64,000 nt of DNA from Butyrivibrio sp. (GCF_015056685.1 NZ_SVFW01000006.1:44522-108521), one strand, 5' to 3'. Shown: positions 1-64,000, numbered from the stretch's first letter. Notes: generated by a model from the letters alone, not told the origin. Program-made: numbers and translations.

Positions 1-890
1 TCAAGGCATATGCCAACGAAAATGGTGTTGATATTGTAGGAGACATCCCGATCTATGTGGCATTTGACAGCGCTGATACATGGGCTAATCCGGAACTTTT
101 CCAGCTTGATAAAGATAACGTTCCTACAGATGTTGCAGGATGCCCACCGGATGCATTCAGTGCAACAGGCCAGCTTTGGGGCAATCCTTTATACAGGTGG
201 GATTACCACAAGAAAACAGGCTACAAGTGGTGGATGAAGAGACTTGCCCACTGCTTTAAACTCTATGATGTCGTAAGAATTGACCACTTCAGAGGCTTTG
301 ATGAGTACTATGCAATTCCATATGGTAACCTGACAGCTGAGATCGGTGAGTGGAGAAAAGGCCCTGGAATCGAGCTTTTTGATGTCATGAAAAAGGAACT
401 TGGCCAGCAGAGAGTTATTGCAGAGGATCTTGGCTTTTTGACTCCTTCTGTAATAAAGCTTGTTAAAAAGACAGGCTTCCCCGGAATGAAGATCCTTGAA
501 TTTGCTTTCGATTCAAGAGAGGAGAGCGACTATCTTCCTCACAACTATACAAAGAACTGCATTGTTTATACAGGAACTCACGACAATGAAACCTGCAGAG
601 CCTGGTTCGATGCACTTCCAAGAAGCGACAAGAGATTTGCCAAGGAATATCTTGGAATCACATACTCAAAAGATGCAGTTAAAGCTATGATCAGATCGGC
701 TTTTGCCAGCGTATCTGACACAGCCATCATTCCAATGCAGGACTATCTGGAACTTGGTGCAGAGGCAAGGATCAATACTCCTTCAACACTCGGTGGCAAC
801 TGGGTATGGCGTATGAGAAAGGATGCTCTTTCAGATTCTCTTTGCAAGAGAATGTATGACTATGCTAGAATCTATGGAAGATTGAGATAA
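1..890 (+). CDS. malQ: 4-alpha-glucanotransferase (GH77 amylomaltase), N-terminus lies outside the window
   Basis: The frame is open from the window edge. Translation KAYANENGVDIVGDIPIYVAFDSADTW, RIDHFRGF and YTGTHDN are typical MalQ motifs. Stop at 888-890. Confidence 0.85.
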   Translation, partial: KAYANENGVDIVGDIPIYVAFDSADTWANPELFQLDKDNVPTDVAGCPPDAFSATGQLWGNPLYRWDYHKKTGYKWWMKRLAHCFKLYDVVRIDHFRGFDEYYAIPYGNLTAEIGEWRKGPGIELFDVMKKELGQQRVIAEDLGFLTPSVIKLVKKTGFPGMKILEFAFDSREESDYLPHNYTKNCIVYTGTHDNETCRAWFDALPRSDKRFAKEYLGITYSKDAVKAMIRSAFASVSDTAIIPMQDYLELGAEARINTPSTLGGNWVWRMRKDALSDSLCKRMYDYARIYGRLR

Positions 891-966
891 AGAAAAACAG
901 ATCCGATGGCGTGTGGAAAATCCATGCGGCATCGGACTTGTAGTTTCATAGAGGTAGGTGGAAGTT

Positions 967-1998
967 ATGTCGGATATTACAATAGTTGAGATTGCGAAAA
1001 GATGCGGCGTTGGTGTTAGCACTGTATCCAGAGCAATCAATGACCACTCTGATATCAATCCTGAAACCAAAAAAAGGATTCTTGAGGTAATAAAGGAAAC
1101 AGGCTATGTTCCCAATAACAGCGCAAGGAATTTGAAGCGAACAGATGCCAAATGCATTGCTGTTCTGGTAAAGGGAATTACCAATCCATTTTTTACCCCG
1201 ATGATACAAATAGCAGAACAGGAAGCGGAGAACCGCAAGTATGCTCTGGTCCTCAGACATGTTGAGGCATATGAGGATGAGCTGGATGTGGCTCTTGAGT
1301 TGGAAAAAGAAAAGAGGCTTCGCGGCATTATATTTATGGGAGGAAGTTCAAGACATTCTTCTTCCAAGATAAAACAGCTTAATGTGCCGGTTGTTTTTGC
1401 TACCATTGGTTCGGAAGTATCAGAAAAATTAAGTAAAAAAGAGTACTCGACAGTATCTGTGGATGATCTGCTTGAAAGCCGCAAGATGACTGAGTATCTG
1501 ATCGGACTTGGACATAAAAAGATCGCGATCTTATCTGAAGGTAGCGATAAGCCATCCATAGTAAAGCTTCGTCTTGAAGGATATATAGAGGCACTTAAGG
1601 AAAATGGCATAGAGATCAATGAAAATCTTATCCGTCTGGTTGATAAGAGAATCTATTCCATGGAAAACGGCTACCAGACCACTAAGGCTCTAATTGAGTC
1701 CGGTGAAGAGTTCTCGGCTCTTTATTGTATTTCAGACGTACTTGCTGTCGGAGCTCTAAGGGCTTTTGCAGATGCAGGTATAAGAGTGCCTGAGGATGTG
1801 AGCGTGGCTGGCTTTGACGGACAGGATATTGCAAGGTTCTGTGTGCCAAGACTTACAACAGTAAGGCAGCCACTTGAAGACATATCAAAGGCAACAATGA
1901 AGTTATTATTTGACATCATCGACGGTGAAAGTGGTCATCGCCACATTACATTCCCTTGCGAACTGATCGAGGGTGAATCAACCAGGAGGAAATCATGA
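967..1998 (+). CDS. LacI family transcriptional regulator
   Basis: N-terminal HTH ITIVEIAKRCGVGVSTVSRAIN followed by a periplasmic-binding-fold sugar-binding domain. ATG at 967 is preceded by AGGTGGA; the ORF track starts at GTG 958. Confidence 0.85.
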   Translation: MSDITIVEIAKRCGVGVSTVSRAINDHSDINPETKKRILEVIKETGYVPNNSARNLKRTDAKCIAVLVKGITNPFFTPMIQIAEQEAENRKYALVLRHVEAYEDELDVALELEKEKRLRGIIFMGGSSRHSSSKIKQLNVPVVFATIGSEVSEKLSKKEYSTVSVDDLLESRKMTEYLIGLGHKKIAILSEGSDKPSIVKLRLEGYIEALKENGIEINENLIRLVDKRIYSMENGYQTTKALIESGEEFSALYCISDVLAVGALRAFADAGIRVPEDVSVAGFDGQDIARFCVPRLTTVRQPLEDISKATMKLLFDIIDGESGHRHITFPCELIEGESTRRKS

Positions 1999-2546
1999 AC
2001 AAAACAGCGATTTTTTTAGCAAACGGGTTTGAAGAAATTGAGGCACTTACAGTTGTTGATCTTTTAAGAAGAGCTCAGATAGAGATCAGCACAGTTTCAA
2101 TCAGCGATTCTCTTGAGGTTACAGGATCACATAACATAACAGTAAAAGCTGATAAGTTATTTGGTGATGTGAACTTTGATGAAATCGACATGATCATTCT
2201 TCCGGGTGGAATGCCTGGCACAAACAATCTGTTTAACTGTGAACCATTAAGAGAAAAAATCACTGAGTTCAATAATTCCGGAAAGCTTCTCTCTGCAATA
2301 TGTGCTGCACCTACAGTCTATGGCAGAATGGGGCTTCTTGATGGCAAAAAAGCCTGCTGTTATCCGGGCTGCGAAGTGAATCTTAATGGCGCCGATGTAC
2401 AGACATCAGAAGTTACCGTTGATGATAACTTTATAACCAGCCGCGGAATGGGAACAGCAATTCCATTTGGTCTTGCTATCATCGAGAAATTCCAGGGCAA
2501 AAAAGCTGCAGATGAGATGGCAGCAAAAATAGTATATAAACAGTAA
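1995..2546 (+). CDS. DJ-1/PfpI (ThiJ) family protein
   Basis: 183 aa with LPGG and the nucleophile-elbow-like AICAAP motif. The start overlaps the LacI stop (ATGA), suggesting translational coupling. Confidence 0.8.
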   Translation: MNKTAIFLANGFEEIEALTVVDLLRRAQIEISTVSISDSLEVTGSHNITVKADKLFGDVNFDEIDMIILPGGMPGTNNLFNCEPLREKITEFNNSGKLLSAICAAPTVYGRMGLLDGKKACCYPGCEVNLNGADVQTSEVTVDDNFITSRGMGTAIPFGLAIIEKFQGKKAADEMAAKIVYKQ

Positions 2547-2595
2547 GTTCCAGGGAATGTTTCAGAAGACATTCCTGTCTATTGAGGAAAAATAT

Positions 2596-3153
2596 ATGGG
2601 AATAGAGATTGAACGTAAATTCACAGTAAAAGAGCTTCCCAAGGACTTAGACCGATACCCCTACCATGTTATTGAGCAGGGGTATCTTAATGTCCACCCG
2701 GCAGTTAGGGTGCGCAGGGAAGATGACATTTATTACATGACATATAAGGGATCTTCCATGGAAAATGAAGATCCATCGCAGGACGGCCAGAGCAGGCCAA
2801 TAGGTAAAGTAGAATATAACATGCCCCTTGATAAAGAATCTTATGATCATCTTGTGCTCAAGGCTGACGGCAATATGATAAGGAAAAAGAGATACCTTAT
2901 TCCGTTAAACAGCGATGGATTTGATGAAGCTTTTTTTGCGGGTGATCCTGATATAAAAAAAGCTGTAGAAGAGGGAAAGATCAAGATAGAACTGGATATT
3001 TTTGATGCGCCTTTTGAAGGGACTATTCTTGCGGAAGTTGAATTTCCAAGTGAAGAGGCAGCAAGAGCGTATAAGCCGGCAAAGTGGTTCTTTGAGGATG
3101 TTACCGGTGATGTGAAATATAGCAACTCTCACATGAGCTCAGTAAAATTGTGA
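2596..3153 (+). CDS. CYTH-domain protein (triphosphate tunnel metalloenzyme / CyaB-like)
   Basis: N-terminal EIERKF (ExExK) signature. The internal start MGIEIERKF was chosen over the upstream ATG at 2557. Confidence 0.7.
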   Translation: MGIEIERKFTVKELPKDLDRYPYHVIEQGYLNVHPAVRVRREDDIYYMTYKGSSMENEDPSQDGQSRPIGKVEYNMPLDKESYDHLVLKADGNMIRKKRYLIPLNSDGFDEAFFAGDPDIKKAVEEGKIKIELDIFDAPFEGTILAEVEFPSEEAARAYKPAKWFFEDVTGDVKYSNSHMSSVKL

Positions 3154-3209
3154 TTTGATGAGAATTGACTTTTTTAAGATAAATTGTTGTGGAAAAAAAT
3201 ATTCAGCTA

Positions 3210-3218
3210 TGTTATAAT
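3210..3218 (+). promoter_or_regulatory. Candidate extended -10 promoter element for tig (TGTTATAAT)
   Basis: TGnTATAAT match about 85 nt upstream of the tig start. No good -35 was seen. Confidence 0.35.
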
Positions 3219-3300
3219 CTACAAGCGATTGTGCCTAAAAGGCCAGAAGGGTTTAAAAACCCTTTATATAAACAATTTTTAGAAGGAGAATTTAGCAAAA

Positions 3301-4791
3301 ATGAGCGTAACAGTAGAGAAGCTTGAGAAGAGCATGGCTAAGCTTAAGATCGAAGTATCTGCAGAGCAGCTTGAGAAGGCTATCCAGAAGGCCTATGACA
3401 AGAACAAAAACAAGATTCAGATCCCAGGATTCCGTAAGGGTAAGGCTCCTCGTAAGATGATCGAGCAGATGTATGGCAAGGGAGTATTCTATGAGGATGC
3501 TGCTAACGAGCTTATCGAGGAAGAGTATCCTAAGGCTGTAGAGGAGTGTGGAGAAGAGGTTGTTTCTTCACCTAAGATTGATGTTGAGCAGCTTGAGGCT
3601 GGTAAGGATTTCATCTTTACAGCAGAAGTAGCTCTTAAGCCTCCGGTTAAGCTTGGTAAATATAAGGGTGTAGAGGCTGAGAAGATGGATCTCGAAGTAT
3701 CTGACAGCGATGTTGATGCTGAGATCGACAAGCAGAGAAATACAAACGCAAGAACAGTAGAAGTAACAGACAGAGCTGTTAAAGATGGCGATATCGTTAC
3801 TCTTGATTTCGAAGGATTTGTTGATGGAGTTGCATTCGAAGGTGGTAAGGGAACAGATTATCCTCTTACAATCGGTTCAGGTGCTTTCATTCCTGGATTC
3901 GAAGAGCAGCTTGTTGGATTTGAAATTGGTAAGGAAGGCGATGTTAACGTAACATTCCCTGAAGATTACCAGGCTGACAACCTTGCTGGCAAGGCTGCAA
4001 CATTCAAGTGCACAGTTAAGGCTATCAAAGCTAAAGAGCTTCCTGAGCTCAACGATGAGTTCGCTAGCGATGTATCTGATTTCGATACACTTGCTGAGTA
4101 CAAGGAAGATGTTAAGAAGAAACTCGTAGAGAGAAAGACAAACGAAGAGAAGGCTAAGAGAGAGGACGCTGTAGTTAAGGCTGTTATCGAAGATTCTGAG
4201 ATGGAACTTCCAGAAGCTATGGTTGAGACTCAGGCTAGACAGATTGTTAATGATTTTGCTCAGAGACTTCAGATGCAGGGCATGAGCATGGATCAGTACC
4301 TTCAGTATACAGGCAACACTGTAGACAAGATGATCGAGCAGGTTAAGCCACAGGCTATCGAAAGAATCCAGGCTAGACTTGTTCTTGAGGAAGTTGCTAA
4401 GGCTGAGAACATCACAGTTAGCGATGAGGACTTTGAAGAAGAACTCAAGAAGATGGCTGAGCAGTACAAGATGGAACTCGACAAGCTTAAAGAGCTTATG
4501 TCAGAGTCTGAGCAGAAGACAATGAGAAGTGACCTTGCTGTTCAGAAAGCTGCTGATTTCCTTGTAGAGAATGTTAAAGAAGTAGCTAAAAAGAAAGCTA
4601 CAAAGAAGGCTGACGATGCTGAAGAAAAGCCAGCAAAGAAGACAGCTGCAAAGAAGACTACAAAGAAAGCAGACGATGCTGAGGAAAAGCCTAAGAAGAC
4701 AGCTACAAAGAAAGCTGCTAAGAAGGATGACGACGCAGAAGAGAAGCCTAAGAAGACAACAAGAAAGAAAAAGACAGAAGAAGAGGCTTAA
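3301..4791 (+). CDS. tig: Trigger factor with an extra Lys-rich repetitive C-terminal tail
   Basis: MSVTVEKLEKSMAKLKIEV..., GFRKGKAP ribosome-binding motif and an FKBP-type PPIase core (GFIPGFEEQLVG). The tail is KKADDAEEKP(A/K)KKT repeated three times. Confidence 0.92.
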   Translation: MSVTVEKLEKSMAKLKIEVSAEQLEKAIQKAYDKNKNKIQIPGFRKGKAPRKMIEQMYGKGVFYEDAANELIEEEYPKAVEECGEEVVSSPKIDVEQLEAGKDFIFTAEVALKPPVKLGKYKGVEAEKMDLEVSDSDVDAEIDKQRNTNARTVEVTDRAVKDGDIVTLDFEGFVDGVAFEGGKGTDYPLTIGSGAFIPGFEEQLVGFEIGKEGDVNVTFPEDYQADNLAGKAATFKCTVKAIKAKELPELNDEFASDVSDFDTLAEYKEDVKKKLVERKTNEEKAKREDAVVKAVIEDSEMELPEAMVETQARQIVNDFAQRLQMQGMSMDQYLQYTGNTVDKMIEQVKPQAIERIQARLVLEEVAKAENITVSDEDFEEELKKMAEQYKMELDKLKELMSESEQKTMRSDLAVQKAADFLVENVKEVAKKKATKKADDAEEKPAKKTAAKKTTKKADDAEEKPKKTATKKAAKKDDDAEEKPKKTTRKKKTEEEA

Positions 4792-4842
4792 TTAACTCTG
4801 TATATTTAAGCACAACAATTTATAGAGATATAGATTATAAAG

Positions 4843-4888
4843 AGGATTCTTGCGCAAGCTAAATGCTTGCGCGAGAATCTTTTTTTCT
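4843..4888 (+). terminator. Rho-independent terminator of tig
   Basis: GATTCTTGCGCAAGC / GCTTGCGCGAGAATC stem followed by TTTTTTT. Confidence 0.8.
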
Positions 4889-4891
4889 TTG

Positions 4892-4955
4892 GAAGACAGA
4901 GGGACGGTTCTAATGACTTGTTTTTATAAGTCATTAGAACCGTCCCTCTGTCTTC
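4892..4955. repeat. REP-like long perfect hairpin (28-bp stem), member of a small dispersed repeat family
   Basis: GAAGACAGAGGGACGGTTCTAATGACTT gttttta TAAGTCATTAGAACCGTCCCTCTGTCTTC. The core GGGACGGTTCTAATGACTTA recurs at 62410-62449, 63687-63739 and 63742-63795. Confidence 0.8.
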
Positions 4956-5057
4956 TTGATGTAGCATTTTATAAAAATGTTAGATTTATAGTGTTAATTA
5001 ATATAGTGAAACGTACGATAAACAGATAAGTAATAGTCTTTTTATTAAGGGTGATTA

Positions 5058-8000
5058 ATGTTCATGACTATTAAATCAGTACTTAATAAAAGAATAGTTG
5101 CAATATCTATGTCATTTGTGTTGGCAGCATCTGTCATCAATTTGACATCTTTTGCCAAGCCCGAAAAAGATGATGCGAAAGTCATCAGTAGTTTTCTAGA
5201 ACTTCCTGAGGGTATCGCTACCCAGCATCTATCTGTGGGGGATCCTTTTGAAAAGATAATATTCCCGGATAATTTAATAGCATATGTGGTAAGTGAAGGT
5301 GGAGAAGCTTCGTCACTTCTATCTTCTGATGAGTCTGCAGTTTCACTTAGCGCTTCAAGTGGAGATTCGGCAGATGCTGCAGCAAGCAGTAGCAGTTCAC
5401 TAGACGAGGCAGATGCTGCTGCAAGCGCATCAACTGAAGAAGAGTCTTCCGATGCAGCAACAGCAGGAAGTATGGTCGATGCCAATACTGATAGTAGTGA
5501 AAGCGGCTCTTACAAAAAGGAAAATGCAAATGAAGGTGATTCCTCTGCCACAAATAATACTATAGATGGATCAGGTAGTGAGAAAGAAAAGGAAAGCGAA
5601 AACGGCACAGATAATGCGGGAAACAACGGCGAAAATAACAGCGATGGAAATGGAGAAGCAGAGGCTGCAAGTGAAGGGGCAAAAGGAACAGAGACTGGAA
5701 CAACGTCAGAAGATACTCCTGGTGGTAATAAGGATGGTGAAAACAGCAATTCTGTAAATGAGCAGGATGACGAAGATAGTGATTCTGCCAGTGACCAGGT
5801 GGCTGAAGATACTGACTCCGGAAACGGAGATGAGGAAGGCAATGGTAATTCTGAAAATGAAGATGTAGATTCTGATAATGATCATGATAATAGCTCAAAC
5901 AGTGAAGAAAACGATAATTCAGGCGATGCTTCAGGTGACAGCGCAAAGCTGACATTTTGGGAGAGACTGTTTGGAAGGATGACAGTTTATGCTGCTGAAG
6001 AAGATGATGATAAGACATCATCTTACATAGCACCCGGAGATTACAACGAAGACGATACGGAAGATGATATTGATAAAGAAGATGATGAGAGAACTCTTGA
6101 AGAAATCTCGATTTCAGTAATAGAGTGGAAGCTTGATGGCACTAAGAGTACTTCGGAGGATTTTAGTACTAAGGAACCCGGGGCGGTATTTGTTTACTTC
6201 CCTGTTATTTCTGATGAATACAGGATTGAGAGTGATTTTCCAACTATCACTGTATATGTGGATGAGAAAAAAGAAGATGAAGAAGCAGTTTCTTTTGAAC
6301 AGACAAGTATTATAAATGGCGTTTCAATAACTGTGAAGGCAGCCGAAGGAGTATTCCCGAAAGGTGCGCGCCTTATTGTAAGCGAAGTTTCTCAAAGTGA
6401 AGAGACGCAGATATTAGATGCTGTAGAAAAAGAAAGAACTGATGATGTAAATGTAGCTGCATCGTACTCTTTTGATATAAAGGTCGTTGATAAGGATGGA
6501 AATGAGCTGCAGCCTGATACTTCAAAGGGTGAAGTAAAGGTTAGCTTTTCTCTGGTGGAAGTGGCAAATGATAACCTTGATACAGGAGTTTATCATGTGG
6601 CAGATGAAGCGGGAGACCTTAATGCGTCAAAGCTTGATGCAGAAACTAGTGGAAATGAAGTTACTGTAGAGACCGACGGCTTTTCTTTTTACACTGTTGA
6701 GTTCACCTATGGGAAGATCGAATACTCAATTGAAGGCGGCGGAAGGGTATTTCTTTCAGAAATCCTTGATGCAGTGGGACTTAAAGGAACTGCCACAGAT
6801 GCAAGGTCAAGCAATGAGGACCTGGTCAGTGTAAAAAGAGATGACGAAGGCGAGATATATCTTGTTTCCAACAGGGAGTTTCATTCGGATGAAAAGCTTG
6901 AAGTGGATATTAGCGGCATAACCTATGAGATTCTTATGACCGATGCGGCTGTTACTGCAAGTGGTGGTACTTTAGTATATGACGATGATTTTAATAAGTC
7001 TGCAAGTGATCTGGTAAAAGAGATTCTTGGTGGCGGAATAGCTGCAACTAACGAATCAAGAACGGGAACAGTATATACATTTTCAAATGGACTTGCGGAT
7101 GTAGGAATAGATGCAGGAATTATTCTTGATACAAGCGGAAAGATTGCTGGTGGAACTGATGCGCAGCTTAATTCAATTAAAGACTCTGCTTATAGCTATG
7201 GCGGACATACGTCCACCTTGGAGTTTTCACTGGTTGCAAATGGGCCTCTTTTGACATTTAATTATGCTTTCGCTTCAGGAGAGTTTAATCAGCCACCAAA
7301 ATATAATGATATATTTGGACTCTTTGTAAGTGTCAATGGTGGAGCATATGATAATATTGCGCTTATAACAAGGACAAATGGAAGCCAGGTTCCTGTCACC
7401 ATAAATAACTTAAGAGCCGGTGTTGACGGCACTGAGATGAGTGGTGGTACCAGTACTACTTTAGGAGGACTTCACAGTCTTTTTACAGAAAAGCAAATAC
7501 AAATTAATGGCGGTAGTATTAATGGAGTTTCTAATGTTTTTACAGCCCAAAAACAGGTTAATATTGGAGATACAGTAAAGATCAAGCTTGCAATCTGTGA
7601 TATATCAGATACTGCTGTTAATTCGTATATTTTTATTGAAGCAGGCTCTCTTTCTTTCCATGCCCCTGAGTCTGAAATTGGATATATTGATGAAGAGCTT
7701 AATAACCTTGATCCATCGTCACTTTTTGAAATAACAACTGATGATGGAACAGTTCTTAGTATTACTTCATCAGGAAGCGGAACAATACCACTTATAGGTA
7801 CTGATGACAACGGAACACCTTATAACATTATTGATACTGCTGTAGCTATAGTAAAAAAAGGTACCGGTGGATACGGAGATTCACCTCCACAGCTGCTGGC
7901 TATTCCTCCAAGGCCAATAGCTGAAGATATAGATCCAAGTGGCGGAGGGATATCTGCTGATCCTGAGACGGTTTCAGTTATTTTCCCAGCTCCTGATCCT

Positions 8001-10178
8001 ACGAAACCTTCACAGAAATACAGGCTTTATGATAAAGATGGCAATGAGATCCCGGGAAGAGACTGGGTGGATGCGCCAACGGATGGGACTCCTTTGACAT
8101 TTGGAGGACTTGATGAAGATACTGATTATATTATAAAGACCTGGATTCCGGCTACAGAAAGTAATTTCAAATCCGAAATTTCTGAAGGTACAACGGTACA
8201 TACAAGACTAAACCCTGTGGATCTTTTACGTATCATTGTTACTGAACCTGATAAAAAGACCATAGTCGCAGACGGCGAGTATCATTCATTTGTTTGTACT
8301 TCTGACCCGGCTGATGCGATCCTCAGATATTCAATTGGTGATGATAAGCATTACGGGTACTCTACGCCTATTTTTAAGGACGTTGGTCAGTATACAGTCT
8401 ACTATCAGGCGGCCAAGGTTGGCTATGTGACTGAATATGGAAGCATGATAATAACCATATTGCCACCTGAAAAAGAGACAATTGTGGATCTTGAAAATGA
8501 GGATGTGGAAAGCTCAATTTCCTCTGTAAAGGCTGATAAACTCTCGGATTATACGGATGAGCAGACAGGAGATAAGGTCAGAGTAAGGCTTTTGGTAACT
8601 CCTAAAAAACCTGAAGATATTGATAGTGGCATTGTAAATAGCGTCACTTCCAAGATAGAAAGCCTTTATGACAGCTCAAATCTTGATAATGTGAAAAAAG
8701 AGTTTTTGGATATTGGAGTAACAAGGCGAATCAATGATGAAGATCCTGAGAATATCCATGACCTTGACAGGACAATAGAGATTGAAGTCGGCTTTGATAT
8801 GACTGATAAGGAAGACTTTAAACTTGTCAGAGAACACGATGGAGAAGTCCTTGCCTTTGCTTCACTTTCAGACAGGCCAACAGATGACTATGTTGATGGC
8901 ACTGTATATTTTGGTGAAAATGTGATCTGCATCTATTCAAGGTACTTTTCTACATATGTTCTTTCATATGTAGTTCCTGTGGAAGTAGTTCCGGAGCCGG
9001 AACCAGAGCCTGAACCAGAACCACAGCCTGAGCCAACGCCAACTCCTACACCGGAGCCACAGCCTGAGCCTAAGCCAGAGCCTAAACCGGAACCAAAGCC
9101 TGCACCAGCGCCAACTCCGGAGCCTACACCTGATCCGGAAGTAAAACATGAGGAAGTGGTTTATACTCCGGCCCTAGTGGAAGTGCCAGCGCCTCCTGTG
9201 ATCATAACTCCGGGAAGAGCTCCCAAGACCAGTGGATTTTATGTTGGAAAGTTTACAGGAGTGTGGATTCTTATCCTTGAGGCAATTATTACAGTTTTCC
9301 TTGCAGGCATATATATTTACATAGGTGAAAAGAAAAAGGACAAGCTGTGGTATAAAGACGGCTGGAAGTCAATATGCCGCGTGGGACTTTTGATAATGGC
9401 TGTTTCTTTTATCCTTATATTCAGGCTTAACCAGGACTATATAAAGTCTAAGGCTATGTACGATGAAGTAAAGAATGAATATGTCACTACTTCATCAGGA
9501 AACGCCGGTAAGATGACAGTTACAAGCGCGGCTGTAAGTAAGACTGTAGCAGAGTCTTTTGGCTATGCGGATGAGCAGGTGCTTGTGACGAGTGCGTCAA
9601 ATGACTGGTGGAATCTTGCTCAGGTCAACGTAAAAGAAATGAGCAAAGACTATGTGGATGTCGTTGGATGGATAATGTTTGAAAACGAGGATATAAGCTA
9701 TCCTATAGTTTATAGCGGCGATAATACGACTTATCTTGAGACTGCATACAATGGAGAGTGGGCCAATGCCGGAGCGATATTTGTAGATGGTCTTTCAACA
9801 CCTGATTTTAACGATCCCAATACTCTGATCTATGGCCATAATATGGGTAATCTTACCATGTTTGGTAAACTCAAATTCTATGAGAATGACAAAGAGTATT
9901 ATGACGAGCACAAATTCTTCCAGATATTTACGAAGGACAAGGTTTACCGCTATCAGATATTTGCCTGCAAACTGATCTCTGACGATCACGAGATCTATTA
10001 TGCATATGGAAAGGATCCAAGGCATTACTGGAGTGCACTCAGTGATATCATCAAGAATGCAGATGTTGAATCAAGTGTTGCGCCTCAGAGCCTTGACCAT
10101 ATAGTTACGCTCTCTACCTGTACTTACGATGACTCCATGAGACTTGTTATATGTGCGGCAAGAGTTGATGAGCACTAA
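5058..10178 (+). CDS. Giant (1706 aa) secreted surface protein fused in frame to a C-terminal class B sortase domain
   Basis: Signal peptide, a ~250-aa acidic S/D/E/N/G low-complexity region, beta-rich repeats, a PEPEPEP..PKPEPKP linker, then a sorting-signal-like segment, a second TM helix and a sortase B domain (YGHNM, TLSTC, R). Confidence 0.85.
9219..9345 (+). other. Internal cell-wall-sorting-signal-like segment (APKTSG, hydrophobic helix, KKKDK)
   Basis: Translation [43 protein letters not shown] has the tripartite layout of a sortase substrate C-terminus, but it sits inside the ORF. Confidence 0.55.
9606..10175 (+). other. Class B sortase catalytic domain of the 5058-10178 ORF
   Basis: [26 protein letters not shown] (His, codons around 9831-9845), IVTLSTC (Cys codon 10119-10121), downstream Arg residues. 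Confidence 0.8.
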
Positions 10179-11317
10179 TTTGTTGGTGGCGGAGCATTTT
10201 GCGGAGCCGACGGCATTTCTGAAATGCCTTTAGAACCGGTATCTTGTGGTACCGGTTCTTTTATTGCATTATTATTGGTTTCAGCTGGGGCACCTTCTGT
10301 AGTTGGCATGTTATCTGTAGGAGGAGCATTTTCTGAAGCACTGTTATTTTCTTCGGGAGCTTCATTTAACTGAGATGCATTTTGATTATCAGGTGCTATT
10401 TGCAGATCAGGATTGTTGTTGCCTTCGGATGGGATGTCGGGATTTTGCAGGCTCTCGGGATCATCAATTGGGATTTGCTTATCAGTTGTGTTTTCCTCCG
10501 GAATCTCACCTGGAATTTCAGAAGGACCATTTCCGTTACCTTCAGCACCAGAGTACTCTGAGAGTATCTCTTTTACGGGGAGTGACTTATAAACATCTTT
10601 AAGGGCTGATAAGTCCTGGCTGTTATCACCGGTAAAAGAATCTGTTTCATTATCAGGGTTGCTATCAGCTATTTGCTTCATGGCTTCGAACCTTCCTGTA
10701 CTCATACCGGAGCCTATGGCTTCCTGCCTTGAAGCTATATCAGATTCAAGGAGGCAAAGACTGATTTTGCTATCATCAAAAGCTTCGGTTATATCACCAG
10801 AAAGATCACTGTAAGAGCGTTCACTTCCGGGGACGACATCAATTAGTATTGAGGCATCGTCACCGAGGAGATAATTGTTTTCCTGTAAAACAGCAACTGT
10901 TTCTGATAGTGCATCGGAAAGAGTTTTGTTTTTCAGACTATCACTAAGGGCATCAACAACCTCGGCAGCATCGTCATTGAGGGCGGTTACGTTTATTACC
11001 CTGTTCAGTCTGTTTAAGGTGTATTCTATGGATGGATTTACATCGACTGTAACATAGGAATAAGCAAGAGCTGTCTCGTACATATAGGAGAGGCCTGCAG
11101 CAATGATGATAAGGGCAGCAGCCGCATATGGCAGAAATAATCTGTACATGCTTTGATGCCTGTTTTTTTTGCCTCTTATATGACAGGTTGTTGGCGAGTC
11201 TGCAATGACTGATATTTCCTGGCCGACGTCAAAGTTACCGGCTATTTTTCTAAAGCATCCGTCATCGCAAAGAACGGCACATATTCTTTTCTTTTTTTCC
11301 ATTACAATTGCGTGCAT
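10175..11317 (-). CDS. RsgI-like anti-sigma factor
   Basis: RsgI_N-like N-terminus [25 protein letters not shown], a single TM helix, an extracytoplasmic VDVNPSIEY segment and a Pro/Asn/Glu-rich low-complexity tail. It lies directly downstream of the sigma gene, and its stop overlaps the convergent giant ORF by 4 nt. Confidence 0.7.
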
Positions 11318-11328
11318 GATCTGTCCCT

Positions 11329-12081
11329 TTACAAATTTGATGGAGAGTTAGTTATAAACCACATATATTCTGAAAGCTGTGGATAATCACCATTTATTAT
11401 CAGTGTTGCAGTGATTATGTAGCGTCTGTATCTATCCAGCATTTTTCTTGATATTCGGCTTTTTTCCTCGAGTTCTTTCATTGGAAGAGTTTTTGAACGT
11501 TTCATTTTCTGCAGCAGTTCTTCTGAAGTTAACATCGCCTTTACAGCCTTAGCGCATGCTCTCTTAGTCTTTTCCGTGCAGGGGGAGCATTTTGTCAGAT
11601 CCATAAAGCTAAAACCATAGTCAGTAAGCTTGCTGCTGATCTCTGCTATCTCATCTTTTACAGTTACCTGATGGTCTATGGAATCTTGTTTTAAATAAGA
11701 AATATCTGCTGATTTTTCCTTGAGCTCAAATGAAATAGGAGACTCCTTGTCCTCATCTATTTCTCCTTCAAAAAGGTAGGGTTCTACGCTAAACTCGCAT
11801 TCATGGTGCTTTGCCTTTCTCATATGATCAAGAATCCTTCTCTTTATGACCAGATTTGCAAAACTTGAGAAAGCTCCTTTGGAAATATCGTAAGAATCGA
11901 TAGCTTCAAGGAAAGCGCTAAGTGCAATGGAGTACTCATCATCACTTTCTGTTATGAATCTTCCCACACATTTATATGCACAGTATTTTATGTATCCTGT
12001 GTTTTTTTCAATAAAAGAATTCAGCTGAGCCGGAGTATTTTTTACCTCTATGACTTCTTCGCTAAATGCATTCTTTTCCAT
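11329..12081 (-). CDS. SigI-like alternative sigma-70 family factor
   Basis: A region-2-like segment (DDEYSIALSAFLEAIDSYDISKGAFSSFANLVIKRRILDHMRK) and a C-terminal helical domain. The start MEKNAF (ATG 12081) is preceded by GGGAG. It is paired with an RsgI-like gene. Confidence 0.7.
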   Translation of the reverse strand: MEKNAFSEEVIEVKNTPAQLNSFIEKNTGYIKYCAYKCVGRFITESDDEYSIALSAFLEAIDSYDISKGAFSSFANLVIKRRILDHMRKAKHHECEFSVEPYLFEGEIDEDKESPISFELKEKSADISYLKQDSIDHQVTVKDEIAEISSKLTDYGFSFMDLTKCSPCTEKTKRACAKAVKAMLTSEELLQKMKRSKTLPMKELEEKSRISRKMLDRYRRYIITATLIINGDYPQLSEYMWFITNSPSNL

Positions 12082-12106
12082 AATTAACTCCCGAGTATAT
12101 TGAATT

Positions 12107-12135
12107 ATTCGAATATGGATGGACAAAGAATGGGG
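12107..12135 (-). promoter_or_regulatory. Candidate sigma-I type autoregulatory promoter (ACCCC ... CGAA)
   Basis: The minus strand reads ctACCCCattctttgtccatccatattCGAAtaatt about 25-55 nt upstream of the sigma start. Sigma-I promoters are known for a C-rich -35 and a CGWA -10. The spacing here (20 nt) is uncertain. Confidence 0.25.
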
Positions 12136-12248
12136 TAGCCCGCCAAAAAAGATTTTTTGAATTTTTTTAATGTGACCCCACTATATTTGTTTGCTTGCAA
12201 GAAATATTACTGTGAGGAACTAAAAATAAATTAAAAATGGAGGAATCT

Positions 12249-12986
12249 ATGATGAAAAGAATAATTGGAACAATGACAGCAATAGCTTCGGCGATTATAA
12301 TGCTTGCAACCGTGCAGGTTACAGCCATGGCAGCACCTCAGGCAAAAGATGCGCAGCCACCTGCTCAGGGAGCGGCACCTGTCCAGGGCGAAGCGCCAAA
12401 GGGCGGACAGGCACCAAAAGAGGGTGAGCAGCCACCGGAAATGCCTGATGCATCAGGAGCTGCAAGTACCGGTGAAGCACCTGAAAAGCCAGAGGGTGAA
12501 GCTCCTAAAGAAGAGCCTAAGGATGGAGAAAAGCCTTTAGCAGACGCAGATATGACAACTTTGCTTGAAAATCTTCTTGAGGCAATCGAAGCTCTGGATG
12601 ATGAAGATGTAAAAGAAAACATTACAGAATTATATGATGCATTTGTAGATGCCCTTGATGCAGAGCAGGCAGCAATAGATGCAGAATCTGATGAAGACAC
12701 ATTAGCTGAAGTTAAGCAGGCTGTTGAAGATGCGAGAGCAGCGCTGCAGAGCGCTTTGGAAGAAGCAGGAATCGATTTTGACCTTGAACCAAAGACAGGT
12801 GATGAAGCGCCAAAGGCTATAGAGGATGGTGAAGAGTTATCCGAAGAAATTGCACCAAAGGATGCAGAGCCTGCCGTAAATGAAGATGGAAGTGCTGATG
12901 AATCTGTTGAGAAGACAAGCCCTATCAAGAAGATTGGAAACGCAATAAAGAGCTTTTTTAACAAATTATTCAAAAAGAGCGAATAA
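12249..12986 (+). CDS. Secreted acidic Pro/Ala/Glu-rich protein of unknown function
   Basis: Signal peptide MMKRIIGTMTAIASAIIMLATVQVTAMA, a PEGEAPKEEPK low-complexity region and an acidic helical C-terminal half. GGAGG lies 5-6 nt before ATG 12249. Divergent from the sigma gene. Confidence 0.6.
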   Translation: MMKRIIGTMTAIASAIIMLATVQVTAMAAPQAKDAQPPAQGAAPVQGEAPKGGQAPKEGEQPPEMPDASGAASTGEAPEKPEGEAPKEEPKDGEKPLADADMTTLLENLLEAIEALDDEDVKENITELYDAFVDALDAEQAAIDAESDEDTLAEVKQAVEDARAALQSALEEAGIDFDLEPKTGDEAPKAIEDGEELSEEIAPKDAEPAVNEDGSADESVEKTSPIKKIGNAIKSFFNKLFKKSE

Positions 12987-13015
12987 TTAAGAGTTTATTA
13001 AATTGTGCGAAAGAC

Positions 13016-13044
13016 TTTCAAAAAACAGTATTTAGCCGTATAAT
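13016..13044 (+). promoter_or_regulatory. Candidate sigma-A promoter of clpP (TTTCAA-17-TATAAT)
   Basis: Perfect -10 at 13039-13044 and a weak -35 at 13016-13021. Confidence 0.4.
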
Positions 13045-13089
13045 ATAGTGTGGTTGTGTATAGTTTTTTAGCTGTGCAGACCACACTAT
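13045..13089 (+). promoter_or_regulatory. 10-bp inverted repeat overlapping the predicted clpP transcription start
   Basis: ATAGTGTGGT (13045-13054) and ACCACACTAT (13080-13089). Either an operator or a 5' UTR hairpin. It does not match the CtsR or CIRCE consensus. Confidence 0.3.
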
Positions 13090-13143
13090 TTAGGTTTAGT
13101 GGTAAATAATGCTTTTTGATAAGGCAAGGTTGGAGGACAGATA

Positions 13144-13746
13144 ATGAGTTTAATACCTTATGTCATTGAACAAACAAGCCGTGGAGAGAGATCTTATGAT
13201 ATTTACTCCAGACTTTTAAAAGAAAGAATCGTATTCCTTGGTGAGGAAGTTAATGCTACATCAGCAAGTATTGTTGTTGCACAGCTTCTTTTCCTTGAGG
13301 CAGAGGATCCTAACAAGGATATCCACATGTATATCAACAGCCCAGGAGGAGAGATCACTTCCGGAATGGCTATCTACGATACAATGCACTACATCAAGTG
13401 TGATGTAAGCACAATCTGTATCGGTATGGCTGCCAGCATGGGTGCATTCCTTCTTGCAGGTGGTGCAAAGGGGAAGAGAATGGCACTTCCTAACGCTGAA
13501 GTTATGATCCATCAGCCACTTGGCGGAACACAGGGCCAGGCTACAGAAATTGAGATTGCTGCAAAGCACATCCTCAGAACAAAAGAGAAGATGAACAGAA
13601 TGCTTGCAGAAAATACAGGAAAGACATATGAGCAGGTTTGCGCAGATACAGAGCGTGATAACTGGCTTTCAGCTCAGGAAGCTCTTGACTACGGTCTTAT
13701 CGATTCAATCATTGAGAATCGTCCTGTAGAAAAGGAATCTAAGTAA
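13144..13746 (+). CDS. clpP: ATP-dependent Clp protease proteolytic subunit
   Basis: [19 protein letters not shown], active-site context [14 protein letters not shown], and MIHQPLGG. Confidence 0.95.
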
Positions 13747-13760
13747 TCAAAGGAGATGTT

Positions 13761-15029
13761 ATGGCAGGAAAAAATTCCGGAGAGATCAGGTGCTCTTTTT
13801 GTAACAAGACACAGGATCAGGTAAAAAAGTTAATAGCAGGACCTGCAGGAGTATATATTTGTGATGAATGCGTTGAGATATGCGCAGATATCATAGAGGA
13901 AGAGTTCGAGGACGAGCCTGTCGCAGCCAGCGAAAAGAACATCAATCTTCTTAAGCCGGTTGAGATCAGAAACTTTCTTGATGAGTATGTAATCGGACAG
14001 GATGAAGCTAAAAAGGTTTTAGCAGTTTCTGTTTATAACCATTACAAGAGAGTTCTTGCTCCTAAGAGCGAGGACAAAAACGATGTTGAGCTTCAAAAGA
14101 GTAACATTATCATGATCGGACCTACAGGTTCAGGTAAAACATATCTTGCACAGACACTTGCCAAGATCATAAATGTTCCTTTTGCTATCGCTGATGCTAC
14201 TACTCTTACTGAGGCAGGTTATGTTGGTGAGGACGTTGAGAATATTCTCCTTAAACTTATCCAGAATGCTGACTACGATATTGAGAGAGCTCAGTACGGA
14301 ATTGTTTATATCGATGAGATTGATAAGATCACTAAAAAGAGTGAGAACGTATCTATAACAAGAGATGTTTCAGGTGAAGGTGTACAGCAGGCACTTCTTA
14401 AGATCGTAGAAGGTACTGTTGCAAGTGTTCCACCTCAGGGCGGAAGAAAGCATCCTCATCAGGAGCTTATCCAGATTGATACAAGCAATATCCTCTTCAT
14501 CTGCGGCGGTGCATTTGATGGTCTTGATAAGATTGTTGAGGCAAGACTTGACAGAAATTCAATCGGATTCAATGCAGAGATTGCTGATAAGTCAGAAAGA
14601 GAGATCGGAGAGGTCCTTAAAGAGGTAACACCTCAGGATCTTGTTAAGTTTGGTCTCATTCCTGAGTTTGTAGGACGTGTGCCGATCACAGTTACTTTGG
14701 AAGGTCTTTCCAAGGAAGCTTTGGTCAAGATCCTTACAAAGCCAAGGAATGCCCTTGTTAAGCAGTATCAGAAGCTCTTTGACTTCGATGATGTTAAGCT
14801 TACATTCGAGGATGAAGCAGTTCAGAGAATTGCAGAGATGGCTTACGAGAGAGAAACAGGAGCCCGTGGACTTCGCTCCATTATGGAGAAGACTATGATG
14901 GATGTTATGTATCAGATTCCTTCTGATGACACCATCAGCGAGTGTGTTATCACAGATGCTTCTGTAGATGGCACAAGCCAGCCACTCATCGTCCACAAGG
15001 ACAGCAAGAAATTAAAACAGGCTAAATAA
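13761..15029 (+). CDS. clpX: ATP-dependent Clp protease ATP-binding subunit ClpX
   Basis: N-terminal zinc ribbon CSFCNK..CDECV, Walker A GPTGSGKT, Walker B YIDEIDK. Confidence 0.95.
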
Positions 15030-15036
15030 AAAATAA

Positions 15037-15079
15037 AAGCTGTGAGAAATGAGAGATCATTTTTCACAGCTTCTTTTTT
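15037..15079. terminator. Bidirectional terminator between convergent clpX and engB
   Basis: AAGCTGTGAGAAA ... TTTTTCACAGCTT hairpin flanked by A- and T-runs. Confidence 0.7.
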
Positions 15080-15686
15080 AAGCTTCAGTTGAAGGAGATG
15101 CTTCCGTGAGCAGTTCATCCATGAAGTCGTAGATTTCCTGTCTGCCTTCTTTGGATAATGCTGAATATGGGAAGATTTTAATTTCATCAGGAAGGCCAAG
15201 GCCGTTCCTTAACATGTTCAGGTGCTTCTCGCGCTGAGAAGGCTTGATCTTATCAGCCTTGGTTGCAATGATAACCGGCTGGAAGCCCTGATGAACGATC
15301 CATTTGTACATCTGAACGTCGTTGGCTGAAGGTTCGTGACGAATATCGATAAGAAGGAAAACTCTAAGGAGCTGCTTGGATGTGTGGAGATAGTTCTCAA
15401 TCATTTTTCCCCACTGTTCCTTAACCTTTTCAGGAACACGAGCAAATCCGTATCCCGGAAGGTCTACAAGGTAGAACTCGTTGTTTATATTGTAGTAGTT
15501 GATTGTCTGAGTCTTTCCAGGCTCCTGTGAAGTTCTGGCATAGTTTTTACGATTCATTATGCCGTTAATGAGTGAGCTTTTGCCTACATTACTTTTTCCT
15601 GCGAAGGCAAATTCAGGAAACTGATTGTCTGGAAGTGTGCTTGTGATTCCACAAACTGTTTCAAGATTTACATTTTTAATAACCAT
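15078..15686 (-). CDS. engB: Ribosome biogenesis GTP-binding protein YihA/YsxC
   Basis: G1 GKSNVGKSSLIN, G3 DLPGYG, G4 TKADK. Confidence 0.9.
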   Translation of the reverse strand: MVIKNVNLETVCGITSTLPDNQFPEFAFAGKSNVGKSSLINGIMNRKNYARTSQEPGKTQTINYYNINNEFYLVDLPGYGFARVPEKVKEQWGKMIENYLHTSKQLLRVFLLIDIRHEPSANDVQMYKWIVHQGFQPVIIATKADKIKPSQREKHLNMLRNGLGLPDEIKIFPYSALSKEGRQEIYDFMDELLTEASPSTEA

Positions 15687-15789
15687 GCTATTCTCTCTAT
15701 TCTTTGTAATTGATGCTTAACAATAATCATTGATTAAGTTAAAATTTAAGGTGAATGTTAATACATTATAGCATATTCGGAGGCAGAGT

Positions 15790-16389
15790 ATGGAAACACT
15801 TAAAAAAATGAAGTTAAATTACGTGATTGAAGCCATTGTGATGATTGCTATAGGTGCTGTTCTTATATTCTGGACAGAAGCGAGCCTTCTCATCATGGCG
15901 AGAGCGTTGGCAATCCTGCTGGTAATAGCAGGTGTGATATTTGTATTCAGCTATTTTTTGCATAAAGAGCGCAGCATTGTGATGTCAGGCGGTTTTGCAA
16001 TGGGAGTTATTATTGCAGCCATTGGCGTTTGGATCTTCCTTAAGCCTGATACATTTACCGATTTTATCCCCAAGCTCTTTGGCGTATTTATCCTGCTTAG
16101 CGGACTTATGAATCTGGGACAGACAATCTCTCTTGTCAGCTACAGATATTCGCTTTGGTGGATCTCATTGATCCTTGCAGTAGGAACTATCGGTATGGGA
16201 GCATTTCTTTTGTTTAATCCTAAGGATGCAAAAGAAATAGCGGTGACTATCATCGGAATATTCCTGGTTTATGATGGAATCACCAATCTGTGGACAATAT
16301 CAAGAGTCTCCAAGTATGCAAAGAGAGTTAACCAGGAGATGAATGCTGTCGATGTTGAAGCAGTTGTTGAGGATGTAGATAAAAAGTAA
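15790..16389 (+). CDS. HdeD/DUF308 family membrane protein
   Basis: About six hydrophobic helices with the repeated DUF308-like pattern (GIFLVYDGITNLW). Confidence 0.6.
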   Translation: METLKKMKLNYVIEAIVMIAIGAVLIFWTEASLLIMARALAILLVIAGVIFVFSYFLHKERSIVMSGGFAMGVIIAAIGVWIFLKPDTFTDFIPKLFGVFILLSGLMNLGQTISLVSYRYSLWWISLILAVGTIGMGAFLLFNPKDAKEIAVTIIGIFLVYDGITNLWTISRVSKYAKRVNQEMNAVDVEAVVEDVDKK

Positions 16390-16411
16390 TGCCGGAAATT
16401 GAGGAATAATA

Positions 16412-17602
16412 ATGACATTTGAACCAATAGAGGTATCGCTTGATGAGGGCTGCATTGATGCTTTCATCAGGCGATATCATTTTAATGACAATGAAAAAGC
16501 AGAAATAATAAGAATTTACAGGAAGATTGCTCCAAGAGTTCATGCTATTTTTCACCATATCATCGAAGAGGATGAAGAGGGAAAAAAGTCTGCACTTGTA
16601 GTAGCAAGTCTTGGAAGAGCAATTGATGAGTTTCAGAATAATCTTTTGGAAAAGGGAAATATTCAGGAAGCCTATATTGTTGATTGTCTGGGACTGGATT
16701 TTTTATCACTTGCCTATGAAAAAATAGATGAAAAGCTCCATGAGTCCACAGGTCTTTATGCCGGAGGATATCAGTTTGCAGGAAGTGATGACTTTCCGCT
16801 TGAAAGTATTCCTGAAGCCATGAAAAAGCTTGGACAAAAGAAAATAAGATATAATGACGCCTTTGTGCTTGTTCCCAAAAAGAGTGTTGTGTTTAGGACT
16901 CAACTATTTGAAAAGCAGCAGGAAAAGCATTCCAAGTGTAGTAGCTGCAGCGCTGAAAAATGCGTATACAGGACAAGTGAGTATGCCGGAGCTACAAGAG
17001 TTTTGAAAGATAATGCAGATGTGAAAATAGATTTGTCGAAAGAGAAGAGAGAAAACATGGGAGACGGTGATAAGAGGGCAAAAGGCCTGATCCACCTTTA
17101 TACCGGCGATGGCAAGGGCAAGACTACAGCATCTATCGGACTTGCCATAAGAGCAGCAGGTTCCGGCAAAAAAGTTGTATTCACCCAGTTCATGAAAGGA
17201 AGACAAACATCAGAACTAAACTCTTTTGCCCTGATCCCGAATATTAAAGTCATAAGAAGTGATAAAAACCTCGGCTGGTTCAAAAAGGACTCGGAAGACT
17301 CTGTATCCGCGTTTACCGGCGAACACAACAGAATCCTTACAGAAATAGAAAAACTCGTAAGTAGTGGAGAGTGTGACGTCCTTGTCATGGATGAATCCAC
17401 CTATCCCTACAATTACGGGATTATTGATAAGGACAGATTTGAAGCTTTGATACTAAACAAGCCTGCCTATATGGAAATTGTTTTAACAGGTAGAAATGCA
17501 CCTGACTTTTTTATTGATAATGCAGATTATATTACAGAGATGAAGAAAATAAGGCATCCTTACGACGAAGGCATTGAAGCGCGCCTGGGCATTGAATATT
17601 GA
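16412..17602 (+). CDS. Fusion protein: N-terminal methionine-synthase-activation-like domain plus C-terminal cob(I)yrinic acid a,c-diamide adenosyltransferase (CobO/BtuR type)
   Basis: C-terminal half has KGLIHLYTGDGKGKTTASIGLAIRAAGSGKKVVFTQFMKG and DVLVMDE. The assignment of the ~200-aa N-terminal domain rests on my recollection of the family only. Confidence 0.65.
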   Translation: MTFEPIEVSLDEGCIDAFIRRYHFNDNEKAEIIRIYRKIAPRVHAIFHHIIEEDEEGKKSALVVASLGRAIDEFQNNLLEKGNIQEAYIVDCLGLDFLSLAYEKIDEKLHESTGLYAGGYQFAGSDDFPLESIPEAMKKLGQKKIRYNDAFVLVPKKSVVFRTQLFEKQQEKHSKCSSCSAEKCVYRTSEYAGATRVLKDNADVKIDLSKEKRENMGDGDKRAKGLIHLYTGDGKGKTTASIGLAIRAAGSGKKVVFTQFMKGRQTSELNSFALIPNIKVIRSDKNLGWFKKDSEDSVSAFTGEHNRILTEIEKLVSSGECDVLVMDESTYPYNYGIIDKDRFEALILNKPAYMEIVLTGRNAPDFFIDNADYITEMKKIRHPYDEGIEARLGIEY

Positions 17603-17675
17603 TTATCCAATAAAAAGGGAGAGTATTATGGTTTTAAACATTTTGTTTTTGCCAGAATACTCTCTCTTTGTATGA

Positions 17676-17737
17676 GGGTAAGCACCTAGCGGTGTGGCTG
17701 GTCATTATGCCTCGGGCTCTGAATCCAGGAACAGTAG
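17676..17737 (-). ncRNA. Truncated left arm (5' third only) of the structured arm motif
   Basis: The reverse complement aligns with the first ~60 nt of the other arms (CTACTGTTCCTGGATTCAGAGCCCGAGGC..CCAGCCACACCGCTAGGTGCTTACCC). The remainder is deleted next to TTTGTAT. Confidence 0.5.
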
Positions 17738-17759
17738 GGGTGGCTACTTTTCTGACTAT

Positions 17760-17996
17760 GGGTAATTTTTTAATATTCCGACCTTTTACCCGTGTTTTGT
17801 TAGTACCCATGGGCAATATTTAATTTTCTCTGCCTTTTACCCGAGCTATCAGACATTCATTGGGTAAATCTATTATTTTTTTCATATTTGCCCAAGCTTG
17901 TCCAATAATTCTCGGGTAATAATCATCTCTTTTATTTCCTTACCCAAATCATACACTAACTCATGGGTAAAAACCTGCATTTTGTTCTTTTTGCCC
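17760..17996. repeat. Array of five hairpin units, GGG(T/C)AA-N20-22-TT(A/G)CCC, period 51-52 bp
   Basis: GGGYAA begins at 17760, 17811, 17862, 17914 and 17965. Partners are at 17786, 17837, 17888, 17940 and 17991. Confidence 0.8.
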
Positions 17997-18170
17997 GCAA
18001 TGCTCTTTAAAAATGGACAATACGAGACCATGATTTGAGACCAAAACACTTTTATTGGCACTTTCAATTGGTCCATATAAGATAAATCAGGCTGTTTATA
18101 ATAGAGTTATCTTATATACACAGTTGGCCGAAGACATTGCAACGCAGAGCCGCTTATGCCTCTATGTTAT

Positions 18171-18256
18171 GCACGCCGTCCAGGGAAAATCTATTCTAGC
18201 GTGCCTTGCATCCATATACCTTGCACGCAATCTGATAATAATTCACTTTAGCGTGC
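18171..18256. repeat. Two GCACGC-N22-GCGTGC hairpin units, period 52 bp
   Basis: GCACGC at 18171 and 18223; GCGTGC at 18199 and 18251. Confidence 0.7.
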
Positions 18257-18288
18257 ACGAAGCATCTGTTCAGGACAGTCATATCCTA

Positions 18289-18483
18289 CTACTGTTCTCG
18301 GATTCAGAGCCTGAGGCAGAAAAAACCAGCCACACCGCAGGTGCTTGCCCTTTACTGGTTCTGATGGAAACGCTACAATACCAGGTCCGACGGTGAGTGA
18401 AGAATTACTGTTCCCATCATCCTCACCGTCGGCAAGGTATAGACGGCGTTTCCATCAGGTTCAGTCAAGGGTGGCGCACGCAG
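18289..18483 (+). ncRNA. Right arm of copy 1: ~195-nt candidate structured RNA (unknown class)
   Basis: Starts CTACTGTTCTCGG and ends GGTGGCGCACGCAG. Nested helices carry perfect compensatory variants relative to the other copies (CTGATGGAAACGC / GCGTTTCCATCAG). Confidence 0.55.
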
Positions 18484-18584
18484 CCGATTCACTTACGCAC
18501 ATACAAAAGGAGAGTATTTTAGCAAGTATTAAACACTTATCCACATAAAAGGTAGATGGAGAGTATTCTAATATGCAGTAAATT

Positions 18585-18631
18585 AAAAACCAATCGAGAT
18601 CTAGCCATAGCTATGTGCTCGATTGGTTTTT
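18585..18631. terminator. Bidirectional terminator downstream of the MCP gene
   Basis: AAAAACCAATCGAG ... CTCGATTGGTTTTT. Confidence 0.75.
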
Positions 18632-18658
18632 ATCTTAGCGCTCGCAAGAAAATATGGA

Positions 18659-20392
18659 TTATGAAGGCATTTCTTCCAATGTGAAGAATGCCATTTTTTC
18701 GTTGAGGGTTTCAGCCATGTCACGAAGATCATTTGCTGCACCACTTATGAGAGAAAATGTAGCATTGAGTTCTTCCATTGAAGCATTTGTTTCCTCTGTA
18801 GAAGCGGCATTTTGCTGAGATATAGCAGAAAGCTCTGTGATAATGTCTGAAAATCCTGCCTTAAGCTCATTAAGAAGATGAATTTTCTTGGATATTACCT
18901 TTGTAGAATTGTCTACATTGTTGACGTTTTCTACAACTGCATCCATATCATCTTTTGTAGTATTGAGCTGAGTATTCTGCTCCTGCATGCTCTTTCCGAG
19001 CTCTTCAATAATTTCAACGTTCTTCTGTGACTCTGCAACAAGATTTTCCACTATTTCCTTGATTGAAACGGCAGCGTCCTTTGACTGCTTTGAAAGGTTA
19101 CCAATTTCAGTAGCAACTACTGAGAAACCTTTTCCGTATTCGCCAGCTCTTGCTGCCTCAATTGAAGCGTTAAGAGAAAGAAGATGTGTCTGTTCAGCAA
19201 TTGCAGTAATCATGTTTGAAGCTTCTGCGATGCTCTTAACTGAATCATTAGTAGTGCGAATCTGTGTATGAATGTCTTTCATTGAAGTCATGACATCTTT
19301 ATTTTTACCCATAAGGTCATGAAGTGTATTTACAGTTCTCTGAGCACCTGACATCATTTCATTAGCAGAATTTGAAAGGTCTTCTATTTTTTCTGTAATT
19401 TCGTCAATACTGTCGCCCATCTGGTTAGTATTAGCTACAGAATTTTCCATGCTCTCAGCCTGAGAAGCAGCTCCACGGCTGATATCCTCTACAGCAGCTG
19501 TTATCTGTTCAGCTACATTAGAAGCAGATTCAGCAGAAGATGCAAGCTTTTCACCGGAAAGAGTTACATCATCTGAAAGCTTTTTAGTTGCGCTGATTAC
19601 ATCCTGAAGTTTGTCACGAACCATAGCGGAACTTTCTGCAATTACACCAAGCTCGTCCTTACGGTTGAATGTACGATCATTGATGTAGAAAGAAAGTTCA
19701 CCATCTTCAAGATTTTTAAGACCTGATACAATATCGCGGATTGATCTTGATGAAGTGCTTATAAGATAACGAGCTACACCAAAGTTGAACAGGAAAAAAC
19801 CAATGAATGTAAAAATAATAGAACGAAGCGCTGCGTCCATATTTGCTTTTACGATAGTAGTATCACGTCCTGCAAAAACCATACCAACAACAGAACCATC
19901 AGAGTTCTTAAGTGGAAGATAGTATGCGTACCAATCCTGACCTGCAATCTCAAAATTTGAAGCAAGATATTCATTTCCACTTGTGAGAACTTCGCTTACA
20001 ACTGTCTCTGAAGCTTTTGTTCCTTCCATTCGCTGACCTGTAGTTGCGTCTGTAAGAGATGTAACAAAACGTGTATCACCATAAAATAATGTATAGTGCA
20101 TACCGGTTTTCTCATGGAGTGCATCAAGCTGTGCCTGGTAAATGTCGTGAACTGCTACGTCACCTTTCATAAGCTGGCCATCCTCTGAAAGAGTCCAGTC
20201 ACCTTCAAACTGATTGGATACTTCATCATTTAAAAGAACTGCCGCTGCATGCAAACCCTCTGAAAAAGAAGTGAGATAAGCTTTCTGAATGTTTCTAAAG
20301 CCTATGATACCAACACATGCTGCCATAAGAAGGGCAAGAACTGATGCGATAACAATTATAGTGCGAACCATGTTTCTGTTTTTTGTTTTCAT
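18659..20392 (-). CDS. Methyl-accepting chemotaxis protein with Cache-like sensor domain
   Basis: N-terminal TM helix, an extracytoplasmic ~170-aa sensor, a second TM helix, HAMP, and a conserved MA signalling hairpin ([27 protein letters not shown]). Confidence 0.9.
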
Positions 20393-20443
20393 TTTTGTGT
20401 TTCCTTTCCTTTAATCCTCTAACTCTCGAACCCCTTTTTATTT

Positions 20444-20477
20444 AACAAAAAAGCACGGAACGAAATGTCCCGTGCTA
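20444..20477 (-). terminator. Intrinsic terminator forming the expression platform of the c-di-GMP-I riboswitch
   Basis: The minus strand reads GUAGCACGGgacauuucguuCCGUGCUUUUUUG, about 50 nt upstream of the MCP start codon. It may also stop clpB read-through. Confidence 0.7.
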
Positions 20478-20494
20478 CAAAAAAACCTAATTAA

Positions 20495-20575
20495 AGGTGC
20501 AACTGGCTGACATTTTAAAGTCCCTATAGCTTTGCGCCACAGGCTTTCGCCTGCTTTGCCAAATGTTAAATTTTA
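20495..20575 (-). promoter_or_regulatory. c-di-GMP-I (GEMM-I) riboswitch aptamer in the MCP leader
   Basis: The minus strand reads UUUGGCAAAGCAGGCGAAAGCCUGUGGCGCAAAGCUAUAGGGAC...CAGCCAGUUGCACC. It has the GGCAAA element, a P1 hairpin with a GAAA tetraloop, the (G/A)CGCAAAGC core and the AGCCAGUUGC 3' element of the GEMM-I consensus. Confidence 0.75.
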
Positions 20576-20586
20576 AACTATCGAGA

Positions 20587-20615
20587 ATTATAATGTACAG
20601 TTCCGGTTAATGCAA
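20587..20615 (-). promoter_or_regulatory. Sigma-A promoter TTGCAT-17-TATAAT driving the riboswitch/MCP transcript
   Basis: On the minus strand the -35 is at 20615-20610 and the -10 at 20592-20587. Confidence 0.6.
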
Positions 20616-20691
20616 TATTAATTTTTTGTTTATAAAAAATTTATAAATCGTGCACATGAAAAAAGAAACACATGGCAGCATTTTGGTTATT

Positions 20692-23289
20692 TTATACAAA
20701 AGACTCCGTTTTAGCGATAAGCTCGCCATTTTCCACATCAAAGATGATGGTGTCATGAGGCTTTACCTTATCTTCAAGAATAATCTTGGCAGAAAGAGTT
20801 TCAACATATTTCTGGATATAACGCTTAAGCGGCCTTGCACCATATATAGGATCATAAGCGTTATCAATTACGTAGTCTTTGGCAGCATCATTAAGCTTGA
20901 TACTGATTTCTCTATCAGCAAGACGTTTGTTAAGATCTGCAATTACCAGATCAACAATTCCACTTATGTTGTTCTTGGTAAGAGGCTTAAACATAATGAT
21001 TTCGTCAAGTCTGTTCAGGAACTCGGGTCTAAAGTGAGAACGCAAATCTTCCATTGTGGCCTTTTCAGCATCTTCACTTATTGAACCGTCATCTCTGATA
21101 CCATCAAGCAGATACTGAGCTCCAATATTTGAAGTCATTATCAGGATAGTATTCTTGAAATCTACAGTTCTTCCCTGTGAATCAGTAATTCTTCCGTCAT
21201 CAAGCACCTGAAGAAGAATATTGAATACATCAGGGTGGGCTTTTTCTATCTCATCGAAAAGAACTACAGCATAAGGTTTTCTACGAACTGCCTCAGTAAG
21301 CTGACCACCTTCCTCATAACCTACATATCCTGGAGGTGCTCCTATAAGCCTGGACACACTGTATTTTTCCATGTATTCGCTCATGTCAATTCTGACCATG
21401 TTGTTCTCATCGTCAAAAAGTGACTGGGCAAGACTTTTGGCAAGCTCTGTCTTACCAACACCTGTAGGGCCAAGGAAGAGGAATGAGCCAATTGGCTTAC
21501 TTGGATCCTTGATACCGGCCTTAGATCTCATTATGGCCTCAGATACCTTTACAACGGCATCATCCTGACCAATTACTCTCTGATGAAGCTCATCAGGAAG
21601 ATGAAGAGTTTTGTTTCTCTCACTCTCTGTAAGCTTGTTTACAGGAATGCCTGTCCATCTGCTGATGATTCCGGCAATTTCGTCCTCTGAAACTTTTTCG
21701 TGTACAAGGGCACCGTCTGCCTCTTTTTCTTTGGCTTTTTCCTCAGCCTCTTCAAGCTGTTTTTTGAGAGCAGGGAGCTTTCCATACTGGAGCTCACCGG
21801 CTTTCTCATAGTCGCCATCTCGCTGGGCGATGGCAATCTCTGAATTGATGGTATCAATCTGTTCACGCATTGCTGCAAGCTTATCTACAGCTTCTTTTTC
21901 ATTGGACCACTGAGCTTTTCTGGTATCAAAGTCTTCCTTAAGCTCAGCAAGCTCTTTTTGCAGGTTAGCAAGTCTTTCTTTACTCAGAGAATCATCTTCC
22001 TTTTTTAGGGCTGCCTCTTCAATCTGCAGCTGCATGATTTTACGGTTAAGTTCATCAAGCTCGGCAGGCATTGAATCCATCTCAGTCTTGATGAGAGCAC
22101 AGGCTTCATCCACAAGGTCGATTGCCTTATCTGGAAGAAATCTGTCAGAAATGTACCTGTTGGATAAAACAGCGGCACTAACAAGAGCACTGTCCATGAT
22201 CTTAACGCCGTGGAAGACTTCATATCTCTCTTTTAATCCACGAAGGATACTGATGGTGTCCTCAACTGTAGGCTCTTCAACCATAACAGGCTGGAAACGT
22301 CTCTCAAGAGCGGCATCCTTCTCAATATACTGTCTGTATTCATTGAGGGTAGTAGCGCCGATGCAGTGGAGCTCGCCTCTTGCAAGCATTGGCTTAAGCA
22401 TATTGCCGGCATCCATGGCACCATCTGTTTTACCTGCACCTACAATAAGATGAAGTTCATCTATGAAAAGAATTATCTCTCCATCGGAGGCCTTGACGTC
22501 CTCAAGGACTGCCTTTAATCTCTCCTCGAATTCGCCTCGATACTTGGCACCGGCTACCAGTGCACCCATATCAAGGGAAAAGATCTTTTTATCCTTAAGA
22601 GCAGTTGGCACATCACCGCTTGCAATTCTCTGGGCAAGGGCTTCAACGACTGCAGTCTTGCCGACACCGGGCTCACCGATAAGAACAGGATTGTTCTTGC
22701 TCTTTCTGGACAGGATCCTGATCACATTTCGGATTTCTGTGTCTCTTCCTATTACAGGGTCAAGCTTTTGCTTTTTGGCTTTTTCTACCAGCTCTGTGCC
22801 ATATTTACTTAAGGTGTCATAGGTTGCCTCAGGGTTGTCAGTTGTGACATTTCTGTTGCCTCGTACCTCTGAAAGGACCTGAAGGAATCTGTTCCTGTCG
22901 ATACCAAATTCTCTGAAGATCTCTTTTACTTCTCTGTTGGGCTTCTTAATAAGAGACATAAACAGATGCTCGACGGATACGTACTGATCTCCAAGAGCCT
23001 TGGCTTCATCCTCGGCAGACAAAAGAGCTTTGTTGAGATCTGCTCCGATGTAGGGCTGCCCGCCGGAAACTTTGGTTCTCTTTTCAATGGCGGAGATTAT
23101 CCTGTTTAGGAAAGTTTCCTTATCTATGCCCATTTTCTCTATGAGCTTAGAAATAAGGCTGTCCTCAATAGTCATGAGAGAGTACAGAAGGTGTTCCTGT
23201 TCAATCTCCTGATTTCCATATTCAATAGCCACTTTTTCGCAGCCATTGACAGCTTCGATAGATTTTTGTGTGAATTTCTGTATATTCAT
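20692..23289 (-). CDS. clpB: ATP-dependent chaperone ClpB
   Basis: 865 aa with two AAA+ modules ([16 protein letters not shown]), a coiled-coil middle domain and a Clp_N repeat. Confidence 0.95.
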
Positions 23290-23345
23290 AAAGTTCCCTC
23301 CTCATAAAAAGGATCAATATACATTGTTATTATTGTTCTATTACA

Positions 23346-23373
23346 ACTATAACACAGAAAATGATAATGTCAA
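23346..23373 (-). promoter_or_regulatory. Sigma-A promoter of clpB (TTGACA-16-TATAGT)
   Basis: The minus strand reads atgaTTTGACAttatcattttctgtgtTATAGTtg, about 55 nt upstream of the start codon. Confidence 0.6.
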
Positions 23374-23425
23374 ATCATATTTTTATGAATTACCAGGACT
23401 GGGGCAGAAATTCTTTAAAAGACAA

Positions 23426-23460
23426 TAAAAAACAGGGACTGCGATGAGTACAGTCCCTGC
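23426..23460 (-). terminator. Terminator of the 23509-25299 surface protein gene
   Basis: CAGGGACTG ... CAGTCCCTG hairpin followed, on the minus strand, by a T-run. Confidence 0.75.
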
Positions 23461-23508
23461 TTTTAAGGTGAAGCTATATGAAAGTTTAAAAAGGGTTTCA
23501 ATTAAGTA

Positions 23509-25299
23509 TTATCTGAGAACAGTGTTCTTTGCTGTTTTTCTTATAACTGTGATTGATGTGAATGCTGCAAGGAGGAGAATCATGATTCTTGCAGAAGTAT
23601 TTGTTGTGTCTTCGGTTGATGCTCTTCTTGCGCCGAGTACTGCAGCTTCGTTATTTGTATCTCTTGTTGCTCCAAGGACTGCTCCTTCTTCAGTAGCTGC
23701 TGCCATTGGTACAGGAGTTTCAGCAATTGTTATAGCTGCTGGAGTAAATGGAGCAGGAGTAACTTCGTCTCCAGTAGTTGTATCAGTATCATCATCAGTT
23801 GTGTCTTCACTTGCAGGTGCCGGAGCTGTTGGAACTACTGGATCAGGTATTATTGGTGTAACTATAGGATCTATTTCAGGAACCGGAGTAACTTCTGGTA
23901 TAATCACAGGCTCAGGATCAACTACTGGTTCTGGATCAACTACAGGTTCAGGATCAGGAGTAGGAATAATTTCAGGTTCTGCAAGAAGATCCATAAGGCT
24001 AATGTGATTTAAATATGATCTTTTGCTAGGTGCTGCAAGTTTTTCAAGGATGTTTGGTGTATATTCTACAAGGTTTAAAGTTGGCTCTACAGGAACGTTG
24101 TAGGTCTTATAAACCTTAAGTGGCATCCATGCGTAGTCATAGATCATATCTATATCTGTTATATCATTAACATGATTTTTACCATCTTTATAGGTTAAAG
24201 TATGGCTGTCACCACAATTCCAATCCCATGAAGTTGTGACTGCGTTGTCCATTAGAATACTTCCGGCGCTCATCCAGTATCCCATGCTGTGATCTTCATC
24301 AGTGTTCATGTAGAAGCAGGCATAACCTGGGTTTGTAGTTTCAAGCTGTGCACCGGCTGAATTAAATGTAATAGTGTCATTTTCATCAATTTCAAAATCT
24401 TCAGAGTAGAAAAGACCTATTTCTGAGAAGTTGTGCTCAACATGTATTTTAACCATGTTTCCGGATTTTTCAGCGGCTTCTTCAATAGTGTAGGAACTGC
24501 CGATTGCAAATACAGCGTTTTCATCTGCGTTCTTTTCTACAGAAGCTTTAGCAGGATTATTGTAATAAGTGTTGATTGTATTGTTGTACTGTTCTACAGA
24601 AGTGTATCCAACTGCCTTGATTCTTTCTTCCATTGCAAGGTCTTTTTCATACTGTGCAAGATTTTCTTCGTACTGTGCCTGAAGTCTTTCATTTTCTTGC
24701 TGAACTTCCTCGGCCTTTTCAAGTTCGGCTTGGTTATTAGCTTCTATTTCTTCATTTCTTTTTTCAGTATCAACTACAGCCTGTTCATATTCGGCATCGA
24801 CTGCCTTGTTGTATTCATCAACCTGCTGGTTGTAATTCTCAGCTTCCTGGTTGTACTGGCGGATCTTGTCGTTATCAAGTTCGCCTTCAATCTCAGGCTT
24901 TGTAGGTTCTACAGGGGCAGAAGCTGCGCTTTCTGGTGTTCCATTGTTTTCTTCACTCTGTGCATTTTCATTATTTTCTGTCTCATCGCCTGCGTCATTG
25001 TCATTGGTATCGGATTCATTAACGTCTGCTTCATCATTTGAAGCATTTTCTTCGTCGTTCTCGTTATTTTCATTATTATTGTTGTTTTCAGCAGCTTCGT
25101 TGTTTTCATTTTCTTCGTTGTTTTCACCGGCATCACCGTTCTCATTGCTGTCGTTTGTTTCTTCTTCATTTTCCTGCTGTTCATCTGCGGCGTAGGACTT
25201 AAGACTCATTCCTGCAGCTGATGAAAAAGATACAGCGGCTGAAAGGAAAATGATCATCATGTTCTTTAATTTGTGGTTCCAAAAATTTTTTCTCATCAT
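23509..25299 (-). CDS. Secreted, C-terminally anchored surface protein (acidic Asn/Glu-rich region, coiled coil, beta domain, PEPVVDPEP linker)
   Basis: Start MMRKNFW is preceded by AGGTGAGGGTGA, with signal peptide IIFLSAAVSFSSAAG. The C-terminus is VLGATRD..VLGARRASTEDTTNTSARIMILLLAAFTSITVIRKTAKN (motif, hydrophobic helix, basic tail). Confidence 0.7.
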   Translation of the reverse strand: MMRKNFWNHKLKNMMIIFLSAAVSFSSAAGMSLKSYAADEQQENEEETNDSNENGDAGENNEENENNEAAENNNNNENNENDEENASNDEADVNESDTNDNDAGDETENNENAQSEENNGTPESAASAPVEPTKPEIEGELDNDKIRQYNQEAENYNQQVDEYNKAVDAEYEQAVVDTEKRNEEIEANNQAELEKAEEVQQENERLQAQYEENLAQYEKDLAMEERIKAVGYTSVEQYNNTINTYYNNPAKASVEKNADENAVFAIGSSYTIEEAAEKSGNMVKIHVEHNFSEIGLFYSEDFEIDENDTITFNSAGAQLETTNPGYACFYMNTDEDHSMGYWMSAGSILMDNAVTTSWDWNCGDSHTLTYKDGKNHVNDITDIDMIYDYAWMPLKVYKTYNVPVEPTLNLVEYTPNILEKLAAPSKRSYLNHISLMDLLAEPEIIPTPDPEPVVDPEPVVDPEPVIIPEVTPVPEIDPIVTPIIPDPVVPTAPAPASEDTTDDDTDTTTGDEVTPAPFTPAAITIAETPVPMAAATEEGAVLGATRDTNNEAAVLGARRASTEDTTNTSARIMILLLAAFTSITVIRKTAKNTVLR

Positions 25300-25479
25300 A
25301 ACATTCACCCTCACCTTTCGTTTATATGTGCGTTTCACCCTTTTGTTAGGGTCATAATAACAAGAGCACAATCATAAAAATAATCATAATTGCGCTCTGA
25401 AATGTTTATTAACCAAATGTTTATGATGACTTAATTTTCTTTATTTTTGGGTTATATTTTGTATTGAATTTTTAGAAAA

Positions 25480-25662
25480 TCAAGAAAATTTATTGTTGAC
25501 TTTATCGTATATATAGCCGATACCTTTTAGTTTAGATACAATATCTTGTAATTCATCATTTGAAATATCGAGGCCTTCCTGAAGAGCTTCAAGGCTTCCA
25601 TATTCATCTCGAAGTTTCATGTTTATAAAGCTAAGTAGCATTACAGGGTCCTGTGGAATCAT
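25480..25662 (-). CDS. DUF4250-like small protein
   Basis: 60 aa, MIPQDPVMLLSFINMKLRDEYGSLEALQEGLDI.... AGGAGA lies 7 nt before the ATG. The upstream 30 codons in the ORF track were discarded. Confidence 0.6.
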   Translation of the reverse strand: MIPQDPVMLLSFINMKLRDEYGSLEALQEGLDISNDELQDIVSKLKGIGYIYDKVNNKFS

Positions 25663-25812
25663 GATCTTTCTCCTTTGTTTGTATGTTCTGTGATTATGGC
25701 ATTTTGGCCATGCTGCATTTAACAGTTTATCATTCTGTTTTTTTATCAGCAAGAATAAGCATTTTTAGCCACCCAACATATTGGTTAAAATTTTATAAAT
25801 TACCACATCATG

Positions 25813-25842
25813 TTGAAACGCCCGAAAATAAAGGTGTATAAT
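25813..25842 (+). promoter_or_regulatory. Candidate sigma-A promoter of the polysaccharide cluster (TTGAAA-18-TATAAT)
   Basis: -35 at 25813-25818 and -10 at 25837-25842, about 60 nt upstream of the CpsB-like start. Confidence 0.5.
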
Positions 25843-25904
25843 TATTTTGATATATCATATATTTTTGTGCGGTCATTCGAAAAAGCTAAAAAGGTAGATA
25901 TTAA

Positions 25905-26630
25905 ATGCAAACTTGTATTGATATTCATTGTCATGTAATGCCTGGAGTTGATGATGGTTCACCGGATATGGAAACGAGCCTGAAAATGCTGCAGATAGCT
26001 GAAAAGGATGGCATTGTGGCCATGATCCTGACGCCGCATCATAAGCCTATGCATCATAATGTAAGCCCTGCCCACAACGCATCTTACAAAGATTCTCTTA
26101 AAAGCAAAGCCAAAGATCTTGGATTAAAAATAAAGCTTTATTCCGGAAACGAAATATATTACAGCGAAAAGGTTCTTGAAGAGCTCGAAGAGGGTAAGAT
26201 ATGTACTCTGGCTGGATCTGATTATGTCCTTGTTGAGTTTCATCCAACCAATCCCTATAAAGCGATTCATAATGCAGTTTATCAGTTACTTGGAGCGGGA
26301 TATATTCCTATTATTGCCCATGTTGAAAGATACAGCGACATAGTATCGCATCCATCCTATGTAGAAGAACTCATAGGTATGGGGTGCTATATACAGGTGA
26401 ATGCTTCCAGTGTAATGGGTAAATATGGTTTTGGTATAGCTCATTTTACTAAGAAGTTATTGAAAAAACATCTGGTCCATTTTGTGGCCACTGATGCACA
26501 CGATACAAACAAAAGGGCGCCGCATTTACAGGACTGCAGGAACTATGTGGATAAGAAAATAGGCGCTGATTATGGTCAAAAGATTTTTTGCGATAATCCA
26601 TTAAGCGTTTTAAAAAATGAAGTGATATAA
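25905..26630 (+). CDS. CpsB/YwqE-type PHP-domain protein-tyrosine phosphatase
   Basis: MQTCIDIHCHVMPGVDDG N-terminus plus the histidine motifs HVERY and ATDAHD. Confidence 0.85.
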   Translation: MQTCIDIHCHVMPGVDDGSPDMETSLKMLQIAEKDGIVAMILTPHHKPMHHNVSPAHNASYKDSLKSKAKDLGLKIKLYSGNEIYYSEKVLEELEEGKICTLAGSDYVLVEFHPTNPYKAIHNAVYQLLGAGYIPIIAHVERYSDIVSHPSYVEELIGMGCYIQVNASSVMGKYGFGIAHFTKKLLKKHLVHFVATDAHDTNKRAPHLQDCRNYVDKKIGADYGQKIFCDNPLSVLKNEVI

Positions 26631-26668
26631 ACTGTGCAGCTGATAACAAGTATCAGGGGAGATTTAGT

Positions 26669-27397
26669 GTGAACAAGAGAGATGACATCATCGAAATTAA
26701 TCTTGGGGAATTGTTTGCAATCCTTTTGGGGAGAGCTTTTGTGATCATAACCGCCGGAATCTTTTTTGCCCTGGCGGGACTGTTCGTCAGCAAATTTGTG
26801 CTTCACCCTGTATATGAATCGACAACCAAGATTTATATCCTGAACAAAGAAGAAAACCAGACAGTTACGTATTCTGATGTGCAGATATCCACACAGCTCA
26901 CACAGGACTACGCTGAACTTATAAAGAGCAGATATGTTTTGGAAGAGGTTATCCAAAGGCTCAATCTGATAGAGATGGATTATAAAGACCTCTCAGATGT
27001 TTTAAAGGTTGATACACCTTCTGACACCAGAATTGTTGCAATTACAGTAAGAGACGAAGATCCTCTGATGGCAATGAAGATTGCAAACTGTATCCGTGAA
27101 GTTGCAAGTGAACATATCACAAACGTTATGGATATTGACGCCATCAATGTGGCAGAGACAGCCAATGTTCCCACAGAAAAGGCAAGCCCCAGCGTAGGCA
27201 GATGGACAGTTTTTTCAGGATTTATCGGAGCGGTTATAGTAGCGTTTTTTGTAATACTTGGTTACCTTCTTGATGACACAATAAAGAGCAATGACGATGT
27301 GGAGAGATATCTTGGACTTAGTACACTGGCGCTTGTTCCACTGACTTTAGAGGAACAGGATAAAAAGAAAAATAAGAAAAAAGCAAAGAAGAAGTAA
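26669..27397 (+). CDS. Wzz/CpsC-type chain-length determinant (tyrosine kinase modulator)
   Basis: GTG start preceded by GGGGAG. Two TM helices flank an extracytoplasmic domain, with a Lys-rich tail. Confidence 0.8.
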   Translation: MNKRDDIIEINLGELFAILLGRAFVIITAGIFFALAGLFVSKFVLHPVYESTTKIYILNKEENQTVTYSDVQISTQLTQDYAELIKSRYVLEEVIQRLNLIEMDYKDLSDVLKVDTPSDTRIVAITVRDEDPLMAMKIANCIREVASEHITNVMDIDAINVAETANVPTEKASPSVGRWTVFSGFIGAVIVAFFVILGYLLDDTIKSNDDVERYLGLSTLALVPLTLEEQDKKKNKKKAKKK

Positions 27398-27408
27398 ATG
27401 GGGGATTT

Positions 27409-28233
27409 ATGCAGAACGCGAAGCTTCATTTTAGCCAGTCAGAGAATAATTATCAGATAAAAGAAGCCTATAAGACCTTGCGAAGCAATATTGAGTTCAG
27501 CGGCCAGAATGTGAGGATCATCTCAGTTACCAGCTGTACTCCCGGTGAAGGGAAGACAACTGTAGCCATGGCTCTTGCAAGAGCCTTTGCTGAGGCAGGT
27601 AAAAAGACTATTTTGGTTGACGCGGATATGAGAAAGTCAGTCCTTGTGGGAAGATACAGGACAGGTTCTGTTAGACTTGGACTTACTCATTGTCTTGTTG
27701 GAAGAGAGAGACTTTCAAGTGTTATCTGTGAGACGGATACGCCCAATCTTTACGTTGTATTTAGTGGACCTGTTCCGCCGAACCCCAGTGAGCTTTTGGG
27801 CGGAAGAATCTTTGAAAAGGTCCTTGAGAATATGAAGCAGGTCTTTGACTATGTGATCATAGACACGCCGCCCCTTGGAAGCGTTATTGATGCGGCAGTT
27901 GTCTCGAAGCAATGCGATGGCACTGTAATGGTGATCGAGAGCAATTCCATAAGTTATAGATTTGCCCAAAGGGTAAAAGACCAGCTGGATAAAGCAGGGG
28001 CAAAGATTCTTGGAGTTGTACTTAATAAAGTTGATATTTCAGGAAAAGGCTACTACGGCCACTATGGAAATTATTACGGCAAATACTACGGCAAGTATTA
28101 TGGCAAATACTATGGAAACGGAGAGGATACAGCTGACAAGCAGGTTCGCCCAAAGGCAGCAGAACCGGCACCTCCGGACGATGATGACCTTGATGAACTT
28201 AACTATCTTGCCGGAGTTACAAGAAAAGACTGA
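27409..28233 (+). CDS. CpsD/YwqD-type BY-kinase (protein-tyrosine kinase)
   Basis: Walker A SCTPGEGKTT, Walker A' VDADMRK, Walker B IIDTPP, and a C-terminal tyrosine cluster YYGHYGNYYGKYYGKYYGKYYG. Confidence 0.85.
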   Translation: MQNAKLHFSQSENNYQIKEAYKTLRSNIEFSGQNVRIISVTSCTPGEGKTTVAMALARAFAEAGKKTILVDADMRKSVLVGRYRTGSVRLGLTHCLVGRERLSSVICETDTPNLYVVFSGPVPPNPSELLGGRIFEKVLENMKQVFDYVIIDTPPLGSVIDAAVVSKQCDGTVMVIESNSISYRFAQRVKDQLDKAGAKILGVVLNKVDISGKGYYGHYGNYYGKYYGKYYGKYYGNGEDTADKQVRPKAAEPAPPDDDDLDELNYLAGVTRKD

Positions 28234-28245
28234 TTTTATGGGGAG

Positions 28246-28725
28246 ATGCAGGTGAAAGGAAACATTTTAGGTATTTTTTTTACCATATTAAGCGGGGTTC
28301 TGATAGCACTTATAGTGCTTGCTTATGGAAGAAGCGACAGGATGGCACCGGAGTTCAGATTCTCAGCCCTTAATCTGACTTACGACTCCGAGACTACAGA
28401 CAAAGACTTGCTAGTTGGCATAAATGCGTATGATTCCAGAGATGGAGATCTTACACAGAGAATTGTAGTTGAGAAGGTGGTGCTCAACAGGGATGCCGGA
28501 ACAGCGGTTGTGTACTATGCTGTTGCGGACTATAGCGGGAATGTGACAAAACAGTCCAGAGTATTTCCGGCAGATATAAAAGATATTGATAACAATGGAG
28601 ATGCTGTGGATGTTATGGAGGATGGTCTTTTCCCTGATATGTTATCGGGCGATAAGATGGAAGCCGGCGAAGAAAGCAGTGAGGGGGATTCTTTAGCGGG
28701 GGCATCAACAGAAACTGAAAACTAG
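28246..28725 (+). CDS. Membrane-anchored hypothetical protein (single N-terminal TM helix, small beta domain, acidic tail)
   Basis: ORF within the operon; no family recognised. The start is uncertain (ATG 28246 or GTG 28252). Confidence 0.5.
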   Translation: MQVKGNILGIFFTILSGVLIALIVLAYGRSDRMAPEFRFSALNLTYDSETTDKDLLVGINAYDSRDGDLTQRIVVEKVVLNRDAGTAVVYYAVADYSGNVTKQSRVFPADIKDIDNNGDAVDVMEDGLFPDMLSGDKMEAGEESSEGDSLAGASTETEN

Positions 28726-28737
28726 GAGCGATAGCAA

Positions 28738-29796
28738 ATGCGAGGAGCAGGAAAGGTTTTTCTCATAATCTGGGCTGTGCTTATGACCATTACTACACTT
28801 GGTCTTGCCGGATTTGAGGCAATGAGAATACTTGGAAAATCGAATCTTGACTCTAAATCTGCGACGTCAACACCAATGATGGCGCAGACGGATATGTCTG
28901 TCTCTGAAAGCACAGATGCTTACTGGGAAGAAGATTGGGTACCTTACAACGGAAATGTCTATGATTACAACGATGACATAATAACTTTTTTGATAATGGG
29001 AATCGACAAGGACGACGAAACTGTGGTCAAGGTTGCGGAAGGAACTGATGGAGGCCAGGCGGATGCACTGTTTCTTTTGGTACTAAATCCTCGTGACCAG
29101 TCCATAAAAGTAATTGGAATCAACAGAAACAGCATGACCGATATAGATGTTTACGATGAATATGGAAGATATATGACTACTGTTATAGCTCAGATCGCGA
29201 CCCAGCATGGCTTTGGAGACGGCATGGAAGAGAGCTGTAACTATCAGGTCAAAGCTGTTTCAAATATGTTTTACCAGCTCCCGATACATGGTTATGCGGC
29301 CATAAACATGAGCGCCATCCCAACTATAAATGATCAGGTTGGAGGTGTAGATGTAACAGTTCTGGAGGACCTTACCAAATGGGATAAAACGCTGAAGGAG
29401 GGGGCTCAGGTCCATCTGGAAGGCGACAGTGCTTTTTACTATGTTAAAGCAAGAGATGTACATGTCTTTGGCTCCAATGAAAACAGGCTTGAGAGGCAGA
29501 GGCAGTATCTTGAAGGATTTATAGAAGCTGCAAGAGAGACCACGAAAGAGAATAACAACGCGGCAGTGGATCTCTTTACAGCCATAAGCAGCAAAATGGT
29601 TACCAATATAAGTGCAGATGAAATAAGCTATCTGGCACCATATATTTCTTCATTCAGTTTTAGCTCTGATGACATTATTACCATAAAGGGCGAAAACGTG
29701 AAAAATGGAAAGTTTGAAGAGTTTTATGTGGATGATGATGACCTGTACAAAACAATATTAGAAGTTTTTTATGAAAAAGTTGATGTTGTGGGCTAA
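28738..29796 (+). CDS. LytR-CpsA-Psr (LCP) family glycopolymer transferase
   Basis: N-terminal TM helix and an LCP core, DALFLLVLNPRDQSIKVIGINRNSM. Confidence 0.8.
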   Translation: MRGAGKVFLIIWAVLMTITTLGLAGFEAMRILGKSNLDSKSATSTPMMAQTDMSVSESTDAYWEEDWVPYNGNVYDYNDDIITFLIMGIDKDDETVVKVAEGTDGGQADALFLLVLNPRDQSIKVIGINRNSMTDIDVYDEYGRYMTTVIAQIATQHGFGDGMEESCNYQVKAVSNMFYQLPIHGYAAINMSAIPTINDQVGGVDVTVLEDLTKWDKTLKEGAQVHLEGDSAFYYVKARDVHVFGSNENRLERQRQYLEGFIEAARETTKENNNAAVDLFTAISSKMVTNISADEISYLAPYISSFSFSSDDIITIKGENVKNGKFEEFYVDDDDLYKTILEVFYEKVDVVG

Positions 29797-29800
29797 ATAA

Positions 29801-30562
29801 ATGGATAAAACTAGACGATATATAGTTAGGAAAGCTCTTATAAGTCTTTTTTTGACAATTCTTTTTCTGTTTATGCTTGCAGGATGTGGTCAAAAAGAGG
29901 AAATTGTCAGTACTTCAGAAGAAGGCGGACCGATCATTGATTTCGAAAAATTAAAAAAGGAGAACGGAGATATATTTGCATGGATATATGTTCCGGGAAC
30001 GCCGATCAATGGTCCAATCCTTCAAAATGCAGATGGTGATGACAGTTTTTACGCAAGTCATAATGTGGCAAAAGAACCGGATGCAAAAGGGTGCTTTTAC
30101 ATAGAAGCCGCTAATATGGCAAATATGTGCGATTTTAATGAAGTTGTCCACGGGGTACCGACGGAGGAGCTTAGTAAGTTCCTTGACAGGAGCTATTTTG
30201 AAGAGCAGCAGTACATACATGTATATATGGAGGGAAATGCCCTCATTTATTACATAATGGCTGCTTATACAAGAGAGAATACAAGACTCTTGGAACAATA
30301 TGACTTTTCCTATGCGTCAGGGTGCCAGCAGTTTATTGATGAGATTTATTCCGGCAGGACCATGAACAAGAATATAAGGTCAGGATGGGAGACGGGCCTT
30401 GAGCCCAGCCATTTTCTTTTGACACTTACATCGGATGACAGCGACAGGCAAATTGTGGTAATCGGGTGTCTTGTTGGAGATGCGGCAGGAAAGATTGACA
30501 GAGAAATCGACTGGGGAGATCCGGAAGAGGACTTTTCCACAATAGGTTGGAGCAAGCCTTAA
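29801..30562 (+). CDS. Sortase B-like lipoprotein lacking the catalytic cysteine (putative pseudo-sortase)
   Basis: Lipobox LAGCG. It aligns by eye along the sortase domain of the 5058-10178 ORF: DIFAWIYVPGTPINGPIL, VVHGV in place of IYGHN, and LLTLTSDD in place of VTLSTC. Confidence 0.6.
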   Translation: MDKTRRYIVRKALISLFLTILFLFMLAGCGQKEEIVSTSEEGGPIIDFEKLKKENGDIFAWIYVPGTPINGPILQNADGDDSFYASHNVAKEPDAKGCFYIEAANMANMCDFNEVVHGVPTEELSKFLDRSYFEEQQYIHVYMEGNALIYYIMAAYTRENTRLLEQYDFSYASGCQQFIDEIYSGRTMNKNIRSGWETGLEPSHFLLTLTSDDSDRQIVVIGCLVGDAAGKIDREIDWGDPEEDFSTIGWSKP

Positions 30563-30649
30563 AATGGCCAAAGAGCCACAGCTGGAGGGATCCAGATCAG
30601 ATATAGATGGCTAAGTTGTGTTTTTGAAATTGTATGGAGGCAAATTATT

Positions 30650-31588
30650 ATGAAGAAAATTCTTGCTCTCACAGTTGCAGGTGTTTTGCTTGCATGTTCA
30701 TCACTAAGTGTGTGTGCAGCAGACGGTACCACCAATACGGGATCAAACAGTGTTACTACAGATGATCTGATGAAGCAGATTGAAGAACTGCAGACAAAGC
30801 TTGAAAGTGCAATTAAAGAAAGTGAAACAAGCACCAGTGAGCAGGTTACAACTCTTAGGGAGAGCGTGGCTACTTTGAGAGAGAATGTTGTAACTTTGCA
30901 GGAAAAAATACAGACTCTTAAAGAAGAAATAGCTACTCTTGAAAGCAGTGAGAATGCTAATACCGAAAAAATTGAGGAACTCACCACGAAGATGACTGAG
31001 TATGAAGATGCCCTTGAGTCATATGAAGAGCAGCTATATGTAAACACTGCTCAGCTTGCAAGCCTTACTACTCAGGTTCAGAATCTTGCCAATGCGATTA
31101 ATGCAGGCGGCGGAAAGAGCTCAGGCTCATCAGGTTCATCAGGAGGCTCAGGCGGAGGCGGAGGAAGTTCCTCATCTGCTAACGATTTTTATAAGAGAAA
31201 TAATATAATCGGTTATGGTTCTACAATTGTTGGACAGGGCGGTCACGTTGAGATCAACGGTGGAAAGAGTAATGTAACATTTGTTCTTACTCCTGCTACA
31301 GGCGGACAGCTCACAGCAGCAACTAATTTCTCATCAGGACTTGGTGGAGAACTTCTTAATGTAGTTACTACAAGTTCTCCGGGGGCTTCATTTAAAACTG
31401 CAAAGGTTAATTTCTACGTAAGTGGAGTAAGTGCAGGCGACAACATCGCAGTATATCAGCTTCAGGGAAGTAAGTGGGTTCAGCTTCCTGTAGTTGAGAC
31501 CAGAAAAGATCATGTTATTGTCAACATGACAAGACACGGCACAGTGGCATTTATAAGAGTTCCTGTTCTTGCATACGCAACGAACTGA
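30650..31588 (+). CDS. Secreted coiled-coil protein with Gly/Ser linker and C-terminal beta domain (unknown function)
   Basis: Signal peptide, heptad-like repeats (TLRESVATLRENVVTLQEKIQTLKEEIATLE), and a GSSGSSGGSGGGGGSSS linker. Confidence 0.6.
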   Translation: MKKILALTVAGVLLACSSLSVCAADGTTNTGSNSVTTDDLMKQIEELQTKLESAIKESETSTSEQVTTLRESVATLRENVVTLQEKIQTLKEEIATLESSENANTEKIEELTTKMTEYEDALESYEEQLYVNTAQLASLTTQVQNLANAINAGGGKSSGSSGSSGGSGGGGGSSSSANDFYKRNNIIGYGSTIVGQGGHVEINGGKSNVTFVLTPATGGQLTAATNFSSGLGGELLNVVTTSSPGASFKTAKVNFYVSGVSAGDNIAVYQLQGSKWVQLPVVETRKDHVIVNMTRHGTVAFIRVPVLAYATN

Positions 31589-31632
31589 TAAAGGATTAAG
31601 CTGTCATTTTTGACCTATGAGGGGGCTAATTT

Positions 31633-32334
31633 ATGGCAAAGGCTGCTACAGTACCGGTAAGAGTCGAAAAAGTTCTGGCCGGGCGAAAGATAATTGAGCT
31701 TAATTATCAGGAAATATATGATCATAAGCCCAACATTTATAAGTGGATAAAAAGGGTGTTTGATATAGTCGCATCAAGCGTCGCGATTATCATTCTCTCG
31801 CCCATATTTATAATGACAGCTCTGGCTATCTTTTTGGAGGATGGCGGTCCTGTTTTCTTTACCCAGCAAAGAGCGGGTAAAGACATGAAGAGCTTCAAAA
31901 TATATAAGTTCAGAAGTATGTACAAAAATGCTGAGGCTCAGTTTGAGAGAATGCAGGCACAGAATGAACAGACAGGTCATGCTTTTAAAATCAAGAATGA
32001 TCCAAGAGTTACCCACGTGGGGAAGTTCATAAGGCGCTACTCTATAGATGAACTTCCACAGCTTTTTAACATCATAAAGGGCGACATGAGCATTGTAGGA
32101 CCAAGGCCAATACTTACATCTCAGATGGAGGCATGCAATGCTTACGAGAAACAGCGAACCATCGTAAAGCCCGGACTTACCTGCTACTGGCAGGTATGTG
32201 GGAGAGCCAAGATCAAATGGGATAAGTGGGTTGAACTTGATCTTCAGTATATTCAGGATATGAGCATTGCAAAAGACATAGAGCTAATTTTCCGTACATT
32301 TCCGGCAATCTTCGGCCAGGACGGAGCGTACTAA
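31633..32334 (+). CDS. Undecaprenyl-phosphate sugar phosphotransferase (bacterial sugar transferase, WbaP/EpsL-like)
   Basis: Contains PRVTHVGKFIRRYSIDELPQLFNIIKGDMSIVGPRP. Confidence 0.85.
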   Translation: MAKAATVPVRVEKVLAGRKIIELNYQEIYDHKPNIYKWIKRVFDIVASSVAIIILSPIFIMTALAIFLEDGGPVFFTQQRAGKDMKSFKIYKFRSMYKNAEAQFERMQAQNEQTGHAFKIKNDPRVTHVGKFIRRYSIDELPQLFNIIKGDMSIVGPRPILTSQMEACNAYEKQRTIVKPGLTCYWQVCGRAKIKWDKWVELDLQYIQDMSIAKDIELIFRTFPAIFGQDGAY

Positions 32335-32346
32335 AAAAGTAGAATG

Positions 32347-32379
32347 GGCCTACACAGATAGATTGTGTAGGTCTTTTTT
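32347..32379 (+). terminator. Terminator of the sugar transferase gene
   Basis: CCTACACA ... TGTGTAGG hairpin followed by TTTTTT. Confidence 0.7.
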
Positions 32380-32395
32380 ATTGTGATTTAAGAAA
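32374..32395 (+). repeat. Left copy of the 22-bp direct repeat bracketing element copy 2
   Basis: TTTTTTATTGTGATTTAAGAAA, identical to 33453-33474. Confidence 0.85.
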
Positions 32396-32430
32396 TGTAT
32401 TCCTGTGTATAAACGTAAGTATTGCGCTTA

Positions 32431-32625
32431 CGTACGCCACCATTGACTGAACCTGAGAATAACGCCGTCTATACCTCGCCGACGGTGAGGATGATGGGAA
32501 CAGTAGTTAGATTCATGCACCGTCGGATTCAGCATTATAGCGTTTTCCTCAGAACCCGTCAATGGCTAGCACCTGGCGGTGTGGCTGGGAATTATTGCCT
32601 CGGGATCCAATTCCGAGAACAGTAG
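32431..32625 (-). ncRNA. Left arm of copy 2 (structured arm motif, minus sense)
   Basis: The reverse complement aligns base-for-base with 33167-33361 and with the arms of the other copies. Confidence 0.55.
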
Positions 32626-32643
32626 GGGGTACTTTCTATCTAC

Positions 32644-33100
32644 GGGTAATTTTTTAATTTTCTGACCTTTTGCCCGTATTTTCATAGTATCCATGGGCAA
32701 TATTTAATTTTCTCTGCCTTTTACCCGAGTTATCAAACAATCATTGGGTAAATCTATCATTATTTTCATATTTACCCAAGCTTATTCAATAATTCTCGGG
32801 TAAAAATCATCTCTTTTATTTCTTTACCCTCGCGTCATGTCGAAAAAGATGTACAAGACATGAATAATAGAATAAATGCCAGATCTCATGCCAAACGATT
32901 CTATTCAAGGCATGAAATTATGAGAAAAATCTGACACAGCATGTCGAATTACAAAACAAAGACATGGTATCTGAGTCAAAATCACTAACAACATGTCTGA
33001 ACCACTATACAAAGCATGTAATACTTGCAAAAAATCCTCAAATCATGTCAGAAGCCTATGCACAAGGCATGAAAATCGAGAAAAATCTCTCGCAGCATGC
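32644..33100. repeat. Array of four GGGYAA/TTACCC units followed by five to six CATG(T/C)C/G(A/G)CATG units, period 51-53 bp
   Basis: Unit starts: 32644, 32695, 32746, 32798, 32836, 32887, 32940, 32992, 33044, 33095-33096. Confidence 0.8.
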
Positions 33101-33166
33101 TATAGCCAGGTAAATCTTTATGTTTTCAATATCCCAAGTCTCCAGCTGATTCAATTTCAGCCATCT

Positions 33167-33361
33167 CTACTGTTCTCGGAGTCAGAGCCAGAGGCAATTG
33201 TACCAGCCACACCGCAAGGTGCTTGCCATTGACGTGGTCTGAGGAAAACGCTACAATGCTGCATCCGACTGTGAGATAGAATCTACTGTTCCCATCATCA
33301 TCACCGTCGGCGAGGTATAGACGGCGCTTTCCGCAGGTTCAGTCAATGGTGGCGTACGCAG
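33167..33361 (+). ncRNA. Right arm of copy 2 (structured arm motif, plus sense)
   Basis: Runs from CTACTGTTCTCGGAG to CAGTCAATGGTGGCGTACGCAG. Confidence 0.55.
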
Positions 33362-33452
33362 CCGCAATCTAAAATTTTTAGAGAGTTAGAGAAGTCACTT
33401 ACGCATATACAAAATGTAAGTATCCTTCGAAAGCTTTGCATCACCTTTATAA

Positions 33453-33474
33453 TTTTTTATTGTGATTTAAGAAA
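33453..33474 (+). repeat. Right copy of the 22-bp direct repeat bracketing element copy 2
   Basis: TTTTTTATTGTGATTTAAGAAA. Confidence 0.85.
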
Positions 33475-33522
33475 GTTATTTCTTTTTAATGATAGTTAAT
33501 GTTCATTTAATTGTATTTTTTC

Positions 33523-33531
33523 GGGGGGGGG
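33523..33531 (+). repeat. Homopolymeric G9 tract in the putative promoter region of the 33609 gene
   Basis: The sequence ttgtattttttcGGGGGGGGGtagact lies 78 nt upstream of the start codon. Confidence 0.9.
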
Positions 33532-33608
33532 TAGACTAGAAGTGTAACTGTGTGGGATGGCTTTTGATATAAAAAGCCAGAGGTTCTCTTTGAAAGAGAG
33601 GTAAATTG

Positions 33609-34742
33609 ATGAAACTAAGTAGATTATTTGCGGTCGCTTTAAGCGGATTGCTGTTTATTCAGGCACCGGTTGTTGTGTTGGCAGAGGAATCTTATCAGGA
33701 TGGTAATTTGTATAAGTGTGATGATGAAAAAGAAGACTACTTATTTGTAGGGCATAATGGTTTTTTCTTATCTGAAGATGAACATCAAGATTATGAAAAA
33801 GTTTATGATACAGGAAGCGCTTTTAAAGAAGTCACAGATGATAGTGCCGATGGCAAAGAATATGGAGCAGGCTATGCCTTTGATTGTCAACAGAGTCCAA
33901 GTTCCGGCTATGTTGGTGGACTAACATCAAATTTGGTTGGGTTTGAGACGACCTTGTCAGAAGACCAAGTGGTAAAACTTCAATATATCGGTAATGAAAC
34001 TGATAAACCTTATAGATTGAGCCTGACAACTGCTTCATCCGAATCAGGAACAAGTGGTGGTGAAGAAGGACAATCATCAGGAGAATCAGGAGAACAGGGA
34101 ACGACTACAGAGCCAATTACAGAACCCACTTCGGAGTCAACTACAGAACCTACCACAGAACCTACTACGGAGCCAACTACAGAGCCAACTGTAGAGCCAG
34201 CACAGCCAGAAACTCCAGCAGAAGAAAATGTAGAGCCTACACCAGTTGTTGTAACTGAAAATACCAATAATAGTCAGCCTGCAGCACCAGCTGATGAACC
34301 ACAGCAGCCAGCAAATCAGGAACCTCAGGCGCCTGATACGACAGGTAGGATCAATATAATAAGCACAGCAGTAGGCAATGCACTTCCAACTACTGAACTT
34401 GGAAACGCAGAGGTTCCTACCAGAACATTGTCTCTTGATATATTTAGTATTACTCCTGCCCAAATGACAGCAGCAGTAAGCGATACAGTAAAAAGTGCGC
34501 CAGCAGATGGAAATGTAGTTATTGAAACAAATACTATCTCATGCCTTGATAATAATATGGTTCAGGCGTTTGCACAGAGACCGGACGTTGCTATCAGCAT
34601 AGTATTCAAAAATAAAGAAGGACAAAAACTAAAAGTAACAATTCCTGCCGGATATCCTGTTACAACTCTTCTTGATGAAAATGGTTACTGCGGATATATG
34701 CACCTTGTAGATATTTTTGGTGCTACTGTTCTGTCAGAGTAA
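33609..34742 (+). CDS. Secreted protein with (TEPT)n linker, unknown function
   Basis: Signal peptide MKLSRLFAVALSGLLFIQAPVVVLA, a TEPTTEPTTEPTTEPTVEP repeat, and AGAGAGG before ATG 33609. Confidence 0.65.
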   Translation: MKLSRLFAVALSGLLFIQAPVVVLAEESYQDGNLYKCDDEKEDYLFVGHNGFFLSEDEHQDYEKVYDTGSAFKEVTDDSADGKEYGAGYAFDCQQSPSSGYVGGLTSNLVGFETTLSEDQVVKLQYIGNETDKPYRLSLTTASSESGTSGGEEGQSSGESGEQGTTTEPITEPTSESTTEPTTEPTTEPTTEPTVEPAQPETPAEENVEPTPVVVTENTNNSQPAAPADEPQQPANQEPQAPDTTGRINIISTAVGNALPTTELGNAEVPTRTLSLDIFSITPAQMTAAVSDTVKSAPADGNVVIETNTISCLDNNMVQAFAQRPDVAISIVFKNKEGQKLKVTIPAGYPVTTLLDENGYCGYMHLVDIFGATVLSE

Positions 34743-34785
34743 GATTTAGAAATTGCTAAAATGGATTAGAATTGATGATTATTAC

Positions 34786-34818
34786 GAATGCTTACGCCAC
34801 CGGCGTAAGCATTCTTTT
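34786..34818 (+). terminator. Terminator of the 33609-34742 gene
   Basis: GAATGCTTACGCC accg GCGTAAGCATTC followed by TTTT. Confidence 0.75.
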
Positions 34819-34896
34819 ATTATCAATTCACAATTGTTAAGGGTATACAAAGCATTCGAGGGGGAGTGGTTTGGATAAACGTAAGTATTGCGCTCC

Positions 34897-35088
34897 TATA
34901 CGCCACCATTGACTGAACCTGAGGAAAACGCCGTCTATACCTCGCCGACGGTGAGAATGATGGGAACAGTAATTCTTCACTCACCGTCGGCCCCAGCATT
35001 GTAGCGTTTTCATCAGAACCAGTAAAGGGCAAGCACCTAGCGGTGTGGCTGTTTTTTCTGCCTCAGGCTCAAAATCCAGGAACAGTTG
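34897..35088 (-). ncRNA. Left arm of copy 3 (minus sense)
   Basis: The reverse complement aligns with the other arms. It looks chimeric: the 5' half resembles arm 1R and the 3' half resembles arm 2L. Confidence 0.5.
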
Positions 35089-35110
35089 AGGCGGACGCTT
35101 TTCTACCTAC

Positions 35111-35353
35111 GGGCAATTTTTTAATTTTCCGACCTTTTACCCGTGTTTTATTAGTGCCCATGGGTAATATTTAATTTTCTCTGACTTTTACCCGAGTTAT
35201 CAAACAATCATTGGGTAAATCTATCATTATTTTCATATTTACCCAAGCTTATTCAATAATTCTCGGGTAAAAATCATCTCTTTTAGTTCTTTACCCAAAT
35301 CATTCACTAAACTAACTCATGGGTAAAAACCTGCATTTTGTTCTTTAGTACCC
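35111..35353. repeat. Five GGGYAA-N20-22-TTACCC hairpin units, period 51-52 bp (last interval 56)
   Basis: Starts at 35111, 35162, 35213, 35265 and 35321. Confidence 0.8.
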
Positions 35354-35585
35354 GCAATGCTCTTTAAAAAAATGGGTCAAGTCCTATTTTATAAGCTAAA
35401 TCAGGCTGTTTATAATAGAGTTATCTTATATGCACAGCTGGCCGTAGACATTGCAATGCATAGTCGCTTATACCTCTTTGTTTTGCATGCTTGATCATAC
35501 ATCTATCTTTTAGGCAGTAAGGCAATGTATGTTAAATTGAAGAGATAAGCTCCTCATATCGAACTTGCAAATTATCATCTATCCT

Positions 35586-35783
35586 TTACTGTTCTCGGAT
35601 TCAGAGCCCGAGGCACTTAAAACCAGCCACACCGAAGGTGCTTGCCCTTGACGGGTTCTGAGGGAAACGCTACAATGCTGAATCCGATGGTGAAAGAATC
35701 TATCTACTGTTCCCATCATCCTCACCGTCGGCTCGCAGGCCAGGGCGTTTTCCCTCAGGTTCAGTCAGGGGTGGCGTACAGAG
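35586..35783 (+). ncRNA. Right arm of copy 3 (plus sense)
   Basis: Runs from TTACTGTTCTCGGATTCAGAGCCCGAGGC to CAGTCAGGGGTGGCGTACAGAG. It carries compensatory changes and G.U pairs. Confidence 0.55.
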
Positions 35784-35914
35784 CCAATTTACTTATGTTT
35801 TTCAATCTTCATAATCAACAAAATTCATCTATTATTCTTATCAAATTTACACTATAGACTAACGCAATATCGCATGAGTACAATTAATTCATCGATATTC
35901 TTGGGGAGGTCTAT

Positions 35915-36718
35915 ATGTTTTGTACATGTCACTATTTTAGCCACGTTTTAAATCACAATACGGAGATTAATGTTGTAATTCCGACTCCTGAAGGAAATGA
36001 GCAGATTACTGCTACAGGGAAAGATATGCGTTATGACTATGAGAATGGTCTTCCTGTAGTTTATTTGTTGCATGGAGCTTTTGGAGACAACAGCTCATGG
36101 TCAAGGTTTTCAAGCATAGAAAGATACGCTCAGGCACATAACTGCATTGCGGTAATGGCGGGCGTTGAAAATAGTTTTTATCAGGATATGGCACGGGGAG
36201 GCCAGTACTATACATATATGACAAAAGAACTGCCGGAGTACATTACACGCATATTCCCGGCATCAAAGAAAAGAGAAGATACGTATGTTGCAGGGCTTTC
36301 TATGGGAGGATACGGAGCCTGGTTTTTAGCACTTTCAAGACCCGATATTTATTCAAAGGCTGCATCAATGTCAGGAGCTCTTGATATCGTGCGACTTCAT
36401 GATGAAGCAATGGCCGGTAAAGTGGATAACCCATTCCCTTGGGAGGATGCTTTTGGTGAAGCGGCAGGCCACCTTGAAGGGAGCGACAGAGACCTGTTTG
36501 CATTATTAAAAAGAGATATGGAAAACGGACAGGTTCCAGAACTGTACCAGTCATGCGGCACAGAAGACTTTTTATATAAGCTCAATCAGGGAGTTCATGA
36601 GAAACTTGAAAAAATGGGAGTGAAGAGCATTTACAAAGAAGTTCCTGATCATATGCACAACTGGGATTTTTGGGATCTGGAGATCAGGAGCATCCTTGAC
36701 TGGATGTTTCCGGCATAA
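35915..36718 (+). CDS. Esterase family protein (alpha/beta hydrolase; putative acetyl/tributyrin esterase type)
   Basis: Nucleophile elbow GLSMGGYGA and an N-terminal pattern typical of the esterase D-like family. Confidence 0.7.
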   Translation: MFCTCHYFSHVLNHNTEINVVIPTPEGNEQITATGKDMRYDYENGLPVVYLLHGAFGDNSSWSRFSSIERYAQAHNCIAVMAGVENSFYQDMARGGQYYTYMTKELPEYITRIFPASKKREDTYVAGLSMGGYGAWFLALSRPDIYSKAASMSGALDIVRLHDEAMAGKVDNPFPWEDAFGEAAGHLEGSDRDLFALLKRDMENGQVPELYQSCGTEDFLYKLNQGVHEKLEKMGVKSIYKEVPDHMHNWDFWDLEIRSILDWMFPA

Positions 36719-36808
36719 TTGAAGCAGATTCTAAAAATGCACATTATTATAAAAATGAACTGATGAGTAAAGTGAATTCTCTATATTTGAAAGGATTAGG
36801 AGTATCCC

Positions 36809-39328
36809 ATGAAAATTTGTAAAAAGTTAAACAGCATAAAAAAGACTGATTACGGATATCTGGCTGAACTTGACAAAGCATACATGAAGATATGTTTTTT
36901 AACCGACAGCATTGTCAGAATTAAAGTATCTTTTGGAGATATTGCAGATGCTGATAAGCCTGAAGGATCATACGTGCTTCAGATGACTGGCTGGGATGAC
37001 AGACTTGATTTCCTTTTTGAAGACAGAAAGCATGTAACTCCACTTAAAGCTCTATTAGAGGAAAAAGAAAATGAGATATGTCTGAAGACTGATTCAGTAT
37101 GTCTTTTGCTGGAAAAGAACCCGCTTAGCATAAAGCTTGTGGATAAAGATGGCGATGTCATTTATGAAGGTGTAAAAGGAAGCCCATTTATAAAGGATGC
37201 TAATAACAGAGTAACCGGTTACACCAGAATGAATGAGGACGACTGCTTCTATGGTTTTGGTGAAAAGACTGGTCCAATAAACAAGAATAAGGACTTTATC
37301 AGAGAACGAGCCACCGATTGCTGGAGCTACGATCCTGAAAAGTGCGACACCATGTATAAGCACATTCCTTTTTATTTAAGGCTCGACAGGCAGGCAAGGA
37401 AGGCAACGGGACTTTTTTATAACAATTTCCATGAATCAGTATTTAATATGGGAAAAGAAAAGAGTAATTACTGGCCAAGATACACATACTTCCAGGCTGA
37501 CGGCGGCGATCTTGATCTTTTTGTATTCACCGGCCCATCCATAAAAAATGTGCTGGATGATTATACAGCTCTGACGGGAAGACCGGCTCTTTTACCTAAA
37601 AGAGCTCTTGGCTATCAGGGGTCATCAATGTACTATTCGGAGCTTGAAAAAGACTCTGACAAGGCGCTTATTGAATTTGTGGAGACTGTCAGAAGAAAGG
37701 GATTCCCAATTGACGGATTCCATCTGTCTTCCGGCTATACATCATACGACAATAAGAGGTGCGTATTTACCTGGAATAAAGAAAGGTTCCCTGATCCAAA
37801 GGGATATTTTGCAAAGATGAACGAGCTTGGGGCGCAGAACGTTCCTAATGTTAAGCCGGGAATTCTTTTGATGCATCCAAAGTTTGATGAGTTCAAAAAG
37901 GAAGGCGTTTTTGTAAGAGACAGTGAAAATGATAAAGAACCGGCTGTAGGTTCCTGGTGGGGAGGCCCCGGGGCATTTTGGGATTACACAAGCCCTAAGG
38001 GAAGAGAACTGTGGAAAAAATATCTTACAGAGACTGTTATTGATATTGGAACCAATTCTATTTGGGATGATAACTGCGAATATGACAGTCTTTTGGACCA
38101 CGACAGCAAGTGCGACTACGACGGCGAGGGCGGCAGGATCGGCGAGTTCAAGCCTGTTATGTGCACCATCATGAGTAAGCTTGCCTGTGAAGCGGTAAAA
38201 GAGCATGACAAGAGCAAAAGACCTTATGTTGTTTGCCGAAGTGGTAGCAGCGGAATTCAGAAATACGCTCAGAACTGGGTTGGTGATAACTGCACAGCGT
38301 GGAGAACTTTAAAACACAATATACCGACCATGCTTGGAGTGGGACTATCAGGCCAACCTAATACAGGCTGTGATATTGGCGGTTTTGCGGGACCGGCACC
38401 TGAAGAAGAGCTCTTTGTCAGATGGGTGCAGCATGGCATATTCCAGCCAAGATTTTCAATTCATTCGGCAAGTAGTGACAACACTGTAACAGAACCGTGG
38501 ATGTATTCAAGACAGACTGACAGGATAAGAAATGCAATCCTGCTTAGATATCGCATGCTTCCTCATTTCTATTCACTGGAGTATGAAGCTCATGTGACCG
38601 GTGCTCCGATAATGAGGCCTCTTGTCTATGAGTTCCAAAATGATGAGAACGTCTATGAAGAAAACTTTGAGTTTATGCTTGGAAAAGACCTGCTTGTGGC
38701 AAATGTTCTTGAAAAGGGACAGATAGTAAAAGATATTTATCTTCCTGAAGGCTGTAAATGGTTTGATCTTGAGAACAACTTTAAATGCTACGAAGGTGGA
38801 CAGGTGATATCTATTCCTGTAAATATCAACTCTATCCCGAGATTCTTGAGGGAGGGTGCAATACTGCCAACGGCTCTCAATCAGCCTATGAATGCGGAAA
38901 AAGACCCGGTGACGGATTTAAGCCTCACATTTGTTCCGTATACAGATGGAAAAGAGCATGTATCAGAGTATATATATTACGATGATGACGGCTGCAGCAA
39001 TGATTTCGAGGACGGAGTATACAGAAAGACCACTATTACCATGAGTGGCAGCGGTGTAATAGATATCTCATTTAAGGGCGAGGGCACTTATAAAGATACT
39101 GTGGAAACAGTGGTGGCGACAGTTGTGTATAAAGAGAAAGCGCCTTTGTGGATATCCTTTGAAGACAAGAAGCTAACTCACATTTTGGACAGGGAAAAGT
39201 TTGAAGCATCCGATAACTGCTGGTATTATAGCGAGACCTTGAGAGCAGCACTCATTAAGTTTAGGAATCCAAAGCACGATGCCAGCCTCAAAGTGTCATT
39301 TGAAGAGTTTGATCTTATTGGGATGTGA
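36809..39328 (+). CDS. Glycoside hydrolase family 31 (alpha-glucosidase/alpha-xylosidase type)
   Basis: 839 aa with a GH31 catalytic region (KPGILLMHP, IWDDNCEY, TGCDIGGFAG). Confidence 0.85.
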   Translation: MKICKKLNSIKKTDYGYLAELDKAYMKICFLTDSIVRIKVSFGDIADADKPEGSYVLQMTGWDDRLDFLFEDRKHVTPLKALLEEKENEICLKTDSVCLLLEKNPLSIKLVDKDGDVIYEGVKGSPFIKDANNRVTGYTRMNEDDCFYGFGEKTGPINKNKDFIRERATDCWSYDPEKCDTMYKHIPFYLRLDRQARKATGLFYNNFHESVFNMGKEKSNYWPRYTYFQADGGDLDLFVFTGPSIKNVLDDYTALTGRPALLPKRALGYQGSSMYYSELEKDSDKALIEFVETVRRKGFPIDGFHLSSGYTSYDNKRCVFTWNKERFPDPKGYFAKMNELGAQNVPNVKPGILLMHPKFDEFKKEGVFVRDSENDKEPAVGSWWGGPGAFWDYTSPKGRELWKKYLTETVIDIGTNSIWDDNCEYDSLLDHDSKCDYDGEGGRIGEFKPVMCTIMSKLACEAVKEHDKSKRPYVVCRSGSSGIQKYAQNWVGDNCTAWRTLKHNIPTMLGVGLSGQPNTGCDIGGFAGPAPEEELFVRWVQHGIFQPRFSIHSASSDNTVTEPWMYSRQTDRIRNAILLRYRMLPHFYSLEYEAHVTGAPIMRPLVYEFQNDENVYEENFEFMLGKDLLVANVLEKGQIVKDIYLPEGCKWFDLENNFKCYEGGQVISIPVNINSIPRFLREGAILPTALNQPMNAEKDPVTDLSLTFVPYTDGKEHVSEYIYYDDDGCSNDFEDGVYRKTTITMSGSGVIDISFKGEGTYKDTVETVVATVVYKEKAPLWISFEDKKLTHILDREKFEASDNCWYYSETLRAALIKFRNPKHDASLKVSFEEFDLIGM

Positions 39329-39347
39329 GCGATATAAGGATTCAAGT

Positions 39348-39383
39348 AGATACAAAGCTGTGCTTGCACAAAGCTTTGTATCT
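39348..39383 (+). terminator. Hairpin terminator after the GH31 gene
   Basis: AGATACAAAGCT ... AAGCTTTGTATCT followed by ATTTG (a weak T-run). Confidence 0.5.
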
Positions 39384-39629
39384 ATTTGAAGACTGAACGG
39401 ACATGAGGAAGTAGCACGATAGTGCGGATTCCGAATGAGCGTAGGATTGCGAGAACGAAGTGTAGCAATCCGTATATCGCGAAACAAATAATTTGTTGTG
39501 CAACGTGCATATAATTTTTAAGGAATATCAATATTTTGTGTCCAATATTTACAGAGGTACAAAATAACGATATAATAAATTATGGTATTTTTATACAAAA
39601 GCCTGCAATTAAACTTAGGAGGGAAAGAA

Positions 39630-41069
39630 ATGAAAAAGAAAGTTATTTCAATGGTATTGTCAGGAATGATGATCATGTCCCTGGCAGCATGCGGAGAAAC
39701 AGCCGCAGACACTACTGCACCTGCAGCAGAGGAAACACCAAAGGCTGAGACGGCGACAGAGACTCCAGCGGCAGAGACTCCGGCAGCCGAGACTGCTGAT
39801 GCTTCAGCTGCAGCTTATGATCCTGCAACAGCAGGTGATGTAACTGTTGGATTTGGATGGTGGGGCAACCAGGTTCGTGATGAAGTTACAAAGGCTGCAT
39901 GTGATCACTTCACAGAACTTTATCCAAATGTTACTTTTAACCTCAATTCTCAGGCATGGAATGACTACTGGGCACAGATGACAAGCTTCTCATCAAGTGA
40001 TACACTGCCAGATCTTATGCAGCAGGATTACGCATACTTTGAGCAGTGGGTTGAGGCAGGAGACCTTCTTGACTTAACGCCTTATGTTGAGAGCGGTGCA
40101 CTTGATCTTTCAAAGATTCCTGAGAGTATCGTAAACACAGGTAAGAGCGCAAGCGACGGACACATCTACGCTGTCTGCGCAGGTATGAACGCTCCGGCTC
40201 TTTCATACAACAAGACACTTACAGATGAACTTGGAATCACAGTTCCTGATAACATGACATGGGATCAGTTCGCAGAGATTTCAAAACAGATTTATGACGC
40301 AAAGGGAATCGGTGTTGTATGGCACAACTTCAACTCTGAGAACCCAATTGCATACTTTGCTCGTGGCAAGGGCCACAACGCACTCTTTGAAGCAGATGGC
40401 GTAACAGTTAGTGAAGAAGAGATGACTGAGTTCTATACACGTCTTCAGAACGCTGTAGCTGAAGGATGGCTCTTCGATACAGATAAGTTCGCATCTGTTG
40501 ACACAGCTACAATTCCTCAGAGCCCACTTGTATATGGTTCAGATCCTAGCGTAAGAAGCTGGTGCTCATTTAACTTCTCAAACCAGTACATGGCATTCTG
40601 CGATGCAGCTAAGGCTGATGGAATCGAGCTTGGTATCTCAACATGGCCAGAGGACAACGGAGCACAGGCTAACTACCTTAAGCCTTCTCAGTTCTTCTCA
40701 ATCACAACAGATACTCAGAATCCTGATCTTGCAGTAGCAATCCTTAACTACCTCATCAACGATGTTGAGGCCAACACACTTCTTAGAGCAGAGCGTGGTG
40801 TTCCGGCTAACAGTGAAGTAGCTGCAGCTATTGCTGATACAGTATCACAGACAGACTACACATATCCTATCATTGTTGAGTATCTTGATATGGTATCAAA
40901 GAATTCAACAGCAATCTTCCCTCCACTTCCTGGATATGCAGGAACAGTTAACACAGACGTTATCGAGGGAATAACAAGCAGAGCACTTTCAAAGAATCCT
41001 ACAGATACACCTGCAGACCTTGCAAAGGCATTCGTAGAGGGTGCAAATAAGGTAGCAGCTGATTATTGA
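39630..41069 (+). CDS. CUT1 sugar ABC transporter substrate-binding lipoprotein
   Basis: MKKKVISMVLSGMMIMSLAACG lipobox. AGGAGGG lies before ATG 39630. Family 1 solute-binding fold. Confidence 0.85.
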   Translation: MKKKVISMVLSGMMIMSLAACGETAADTTAPAAEETPKAETATETPAAETPAAETADASAAAYDPATAGDVTVGFGWWGNQVRDEVTKAACDHFTELYPNVTFNLNSQAWNDYWAQMTSFSSSDTLPDLMQQDYAYFEQWVEAGDLLDLTPYVESGALDLSKIPESIVNTGKSASDGHIYAVCAGMNAPALSYNKTLTDELGITVPDNMTWDQFAEISKQIYDAKGIGVVWHNFNSENPIAYFARGKGHNALFEADGVTVSEEEMTEFYTRLQNAVAEGWLFDTDKFASVDTATIPQSPLVYGSDPSVRSWCSFNFSNQYMAFCDAAKADGIELGISTWPEDNGAQANYLKPSQFFSITTDTQNPDLAVAILNYLINDVEANTLLRAERGVPANSEVAAAIADTVSQTDYTYPIIVEYLDMVSKNSTAIFPPLPGYAGTVNTDVIEGITSRALSKNPTDTPADLAKAFVEGANKVAADY

Positions 41070-41107
41070 TCTGGGGAATAACAGTTTTACCTTAAGTAAT
41101 TGAACCA

Positions 41108-41157
41108 AAGAGAGGCGTTATTTTTATAACTTATAAACTGGCGCCTCTCTTTTTTTA
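41108..41157 (+). terminator. Hairpin terminator/attenuator between the binding-protein and permease genes
   Basis: AGAGAGGCG ... CGCCTCTCT followed by TTTTTT. Confidence 0.7.
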
Positions 41158-41196
41158 CAAAAATTACTGGACATCAGGAAGAAAGGGGAGAGTTCT

Positions 41197-42105
41197 ATGG
41201 ATAAAAAGAAAAGCTTCCGCCAATGGATTGGGCAGGAGAAAGTGGCAGGCTATGTGTTCAGTTTGCCGTTTATCATTGGTTTTTTGATGTTCATGCTTAT
41301 ACCGATGATACTATCGCTGTATTTTTCATTTTGTAAGTACGACATTCAAAACCCTGCAAAATTTATTGGCCTTAGGAATTATATCAACATTTTTACCGAT
41401 GACACATCATTTTGGAAAGCCTTAAGGGTTACCTGCTATTACGCACTTATTGGCACACCATTAAAGGTTGTTTTCGCTCTTATCATCGCTCTTATTTTGG
41501 CAAAAGATACAAAGCTTACAGGTTTTTATCGTGCAGCATACTACCTTCCTTCAATCATTGGAGGATCAGTTGCTGTAGCAATTCTTTGGAGAAGAATGTT
41601 TGAACCCACAGGCACTATCAATGCCATTCTTTCAGTTGTGTATCCCGGAATATCCAATTTTAACTGGTTTGGAGAGGGAAGCGCAATCTGGGTTCTCATT
41701 ATCTTAACTGTCTGGCAGTTTGGATCATCGATGCTTATTTTCCTTTCATCACTTAAGCAGATCAACCGCGAATTGTACGAGGCTGCGGAAGTTGATGGAG
41801 CTAACAAGTGGAGACAGTTTTGGAGGATAACACTTCCTCTGTTGACTCCAACTATTTTCTTTAATCTGGTACAGCAGACGATCAACTCGTTCCTTGCTTT
41901 CACACAGAGTAAACTTATTACAGATGGTCAGCCAAACGACAGCACATTGTTCTATACATTGTATGTGTACAAAAAAGCATTCCCTAACATGGGAAAGAGC
42001 CAGATGGGTTATGCATCAGCTCTTGCATGGATAATGCTCATCATTATTTCCGCTGTAACAGCTCTGTTGTTCTGGAGCCGTAGCAAGTGGGTATATGAAG
42101 ATTAA
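41197..42105 (+). CDS. Sugar ABC transporter permease (MalF/UgpA-like)
   Basis: Six TM helices and the EAA loop YEAAEVDGANKWRQFWRITLP. Confidence 0.9.
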   Translation: MDKKKSFRQWIGQEKVAGYVFSLPFIIGFLMFMLIPMILSLYFSFCKYDIQNPAKFIGLRNYINIFTDDTSFWKALRVTCYYALIGTPLKVVFALIIALILAKDTKLTGFYRAAYYLPSIIGGSVAVAILWRRMFEPTGTINAILSVVYPGISNFNWFGEGSAIWVLIILTVWQFGSSMLIFLSSLKQINRELYEAAEVDGANKWRQFWRITLPLLTPTIFFNLVQQTINSFLAFTQSKLITDGQPNDSTLFYTLYVYKKAFPNMGKSQMGYASALAWIMLIIISAVTALLFWSRSKWVYED

Positions 42106-42120
42106 GGGGAGGCGTTTATT

Positions 42121-42966
42121 ATGAATACGAAAAGAAAGATCTTGGATTTGATCTATCATATACTGGTACTTTTTGGAGCCTTTGTTATGATCTATCCGCT
42201 TTTGTGGATGATCTTCAGCTCTTTTAAACCGACAACTTATGTTCTTCCAACTGCAAAACAGCTCATTCCGTCAGTATGGACACTGGACAACTACAAGACA
42301 GGATGGAAGGGATTTATGGGTTATACCTTCGCAACCTTCTTTAAGAATTCCTTCTTTATTTCCATCACATCAACCTTTGGAACTCTGATTTCATCATCAC
42401 TTGTGGCTTATGCGCTTCAGAGACTTGACTTTAAGCTTAAAAAGCCTTTGTTCATTCTGGTGTTGTCCACAATGATGCTTCCACCACAGATTCTGATGAT
42501 TCCTCAGTACATGTGGTTTAGAAGACTTGGCTGGGTTGGTACTTACTTCCCAATGATCCTGCCATACTTCTTTGCCATTCAGGGATTCTTTGTATACCTT
42601 ATCATGAACTTTATTCAGGGCGTGCCAAAAGAGCTGGATGAGGCTGCCAAGATTGACGGCTGCTCTTTTTACGGAATATACTTCAGGATCATCCTGCCAC
42701 TTATCGTACCAGCCATGATCACAAGTGCCATCTTCTCATTTATCTGGAGATGGGATGATTACCTTTCAGCTTTACTCTATGTTACAAAGCCTGAAATGAG
42801 ACCAATATCACTGGCACTTAAGCTCTTTAACGATCCATCAGCCGGTTCAGATATCGGTGCAACACTTGCTATGTCAACACTTTCAATCGTTCCTGCAACA
42901 ATTCTTTTCCTTATATTCCAGAAGTCACTGGTTGAGGGAATTGCAAGCTCAGGTATTAAGGGATGA
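42121..42966 (+). CDS. Sugar ABC transporter permease (MalG/UgpE-like)
   Basis: EAA loop DEAAKIDGCSFYGIYFRIILP. Confidence 0.9.
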   Translation: MNTKRKILDLIYHILVLFGAFVMIYPLLWMIFSSFKPTTYVLPTAKQLIPSVWTLDNYKTGWKGFMGYTFATFFKNSFFISITSTFGTLISSSLVAYALQRLDFKLKKPLFILVLSTMMLPPQILMIPQYMWFRRLGWVGTYFPMILPYFFAIQGFFVYLIMNFIQGVPKELDEAAKIDGCSFYGIYFRIILPLIVPAMITSAIFSFIWRWDDYLSALLYVTKPEMRPISLALKLFNDPSAGSDIGATLAMSTLSIVPATILFLIFQKSLVEGIASSGIKG

Positions 42967-43082
42967 TATCAATAAAAATACGTAAAATAGTGTAATAAAT
43001 AATAAGAATGATCTCTCGCATAGTGAAATAATGAATATGCGAGAGATTATTAGTTTTCGTTCATAAGGGAAGGGGTAAAAAA

Positions 43083-44480
43083 ATGAGGTATGAAGCAGGA
43101 AAAATGAAGGATGTAAACATTGCCTATATAGGCGGTGGCTCCAGAGGCTGGGCCTGGACTTTTATGACAGACCTGGCGCTTGATGATGAGATTTCAGGAA
43201 CCATAAGACTCTATGACCTTGATGAGAAGGCAGCTGAGAACAATGCTGTAATAGGAAATACTCTTATGGCGCGAGGTGACGCGAAGGGTGACTGGAAGTT
43301 TGAAGTTAAGAACTCACTGGAAAGTGCCCTGACAGGCTGTGACTTTGTAGTTATCTCAATCTTGCCGGGAACTTTTGATGAGATGGAGTCGGACGTACAT
43401 CTGCCTGAGAGGCTTGGGGTATATCAGTCAGTTGGTGACACTGCAGGGTGCGGAGGAATGATCCGTGCTCTAAGGACTATTCCCATGTTCACTGAGATTG
43501 CAGATGCTATCAGGAAGTATTCACCTGACGCATGGGTAATTAATTATACTAACCCTATGTCACTTTGCGTGAAGGCTCTTTATGAGGCATATCCTCAGAT
43601 CAAGGCCTTTGGTTGCTGCCATGAAGTATTCGGAACACAGAAGGTTTTACAGACAATTTATGAAAAAGAGACAGGTGAAAAGATTCCCGATTGGCATGAC
43701 GTTTTTGTAAATGTAGTCGGAATCAATCATTTCACATGGTTTACAGAGAGTTCATATAAGGGAATAGATCTTTTCCCTATCTACAGAAGTTATATTGATA
43801 AGCACTTTGATGAAGGTGTTTCTCTTGAGAGTGAGAACTGGCTCAATGCGAACTTTGTCTGCAAGCACAGGGTCAAGATGGATCTTTTTAACAGATATGG
43901 ACTGATTGCGGCAGCAGGTGACAGACATCTTGCAGAGTTTATGCCGGGCAATGAATATCTAAAAGACCCTGAGACAGTAACCAAGTGGAATTACGCTCTG
44001 ACAAGTGTTGAGTGGAGGAAAAAAGACTTAGAGGACAGGCTTGAAAGAAGTAAGCGCCTTGTAAGTGGCGAAGAAAAGATGGAGCTTAAAGAGACCGGAG
44101 AAGAGGGAATACTTCTTATTAAGGCTCTCTGCGGTCTTAGCAGGTTTGTAAGTAACGTAAATATTCCAAATTATGCGCTTCAGATCCCTAATCTTCCGGC
44201 AAATGCGATTGTCGAGACCAATGCTGTTTTCTCAAGAGATTCCATTAGACCAATCTTTGCCGGTGCTATAAAAGAGGATGTGAAAAAACTCATCGACCCT
44301 CATGTAAAGAACCACGAGAGAATCTACAAAGCTGCTACAACATGCGACAGAGCTCTTGTCTATGAGGCTTTTGAAAATGATCCACAGTTCATCGGCAAGA
44401 ACTGCTCTGTAGAAGATATTCACAAGCTTGTGGATGATATGATTGATAATACTAAGACTTACCTTCCTAAGGGATGGTAA
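43083..44480 (+). CDS. Glycoside hydrolase family 4 (NAD/Mn-dependent glycosidase)
   Basis: N-terminal Rossmann IAYIGGGSRGW and the CHEV catalytic region GCCHEVFG. Confidence 0.8.
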   Translation: MRYEAGKMKDVNIAYIGGGSRGWAWTFMTDLALDDEISGTIRLYDLDEKAAENNAVIGNTLMARGDAKGDWKFEVKNSLESALTGCDFVVISILPGTFDEMESDVHLPERLGVYQSVGDTAGCGGMIRALRTIPMFTEIADAIRKYSPDAWVINYTNPMSLCVKALYEAYPQIKAFGCCHEVFGTQKVLQTIYEKETGEKIPDWHDVFVNVVGINHFTWFTESSYKGIDLFPIYRSYIDKHFDEGVSLESENWLNANFVCKHRVKMDLFNRYGLIAAAGDRHLAEFMPGNEYLKDPETVTKWNYALTSVEWRKKDLEDRLERSKRLVSGEEKMELKETGEEGILLIKALCGLSRFVSNVNIPNYALQIPNLPANAIVETNAVFSRDSIRPIFAGAIKEDVKKLIDPHVKNHERIYKAATTCDRALVYEAFENDPQFIGKNCSVEDIHKLVDDMIDNTKTYLPKGW

Positions 44481-44511
44481 AAAAACATTTTTAATTTAAT
44501 AGATATGATTT

Positions 44512-44552
44512 CCCCTTAAGCAAGCGAAATGGCCTCTTAAGGGGATTTTTTT
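44512..44552 (+). terminator. Terminator after the GH4 gene
   Basis: CCCCTTAAG ... CTTAAGGGG followed by ATTTTTTT. Confidence 0.8.
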
Positions 44553-44601
44553 GACTTATGCAGAATGAATAAAGTTGTTATTTTATTGTGACACTTATGA
44601 T

Positions 44602-44610
44602 TGGTATAAT
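44602..44610 (+). promoter_or_regulatory. Extended -10 promoter element (TGGTATAAT) for the GAF-ABC operon
   Basis: TGnTATAAT about 55 nt upstream of ATG 44664. Confidence 0.45.
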
Positions 44611-44663
44611 GTATATATAAATATTTTATCCTACTAATTTTGTACTTTATATGAGGTGGATCA

Positions 44664-45881
44664 ATGGCGGGAAAAGGCGATAATATTTCAGTATTATGGA
44701 AAATCATGCAGGCACTGGATGAGGAACAGGTTGAAAACGGCATTTCGGAGGCAATGGAGACGCTGCTTAAAAGTATAGAAGCTGAGTCTGCGGCCGTCTG
44801 GATAAAGAATCCTGAAAATAAGCACATTTACTGTATTGTGTCCGTTGGAGAGGACAATCTGACGGGTTTTTCCATAGAGTATGGTCAGGGCCTTGTGGGA
44901 GAAGCTTGCGACAGCACAGAGATGACAAGTGTTTCTGATGCAGCAAATGACGAGCGATTCCCTGCAGGTAAAGATGAGGTCAGCGGTATTGAAATGAAAA
45001 ATGTCGTTTTCGTGCCGATGACATTAAGGAAAGAGACCGTTGGCTGCATAGAGATAATAAACAGGGCCAAGAGTGGGGAGTTTAGCGACGAAGACAAATA
45101 TATCATGCATTCTCTTGCAGGACTTATTCCCATGGTCATAGAGGAGAAGGGATATAACTACGCAGCGCAAACAGAAAAGAAGGTAATAATGTCCCTTAGA
45201 GGTGTCAAAAAGGACTATCCCTCAGGAATGGATGTGGTTCATATCCTTAAGGGCGTTGATCTTGATGTATACGAAAATGAGCTCTTAGTAATCCTGGGTG
45301 AGAGCGGCTGCGGAAAATCTACTCTTCTTAACATAATCGGAGGTATGGACAGTCTAACTGAAGGCAGCATTACCGTTGATGGAAAAGACTTTTCACATCC
45401 TACGGAAAAAGAACTGGTGGATTTCAGAAGGGATTCGATAGGTTTTATTTTTCAGTCCTATAATCTGATGCCAAACCTGACAGCTCTTGAAAATGTAAGG
45501 TTTATAGCGGAGATTTGTAAGAATCCGGGAGATCCGGAAGAAGCAATTGCTAAGGTAGGACTTACAGACAGGGCCGGCAATTACCCCTCTATGATGAGTG
45601 GAGGACAGCAACAGAGAGTCTCAATCGCCAGAGCTATAGTCAAGAATCCAAGAATCATTCTTGCAGATGAACCTACGGCAGCACTTGATTTTACTACAGG
45701 ACAGGAGGTTTTGGTTCTTATAGAAGAGCTTATAGCAAGCAGTAAGACGTCAGTGGTAATGGTTACACACAACGTGGAGATAGCCAAGATGGCAAACCGG
45801 GTAGTGAGAGTAAGAAACGGTAAGATTTCCAGTATACGTATCAACTCGTGGCCTATGAAAGCGGCAGACATTGTCTGGTGA
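44664..45881 (+). CDS. GAF domain fused to a MacB/LolD-type ABC transporter ATP-binding domain
   Basis: The N-terminal ~165 aa are GAF-like (VWIKNPENKHIYCIV..GLVGEA..VFVPM). The C-terminal half has Walker A GESGCGKST, signature SGGQQQRV and Walker B ILADEPT. Confidence 0.75.
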   Translation: MAGKGDNISVLWKIMQALDEEQVENGISEAMETLLKSIEAESAAVWIKNPENKHIYCIVSVGEDNLTGFSIEYGQGLVGEACDSTEMTSVSDAANDERFPAGKDEVSGIEMKNVVFVPMTLRKETVGCIEIINRAKSGEFSDEDKYIMHSLAGLIPMVIEEKGYNYAAQTEKKVIMSLRGVKKDYPSGMDVVHILKGVDLDVYENELLVILGESGCGKSTLLNIIGGMDSLTEGSITVDGKDFSHPTEKELVDFRRDSIGFIFQSYNLMPNLTALENVRFIAEICKNPGDPEEAIAKVGLTDRAGNYPSMMSGGQQQRVSIARAIVKNPRIILADEPTAALDFTTGQEVLVLIEELIASSKTSVVMVTHNVEIAKMANRVVRVRNGKISSIRINSWPMKAADIVW

Positions 45882-45890
45882 TGGTGATTT

Positions 45891-48800
45891 ATGAAAAAGA
45901 CATTTTGGACAGATGCACTAAGGAATATCCAAAAAAGAATAGTCTCATGGTTGTCAATAGTCGCAATAGTGCTTATCGGTACCAGCGTCATATTGGGGCT
46001 TAGGTTTACTTTTACGTCTCTTTCTTCTGTGGGAGAGAGGTATATTACCGAGCATAACTATAAAGACCTGAATATAGCCTGCAGCATGGGTGTCACTGAA
46101 AAAGAAGTGGAAGATATACGTTCTATTGAGGGAGTGGCGGATGCTGAAGGAGTAGTTGCTTTTACGGGCCAACTTGGATTTTCAGGGAAAAACATTGGTG
46201 CGCTGATCATCTCAGTAACTGAGAGAATCAGTGTGCCTTATGCTGTAGAAGGCGATTTACCCAAAGAAAACGGTCAGTGCGCCATAAATCCCGAACTTGC
46301 GGATAAGCTGGGCGTAAGCATCGGAGATACCATAACTATCGTGGTTTCTGCAGCCCGCATTGACAATGTACTTACGGAAAAGAAGTTTACTGTTACAGGA
46401 ATAGCCGGACATCCCGACTATATGGAGAGAGGAAGAATAGATTTCTGCATTCTTCCGATAGACTCCTTTGACACATCACTTAGCGCTTTTGATTATACAG
46501 CAGTTTATGTCGAGGCTGATACGCCAAAGGGCGCCATATTTTCGGACAGGAAATATAATGATGCCGTAAAAGAAGTATATGACAGAGTCATGGCAAGAAT
46601 TGACGATATGACGATTGAAAGGAAAAAGACTCTTTCCGATGACCTTGATAGTGAGTATAAAAAAGCTGAGGACAAGGCAAATACAGAGCTTTCAAAAGCA
46701 AAGAAGCAGATTGACGATGCGCAGAAGGAGTTTGATGAGAAAATAGGAGAAGCGGAAAAAAAGATAGAGGATGGAAAAAAGGAGTATGAAGAGGGCGAGG
46801 CAAAAGCTGAAAGGGAGCTTAGCGCAGCCGCCAAGCAGATAAAGGATGGTGAGGAAGAATACAACACTAAGATAGCCGATGGGCAAAGGCAGCTTGAAGA
46901 AGCTGAAAAGAAAATGGAGGATGAGCTGTCTTACAATAAATGGAGGTTGTTTGACGGATTCCTGCAGCTTGATGAGGCTGAGAAAAAGCTCAAAGAAAAG
47001 GAAGAGGAGTATAACGCGGGTAGAGATAAGCTCATCAGAGGAAAAGAAGAACTGGACAAAGGCTGGGAGGAGTATAACAGCGGTATCAGCAGGATTGATG
47101 AGGTCCTCGATAGTGAGACAATAGATATTATAATAGAAGGCTGTGAGGGGTATTATGAAGATCCTGAGATAACCGATGAAGATAAAGAGCAGATCAGGGA
47201 TATTATTATTCCGGAGCTTATGGATTCAAAGAGTAAAGATGCTCTGGCCAAAGGCTATGCTGTCATGGATGTATATGATTTTGCTATGGCTGAGGTTGAT
47301 CCAAAGGTCTTGGAGGTATTTGATGAGATAACTGGTATAAGCGATTTCAGGGCTGGTCTTGATAAACTTTCGGAAGGTAAGAAAAAACTGGATGATGGCC
47401 AGAGGGAGTATGAAAATGGCTTGAAAGAGCTTGAAGAGGCGAGAAAGCTTCTTGATCAGGGGTGGTACTCTTTGGAACAGGGAAGAAGAGAGCTGGCTGA
47501 TGGTCAGGCGGAGCTTGCTAAAAGAGAGCCTGAGGCAAGAAAACAGCTTGCTGATGCCAAGGCAGATTTCGAAGTTCAAAAAGCTGATGGTGCAAAACAG
47601 CTTGAAGATGCCAAAAACACTTATGCCATAAAGAAAAAAGAAGCTGAGGACCAGCTTGCAGCGGCGAAAGAAGAACTGGATGAAGGTATAAGACAGTTTA
47701 ACGAACAAAAAGAGAAGGGTGAAAAAGAACTTGCCGAGGCAAGGGAAAAATATGATAAAGCCTACAATGAGGCAATGGATACTCTTGCAAGTGTAAAAAA
47801 GCAGATAGATGAGGCCAAAAACAGGGATTGCCAGTGGTTTGTCCAGACCAGAGATGCCAATGTTTATTTTGTGGAATTTAAGTCTTACTGTGGTGTGTTA
47901 AAAAATGTAGGCAGGGTATTCACGCCTATATATGCCGGAATTGTTATTATTGTATGTTTTTTTACCATGGCTATAATCGTGGAGGAGCAGTCCAAGCAGA
48001 TCGGAACCTGTAAGGCACTTGGAATGTACAAGACAGAGATAAGAAAAAAGTATCTTCTGTTTGGCGTTACAGCAGCGGTTCTTGGCGCTTTAGCAGGAAT
48101 CGGCGGAGGACTTGCTTTTGAAAAAATGATCTGCAATTCATTGAACGCTTCCTTTGTGTTTAATGTAGAGCATGTATTCAGGATTATGCCTATTATCATA
48201 ATGCCGGTGGGTGCAGCTATTGTCACAGCTTTTGCGGTGGTGTGGTCGTCGGAAAAAATATTATCCTGCTCCGCTGTAGGACTTGTAAGCGGCAATGAGC
48301 CGGCAAAGAGAGGACGCAGTAAGGCTTGGAAAAACAGTAGAGGAAGCGTTTACTTCAGGCTGATCATGAATAATTTCATGATGGATATCGGTCGAGAGAC
48401 TGTTTCAATCGTCATAATCCTTGTGTGTGTATTTGTTATAGGACTTGGAAGCAGCATAAAATTCGGTCACTACAGTGCTCTTAAGAATCAGGTTGAGAAC
48501 ATAAACAGATATGATCTTACAGTTACACTTTCTGATAATGTCACCGATGAAGAAAGGGCGAAGATTGAAGAAAAAATTCAGAATTTCGACTACATGGAAG
48601 TTTGTAAGATAGGAGGAGTTCTTCAGACCGGAAAAGGACAGACTCTTTCAGAAATATATGTGATCTATGATACAGAAAGATTTAAAGAATTCTATAAGCT
48701 TGAAAATGGGAAAGGAAAGGAAATTGAAGTCTTTGATGATGGTCTTATGGTCACGTTGGAAATGTTGGAAAAGAATGGCCTGAAGGACAAAGAGAATGTG

Positions 48801-49457
48801 ACACTGATAACAGATTCTCTTGATATAGCGAAACTTACCATAAAGGGCCACTACCTTCTTCATGTGGGAAAAGGTGGTGTAATGACAGCGAAATACTATA
48901 AAACTGCCTTTGGTAAAGATCCTGCATTAAATACTTACATGATAAAGGTCAAAGATCAGGATCCGAAAAGCGTAGCTGATATGTTGTCAGAATATGAAGG
49001 AATCTCGGCAATACATCTTTCTGATGAGGTGCTTGACCAGAAGGCGTCAATGTCAAGGCTTTATACTATTGTGGTATTTGTTGTGATCGGTTTCTCGATC
49101 ATTCTGTCGTTTATGATTCTTTTGAATCTGAGCAATATTCTGGTAGCCCACAGAATGAAAGAGTTACTTACCATGAAAGTAAATGGCTTTTCAAATGCGG
49201 AGGTCATAGGATATCTTGTAAGAGAAGTGCTTGTGACAACAGGACTTGGAATAATATTGGGATTATTGGTGGGAATTCCAGCCACATATTTTATCATTCA
49301 GGGAGTTGAATCCGAGGGATTCATGTTCCTTAGAAAGACCTATGTGGCTGCATGGGCGCTGGCAGTTTCCTGTGAAGTAATATTTGCACTGTTAATCTAT
49401 TCTATATCTTTCAGCAAAATAAAGAAGATTCCGTTAACAGATATAACAAAGTACTAA
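45891..49457 (+). CDS. Giant (1188 aa) FtsX/MacB-type ABC permease with a ~400-aa coiled-coil extracytoplasmic insertion
   Basis: N-terminal TM helix, a long heptad-rich E/K region (about aa 240-640), and two FtsX-type 3-4 TM bundles separated by a second extracytoplasmic domain. Confidence 0.75.
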   Translation: MKKTFWTDALRNIQKRIVSWLSIVAIVLIGTSVILGLRFTFTSLSSVGERYITEHNYKDLNIACSMGVTEKEVEDIRSIEGVADAEGVVAFTGQLGFSGKNIGALIISVTERISVPYAVEGDLPKENGQCAINPELADKLGVSIGDTITIVVSAARIDNVLTEKKFTVTGIAGHPDYMERGRIDFCILPIDSFDTSLSAFDYTAVYVEADTPKGAIFSDRKYNDAVKEVYDRVMARIDDMTIERKKTLSDDLDSEYKKAEDKANTELSKAKKQIDDAQKEFDEKIGEAEKKIEDGKKEYEEGEAKAERELSAAAKQIKDGEEEYNTKIADGQRQLEEAEKKMEDELSYNKWRLFDGFLQLDEAEKKLKEKEEEYNAGRDKLIRGKEELDKGWEEYNSGISRIDEVLDSETIDIIIEGCEGYYEDPEITDEDKEQIRDIIIPELMDSKSKDALAKGYAVMDVYDFAMAEVDPKVLEVFDEITGISDFRAGLDKLSEGKKKLDDGQREYENGLKELEEARKLLDQGWYSLEQGRRELADGQAELAKREPEARKQLADAKADFEVQKADGAKQLEDAKNTYAIKKKEAEDQLAAAKEELDEGIRQFNEQKEKGEKELAEAREKYDKAYNEAMDTLASVKKQIDEAKNRDCQWFVQTRDANVYFVEFKSYCGVLKNVGRVFTPIYAGIVIIVCFFTMAIIVEEQSKQIGTCKALGMYKTEIRKKYLLFGVTAAVLGALAGIGGGLAFEKMICNSLNASFVFNVEHVFRIMPIIIMPVGAAIVTAFAVVWSSEKILSCSAVGLVSGNEPAKRGRSKAWKNSRGSVYFRLIMNNFMMDIGRETVSIVIILVCVFVIGLGSSIKFGHYSALKNQVENINRYDLTVTLSDNVTDEERAKIEEKIQNFDYMEVCKIGGVLQTGKGQTLSEIYVIYDTERFKEFYKLENGKGKEIEVFDDGLMVTLEMLEKNGLKDKENVTLITDSLDIAKLTIKGHYLLHVGKGGVMTAKYYKTAFGKDPALNTYMIKVKDQDPKSVADMLSEYEGISAIHLSDEVLDQKASMSRLYTIVVFVVIGFSIILSFMILLNLSNILVAHRMKELLTMKVNGFSNAEVIGYLVREVLVTTGLGIILGLLVGIPATYFIIQGVESEGFMFLRKTYVAAWALAVSCEVIFALLIYSISFSKIKKIPLTDITKY

Positions 49458-49471
49458 AGAATCGAGGCTTC

Positions 49472-50626
49472 ATGAGTAAAGCAGATGATTTCACCTTTTA
49501 TGACAGATTCTACAAAATAGTAAGAGCTACGATTGCAAGGATCATCGCGCGAAGGTTTAATTTTTCAGGCGAAACTCTGCCCCAAGGTCTGGGACCGAGA
49601 TTTATTCTGTGCAATCACAATACTGATGTCGATTTTCTTTTTCTGGTTTCTGTATCCGAGGAACCTATGGATTTTGTCGCTACCGAGGCCATGATGAGAA
49701 TAGGCCCTCTGGCAAGATGGGCGGCCAAGACCTTTAAACCTATCCTTCATGATAAGGGGAGTAAGGGAGTTTCCACATTAAAGAGTATTACAGAAAGAAT
49801 AAGGGCCGGAAGAAGTGTCATGCTTTTTCCTGAAGGAAACAGGTCTTTTGATGGAAAAACACGTGATATTTCCGATGCCATTGGCAAGATTGCCAGGATG
49901 ACGGGTGCAACTCTGGTAGTATACAGGCTGACAGGAGGGTATCTTACAACTCCAAGGTGGGGCCGGGGCATAAGAAAAGGAAAAATCAGGGGACAAATTG
50001 CAAGGATACTGTCTTCTGATGAGCTAAAGAACATGACTGCTTCCGATGTTCTTAAAGTTATCAGAGAAGGAATATATACTGATGCCTACAAAGAGCAGGA
50101 AACGGAAAGAGTAAGATTTGAGTATTCAGACAGAGCTATGTATCTGGAGACACTTTTGTTCTGCTGTCCCTGCTGTAAGAAAATAGGGACTATGCATTCA
50201 CGGAAAGATAAGCTTGTTTGCAGCTGCGGCTATAAACTTACTTTGGATGAGTATGGATATTTAAGTGATGAGAAAAATGAGCCATTTTCTATTACAGATG
50301 CCTGCAACCGGCAAAAAAAGCTGCTGGAAGAGCTTTTAGAAGATAAAGAAAAAGAGATATTATGGCAGGATGAGGTTACGGTTTCAAAAGTGACATATGA
50401 CCACAAAATCCTTGCCAGTAAAAAAAGCACTCTTTTAGCCTGTCATGATCATCTCATGATAGGAGAAGAGTGCCTTGAAAAAACTGCAATAAGCAGTGTG
50501 GATATAGTTCAGAGAAACAGACTCAGTATCCATGAAAAAAACAGATCTGAGCACTATGAGATAACCGGGCCGGATACATTTAATGCGGTCAAGTATCTGC
50601 TTTGGTACCAAAAATCCTACTCCTGA
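49472..50626 (+). CDS. PlsC-family acyltransferase with a C-terminal Cys-rich (zinc-ribbon-like) extension
   Basis: HX4D motif CNHNTDVD, FPEGNRS, and a C-terminal CCPCCKK...CSCGYKL. Confidence 0.7.
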   Translation: MSKADDFTFYDRFYKIVRATIARIIARRFNFSGETLPQGLGPRFILCNHNTDVDFLFLVSVSEEPMDFVATEAMMRIGPLARWAAKTFKPILHDKGSKGVSTLKSITERIRAGRSVMLFPEGNRSFDGKTRDISDAIGKIARMTGATLVVYRLTGGYLTTPRWGRGIRKGKIRGQIARILSSDELKNMTASDVLKVIREGIYTDAYKEQETERVRFEYSDRAMYLETLLFCCPCCKKIGTMHSRKDKLVCSCGYKLTLDEYGYLSDEKNEPFSITDACNRQKKLLEELLEDKEKEILWQDEVTVSKVTYDHKILASKKSTLLACHDHLMIGEECLEKTAISSVDIVQRNRLSIHEKNRSEHYEITGPDTFNAVKYLLWYQKSYS

Positions 50627-51974
50627 AAAGAATTATGTTGAATATAACAAATAATCCGGTGAATATGGCAAGACACATATATGGTTTAACCGGGGCTACG
50701 GTGGCAAGGAGCATTATCGGGAAACCAAAAACAATAGCCGGGAAGTTCTGATAAACCATGTTGTCTGCAGCCGGAGTCTGAAAATCGTGATCAACTTCTC
50801 TGAGTAATATAGTGCCTGTTCCGGCAGTTCCCGTGAGCATTCCAAACATCATAAGGAACTGCTCTTTTTTGTATTCAGGAAAGAGTTTATCAGCTACAAG
50901 ACGGTTATATACGAAGGTTACAATAAGACCTGCAATTCCTAAAATGAGCAGAACAAGCCAGCTGTCTATGAGTACATTGATCCTGATTGCGGCGATTCCT
51001 GAGACAACCATGAGATCAAAAAAGAAATTGCTGATTCTTGTCATAAGGAAATCGTTTATATATTCCCTGTGTATCACGTGCTTTTGGGTTAGCTTTCTCA
51101 TTATGGTTTTCATAAGTGAGGCGATGATGACACCAAGAAGGAAGTTAAATCCGAAGATAACGGAGCGCATTCCGGGTATAAGCATGCTCAAATATTTCAT
51201 AACTACGAAGGTTAAAAGATAAGCCGTTGTTGTAAATGAGAGCTGAATTGTGATCTTATCCATGCTTTCCTGCATGGGAATTTCGTTACTGCCCTGAATG
51301 TCAGAGGTTGAGAGATATTCTGCCTTTTGGATAGGTTGTTCAATCTGTCCTTTTTTCTTAAGGACGTTCAGATAGATAACGCCTCCGATACTGGCACTTA
51401 AAAATCCCATGGCTGCAATGGAAAGACCAAAACTTTTGCCTCCGGTAAAACCAAAATCGGTTTCATAAATATTGCCGTAATTAAGAGCCTGTCCGGTTCC
51501 CTGACCATAACCAAATGGGAGAAGAACACCGGCAGCCTTAAAGAAATTTGGTATGAGCATCCCGGCTGCGATAGAAATAGCAAGACCTACAACACCCTGA
51601 AGAAGATAGGTGGATACAGTAGTAATGCCGGTATTAAAAATTTCTGTAAGACGTTTTTTGGAAGTGGCAGCTTTTTGTGATTTAAAGGTTGTGGCGATAA
51701 AACCAAGAGCAAGAGAGTGATAGGTTATTATTTCGAGATTTGACGAGCCATTGGTTCCAAAAAAGTAAGTCTCCAGAATTTCCTGCCCAAATATGATCTT
51801 ATACAAAAATGATATTAAAAGAAGTATAAGTCCGCCAAGAACCGATGCAGGAATAAGAGAATTGTGGAGTGGCTTGATCAGACGCTTCAAGGTGTTGGCT
51901 GTTATAACAGCTAAAAGCAGAACCGAAACAAGAAGTAAGCCGCCCCATACATTGTAGTCAGCAAAATTATTCAT
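50589..51974 (-). CDS. Sodium/glutamate symporter (GltS/ESS family)-like membrane transporter
   Basis: About 12 TM helices, with an N-terminal pattern (LKRLIKPLHNSLIPASVLGGLILL) resembling GltS. The convergent 38-nt overlap with the acyltransferase gene makes the 3' end slightly uncertain. Confidence 0.55.
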   Translation of the reverse strand: MNNFADYNVWGGLLLVSVLLLAVITANTLKRLIKPLHNSLIPASVLGGLILLLISFLYKIIFGQEILETYFFGTNGSSNLEIITYHSLALGFIATTFKSQKAATSKKRLTEIFNTGITTVSTYLLQGVVGLAISIAAGMLIPNFFKAAGVLLPFGYGQGTGQALNYGNIYETDFGFTGGKSFGLSIAAMGFLSASIGGVIYLNVLKKKGQIEQPIQKAEYLSTSDIQGSNEIPMQESMDKITIQLSFTTTAYLLTFVVMKYLSMLIPGMRSVIFGFNFLLGVIIASLMKTIMRKLTQKHVIHREYINDFLMTRISNFFFDLMVVSGIAAIRINVLIDSWLVLLILGIAGLIVTFVYNRLVADKLFPEYKKEQFLMMFGMLTGTAGTGTILLREVDHDFQTPAADNMVYQNFPAIVFGFPIMLLATVAPVKPYMCLAIFTGLFVIFNIILFRSRIFGTKADT

Positions 51975-51998
51975 TTTTCCCCCTCTTTTTAATTGTTA

Positions 51999-52874
51999 TT
52001 ATACTGTAGTTTTGGCAAGTGATGTTTCGTTTAACGGTATGAAAACAGGGTGTTCCTTTGGAGTTTCATTTGGCTGGTGAAGAACCATCATAAGTTTTCC
52101 GTCAAAGGTTTTAAAGAGCATGCCGTGGCCGCCATCTTTATCAAAGAGAGGTTTCTCATCTATGGTCCAGTTACCATCGATGTTTCCGTTATCGGAGCGG
52201 GCAATGGCTTCTGCGTAGCCACCTTCTGAGATGCTTGCCCAGAGCATGATGAGTTCTCCGTTTTCAAGGCGGTGCATGAAGGGACCATCTGTAACATAGC
52301 AGATCTCATTGCGAAGTCTGTGCTGCATTCCCTTTACCCATGGCTTTGCCTGGGAAGCTTTGAATAAGGTTACAGGCTCTGATACGGGGCGAGTCAGATC
52401 ATCAGAGAGTTCAACAGAGCAAATCTCCCCATCTGCGAGGTCTACCCACTCATGGCTGAATACCATATATGGCTTTCCTTCAGGGGATAGATAGAAGGTT
52501 CCATCAAGGCTGTTCCATTCATCAGGAGTTATTTTGCCGTCACTGTGAACTTTAAATGGTCCAAGAGGGCTTTCAGATGACAGGATCATGGTGCCTTTTT
52601 TATCGAGAGCTTCAGAATTAAATGTCGCAAACATGTAAAAAGTGTTATTGTAAATATGTACTTCAGGAGCCCAGTAGTTTTTGTCAGCCCAGAAATTTTC
52701 AGGCTTGTGGAATACTTCAAAAGGACCGTCCCAGTTTACCAGGTCCTTACTGGTATAGCAGTCAAAGCCATCGGCGAGTCCCCAACAGGTCTTGGCTCTT
52801 GTTCCGTACATGTAATATGTGTCTTTATAAGGTAATACAAAGGGATCACGGATGTTGATTTCTTCAAGTGTCAT
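51999..52874 (-). CDS. Glycoside hydrolase family 43 (beta-xylosidase/alpha-L-arabinofuranosidase type)
   Basis: IRDPFVLPYKDTYYMYGT, YWAPEV and a five-bladed propeller pattern. Confidence 0.85.
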   Translation of the reverse strand: MTLEEINIRDPFVLPYKDTYYMYGTRAKTCWGLADGFDCYTSKDLVNWDGPFEVFHKPENFWADKNYWAPEVHIYNNTFYMFATFNSEALDKKGTMILSSESPLGPFKVHSDGKITPDEWNSLDGTFYLSPEGKPYMVFSHEWVDLADGEICSVELSDDLTRPVSEPVTLFKASQAKPWVKGMQHRLRNEICYVTDGPFMHRLENGELIMLWASISEGGYAEAIARSDNGNIDGNWTIDEKPLFDKDGGHGMLFKTFDGKLMMVLHQPNETPKEHPVFIPLNETSLAKTTV

Positions 52875-52968
52875 AGTAAAAACCTCGTTTTTGTTTTTAA
52901 TTTTATCACATGGATTTTTTTATAGAATCACTATTTTTGACATAAAAACAGAAAAAAGTGGAGGAAGG

Positions 52969-53841
52969 ATGTATAAGGAAGTATACAAAGGGGAATATGA
53001 CGGAGTAGCTGTGGGGAGAGTTGTAAGAAATCAGAATTTTACCACCAGCATTTCCTATTATCACAATGAGTATCAGATACAGTATATCTTTGATGGTGAG
53101 AGATATTTCTTTTCCGATGGCACGTGTTATCGCATGGTTCCGGGGACCATAACCATAATTGATAAAACAAAGATCCCAAAGACCAATATTATAGGCGGCA
53201 GCAGCCATGACAGGCTTCTTATTGAGATAAAAGAGAGCTTCATTTCTCCCTTGTGCGCTCTTCTTGGGATTGATATAAAGGAATTTTTTGGAAGCCATCA
53301 CGGAGTTTATCAGGTTTCTGACAACCCCTGCATTCAGGAAACGGTGGCCCGTATAGAGGAGCTTGCGATGGGCAAAAGAGATGAGACAACTTCCGGGAAG
53401 ATAAAGCTTGCTGTCATGGAGATGTTCCTCAGGGCTTCAGAGTGGGAAGATAATAAAATAGGCAAATTTGATGAAATCGGGATTCAGCCTCATATTGAGA
53501 AGCAGAGAAAGGTTCATCAGGTTGCGGATTACATAGCGGAAAACTATGACAGGATTGAGAGTGTATCAGCCCTTGCGAATCAGTTCTATATGAGCAAGGC
53601 TTATCTTTGCAGGATATTCAGAGAGGTTACAAACTTCACCATATCTGAGTACATCAACCTCTATAGGATTGCGGCCAGCAAGCAGTTCCTTATGAAGGAA
53701 GAAATGAGCATGGCTGAGATAGCGAACCGCTTGGGGTATGATAGCCTCACGTATTTTGAGAGAGTTTTTAAAAAGCAGATGACCGTCACTCCGCTGCAGT
53801 ACAGGAAAAGTATCGTCAGCAAGGAAACGCGGTCAAAATAA
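52969..53841 (+). CDS. AraC family transcriptional regulator (cupin sensor plus HTH)
   Basis: Start MYKEVYKGEY is preceded by GGAGGAAGG. C-terminal HTH_18 pattern (SKAYLCRIFREVTNFTISEYINLYRI..LGYDSLTYFERVFKK). Confidence 0.85.
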   Translation: MYKEVYKGEYDGVAVGRVVRNQNFTTSISYYHNEYQIQYIFDGERYFFSDGTCYRMVPGTITIIDKTKIPKTNIIGGSSHDRLLIEIKESFISPLCALLGIDIKEFFGSHHGVYQVSDNPCIQETVARIEELAMGKRDETTSGKIKLAVMEMFLRASEWEDNKIGKFDEIGIQPHIEKQRKVHQVADYIAENYDRIESVSALANQFYMSKAYLCRIFREVTNFTISEYINLYRIAASKQFLMKEEMSMAEIANRLGYDSLTYFERVFKKQMTVTPLQYRKSIVSKETRSK

Positions 53842-53926
53842 TGAGTTTTTGGTGCGGTAAATATAGTTTGAAAAAACGATGAGTTTTCACTTTGTTGTCA
53901 GATATGCCCAAAAATATTGAACACAG

Positions 53927-53975
53927 GCGTCTTTGGTTGTAAGATTTACACAACAAAGACGTCTTTTATTTTTCT
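53927..53975 (+). terminator. Terminator after the AraC-family gene
   Basis: GGCGTCTTTGGTTGT ... ACAACAAAGACGTC followed by TTTTATTTTT. Confidence 0.75.
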
Positions 53976-54039
53976 TTTTACAATTCTAAATGATGAACAG
54001 AATAATAAGAGTATGATGAGAAGGATTTAGGAGGGGAAC

Positions 54040-55440
54040 ATGAAGAAGAAAATTGTTAGTTGTTTACTGGCAGTAGCTATGGTTGCGGGGTCAATTGTTG
54101 GTTGTGGAAGCCAGCCTGAGCAGGCGCCTTCAGATAGTCAGGCTCCTGCAGCTGAGTCAAAGGAAGAAGCTCCTGCAGCTGAGGCAAAAGAGGAAGCGTC
54201 TGCAGAGACACCTTCATCTGACGAGCCTATCACACTCAGAATGGCATGGTGGGGATCACAGGACAGACACGATAAGACAATTGCAGCAATCGAGCTGTAT
54301 GAAAGCCTTAATCCAAACGTAAAGATTGAATACGAATACTATTCATTTGATGACTATTTTACAAAGTTAAAGACACTGGTTGCTTCCGATGAGGTTTGGG
54401 ATGTATTCCAGCTTGGCGGAAACTTCCCAATGTATCTTGATAAGATCTATCCTCTTGATGAGTTCATTTCTTCAGGAGTTGTGGATGTTTCAAAGATCTC
54501 TGAGGCAAACCTTAAGACCACAAGGCAGACAGATGGCACACAGCTTGGTCTTACAAATGGTATAAACACTTATGGTATAGCATATGACCCTGCTATGTTT
54601 GAAGAGGCAGGAGCTGCCCTTCCTACAGATGACTGGACATGGGAAGATTATCAGAAGGCAGCAGATCTCATTACAGAAAAGCTTGGAATCTTTGGTTCAT
54701 CAACATTCCTTACATCAGATTTCATCGCAGGCTGCTCGACATATATTGCTCAGCAGGGAGACCTTGGACAGAACAGCTTCTTTAACCTTGATCTCACAGG
54801 AATGGGATTTGATGATCCACAGATGCTTGCTCCATTTATTCAGATGAGAGCAGACATGATAAAGAAGGGTTCATACCCGGATGCAGGTGCATCAGCAGAA
54901 GTTACTAACATCGAGAATGATTTCCTTGTAACAGGCGAAGCAGCTATGACCTGGGTTGCTGTTAACCAGTTCCCAACAATTTACAACGTATGTGCTGAAC
55001 AGGGAAGAGAGCTTGCACTTGCTCATTTACCAAAGGTAACTGCCAGCGGTAACTCCGGAACTTTGATCCAATCCTCCCAGATGTTGTGTGTTTCACAGGA
55101 TTCAGAGCATAAAGAGGCCGCTGCAGCATTTATAAGCTGGTTTGAAAATGATATAGATTGCAACAATATCCTTCAGGCTGAGAGAGGCATTCCTGCAAAC
55201 GAGGATGTAAGAGCAGCACTTGCTGCATCAGCAACGCCGGCACAGCAGATCATGTACGACTATGTTGATGCAGTCAGCAAGATGCCTACACCAAAGGAGT
55301 ACAACGTTCTTTCTCCGGACGGACAGGATCAGGTACAGGACAATTACCTCAATTACATTCAGCAGGTTGTAAACGGAGAGATCACAGCATCTGAAGCAGC
55401 AGAAAAGACATATGCAGATGCCGAGGCTATTTTCAAGTAA
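54040..55440 (+). CDS. CUT1 sugar ABC transporter substrate-binding lipoprotein
   Basis: Lipobox IVGCGS, an acidic linker, and a family 1 solute-binding fold (RMAWWGSQDRH). Confidence 0.85.
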   Translation: MKKKIVSCLLAVAMVAGSIVGCGSQPEQAPSDSQAPAAESKEEAPAAEAKEEASAETPSSDEPITLRMAWWGSQDRHDKTIAAIELYESLNPNVKIEYEYYSFDDYFTKLKTLVASDEVWDVFQLGGNFPMYLDKIYPLDEFISSGVVDVSKISEANLKTTRQTDGTQLGLTNGINTYGIAYDPAMFEEAGAALPTDDWTWEDYQKAADLITEKLGIFGSSTFLTSDFIAGCSTYIAQQGDLGQNSFFNLDLTGMGFDDPQMLAPFIQMRADMIKKGSYPDAGASAEVTNIENDFLVTGEAAMTWVAVNQFPTIYNVCAEQGRELALAHLPKVTASGNSGTLIQSSQMLCVSQDSEHKEAAAAFISWFENDIDCNNILQAERGIPANEDVRAALAASATPAQQIMYDYVDAVSKMPTPKEYNVLSPDGQDQVQDNYLNYIQQVVNGEITASEAAEKTYADAEAIFK

Positions 55441-55452
55441 TAAATGATTTTA

Positions 55453-55488
55453 AATCCTGCTCGTAAATTAAAGCGAGCAGGATTTTTT
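55453..55488 (+). terminator. Intra-operon hairpin (attenuator) after the binding-protein gene
   Basis: AATCCTGCTCG ... CGAGCAGGATT followed by TTTTA. Confidence 0.6.
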
Positions 55489-55521
55489 ATACCAAAGGAA
55501 ATTATAAAAGGGGAGTCAGAT

Positions 55522-56439
55522 ATGGGAGATACGAAGAAGAAAACAGAAACCCTGAGTAGATTTCTGAACAGCGATGCTGTTGTGGGGCATGTCTTTGCGG
55601 CGCCATTTATCTTTGGGTTTGTATGTTTTTCATTCATTCCGATATGCATGTCGCTGTATTATTCTTTTACCGATTATTCACTGGGAAGCAAGATTGCGGT
55701 ATTTGTAGGACTTAAGAACTTTCTTATGCTTTTTAAGGATGAGGTGTTCATCAAGTCTATAAACAAGACACTTCAATATGTCTTTATCGCTGTTCCTATA
55801 AAGCTTTCTTTTGCCCTCCTGGTGGCATTTGTGCTTACAAGAAAGAGCAAAATGGTGACTTTATACAGGTCTTTGTACTATGTACCATCACTTGTAGGAG
55901 GTTCTGTAGCTGTTGCCCTTGTATGGAAACAGCTATTTGCAAGAAAAGGTCTTTTTAACTCAGTACTCGTAAATATGGGCTTTGAGAAGATCAACTGGTT
56001 TGGAAGCGAGGCCCTTGCCATCTATCCGCTTATTCTCATGGCAGTGTGGCAGTTTGGATCTTCAATGATCATTTTTGCAGCGGGGTTAAAAGAAATACCG
56101 ACAACCTACTACGAGGCAGCAGAAATTGACGGTGCAAACGGATTTCAGAGGTTCTTTAAGATAACACTTCCATGCCTGTCACCAATTATTCTTTACAATC
56201 TGATAATGCAGACAATATCTGCGTTTATGACATTTACTCAGGCATTTGTCATTACAGGCGGTGGCCCTAACAACGCCACAATGCTCTATGCCCTTAATGT
56301 TTACAATCAGGCATTTAAGTACAACAACATGGGCTATGCCTGCGCTATGAGCTGGGTAATGCTGATAGTAATGAGCCTTATCACACTTATCATATTCAGA
56401 ACTTCCAAATTCTGGGTATTTAGTGAGTCAGAAGGTTAA
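55522..56439 (+). CDS. Sugar ABC transporter permease (MalF/UgpA-like)
   Basis: Start MGDTKKK is preceded by GGGGAG. EAA loop YEAAEIDGANGFQRFFKITLP. Confidence 0.9.
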   Translation: MGDTKKKTETLSRFLNSDAVVGHVFAAPFIFGFVCFSFIPICMSLYYSFTDYSLGSKIAVFVGLKNFLMLFKDEVFIKSINKTLQYVFIAVPIKLSFALLVAFVLTRKSKMVTLYRSLYYVPSLVGGSVAVALVWKQLFARKGLFNSVLVNMGFEKINWFGSEALAIYPLILMAVWQFGSSMIIFAAGLKEIPTTYYEAAEIDGANGFQRFFKITLPCLSPIILYNLIMQTISAFMTFTQAFVITGGGPNNATMLYALNVYNQAFKYNNMGYACAMSWVMLIVMSLITLIIFRTSKFWVFSESEG

Positions 56440-56450
56440 AGGGGGCAGTC

Positions 56451-57293
56451 ATGAGAGAAAAGAAAATTGCGAGAAAAACTTTATATCACATTCTGGTGCT
56501 GCTCTTTGGGTTTATCATGATCTACCCGGTTTTATGGATGATAAGCGGCTCATTTAAGGATAATTCTGAGATCTTAAGAGGTACTTTAAGCCTTGTGCCT
56601 GCTGAATTTAAAGCTTCAAATTATCACACGGGCTGGAAGGGCTTTGGCGGAACCACATTTGCTACGTTCTTTAAGAACTCAATTTTTGTAACGACTGTTG
56701 CGACTTTTGGAACGGTTCTGTCTTCATCACTTGTTGCATACTCTTTTTCCAGAATAAAGTTCAGAGGAAGAAATCTGTGGTTCACATTTATGCTGGCTAC
56801 CATGATGCTTCCTGGGCAGGTTATCATGATCCCGCAGTACCTTATTTATTACAGACTGGGCCTGGTTCCGGGATATGTTCCACTTATCTTACCGTATTTT
56901 TGCGGGCAGGCTTTCTTTATATATCAGATGATGCAGTTTATGCAGGGAATACCAAGGGAACTTGATGAAGCTGCCAAAATAGATGGCTGCAGTAAGTATG
57001 GAATTTACTCAAGGATCGTTCTTCCACTTTTGAAACCCGCGATTGTGACAACTATCATCATTCAGTTTTACTGGAAATGGGATGATTACATGGGACCACT
57101 TCTTTATTTATCAAGACCACAGTCTTACACGGCTTCCATTGCCATTAAGCTGTTTGCAGATTCCGCTTCAGTTACTGATTACGGCGCAATGTTTGCCATG
57201 TCTACCCTGTCTTTGATCCCGGTATTTTTGATATTCCTTTTCTTTAACAAATATCTCGTTGAAGGAATAGGAACCAGCGGCCTGAAAGGATGA
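56451..57293 (+). CDS. Sugar ABC transporter permease (MalG/UgpE-like)
   Basis: EAA loop DEAAKIDGCSKYGIYSRIVLP. Confidence 0.9.
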   Translation: MREKKIARKTLYHILVLLFGFIMIYPVLWMISGSFKDNSEILRGTLSLVPAEFKASNYHTGWKGFGGTTFATFFKNSIFVTTVATFGTVLSSSLVAYSFSRIKFRGRNLWFTFMLATMMLPGQVIMIPQYLIYYRLGLVPGYVPLILPYFCGQAFFIYQMMQFMQGIPRELDEAAKIDGCSKYGIYSRIVLPLLKPAIVTTIIIQFYWKWDDYMGPLLYLSRPQSYTASIAIKLFADSASVTDYGAMFAMSTLSLIPVFLIFLFFNKYLVEGIGTSGLKG

Positions 57294-57297
57294 CTTT

Positions 57298-58695
57298 ATG
57301 GATGAGACTAAAGTTCTATTTCAAACATCAAATAAACTTGTGCAAAAACTATATGATGCTGCAGAAGAAAAGTGCAGGCTCAACATAAAGTCTTTTGCCG
57401 GAAGAAGGGTCCTTATAGAGGGCGGCGGCTACAACAAGGTCTGGATTGAGACTCAGCCTATGGGCGGAGCTATGTATGCAAAAAGAGATCTGGAAGTTGC
57501 CTATAACAATCAGAAAATCTTCATGGATCATCAAAGGGAAGACGGCAGGCTCCCCGGAAGCATAGAGTGCAGGGATAGCAGGCTCATTCCACAGTTCGAT
57601 AAGTTTCAGGGTTTTTGTTTTCCTGCTCCTGCGCTTGATGTGTACTATCTTACAGGTAAAAAAAGTGATTACCTCGATCAGCTTTACGAGGTCTTAAGGA
57701 AATATGACGAGTATCTGTGGAAATACAGAGATTCTGATAATGACGGGTGTCTTGAGAGCTGGTGCAGATATGACACCGGAGAAGACAATGCTGTCAGGTA
57801 TGGAAATGCCCCTGATTACTGGGAAAGTAACGAGGCACCAAAAAACTACGATGTTGTCCCTATGGCTTCCATGGATTTCATGAGCTTTTCCTACGCTGCT
57901 AGGGAGACAATGGCAGAGATTGCCAGGATAAAAGGCGACAACGCGCTATATGAAAGTCATATGATAGATGCAAATACAATAAAAATGAGAACCAAAATGG
58001 CCCTGTGGGACGGGGTTAGTGGTGCATTTTTTGACAGAGATAAGAATCACAATAAGTTGCCAACACTTATCCACAACAATCTGAGAATGATGTACTGGAA
58101 CAGTATGACAAGAGAAGAAGCTGACAGGTTTGTCAGTGTGCATTTGTTGAATGAAAAAGAGTTTTGGACCAATATGCCACTTCCGTCAGTTTCAGTGTCA
58201 GATCCTTTATACAGAAATGATACTGAGAATAACTGGAGCGGTCAGCCTCAGGCTCTTACCTTCCAAAGAGCAATCGATGCAATGGAAAACTATGGCTATT
58301 ACAGCCTGATCCCCAAGCTTGGCCGAAAGCTTTTTGAGGCAATAGGTGAGGACTGCATTTTTGTTCAGCAGTACGACCCATTCACCATGAAGCCTTCACT
58401 TCACAGTGTTTCCGGAGGCCAGGATGCCTATGGACCTGCAATGCTCTCGGTTTTGGAATATGTGAGCAGAATGTACGGGGTTGTGGTAAAAAGAGATAAA
58501 CTCATCTGGAGCAGTATAAAAGAAGATGAGGGCTTTTATGAACAGCATATAAATGGTCATATTTACAGGATTGAACAGGGACAAAATAAGGCTTATGCTT
58601 TTATTGACGGGAAGGAAAGTTTTTCTTTTGACAGAGGAAAGCGCATCGAAACGGATATGGAAGGAAAGGAGCATTTAAAAGAAAATGACCTATAA
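57298..58695 (+). CDS. Putative (alpha/alpha)6-barrel glycoside hydrolase (trehalase/GH63-like fold)
   Basis: Operon position between ABC permeases and GH28. The motifs DNDGCLESW and TGEDNAVRY are reminiscent of six-hairpin glycosidases. The family assignment is tentative. Confidence 0.45.
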   Translation: MDETKVLFQTSNKLVQKLYDAAEEKCRLNIKSFAGRRVLIEGGGYNKVWIETQPMGGAMYAKRDLEVAYNNQKIFMDHQREDGRLPGSIECRDSRLIPQFDKFQGFCFPAPALDVYYLTGKKSDYLDQLYEVLRKYDEYLWKYRDSDNDGCLESWCRYDTGEDNAVRYGNAPDYWESNEAPKNYDVVPMASMDFMSFSYAARETMAEIARIKGDNALYESHMIDANTIKMRTKMALWDGVSGAFFDRDKNHNKLPTLIHNNLRMMYWNSMTREEADRFVSVHLLNEKEFWTNMPLPSVSVSDPLYRNDTENNWSGQPQALTFQRAIDAMENYGYYSLIPKLGRKLFEAIGEDCIFVQQYDPFTMKPSLHSVSGGQDAYGPAMLSVLEYVSRMYGVVVKRDKLIWSSIKEDEGFYEQHINGHIYRIEQGQNKAYAFIDGKESFSFDRGKRIETDMEGKEHLKENDL

Positions 58696-59986
58696 TATTC
58701 TGGATTATGGAGCAGTAGCCGACGGAAAAACAAAATGTACATCTGCTATACAGGCGGCAATAGATGCCTGTACTAAAAAAGGCGGAAGAGTTGTGGTGCC
58801 GGCAGGAACATTTTTATCAGGTACACTTCGCCTCAGGTCCAATGTGAATCTGCATTTAGAGCATGGAGCAGTTCTTTTGTCCAGTCTTGATGAAGCGGAT
58901 GTTATTGATTATTTCAAGGATGGCGACGAGGACAATGAGGTTGACGGCTGGGAAGGCGGTTGCTTTTTATTTGCGCTTCATGAAAAGAATATTGCGATAA
59001 CCGGAACGGGAACAATTGATGGTCAGGGGAGAAATGCTTTTTTTGACGATGATGATCCTGAGACTGCTAAAAATGGTAGTCCTTTAAATGTCAGAGGCTT
59101 CAGGCCCAGAATGAGCTATCTTGAGGATGTGGAAAACCTTACTGTTACAGATGTTACCTTTTTTGACTCCGCATTCTGGACCCTTCACATGGCAGGCTGC
59201 AGGAATGTCAGAATAGAGAACATTGTTATTGATAATGACAAAAGAGGTCCTAATAATGACGGAATAGACCCGGATTGCTGCCAGAATGTGATCATTAAGG
59301 GCTGCAGGATAAAGACAGGCGATGACAGCATCGTACTTAAATCCACAACTCCAATGTTTAAAAAGTACGGGGATTGCAAGGATATAGTGGTTAATGGATG
59401 TCTTTTGTCATCAAATTGCTCGGGGATCAAGATTGGAACTGAGACCTTTGGAGATATTCACGACATAATCATCTCTGACTGTATAGTTCGTGACTGCATC
59501 AGAGGCATTGGCATCTGGTCAAGGGATGGCGGCGAGATCTACAACATCGATATCCACCATGTTCGCGGAACAACCAGGAATTTTGTAGATTGCAAGGATA
59601 GAAGGACCGGCGTTTGGAACTGGTGGGGGGAAGGTGAACCCCTGGCCATTACTGCAACCAAGCGAGATGGCGTGGACAGGCTCCCGGGAAAAGTCAGGGA
59701 TATAAATATCGATCACGTTTTTATTACCTGTGAGTCACCCATAATCATGGCTGGAGAAGACTATTCTCCTATCGAAAATATCAGCGTCACTGAGTCAAAA
59801 TTTGTTTTCAAGAATCAAAGTGGCAAGACAGAGCTTATTCTTGATGAGCGCCCATCCGACAGGGGCCGCTACCCTGTTAAGACGGGATATACCTACCTTA
59901 GGAATGTAGAGAACATAACGATAGATGCAGAATTTATCGTAGATAAGAGCATGGAAAAACTTATTGAACAAGATAATGAGGAATAA
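58685..59986 (+). CDS. Glycoside hydrolase family 28 (polygalacturonase-like)
   Basis: YNILDYGAVADGKT, NNDGIDPD, GDDSIVLKS and GIKIGTE parallel beta-helix motifs. The start overlaps the upstream gene by 11 nt. Confidence 0.85.
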   Translation: MTYNILDYGAVADGKTKCTSAIQAAIDACTKKGGRVVVPAGTFLSGTLRLRSNVNLHLEHGAVLLSSLDEADVIDYFKDGDEDNEVDGWEGGCFLFALHEKNIAITGTGTIDGQGRNAFFDDDDPETAKNGSPLNVRGFRPRMSYLEDVENLTVTDVTFFDSAFWTLHMAGCRNVRIENIVIDNDKRGPNNDGIDPDCCQNVIIKGCRIKTGDDSIVLKSTTPMFKKYGDCKDIVVNGCLLSSNCSGIKIGTETFGDIHDIIISDCIVRDCIRGIGIWSRDGGEIYNIDIHHVRGTTRNFVDCKDRRTGVWNWWGEGEPLAITATKRDGVDRLPGKVRDINIDHVFITCESPIIMAGEDYSPIENISVTESKFVFKNQSGKTELILDERPSDRGRYPVKTGYTYLRNVENITIDAEFIVDKSMEKLIEQDNEE

Positions 59987-60024
59987 GTGCACATTATTAT
60001 GGTAAAATAATATTTAGTCAATAC

Positions 60025-60062
60025 AGCCAGTGGAGGCGTGGGGCTTCCGCTGGCTTTTTCTT
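60025..60062 (+). terminator. Terminator after the GH28 gene
   Basis: GCCAGTGGAGGC ... GCTTCCGCTGGC followed by TTTTTC. Confidence 0.65.
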
Positions 60063-60156
60063 TTAGAAAGTAGGTGGGTGCGCTTGCATAATTGCATTAT
60101 ATATGCGATAAAAGAAATAGTGTTGATTGATATTTCAAAAAAGGAGTAAAAGTGTT

Positions 60157-62307
60157 ATGAAAAGAAAACAGATTTTGGCAGCTCTTTTGACAGGATGCTT
60201 GTTACTTGCCGGGTGCGGAACTGCAGCTGATAGTGCGGTAACTGAAACTCCTGCCGAGGGGGCAAGTAAGGAAGAGGTGGCAGCAGATGCATCAACAGAC
60301 ACTGCTAGTGCTGAGTCTTCCGAAGAAACAGCTCAGGCTGAAAGCGAATCTTATGTTGTTGATGGAGGAAGTCCCTGGATAAACTCCAACATCAAAGAAA
60401 ATGTTGTTAACAGTGATAAGGCTTCTGCAAAAGATGATCTGAATCTTGCGGTTAACTATGACTGGGCAATCACAGCAGAAATACCGGATGGATACAGTTC
60501 TTATGACAGCTTTACTGAAGTATCTCAGATAATTGATGATAAGGCACTTGAAACCTTGAAGGATGAGACAATTACCGGGCATGATGCTGAACTTGCAAGA
60601 GCATATTATAATGCTTTTCTTGATTGGGATGACCGAAATGCAAAAGGGCTTTCACCGTTGGAGCCATTTGTTAAAGATATTGAATCTCTTTCAAGCATAG
60701 AAGATGTAACAGAATTCATACTGGATAATGACAGATCAAACTTTACCCCTACTTTGGTTGGAATTGGAAACGTGGGTGATTTGACAGATTCATCAAGGTA
60801 TGTGACAAATGTGGATCATTCAAGCCTTCTACTGGGAGATTCTGCGGAGTATAAAGAGTTTAGCACAGTTGGAAAGTTAAAGTATGATGCCTACAGGAGC
60901 CTGTTTTCCAATATGATGACAAGGCTGGGATATACTAATGATGAGGCTGATAAGTATTACGATGCATGCTTTTCTTTTGAGTCAGCTCTTTCTGAGAAAG
61001 TATATACTTCGCTGGAAAACAGCGATCCTGCAATCTATGACAAGATACTTAACTATTATGAGCCAGAGGAAATGGCAGCTTTGGCTCCTAATTTCCCAAT
61101 GGATGAATTTATAAAGGAAAATGGCTACGACAATGCAAAGGTATTTCTTGTAACAGAGCCGGATGCTTTGGCAAAGATTTCAGATCTTTATACATCGGAC
61201 AACCTTGAGAACATCAAGGGATATTTCATGGTTCAGACGGTTTTGGGATGTACAACTGACCTTGACAGAGAGGCATTCGATGCAAGACTTGAGGCACAGC
61301 GTTCTATATATGGTGCATCAGGTACTCTTTCTGATGAAAAATATGCATATGCATATGTAAATGCAGCATTGCCTGAAGCTATGGAAAAGGCATATATGGC
61401 AAAGTATGATGTCACTGAGACAAAAAAAGAAGTGACGCAGTTATGCAAAGATGTAGCGGATGTTTATAGGGAAATGCTCGAAAACGAGGACTGGCTTTCT
61501 GACGAGACAAGAGAATATGCAATGGAAAAACTTGACTCATTGGAAATCAATGTGGTTGAGCCAAAAGAATACGTGGATTACAGTGGCCTTGATTTAAATG
61601 GTCTTACTTATTTTGAAATACAGAAAGCACTTGCTGATTTTAGTTGGGAGCTTGATAAAGAACGAACAAACGGAACTGTAAATAAGAATCTCTGGGAAGG
61701 TATGTCAACACTTGAAACTAATGCTTACTATGACCCAACGGCCAATTCTATTAACATTCTTCTTGGAATACTTGATGGAGTTTTTTATGGCGATGATAAG
61801 TCAAAAGAGGAGATATATGCAGGAATCGGAGCTGTTATCGGACATGAGATAAGTCATGCTTTTGATACAAACGGAGCTCAGTTTGACAAGGATGGTAATT
61901 ACAGCAATTGGTGGACTGATGAAGATTACAGTGCCTTCCAGGAAAGAGCGCAGAAACTTATAAACTACTACGATGGAATAACAGTATTTGGCGATGAAAA
62001 AGTTACCGGTTCTCTGGTACAGACTGAAGCAATTGCAGACATGGCAGGCCTTAAAGCAATGCTTACACTGGCATCCAAGGAAGAAAGCTTTGACTATAAA
62101 AAGTTCTTTGAGAGCTATGCTAATGTGTGGAAGAATATTTCTACTTATGAAGCTATTTATTCACAACTCACTCAGGATGCGCATCCATTAGATTATTTAA
62201 GAGTAAATGTAACTTCCCAGCAGTTTGATGAATTCTATGAAGCGTTCGACGTAAAAGAAGGCGATGGAATGTATCTTGCTCCGGAAGACAGAATCCTGAT
62301 CTGGTAA
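60157..62307 (+). CDS. pepO: M13 family metalloendopeptidase lipoprotein (PepO-like)
   Basis: Start MKRKQILAALLTGCLLLAGCG (lipobox) is preceded by AAGGAG. Zinc motif VIGHEISHAFD and the downstream E of the M13 family. Confidence 0.85.
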   Translation: MKRKQILAALLTGCLLLAGCGTAADSAVTETPAEGASKEEVAADASTDTASAESSEETAQAESESYVVDGGSPWINSNIKENVVNSDKASAKDDLNLAVNYDWAITAEIPDGYSSYDSFTEVSQIIDDKALETLKDETITGHDAELARAYYNAFLDWDDRNAKGLSPLEPFVKDIESLSSIEDVTEFILDNDRSNFTPTLVGIGNVGDLTDSSRYVTNVDHSSLLLGDSAEYKEFSTVGKLKYDAYRSLFSNMMTRLGYTNDEADKYYDACFSFESALSEKVYTSLENSDPAIYDKILNYYEPEEMAALAPNFPMDEFIKENGYDNAKVFLVTEPDALAKISDLYTSDNLENIKGYFMVQTVLGCTTDLDREAFDARLEAQRSIYGASGTLSDEKYAYAYVNAALPEAMEKAYMAKYDVTETKKEVTQLCKDVADVYREMLENEDWLSDETREYAMEKLDSLEINVVEPKEYVDYSGLDLNGLTYFEIQKALADFSWELDKERTNGTVNKNLWEGMSTLETNAYYDPTANSINILLGILDGVFYGDDKSKEEIYAGIGAVIGHEISHAFDTNGAQFDKDGNYSNWWTDEDYSAFQERAQKLINYYDGITVFGDEKVTGSLVQTEAIADMAGLKAMLTLASKEESFDYKKFFESYANVWKNISTYEAIYSQLTQDAHPLDYLRVNVTSQQFDEFYEAFDVKEGDGMYLAPEDRILIW

Positions 62308-62341
62308 TGGATCAATAAGAAATATATGTTGTAGATTAACG

Positions 62342-62383
62342 AGAGGATTACTGCAAACCTGTTTGGTTACGCAGTAATCCTCT
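62342..62383 (+). terminator. Terminal hairpin of copy 4, doubling as the pepO terminator (faces inward)
   Basis: AGAGGATTACTGC ... GCAGTAATCCTCT followed by TAATTTGTAT. Confidence 0.6.
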
Positions 62384-62409
62384 TAATTTGTATATGCGTA
62401 AGTGAGTTA

Positions 62410-62449
62410 GAAGACACTGGGACGGTTCTAATGACTTATGAAGACACTG
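62410..62449. repeat. REP-like unit (partial) nested in the left arm extension of copy 4
   Basis: GAAGACACTGGGACGGTTCTAATGACTTATGAAGACACTG shares its core with 4892-4955. Confidence 0.7.
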
Positions 62450-62487
62450 ATATGTATAAGCTTAAGGAATTGGTAAATGCTTAGTTC

Positions 62488-62679
62488 CGTACGCCACCAT
62501 TGACTGAGCCTGAGGAAAACGCCTTGGCCATAGAGCCGACGGTGAGGATGATGGGAACAGTAGATTATCACGCACCGTCGGATTCAGCATTGTAGCGTTT
62601 TCCTCAGAACCCGTCAATGGCAAGCACCTACGGTGTGGCTGGGTGTTATTGCCTCAGGCTCCAAATCCGAGAACAGTAG
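62488..62679 (-). ncRNA. Left arm of copy 4 (minus sense)
   Basis: The reverse complement aligns with 63460-63655, and all long-range helices are perfect. Confidence 0.55.
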
Positions 62680-62680
62680 T

Positions 62681-63321
62681 GGTGGCTACTTTCAAGGATA
62701 TGTGTGACTATATGTCTGCGTCTTTCAATGTATAGAGAGCGAAGATTATGTTTTGGAAACATAGCCCGTTTTTTGAACTTACAACACCAGTCGTCAAGTT
62801 TTTTGACTTGCGTTTTTGGGCATATACGGCCTTTTTTGAAGTTACCACACCATTATATAGATGATCATATGTTTCAGTTTACTCATCCAATGGATGTGGC
62901 AATCCACTTTTTTCTCGTATATGCCCATTTTCGCTTCCTGAAAATTTTGTCGATGGATGTGTTAACTTAAAAGTATGACTATATACCCAGTTCCTCATGT
63001 TCAATTCATTCCATACGTCGTGAAGAATAATGGTTTGGGCATATAGCGCTTTGGAGAGCTTCCAGCCACCTTTGATTCTTACTATTTTGGGCATATAGCA
63101 GCTTTTTGCGAGGCCAGCCACCCCTCAAATGGGCATATAGGCTGATTTCAAGCCTCTGGCCACCCGTTAAAATGGTGGCTGTGGACGGATAATTACCGTA
63201 TATGCCCAATCGTCTGCGATAAAACTATGACGAGGGGTGGCTGCAAGCCTAAAATCAGGCTATATACCCAAAATCGGTTTTTTTACGGGTGGCTGAGGTA
63301 TTGAAAACGAGCTATATGCCC
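62681..63321. repeat. Array of about ten bipartite modules: box A (T)GGGCATATAG and box B CCAGCCACC, in both orientations
   Basis: Forward box A at 62818, 63037, 63089 and 63131. Reverse box A (TATAT(G/A)(C/T)C(C)) at 62709, 62918, 62980, 63199, 63261 and 63313. Same-orientation spacings are 42, 52, 52, 62 and 62 bp. Confidence 0.75.
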
Positions 63322-63459
63322 AAAGACAATGCTTTCGGCTCTCTAAACTACTACTACCTATAGAGTGGACACATACAAACTTCCTTTAGCCCCACTTTCG
63401 TATGCAACATGCTGCATGCGAAAACTGGCGCGCCAGCGTTTTCTTAAAAGCAGCCGCAT

Positions 63460-63655
63460 CTACTGTTCTCGGAATTGGAGTCAGAGGCATTTTAAACCAG
63501 CCACACCGCTAGGTGCTTGCCATTGACGGGTTCTGAGGAAAACGCTACAATTCTGAATCCGACGGTGCTAGAAAATCTACTGTTCCCATCATCATCACCG
63601 TCGGCAGAGCTGGCAAGGCGTTTTCCTCAGACTCAGTCAATGGTGGCGTACGCAG
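63460..63655 (+). ncRNA. Right arm of copy 4 (plus sense), reference copy for the structural model
   Basis: Helices: CCATTGAC 63520-27 with GTCAATGG 63636-43; CTGAGGAAAACGC 63533-45 with GCGTTTTCCTCAG 63618-30; CCGACGGTG 63559-67 with CACCGTCGG 63596-604. Confidence 0.55.
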
Positions 63656-63686
63656 TTACAACCTATACTTTTCTAAGAAGTTAAAT

Positions 63687-63795
63687 GGACGGTTGAGAGA
63701 ATTGCTTTTAATAAGTCATTAGAACCGTCCCGGTGTCTTGTGGACGGTTGAGTGACTTGCTTTTAATAAGTCATTAGAACCGTCCCGGTGTCTTC
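63687..63795. repeat. Two tandem REP-like units nested in the right arm extension of copy 4
   Basis: GGACGGTTGAG(A/T)GA(A/C)TTGCTTTTAATAAGTCATTAGAACCGTCCCGGTGTCTT occurs twice (63687-63739 and 63742-63795). Confidence 0.75.
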
Positions 63796-63825
63796 TTTCA
63801 ACATACTTACGCTTATACAAATAAA

Positions 63826-63867
63826 GAGGAATACTGCGTAACCAAACAGGTTGGCAGTATTCCTCTC
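63826..63867 (-). terminator. Terminal hairpin of copy 4 facing inward from the right-hand gene
   Basis: AGAGGAATACTGC ... GGCAGTATTCCTCT. On the minus strand it is followed by TTTATTTGTAT. Confidence 0.5.
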
Positions 63868-63937
63868 GTTAATCTCTTATGCGTAAAAAACTTAATAAGG
63901 GTTGAAATTTAATTTATCACTTGCGATAGAAAAATTT

Positions 63938-64000
63938 TTACAGTGATTTTATTCGGTTAATGGCCTCTACTGTGTTTTCGTAGCTTCCAAAAGCTGTGAG
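63938..64000 (-). CDS. Possible 3' end (20 codons) of a minus-strand gene continuing beyond the window
   Basis: The open frame from the window edge reads ...LTAFGSYENTVEAINRIKSL-stop. It is too short to identify. Confidence 0.25.
   Translation of the reverse strand, partial: LTAFGSYENTVEAINRIKSL

Follow-up and report, generated by a model that had tools for sequence, protein, structure and literature searches.

A selected, strand-specific fold in register with a promoter motif in the arms of a high-copy Butyrivibrio repeat

A palindromic repeat specific to Butyrivibrio, which is modular, non-coding and present in high copy, has the ~198-nt arm described here as its conserved end module. The fold of this arm is kept by selection on the outward-sense strand. 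A near-consensus sigma-70 promoter motif lies inside the fold, with its -35 box, spacer and -10 box in exact register with the helices. We tentatively favour the view that the fold acts in single-stranded DNA as a promoter or priming signal, in the manner of the sso of plasmids.

The arm and its copies in the window

The window, by which we mean the whole 64,000-nt stretch analysed (Butyrivibrio sp., GCF_015056685.1, NZ_SVFW01000006.1:44522-108521), holds seven full arms and one truncated arm (1L), arranged in four head-to-head pairs. The minus strand carries every left arm, and every right arm is on the plus strand. Chance alone predicts 0.2 copies of the loop motif CTACTGTTCCCATCATC in the window, which has seven. 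The elements and arms are as follows.

~17642-18484: element E1
17642-17738, minus strand: arm 1L, truncated, with the inner ~65 nt left (covariance model)
18288-18484, plus strand: arm 1R (covariance model)
32427-33362: element E2
32427-32626, minus strand: arm 2L, whose -10 is the full consensus TATAAT (covariance model; promoter scan)
33166-33362, plus strand: arm 2R (covariance model; promoter scan)
34893-35784: element E3
34893-35089, minus strand: arm 3L (covariance model)
35585-35784, plus strand: arm 3R (covariance model; promoter scan)
62484-63656: element E4
62484-62680, minus strand: arm 4L, inverted partner of 4R (covariance model match, 228 bits; TTGACG-17-TACAAT at 62617-62589)

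Arm 4R, the right arm of E4, serves as the reference for coordinates within the fold.

63459-63656, plus strand: arm 4R, full ~198-nt module (covariance model match, 229 bits, model positions 1-198)
63468-63486, plus strand: 5' hairpin CTCGG..CAGAG, five pairs, with a G.A mismatch in arm 4R (helix 1; 93% of cells paired over 116 arms)
63504-63515, plus strand: small hairpin CACC-GCTA-GGTG (alifold and 116-arm alignment)
63519-63527, plus strand: 5' strand of the long-range helix, GCCATTGAC, partner 63636-63644; includes most of the -35 box
63523-63528, plus strand: -35-like hexamer TTGACG (promoter scan; paired in 96-98% of single-sequence folds)
63533-63545, plus strand: 5' strand of the 13-bp helix, CTGAGGAAAACGC, which is also the promoter spacer; partner 63618-63630
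63546-63551, plus strand: -10-like hexamer TACAAT; T63546-G63617 is the final helix pair, and A-11 to T-7 are unpaired
63547-63558, plus strand: 5' side of the internal loop, 12 nt, promoter positions -11 to +1 (12 nt in 116/116 arms, 28 alleles)
63559-63604, plus strand: terminal hairpin, CCGACGGTG (63559-63567) with CACCGTCGG (63596-63604) and a 28-nt loop (helix 5, 98.7% paired)
63605-63616, plus strand: 3' side of the internal loop, 12 nt, hypervariable (50 alleles), of fixed length, first base an invariant C
63617-63644, plus strand: 3' strands of the 13-bp helix, GCGTTTTCCTCAG (63618-63630), and of the long-range helix, GTCAATGGT (63636-63644) (alifold, covariation)

The sequence at 63460-63655 matches its description in the first-pass annotation, which had proposed that all seven full arms share one fold. 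RNAalifold on these seven arms bears this out, giving a single nested architecture of 50 pairs at -64 kcal/mol that comprises the long-range helix, the 13-bp helix, the 9-bp hairpin with its conserved loop, the CACC/GGTG hairpin and the 5' hairpin. The 5' hairpin, which had been written CTCGG..CCGAG, stands for the family, with 93% of cells paired, but not for arm 4R itself, where the G.A mismatch interrupts it. The terminal hairpin had been put at 9-11 bp and is 9 bp in the consensus. The GGCA..TGCC stem that was also described is a putative one; its bases overlap the 5' hairpin and the long-range helix, and their columns are invariant.

The loops differ in how they vary across the family. 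The small hairpin is capped by G-N-A in 91/116 arms and by G-N-N-A in 24/116, with GNRA-type loops (GCAA and GTAA) in 16/116. The internal loop is exactly 12x12 nt in every one of the 116 arms; its 5' side is invariant in length and mostly conserved in sequence, and its two sides are not complementary to each other (1.55 matches of 12). Within the terminal loop only the 3' half, the CTACTGTTCCCATCATC motif at 63577-63593 in 4R, is invariant.

Selection on the fold and the promoter inside it

With a covariance model built from the seven window arms, we collected 116 distinct full-length arms (185-229 bits) from the window and from five other Butyrivibrio assemblies, at loci taken from the matches listed. 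Any two of them are 72-97% identical (median 85%). Standard pairs account for 97.2% of pair cells in this set, whose consensus includes six G.U pairs. Five of the 50 pairs have changed on both sides, in 31 cells in all, a number reached by none of 500 shuffles, and the covariation score is 0.068, compared with 0.017-0.038 for slid partners. The larger alignment thus supports the covariation first suspected from the window copies. This alignment is fitted to the structure by the covariance model, which matters little because the stems are nearly free of indels.

Substitution events were counted by parsimony on a neighbour-joining tree, itself built from recombining sequences, and came to 2.9 per paired column and 10.1 per unpaired column, i.e. 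3.5-fold fewer in stems, in line with the earlier remark that length and sequence variation is concentrated in loops. The suggestion that differences between copies are partly compensatory is upheld by nine direct Watson-Crick-to-Watson-Crick double changes. An A-U to C-G double change is found at alignment columns 66/195 in the long-range helix, and compensatory events in the 13-bp helix at columns 83/180, 84/179 and 85/177. Single changes at Watson-Crick pairs led to G.U in 82 cases and to A.C in 23 (binomial p 6e-9). This asymmetry reflects selection, since unpaired columns have no matching mutation bias (C>T 4.7 versus G>A 5.4 per site). The sense strand also folds better than the antisense strand in 88/116 arms, and alifold gives the sense alignment a consensus energy of -36.7, compared with -14.7 for the antisense one. 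The use of G.U pairs to assign the strand was therefore sound. The conserved, covarying structure lies on the outward strand, and this test reads RNA and single-stranded DNA alike.

A promoter scan of the outward strand of the window arms found motifs of the TTGACG-17-TACAAT type in 2L (as TATAAT), 2R, 3R, 4L and 4R, and a weaker TTTACT-17-TACAAT in 3L; in arm 4R the sigma-70 motif spans 63523-63551. Family-wide, the -35 reads TTGACG in 100/116 arms and the -10 reads TAnAAT in 114/116. Residues A-11, A-9, A-8 and T-7 are invariant (116/116), and only position -10 varies (C, A or T). All spacers are 16-18 nt long, and those of 106/116 arms measure 17 nt. The long-range helix includes the -35 box, and the spacer coincides with the 13-bp helix; the helix ends with the T.G pair made by T-12, positions -11 to +1 make up the 5' side of the internal loop, and the 9-bp terminal hairpin starts at +2. 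Single-sequence folds with RNA or DNA parameters pair the -35 and spacer in 96-98% of positions and leave -11 to -7 unpaired in about 80%, with all five unpaired in only ~40/116 arms. Modelled in this way, the folded strand is laid out like an open promoter complex, with an upstream duplex, a -10 bubble and a downstream duplex. The coincidence of the helices with the -35, spacer and -10 had gone unseen in the first-pass annotation, and it alters the likely mechanism.

Promoters upstream of the arm are far less regular. In 18/108 arms the 200 nt before the arm include one with a score of 10 of 12 or more, leaving about 85% without an evident one. The bulk of these upstream promoters come from a module carrying TTTACA-16-TATAGT, located 26 nt before the arm in 16 arms, and the modules upstream of arms are heterogeneous. 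In the outer flanks, no outward terminator was seen after the arm.

Element architecture, spread and age

Each element is 0.9-2 kb long and comprises two head-to-head arms, with arrays of short tandem modules between them and hairpin modules outside. The parts of E4 beyond its arms are listed here.

62330-62403, plus strand: left outer module, consisting of TGTAGATTA, a ~42-nt hairpin and TTAATTTGTATATGCGTAAGT (inverted repeat; family-wide module)
62681-63458, no strand assigned: centre, non-coding arrays of short modules, with the unit TGGGCATATAG-N~20-CAGCCACC three times and then three times inverted
63804-63875, plus strand: right outer module, consisting of ACTTACGCTTATACAAA, a hairpin and CGTTAATCT (inverted repeat; sequence)

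Judged by its sequence, the left outer module reads as a putative terminator for transcription entering the element; the terminator scan, which allows loops of up to 8 nt, did not flag it, its loop being longer. In the family, the centres are tandem arrays of 60-90-nt units, each array type having one short inverted motif pair. The motif types are GGGTAA, TGGGCATATAG plus CAGCCACC, TAGGTCATG, AGGATAA, GGGATAA, GGGTATATA, CGGATAA and GACATG, and the types of the left and right halves are independent of each other. On the outer side of the arm there may be small palindromes; after these, or directly, follow ACTTACGCATATACAAA and a ~50-nt hairpin that has CCTAATCTACA at its end. In the inward direction this outer hairpin has a T-rich tract after it and is terminator-like for incoming transcription. 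Central units with a hairpin and a T-run were considered as a general inward terminator array, a description true of some module types only.

Several other identities for the element were considered and rejected. A CRISPR array does not fit, as the central units repeat whole, "spacers" included, and there are no cas genes among the neighbours. A guide-like function of the bridge RNA kind found no correlation between arm loops and the adjacent central-module motif. A cruciform in duplex DNA was set aside by reasoning, given that the helix arms lie ~70 nt apart and the wobble asymmetry is strand-specific. An apparent protein "family" inside the elements consists of spurious ORFs over repeat DNA. 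Across the 716 kb around copies we found no recurrent protein family, and no Rep, relaxase or transposase that recurs. IS3 and IS256-type elements are inserted in some copies, and the transposases at loci L072 and L097 are such secondary insertions.

Truncated arms and solo arms occur. No consistent target-site duplication was found at the definable ends, the ends being modular and hard to define; a 22-bp direct repeat is present at element 2 only. With respect to neighbouring genes, 73 of the 95 arms with enough flank (77%) face a gene 3' end and 22 face a 5' end. The elements border variable gene content in Butyrivibrio.

An exact-pattern scan of one genome per species returned more than 94 stretches, nearly all of them from Butyrivibrio among the matches listed, including B. 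proteoclasticus P18, sp. Su6, sp. AE2015 and the MAGs RGIG9232 and RGIG1500. Pattern matches in Eubacterium and a Lachnospiraceae MAG proved, when read directly, to be unrelated sequence, and those in Dorea, Roseburia and Bacteroidota gave no covariance-model match. Plasmid, phage and viral-contig collections contained no match to the arms (by blast for plasmids). Rfam 15 returned nothing for the arms at gathering thresholds, and hits at an E-value of up to 10 on 62300-63900 were noise of at most 20 bits. The B316 genome paper is silent on these repeats, and we found no prior description of them in the literature. In draft assemblies most matches sit 100-900 nt from a contig end, which indicates that the elements break these assemblies.

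The copies are not young. Other species have elements at the sites orthologous to E1, E2 and E4, and the flanking DNA there is 86-90% identical where it can be aligned outside the repeats. AE2015 has an element where the window holds just a 68-nt palindrome. A clean empty site for E3 was sought in Su6 and P18, where the orthologous regions carry different genes. Arms at orthologous sites have their closest relatives elsewhere and not in each other, and the variable loops of the arm come in few alleles that combine freely, without tracking the type of the adjacent module; together, the free combination and the distant orthologues suggest exchange between copies.

Candidate modes of action and comparison with known systems

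Our preferred explanation, a tentative one, is that the arm, when folded as single-stranded DNA, works as a promoter or as a priming signal comparable to a plasmid sso. The analysis shows the fold, the selection on it and its strand, the promoter motif with its register, and where the copies lie; in the model built on these, the folded strand would be DNA and not RNA, polymerase would bind to it, and priming would follow. Once single-stranded, the outward-sense strand would fold so that the -35 and 17-nt spacer become duplex, leaving the -10 box TAnAAT unpaired from A-11 on in the fixed 12x12-nt bubble, with the 9-bp terminal hairpin serving as a "downstream duplex". The host RNA polymerase holoenzyme would bind this mimic of an open complex and initiate across from the invariant C at the head of the 3' loop strand (template +1, position 63605), and the product would begin G-CCGACGGUG. 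The polymerase would then copy the 3' strand of the hairpin and the invariant loop half before running back into the element, and the resulting RNA could be a primer or transcript for complementary-strand synthesis. Since the two arms are in inverted orientation, one such signal would lie near the 3' side of either strand of the element. Mobilisation, rolling-circle copying and the lagging-strand template are candidate sources of the presumed single-stranded DNA.

Such a signal would explain both the selected pairing and the promoter register. It is consistent with pairing selected on one strand only, with a promoter conserved in a promoter-like way in both hexamers and the 17-nt spacer, and with a conserved promoter side of the internal loop set against a hypervariable opposite side that starts with an invariant C. 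The sole invariant half of the terminal loop is the part that polymerase would copy first. G-N-A triloops are unusually stable in DNA mini-hairpins, and they cap the small hairpin in most arms. There are also precedents in sso and Frpo (PMC5703833, PMC4595007, PMC9849209, PMC11541004). Against these points, a single-stranded stage beyond normal replication is only presumed for these chromosomal elements, no Rep, relaxase or transposase recurs beside the copies, and the copies are absent from the plasmid, phage and viral collections, the home of known sso and Frpo. The arms have no sequence similarity to known single-strand origins, the terminal loop lacks the CS-6 motif TAGCGT, and all of -11 to -7 are unpaired in just the ~40 single-sequence folds noted above. 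The same hexamers also form an ordinary outward duplex promoter, and the G.U pairs and compensatory changes fit RNA equally well. To our knowledge, signals of this sort are without precedent as a high-copy family on chromosomes. The wider picture, in which Butyrivibrio chromosomes would contain dozens to hundreds of folded single-stranded-DNA promoters in inverted pairs, each strand able to recruit RNA polymerase and prime its own complement, is one we put forward with still more doubt.

The pairing could instead belong to an RNA, as the first-pass annotation proposed. Each arm would then be a ~200-nt non-coding RNA transcribed outward, with the helices, the CUACUGUUCCCAUCAUC loop and the internal loop as RNA features and the hexamers coincidental or secondary. 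Its case for outward RNA stands as far as a selected fold on the outward strand is concerned; it falters on the lack of an Rfam match, even at an E-value of 10, and on an upstream promoter at 18/108 arms only. Purifying selection, the compensatory events and the G.U bias on the outward strand all suit a structured RNA, as do the six G.U pairs of the consensus, the good promoter placed 26 nt upstream at 16 arms and the GNRA-type loops of some small hairpins. Set against this are the heterogeneity of the upstream modules, the lack of an outward terminator after the arm and the predominance of triloops in the small hairpin. There are many copies, built as mosaics and confined to one genus, and some of them are truncated or have IS elements inserted in them. 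Moreover, this reading has to treat the conservation of TTGACG-17-TAnAAT and its exact register with the fold as chance, and we consider it unlikely, though worth keeping in view. We give equal weight to the idea that the element is an intergenic repeat of a familiar sort (MITE, BIME or BOX) that moves or recombines, with a normal duplex promoter pointing outward and an overlap of promoter and helices that is a historical accident. The hairpins could then have, for example, a role as a folded strand recognised by a transposase acting in trans, or as RNA hairpins that stabilise or insulate neighbouring transcripts. This accommodates the high copy number and the contig breaks within elements, the mosaic of shared pieces in arms, centres and outer modules, the truncated copies and solo arms, and the 77% of arms that face a gene 3' end. 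The T-rich tracts on the inward side of the outer hairpins, the exchange between copies suggested by orthologous arms that are not mutual closest relatives, the AE2015 element opposite a 68-nt palindrome and the well-conserved promoter fit as well. However, apart from the direct repeat at element 2 there is no target-site duplication, neither an autonomous copy nor a recurrent transposase was found, and antisense RNA would be expected from a strong promoter directed outward at the 3' ends of convergent genes. The fixed 12x12 loop, the invariant C and a -10 that begins exactly at the helix end are left unexplained. A plain duplex promoter also cannot explain the selected pairing, because an RNA starting near 63558 lacks the 5' strands of both long helices.

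The arms might also be functionless, either as young neutral repeats, the counter-hypothesis raised in the first-pass annotation, or as DNA palindromes whose symmetry gene conversion maintains, with covariation as a by-product. In keeping with this, the variable segments are few, freely recombining alleles, and double changes affect only 5/50 pairs. Youth is contradicted by arms that differ by up to 28% (identity as low as 72%) and by orthologous sites in species with 86-90% identical flanks. Stems that change 3.5 times less than loops speak against neutrality, and so does the 82 to 23 excess of G.U over A.C, which mutation does not match and which symmetric conversion would not produce. We regard this reading as largely refuted and assign it a very small probability.

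Returning to the single-stranded-DNA signal, the closest functional parallels are the sso of rolling-circle plasmids and of ICEBs1, which are ~160-340 nt long, non-coding, folded only when single-stranded, active in one orientation and used by RNA polymerase to make a primer (PMC5703833, PMC4595007). The arm resembles ssoA, ssoU, ssoT, ssoW and the ICEBs1 sso1 in size, in its strand-specific fold and in having a polymerase-recognition motif in a stem; as in sso, polymerase would move toward the loop, and the invariant part of the loop adjoins the start point. Unlike sso, it is chromosomal and high-copy, occurs in inverted pairs around repeat arrays, has no Rep or relaxase nearby and shares no sequence similarity. 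Origins of the ssoA type are marked by a conserved CS-6 (TAGCGT/A), located in their terminal loop, and by a homologous RSB region. The arm's terminal-loop consensus, ..AATCTACTGTTCCCATCATCCT, contains no TAGCGT, and blast finds no plasmid similarity. In Frpo, single-stranded DNA folds into a stem-loop that restores canonical -35 and -10 boxes for recognition by RNA polymerase (PMC9849209, PMC11541004). The arm is like Frpo/ssi and the minus-strand origin of filamentous phages in that its stem-loop reconstitutes -35 and -10, the criterion used in PMC11541004. Frpo lies in the plasmid leading region upstream of ssb, psiB and other genes and drives their early expression, whereas the arm is chromosomal and intergenic, has no inward gene and no plasmid match, and its hexamers equally make an outward duplex promoter.

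In architecture, the element has other counterparts. Pneumococcal BOX elements and enterobacterial REP/BIME are high-copy, non-coding, modular intergenic repeats with hairpin-forming end modules. REP/BIME are summarised in PMC3333891. Like BOX and REP/BIME (REPIN), the element has variable internal units in alternating orientation, lies mostly behind genes and has a conserved structure. At 195 nt and five helices, however, the arm is far larger than REP (20-40 nt) or a box module and has no homology to either, and it differs from both in its embedded consensus promoter in register with the fold. REP units are palindromes that bear a 5' GTAG and go with a RAYT transposase. In the Butyrivibrio element GTAG/CTAC motifs are present, in a unit of 195 nt rather than 20-40, and a limited search saw no RAYT. 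Correia elements of Neisseria are MITEs with outward promoters and hairpins, 100-155 bp long, with 26-bp terminal repeats and a TA target duplication. The Butyrivibrio element is similar in being a non-coding, inverted-repeat sequence that brings promoters and hairpins to neighbouring genes, and dissimilar in its length of 0.9-2 kb, its 195-nt structured arms and its lack of a detectable target duplication. Of the features of a MITE, terminal inverted repeats and the absence of coding capacity are present; no autonomous partner was found in the 716 kb around copies, where the IS3/IS256-type genes are secondary insertions. The element appears to belong to none of sso, Frpo, REP/BIME, MITE or the known RNA families; its architecture and genomic behaviour resemble those of BOX, REP/BIME and Correia, and the proposed action of its arm resembles that of sso and Frpo.

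The family matters for practical reasons, in that the elements break draft assemblies and mark the borders of variable genes in an important rumen fibre degrader. It also offers a clean natural case in which selection on a fold is shown from paralogous copies alone, through strand-specific tolerance of wobble pairs. If the arms are indeed single-stranded-DNA promoters, they would form the first chromosomal, high-copy family of the sso/Frpo kind and would extend the polymerase-recruiting DNA hairpins known from plasmids and phages to chromosomal repeats. They would point to a so-far unseen single-stranded stage, used for copying or mobilising the repeats or as a priming site on the lagging strand, and would offer a testable route by which non-coding repeats multiply without a transposase. 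If RNA is the folded molecule, the arms would represent an undescribed family of ~200-nt structured RNAs with more than 100 copies. Either way, near-consensus promoters and terminator-like hairpins should affect the expression of many neighbouring genes.

Short modules recurring around the arms

Upstream of some of the roughly 195-nt arms, a unit of about 46 nt, comprising CCTTGAAAGTAGCCACC and the 5' hairpin that opens the arm fold, is reiterated in degenerate tandem copies. Immediately before every arm lies a bipartite CATATAG-N20-AGCCACC, which is similar to the unit repeated in the GGGCATATA/CAGCCACC arrays at element centres. A terminator hairpin, GAATGCTTACGCCACCGGCGTAAGCATTC, is a repeated module in its own right, present close to arms in several genomes. 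Its sequence includes GCCACC, a motif that each arm has three times. There is also a second palindromic repeat, a small one (GGACGGTTCTAATGACTT..AAGTCATTAGAACCGTCC), at many loci.

Repeated modules (L numbers denote loci in other assemblies)
62681-62700 of the window; L064, 5357-5440; L076; L080: example sites upstream of arms for the CCTTGAAAGTAGCCACC and 5' hairpin unit and the bipartite motif
34786-34814 of the window; also L085, L044, L028, L024, L054 and L072: terminator hairpin GAATGCTTACGCCACCGGCGTAAGCATTC
4892-4959, 62419-62440 and 63677-63799 of the window: small palindrome GGACGGTTCTAATGACTT..AAGTCATTAGAACCGTCC

The copy of the small palindrome at 4892-4959 is solitary, and at the orthologous site Butyrivibrio sp. 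AE2015 (L041) has an element with arms. Element 4 has two tandem copies inserted in its outer part.

Known RNA families in the window

39330-39479, plus strand: Clostridiales-1 RNA (RF01699), 108 bits, full length
20495-20570, minus strand: c-di-GMP-I riboswitch aptamer, 54.5 bits

The Clostridiales-1 RNA lies immediately 3' of a GH31 glycosidase gene (36809-39328), and the aptamer lies close upstream of a Cache/MCP chemotaxis receptor gene (18659-20392, minus strand).

Direct repeats, insertion sequences and contig ends

32372-32393 and 33448-33469 of the window: 22-bp direct repeat TTTTTTATTGTGATTTAAGAAA, on both flanks of element 2
L097 (one metagenome contig), 84-1322: IS256-type transposase gene (Transposase_mut)
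L072 (MAG RGIG9232), 2828-4341: IS3-type pair (HTH and rve), inside an element

The direct repeat, 22 bp long or about 28 bp if mismatches are allowed, begins within the T-run of the terminator of the gene upstream of element 2; the orthologous element of Su6 (L032) lacks this duplication. The junction of the IS256-type gene falls at window position 32696, within the centre of element 2. In the draft assemblies of AE2015, P18 and Su6, among the matches listed (loci L005-L094), most arm matches have a contig end 100-900 nt away, and element centres are contig break points.

Variable gene content next to element 2

We compared the region from element 2 to the esterase gene in the window (33609-35915), Su6 (L032, 519-5240) and P18 (L014, 4328-6870), and found that the species differ in the genes present. 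The interval holds a 377-aa protein with no Pfam match and element 3 in the window, ORFs of 361 and 1349 aa in Su6, where element 3 is absent, and ORFs of 260 and 396 aa in P18. The elements lie on borders of variable gene content.
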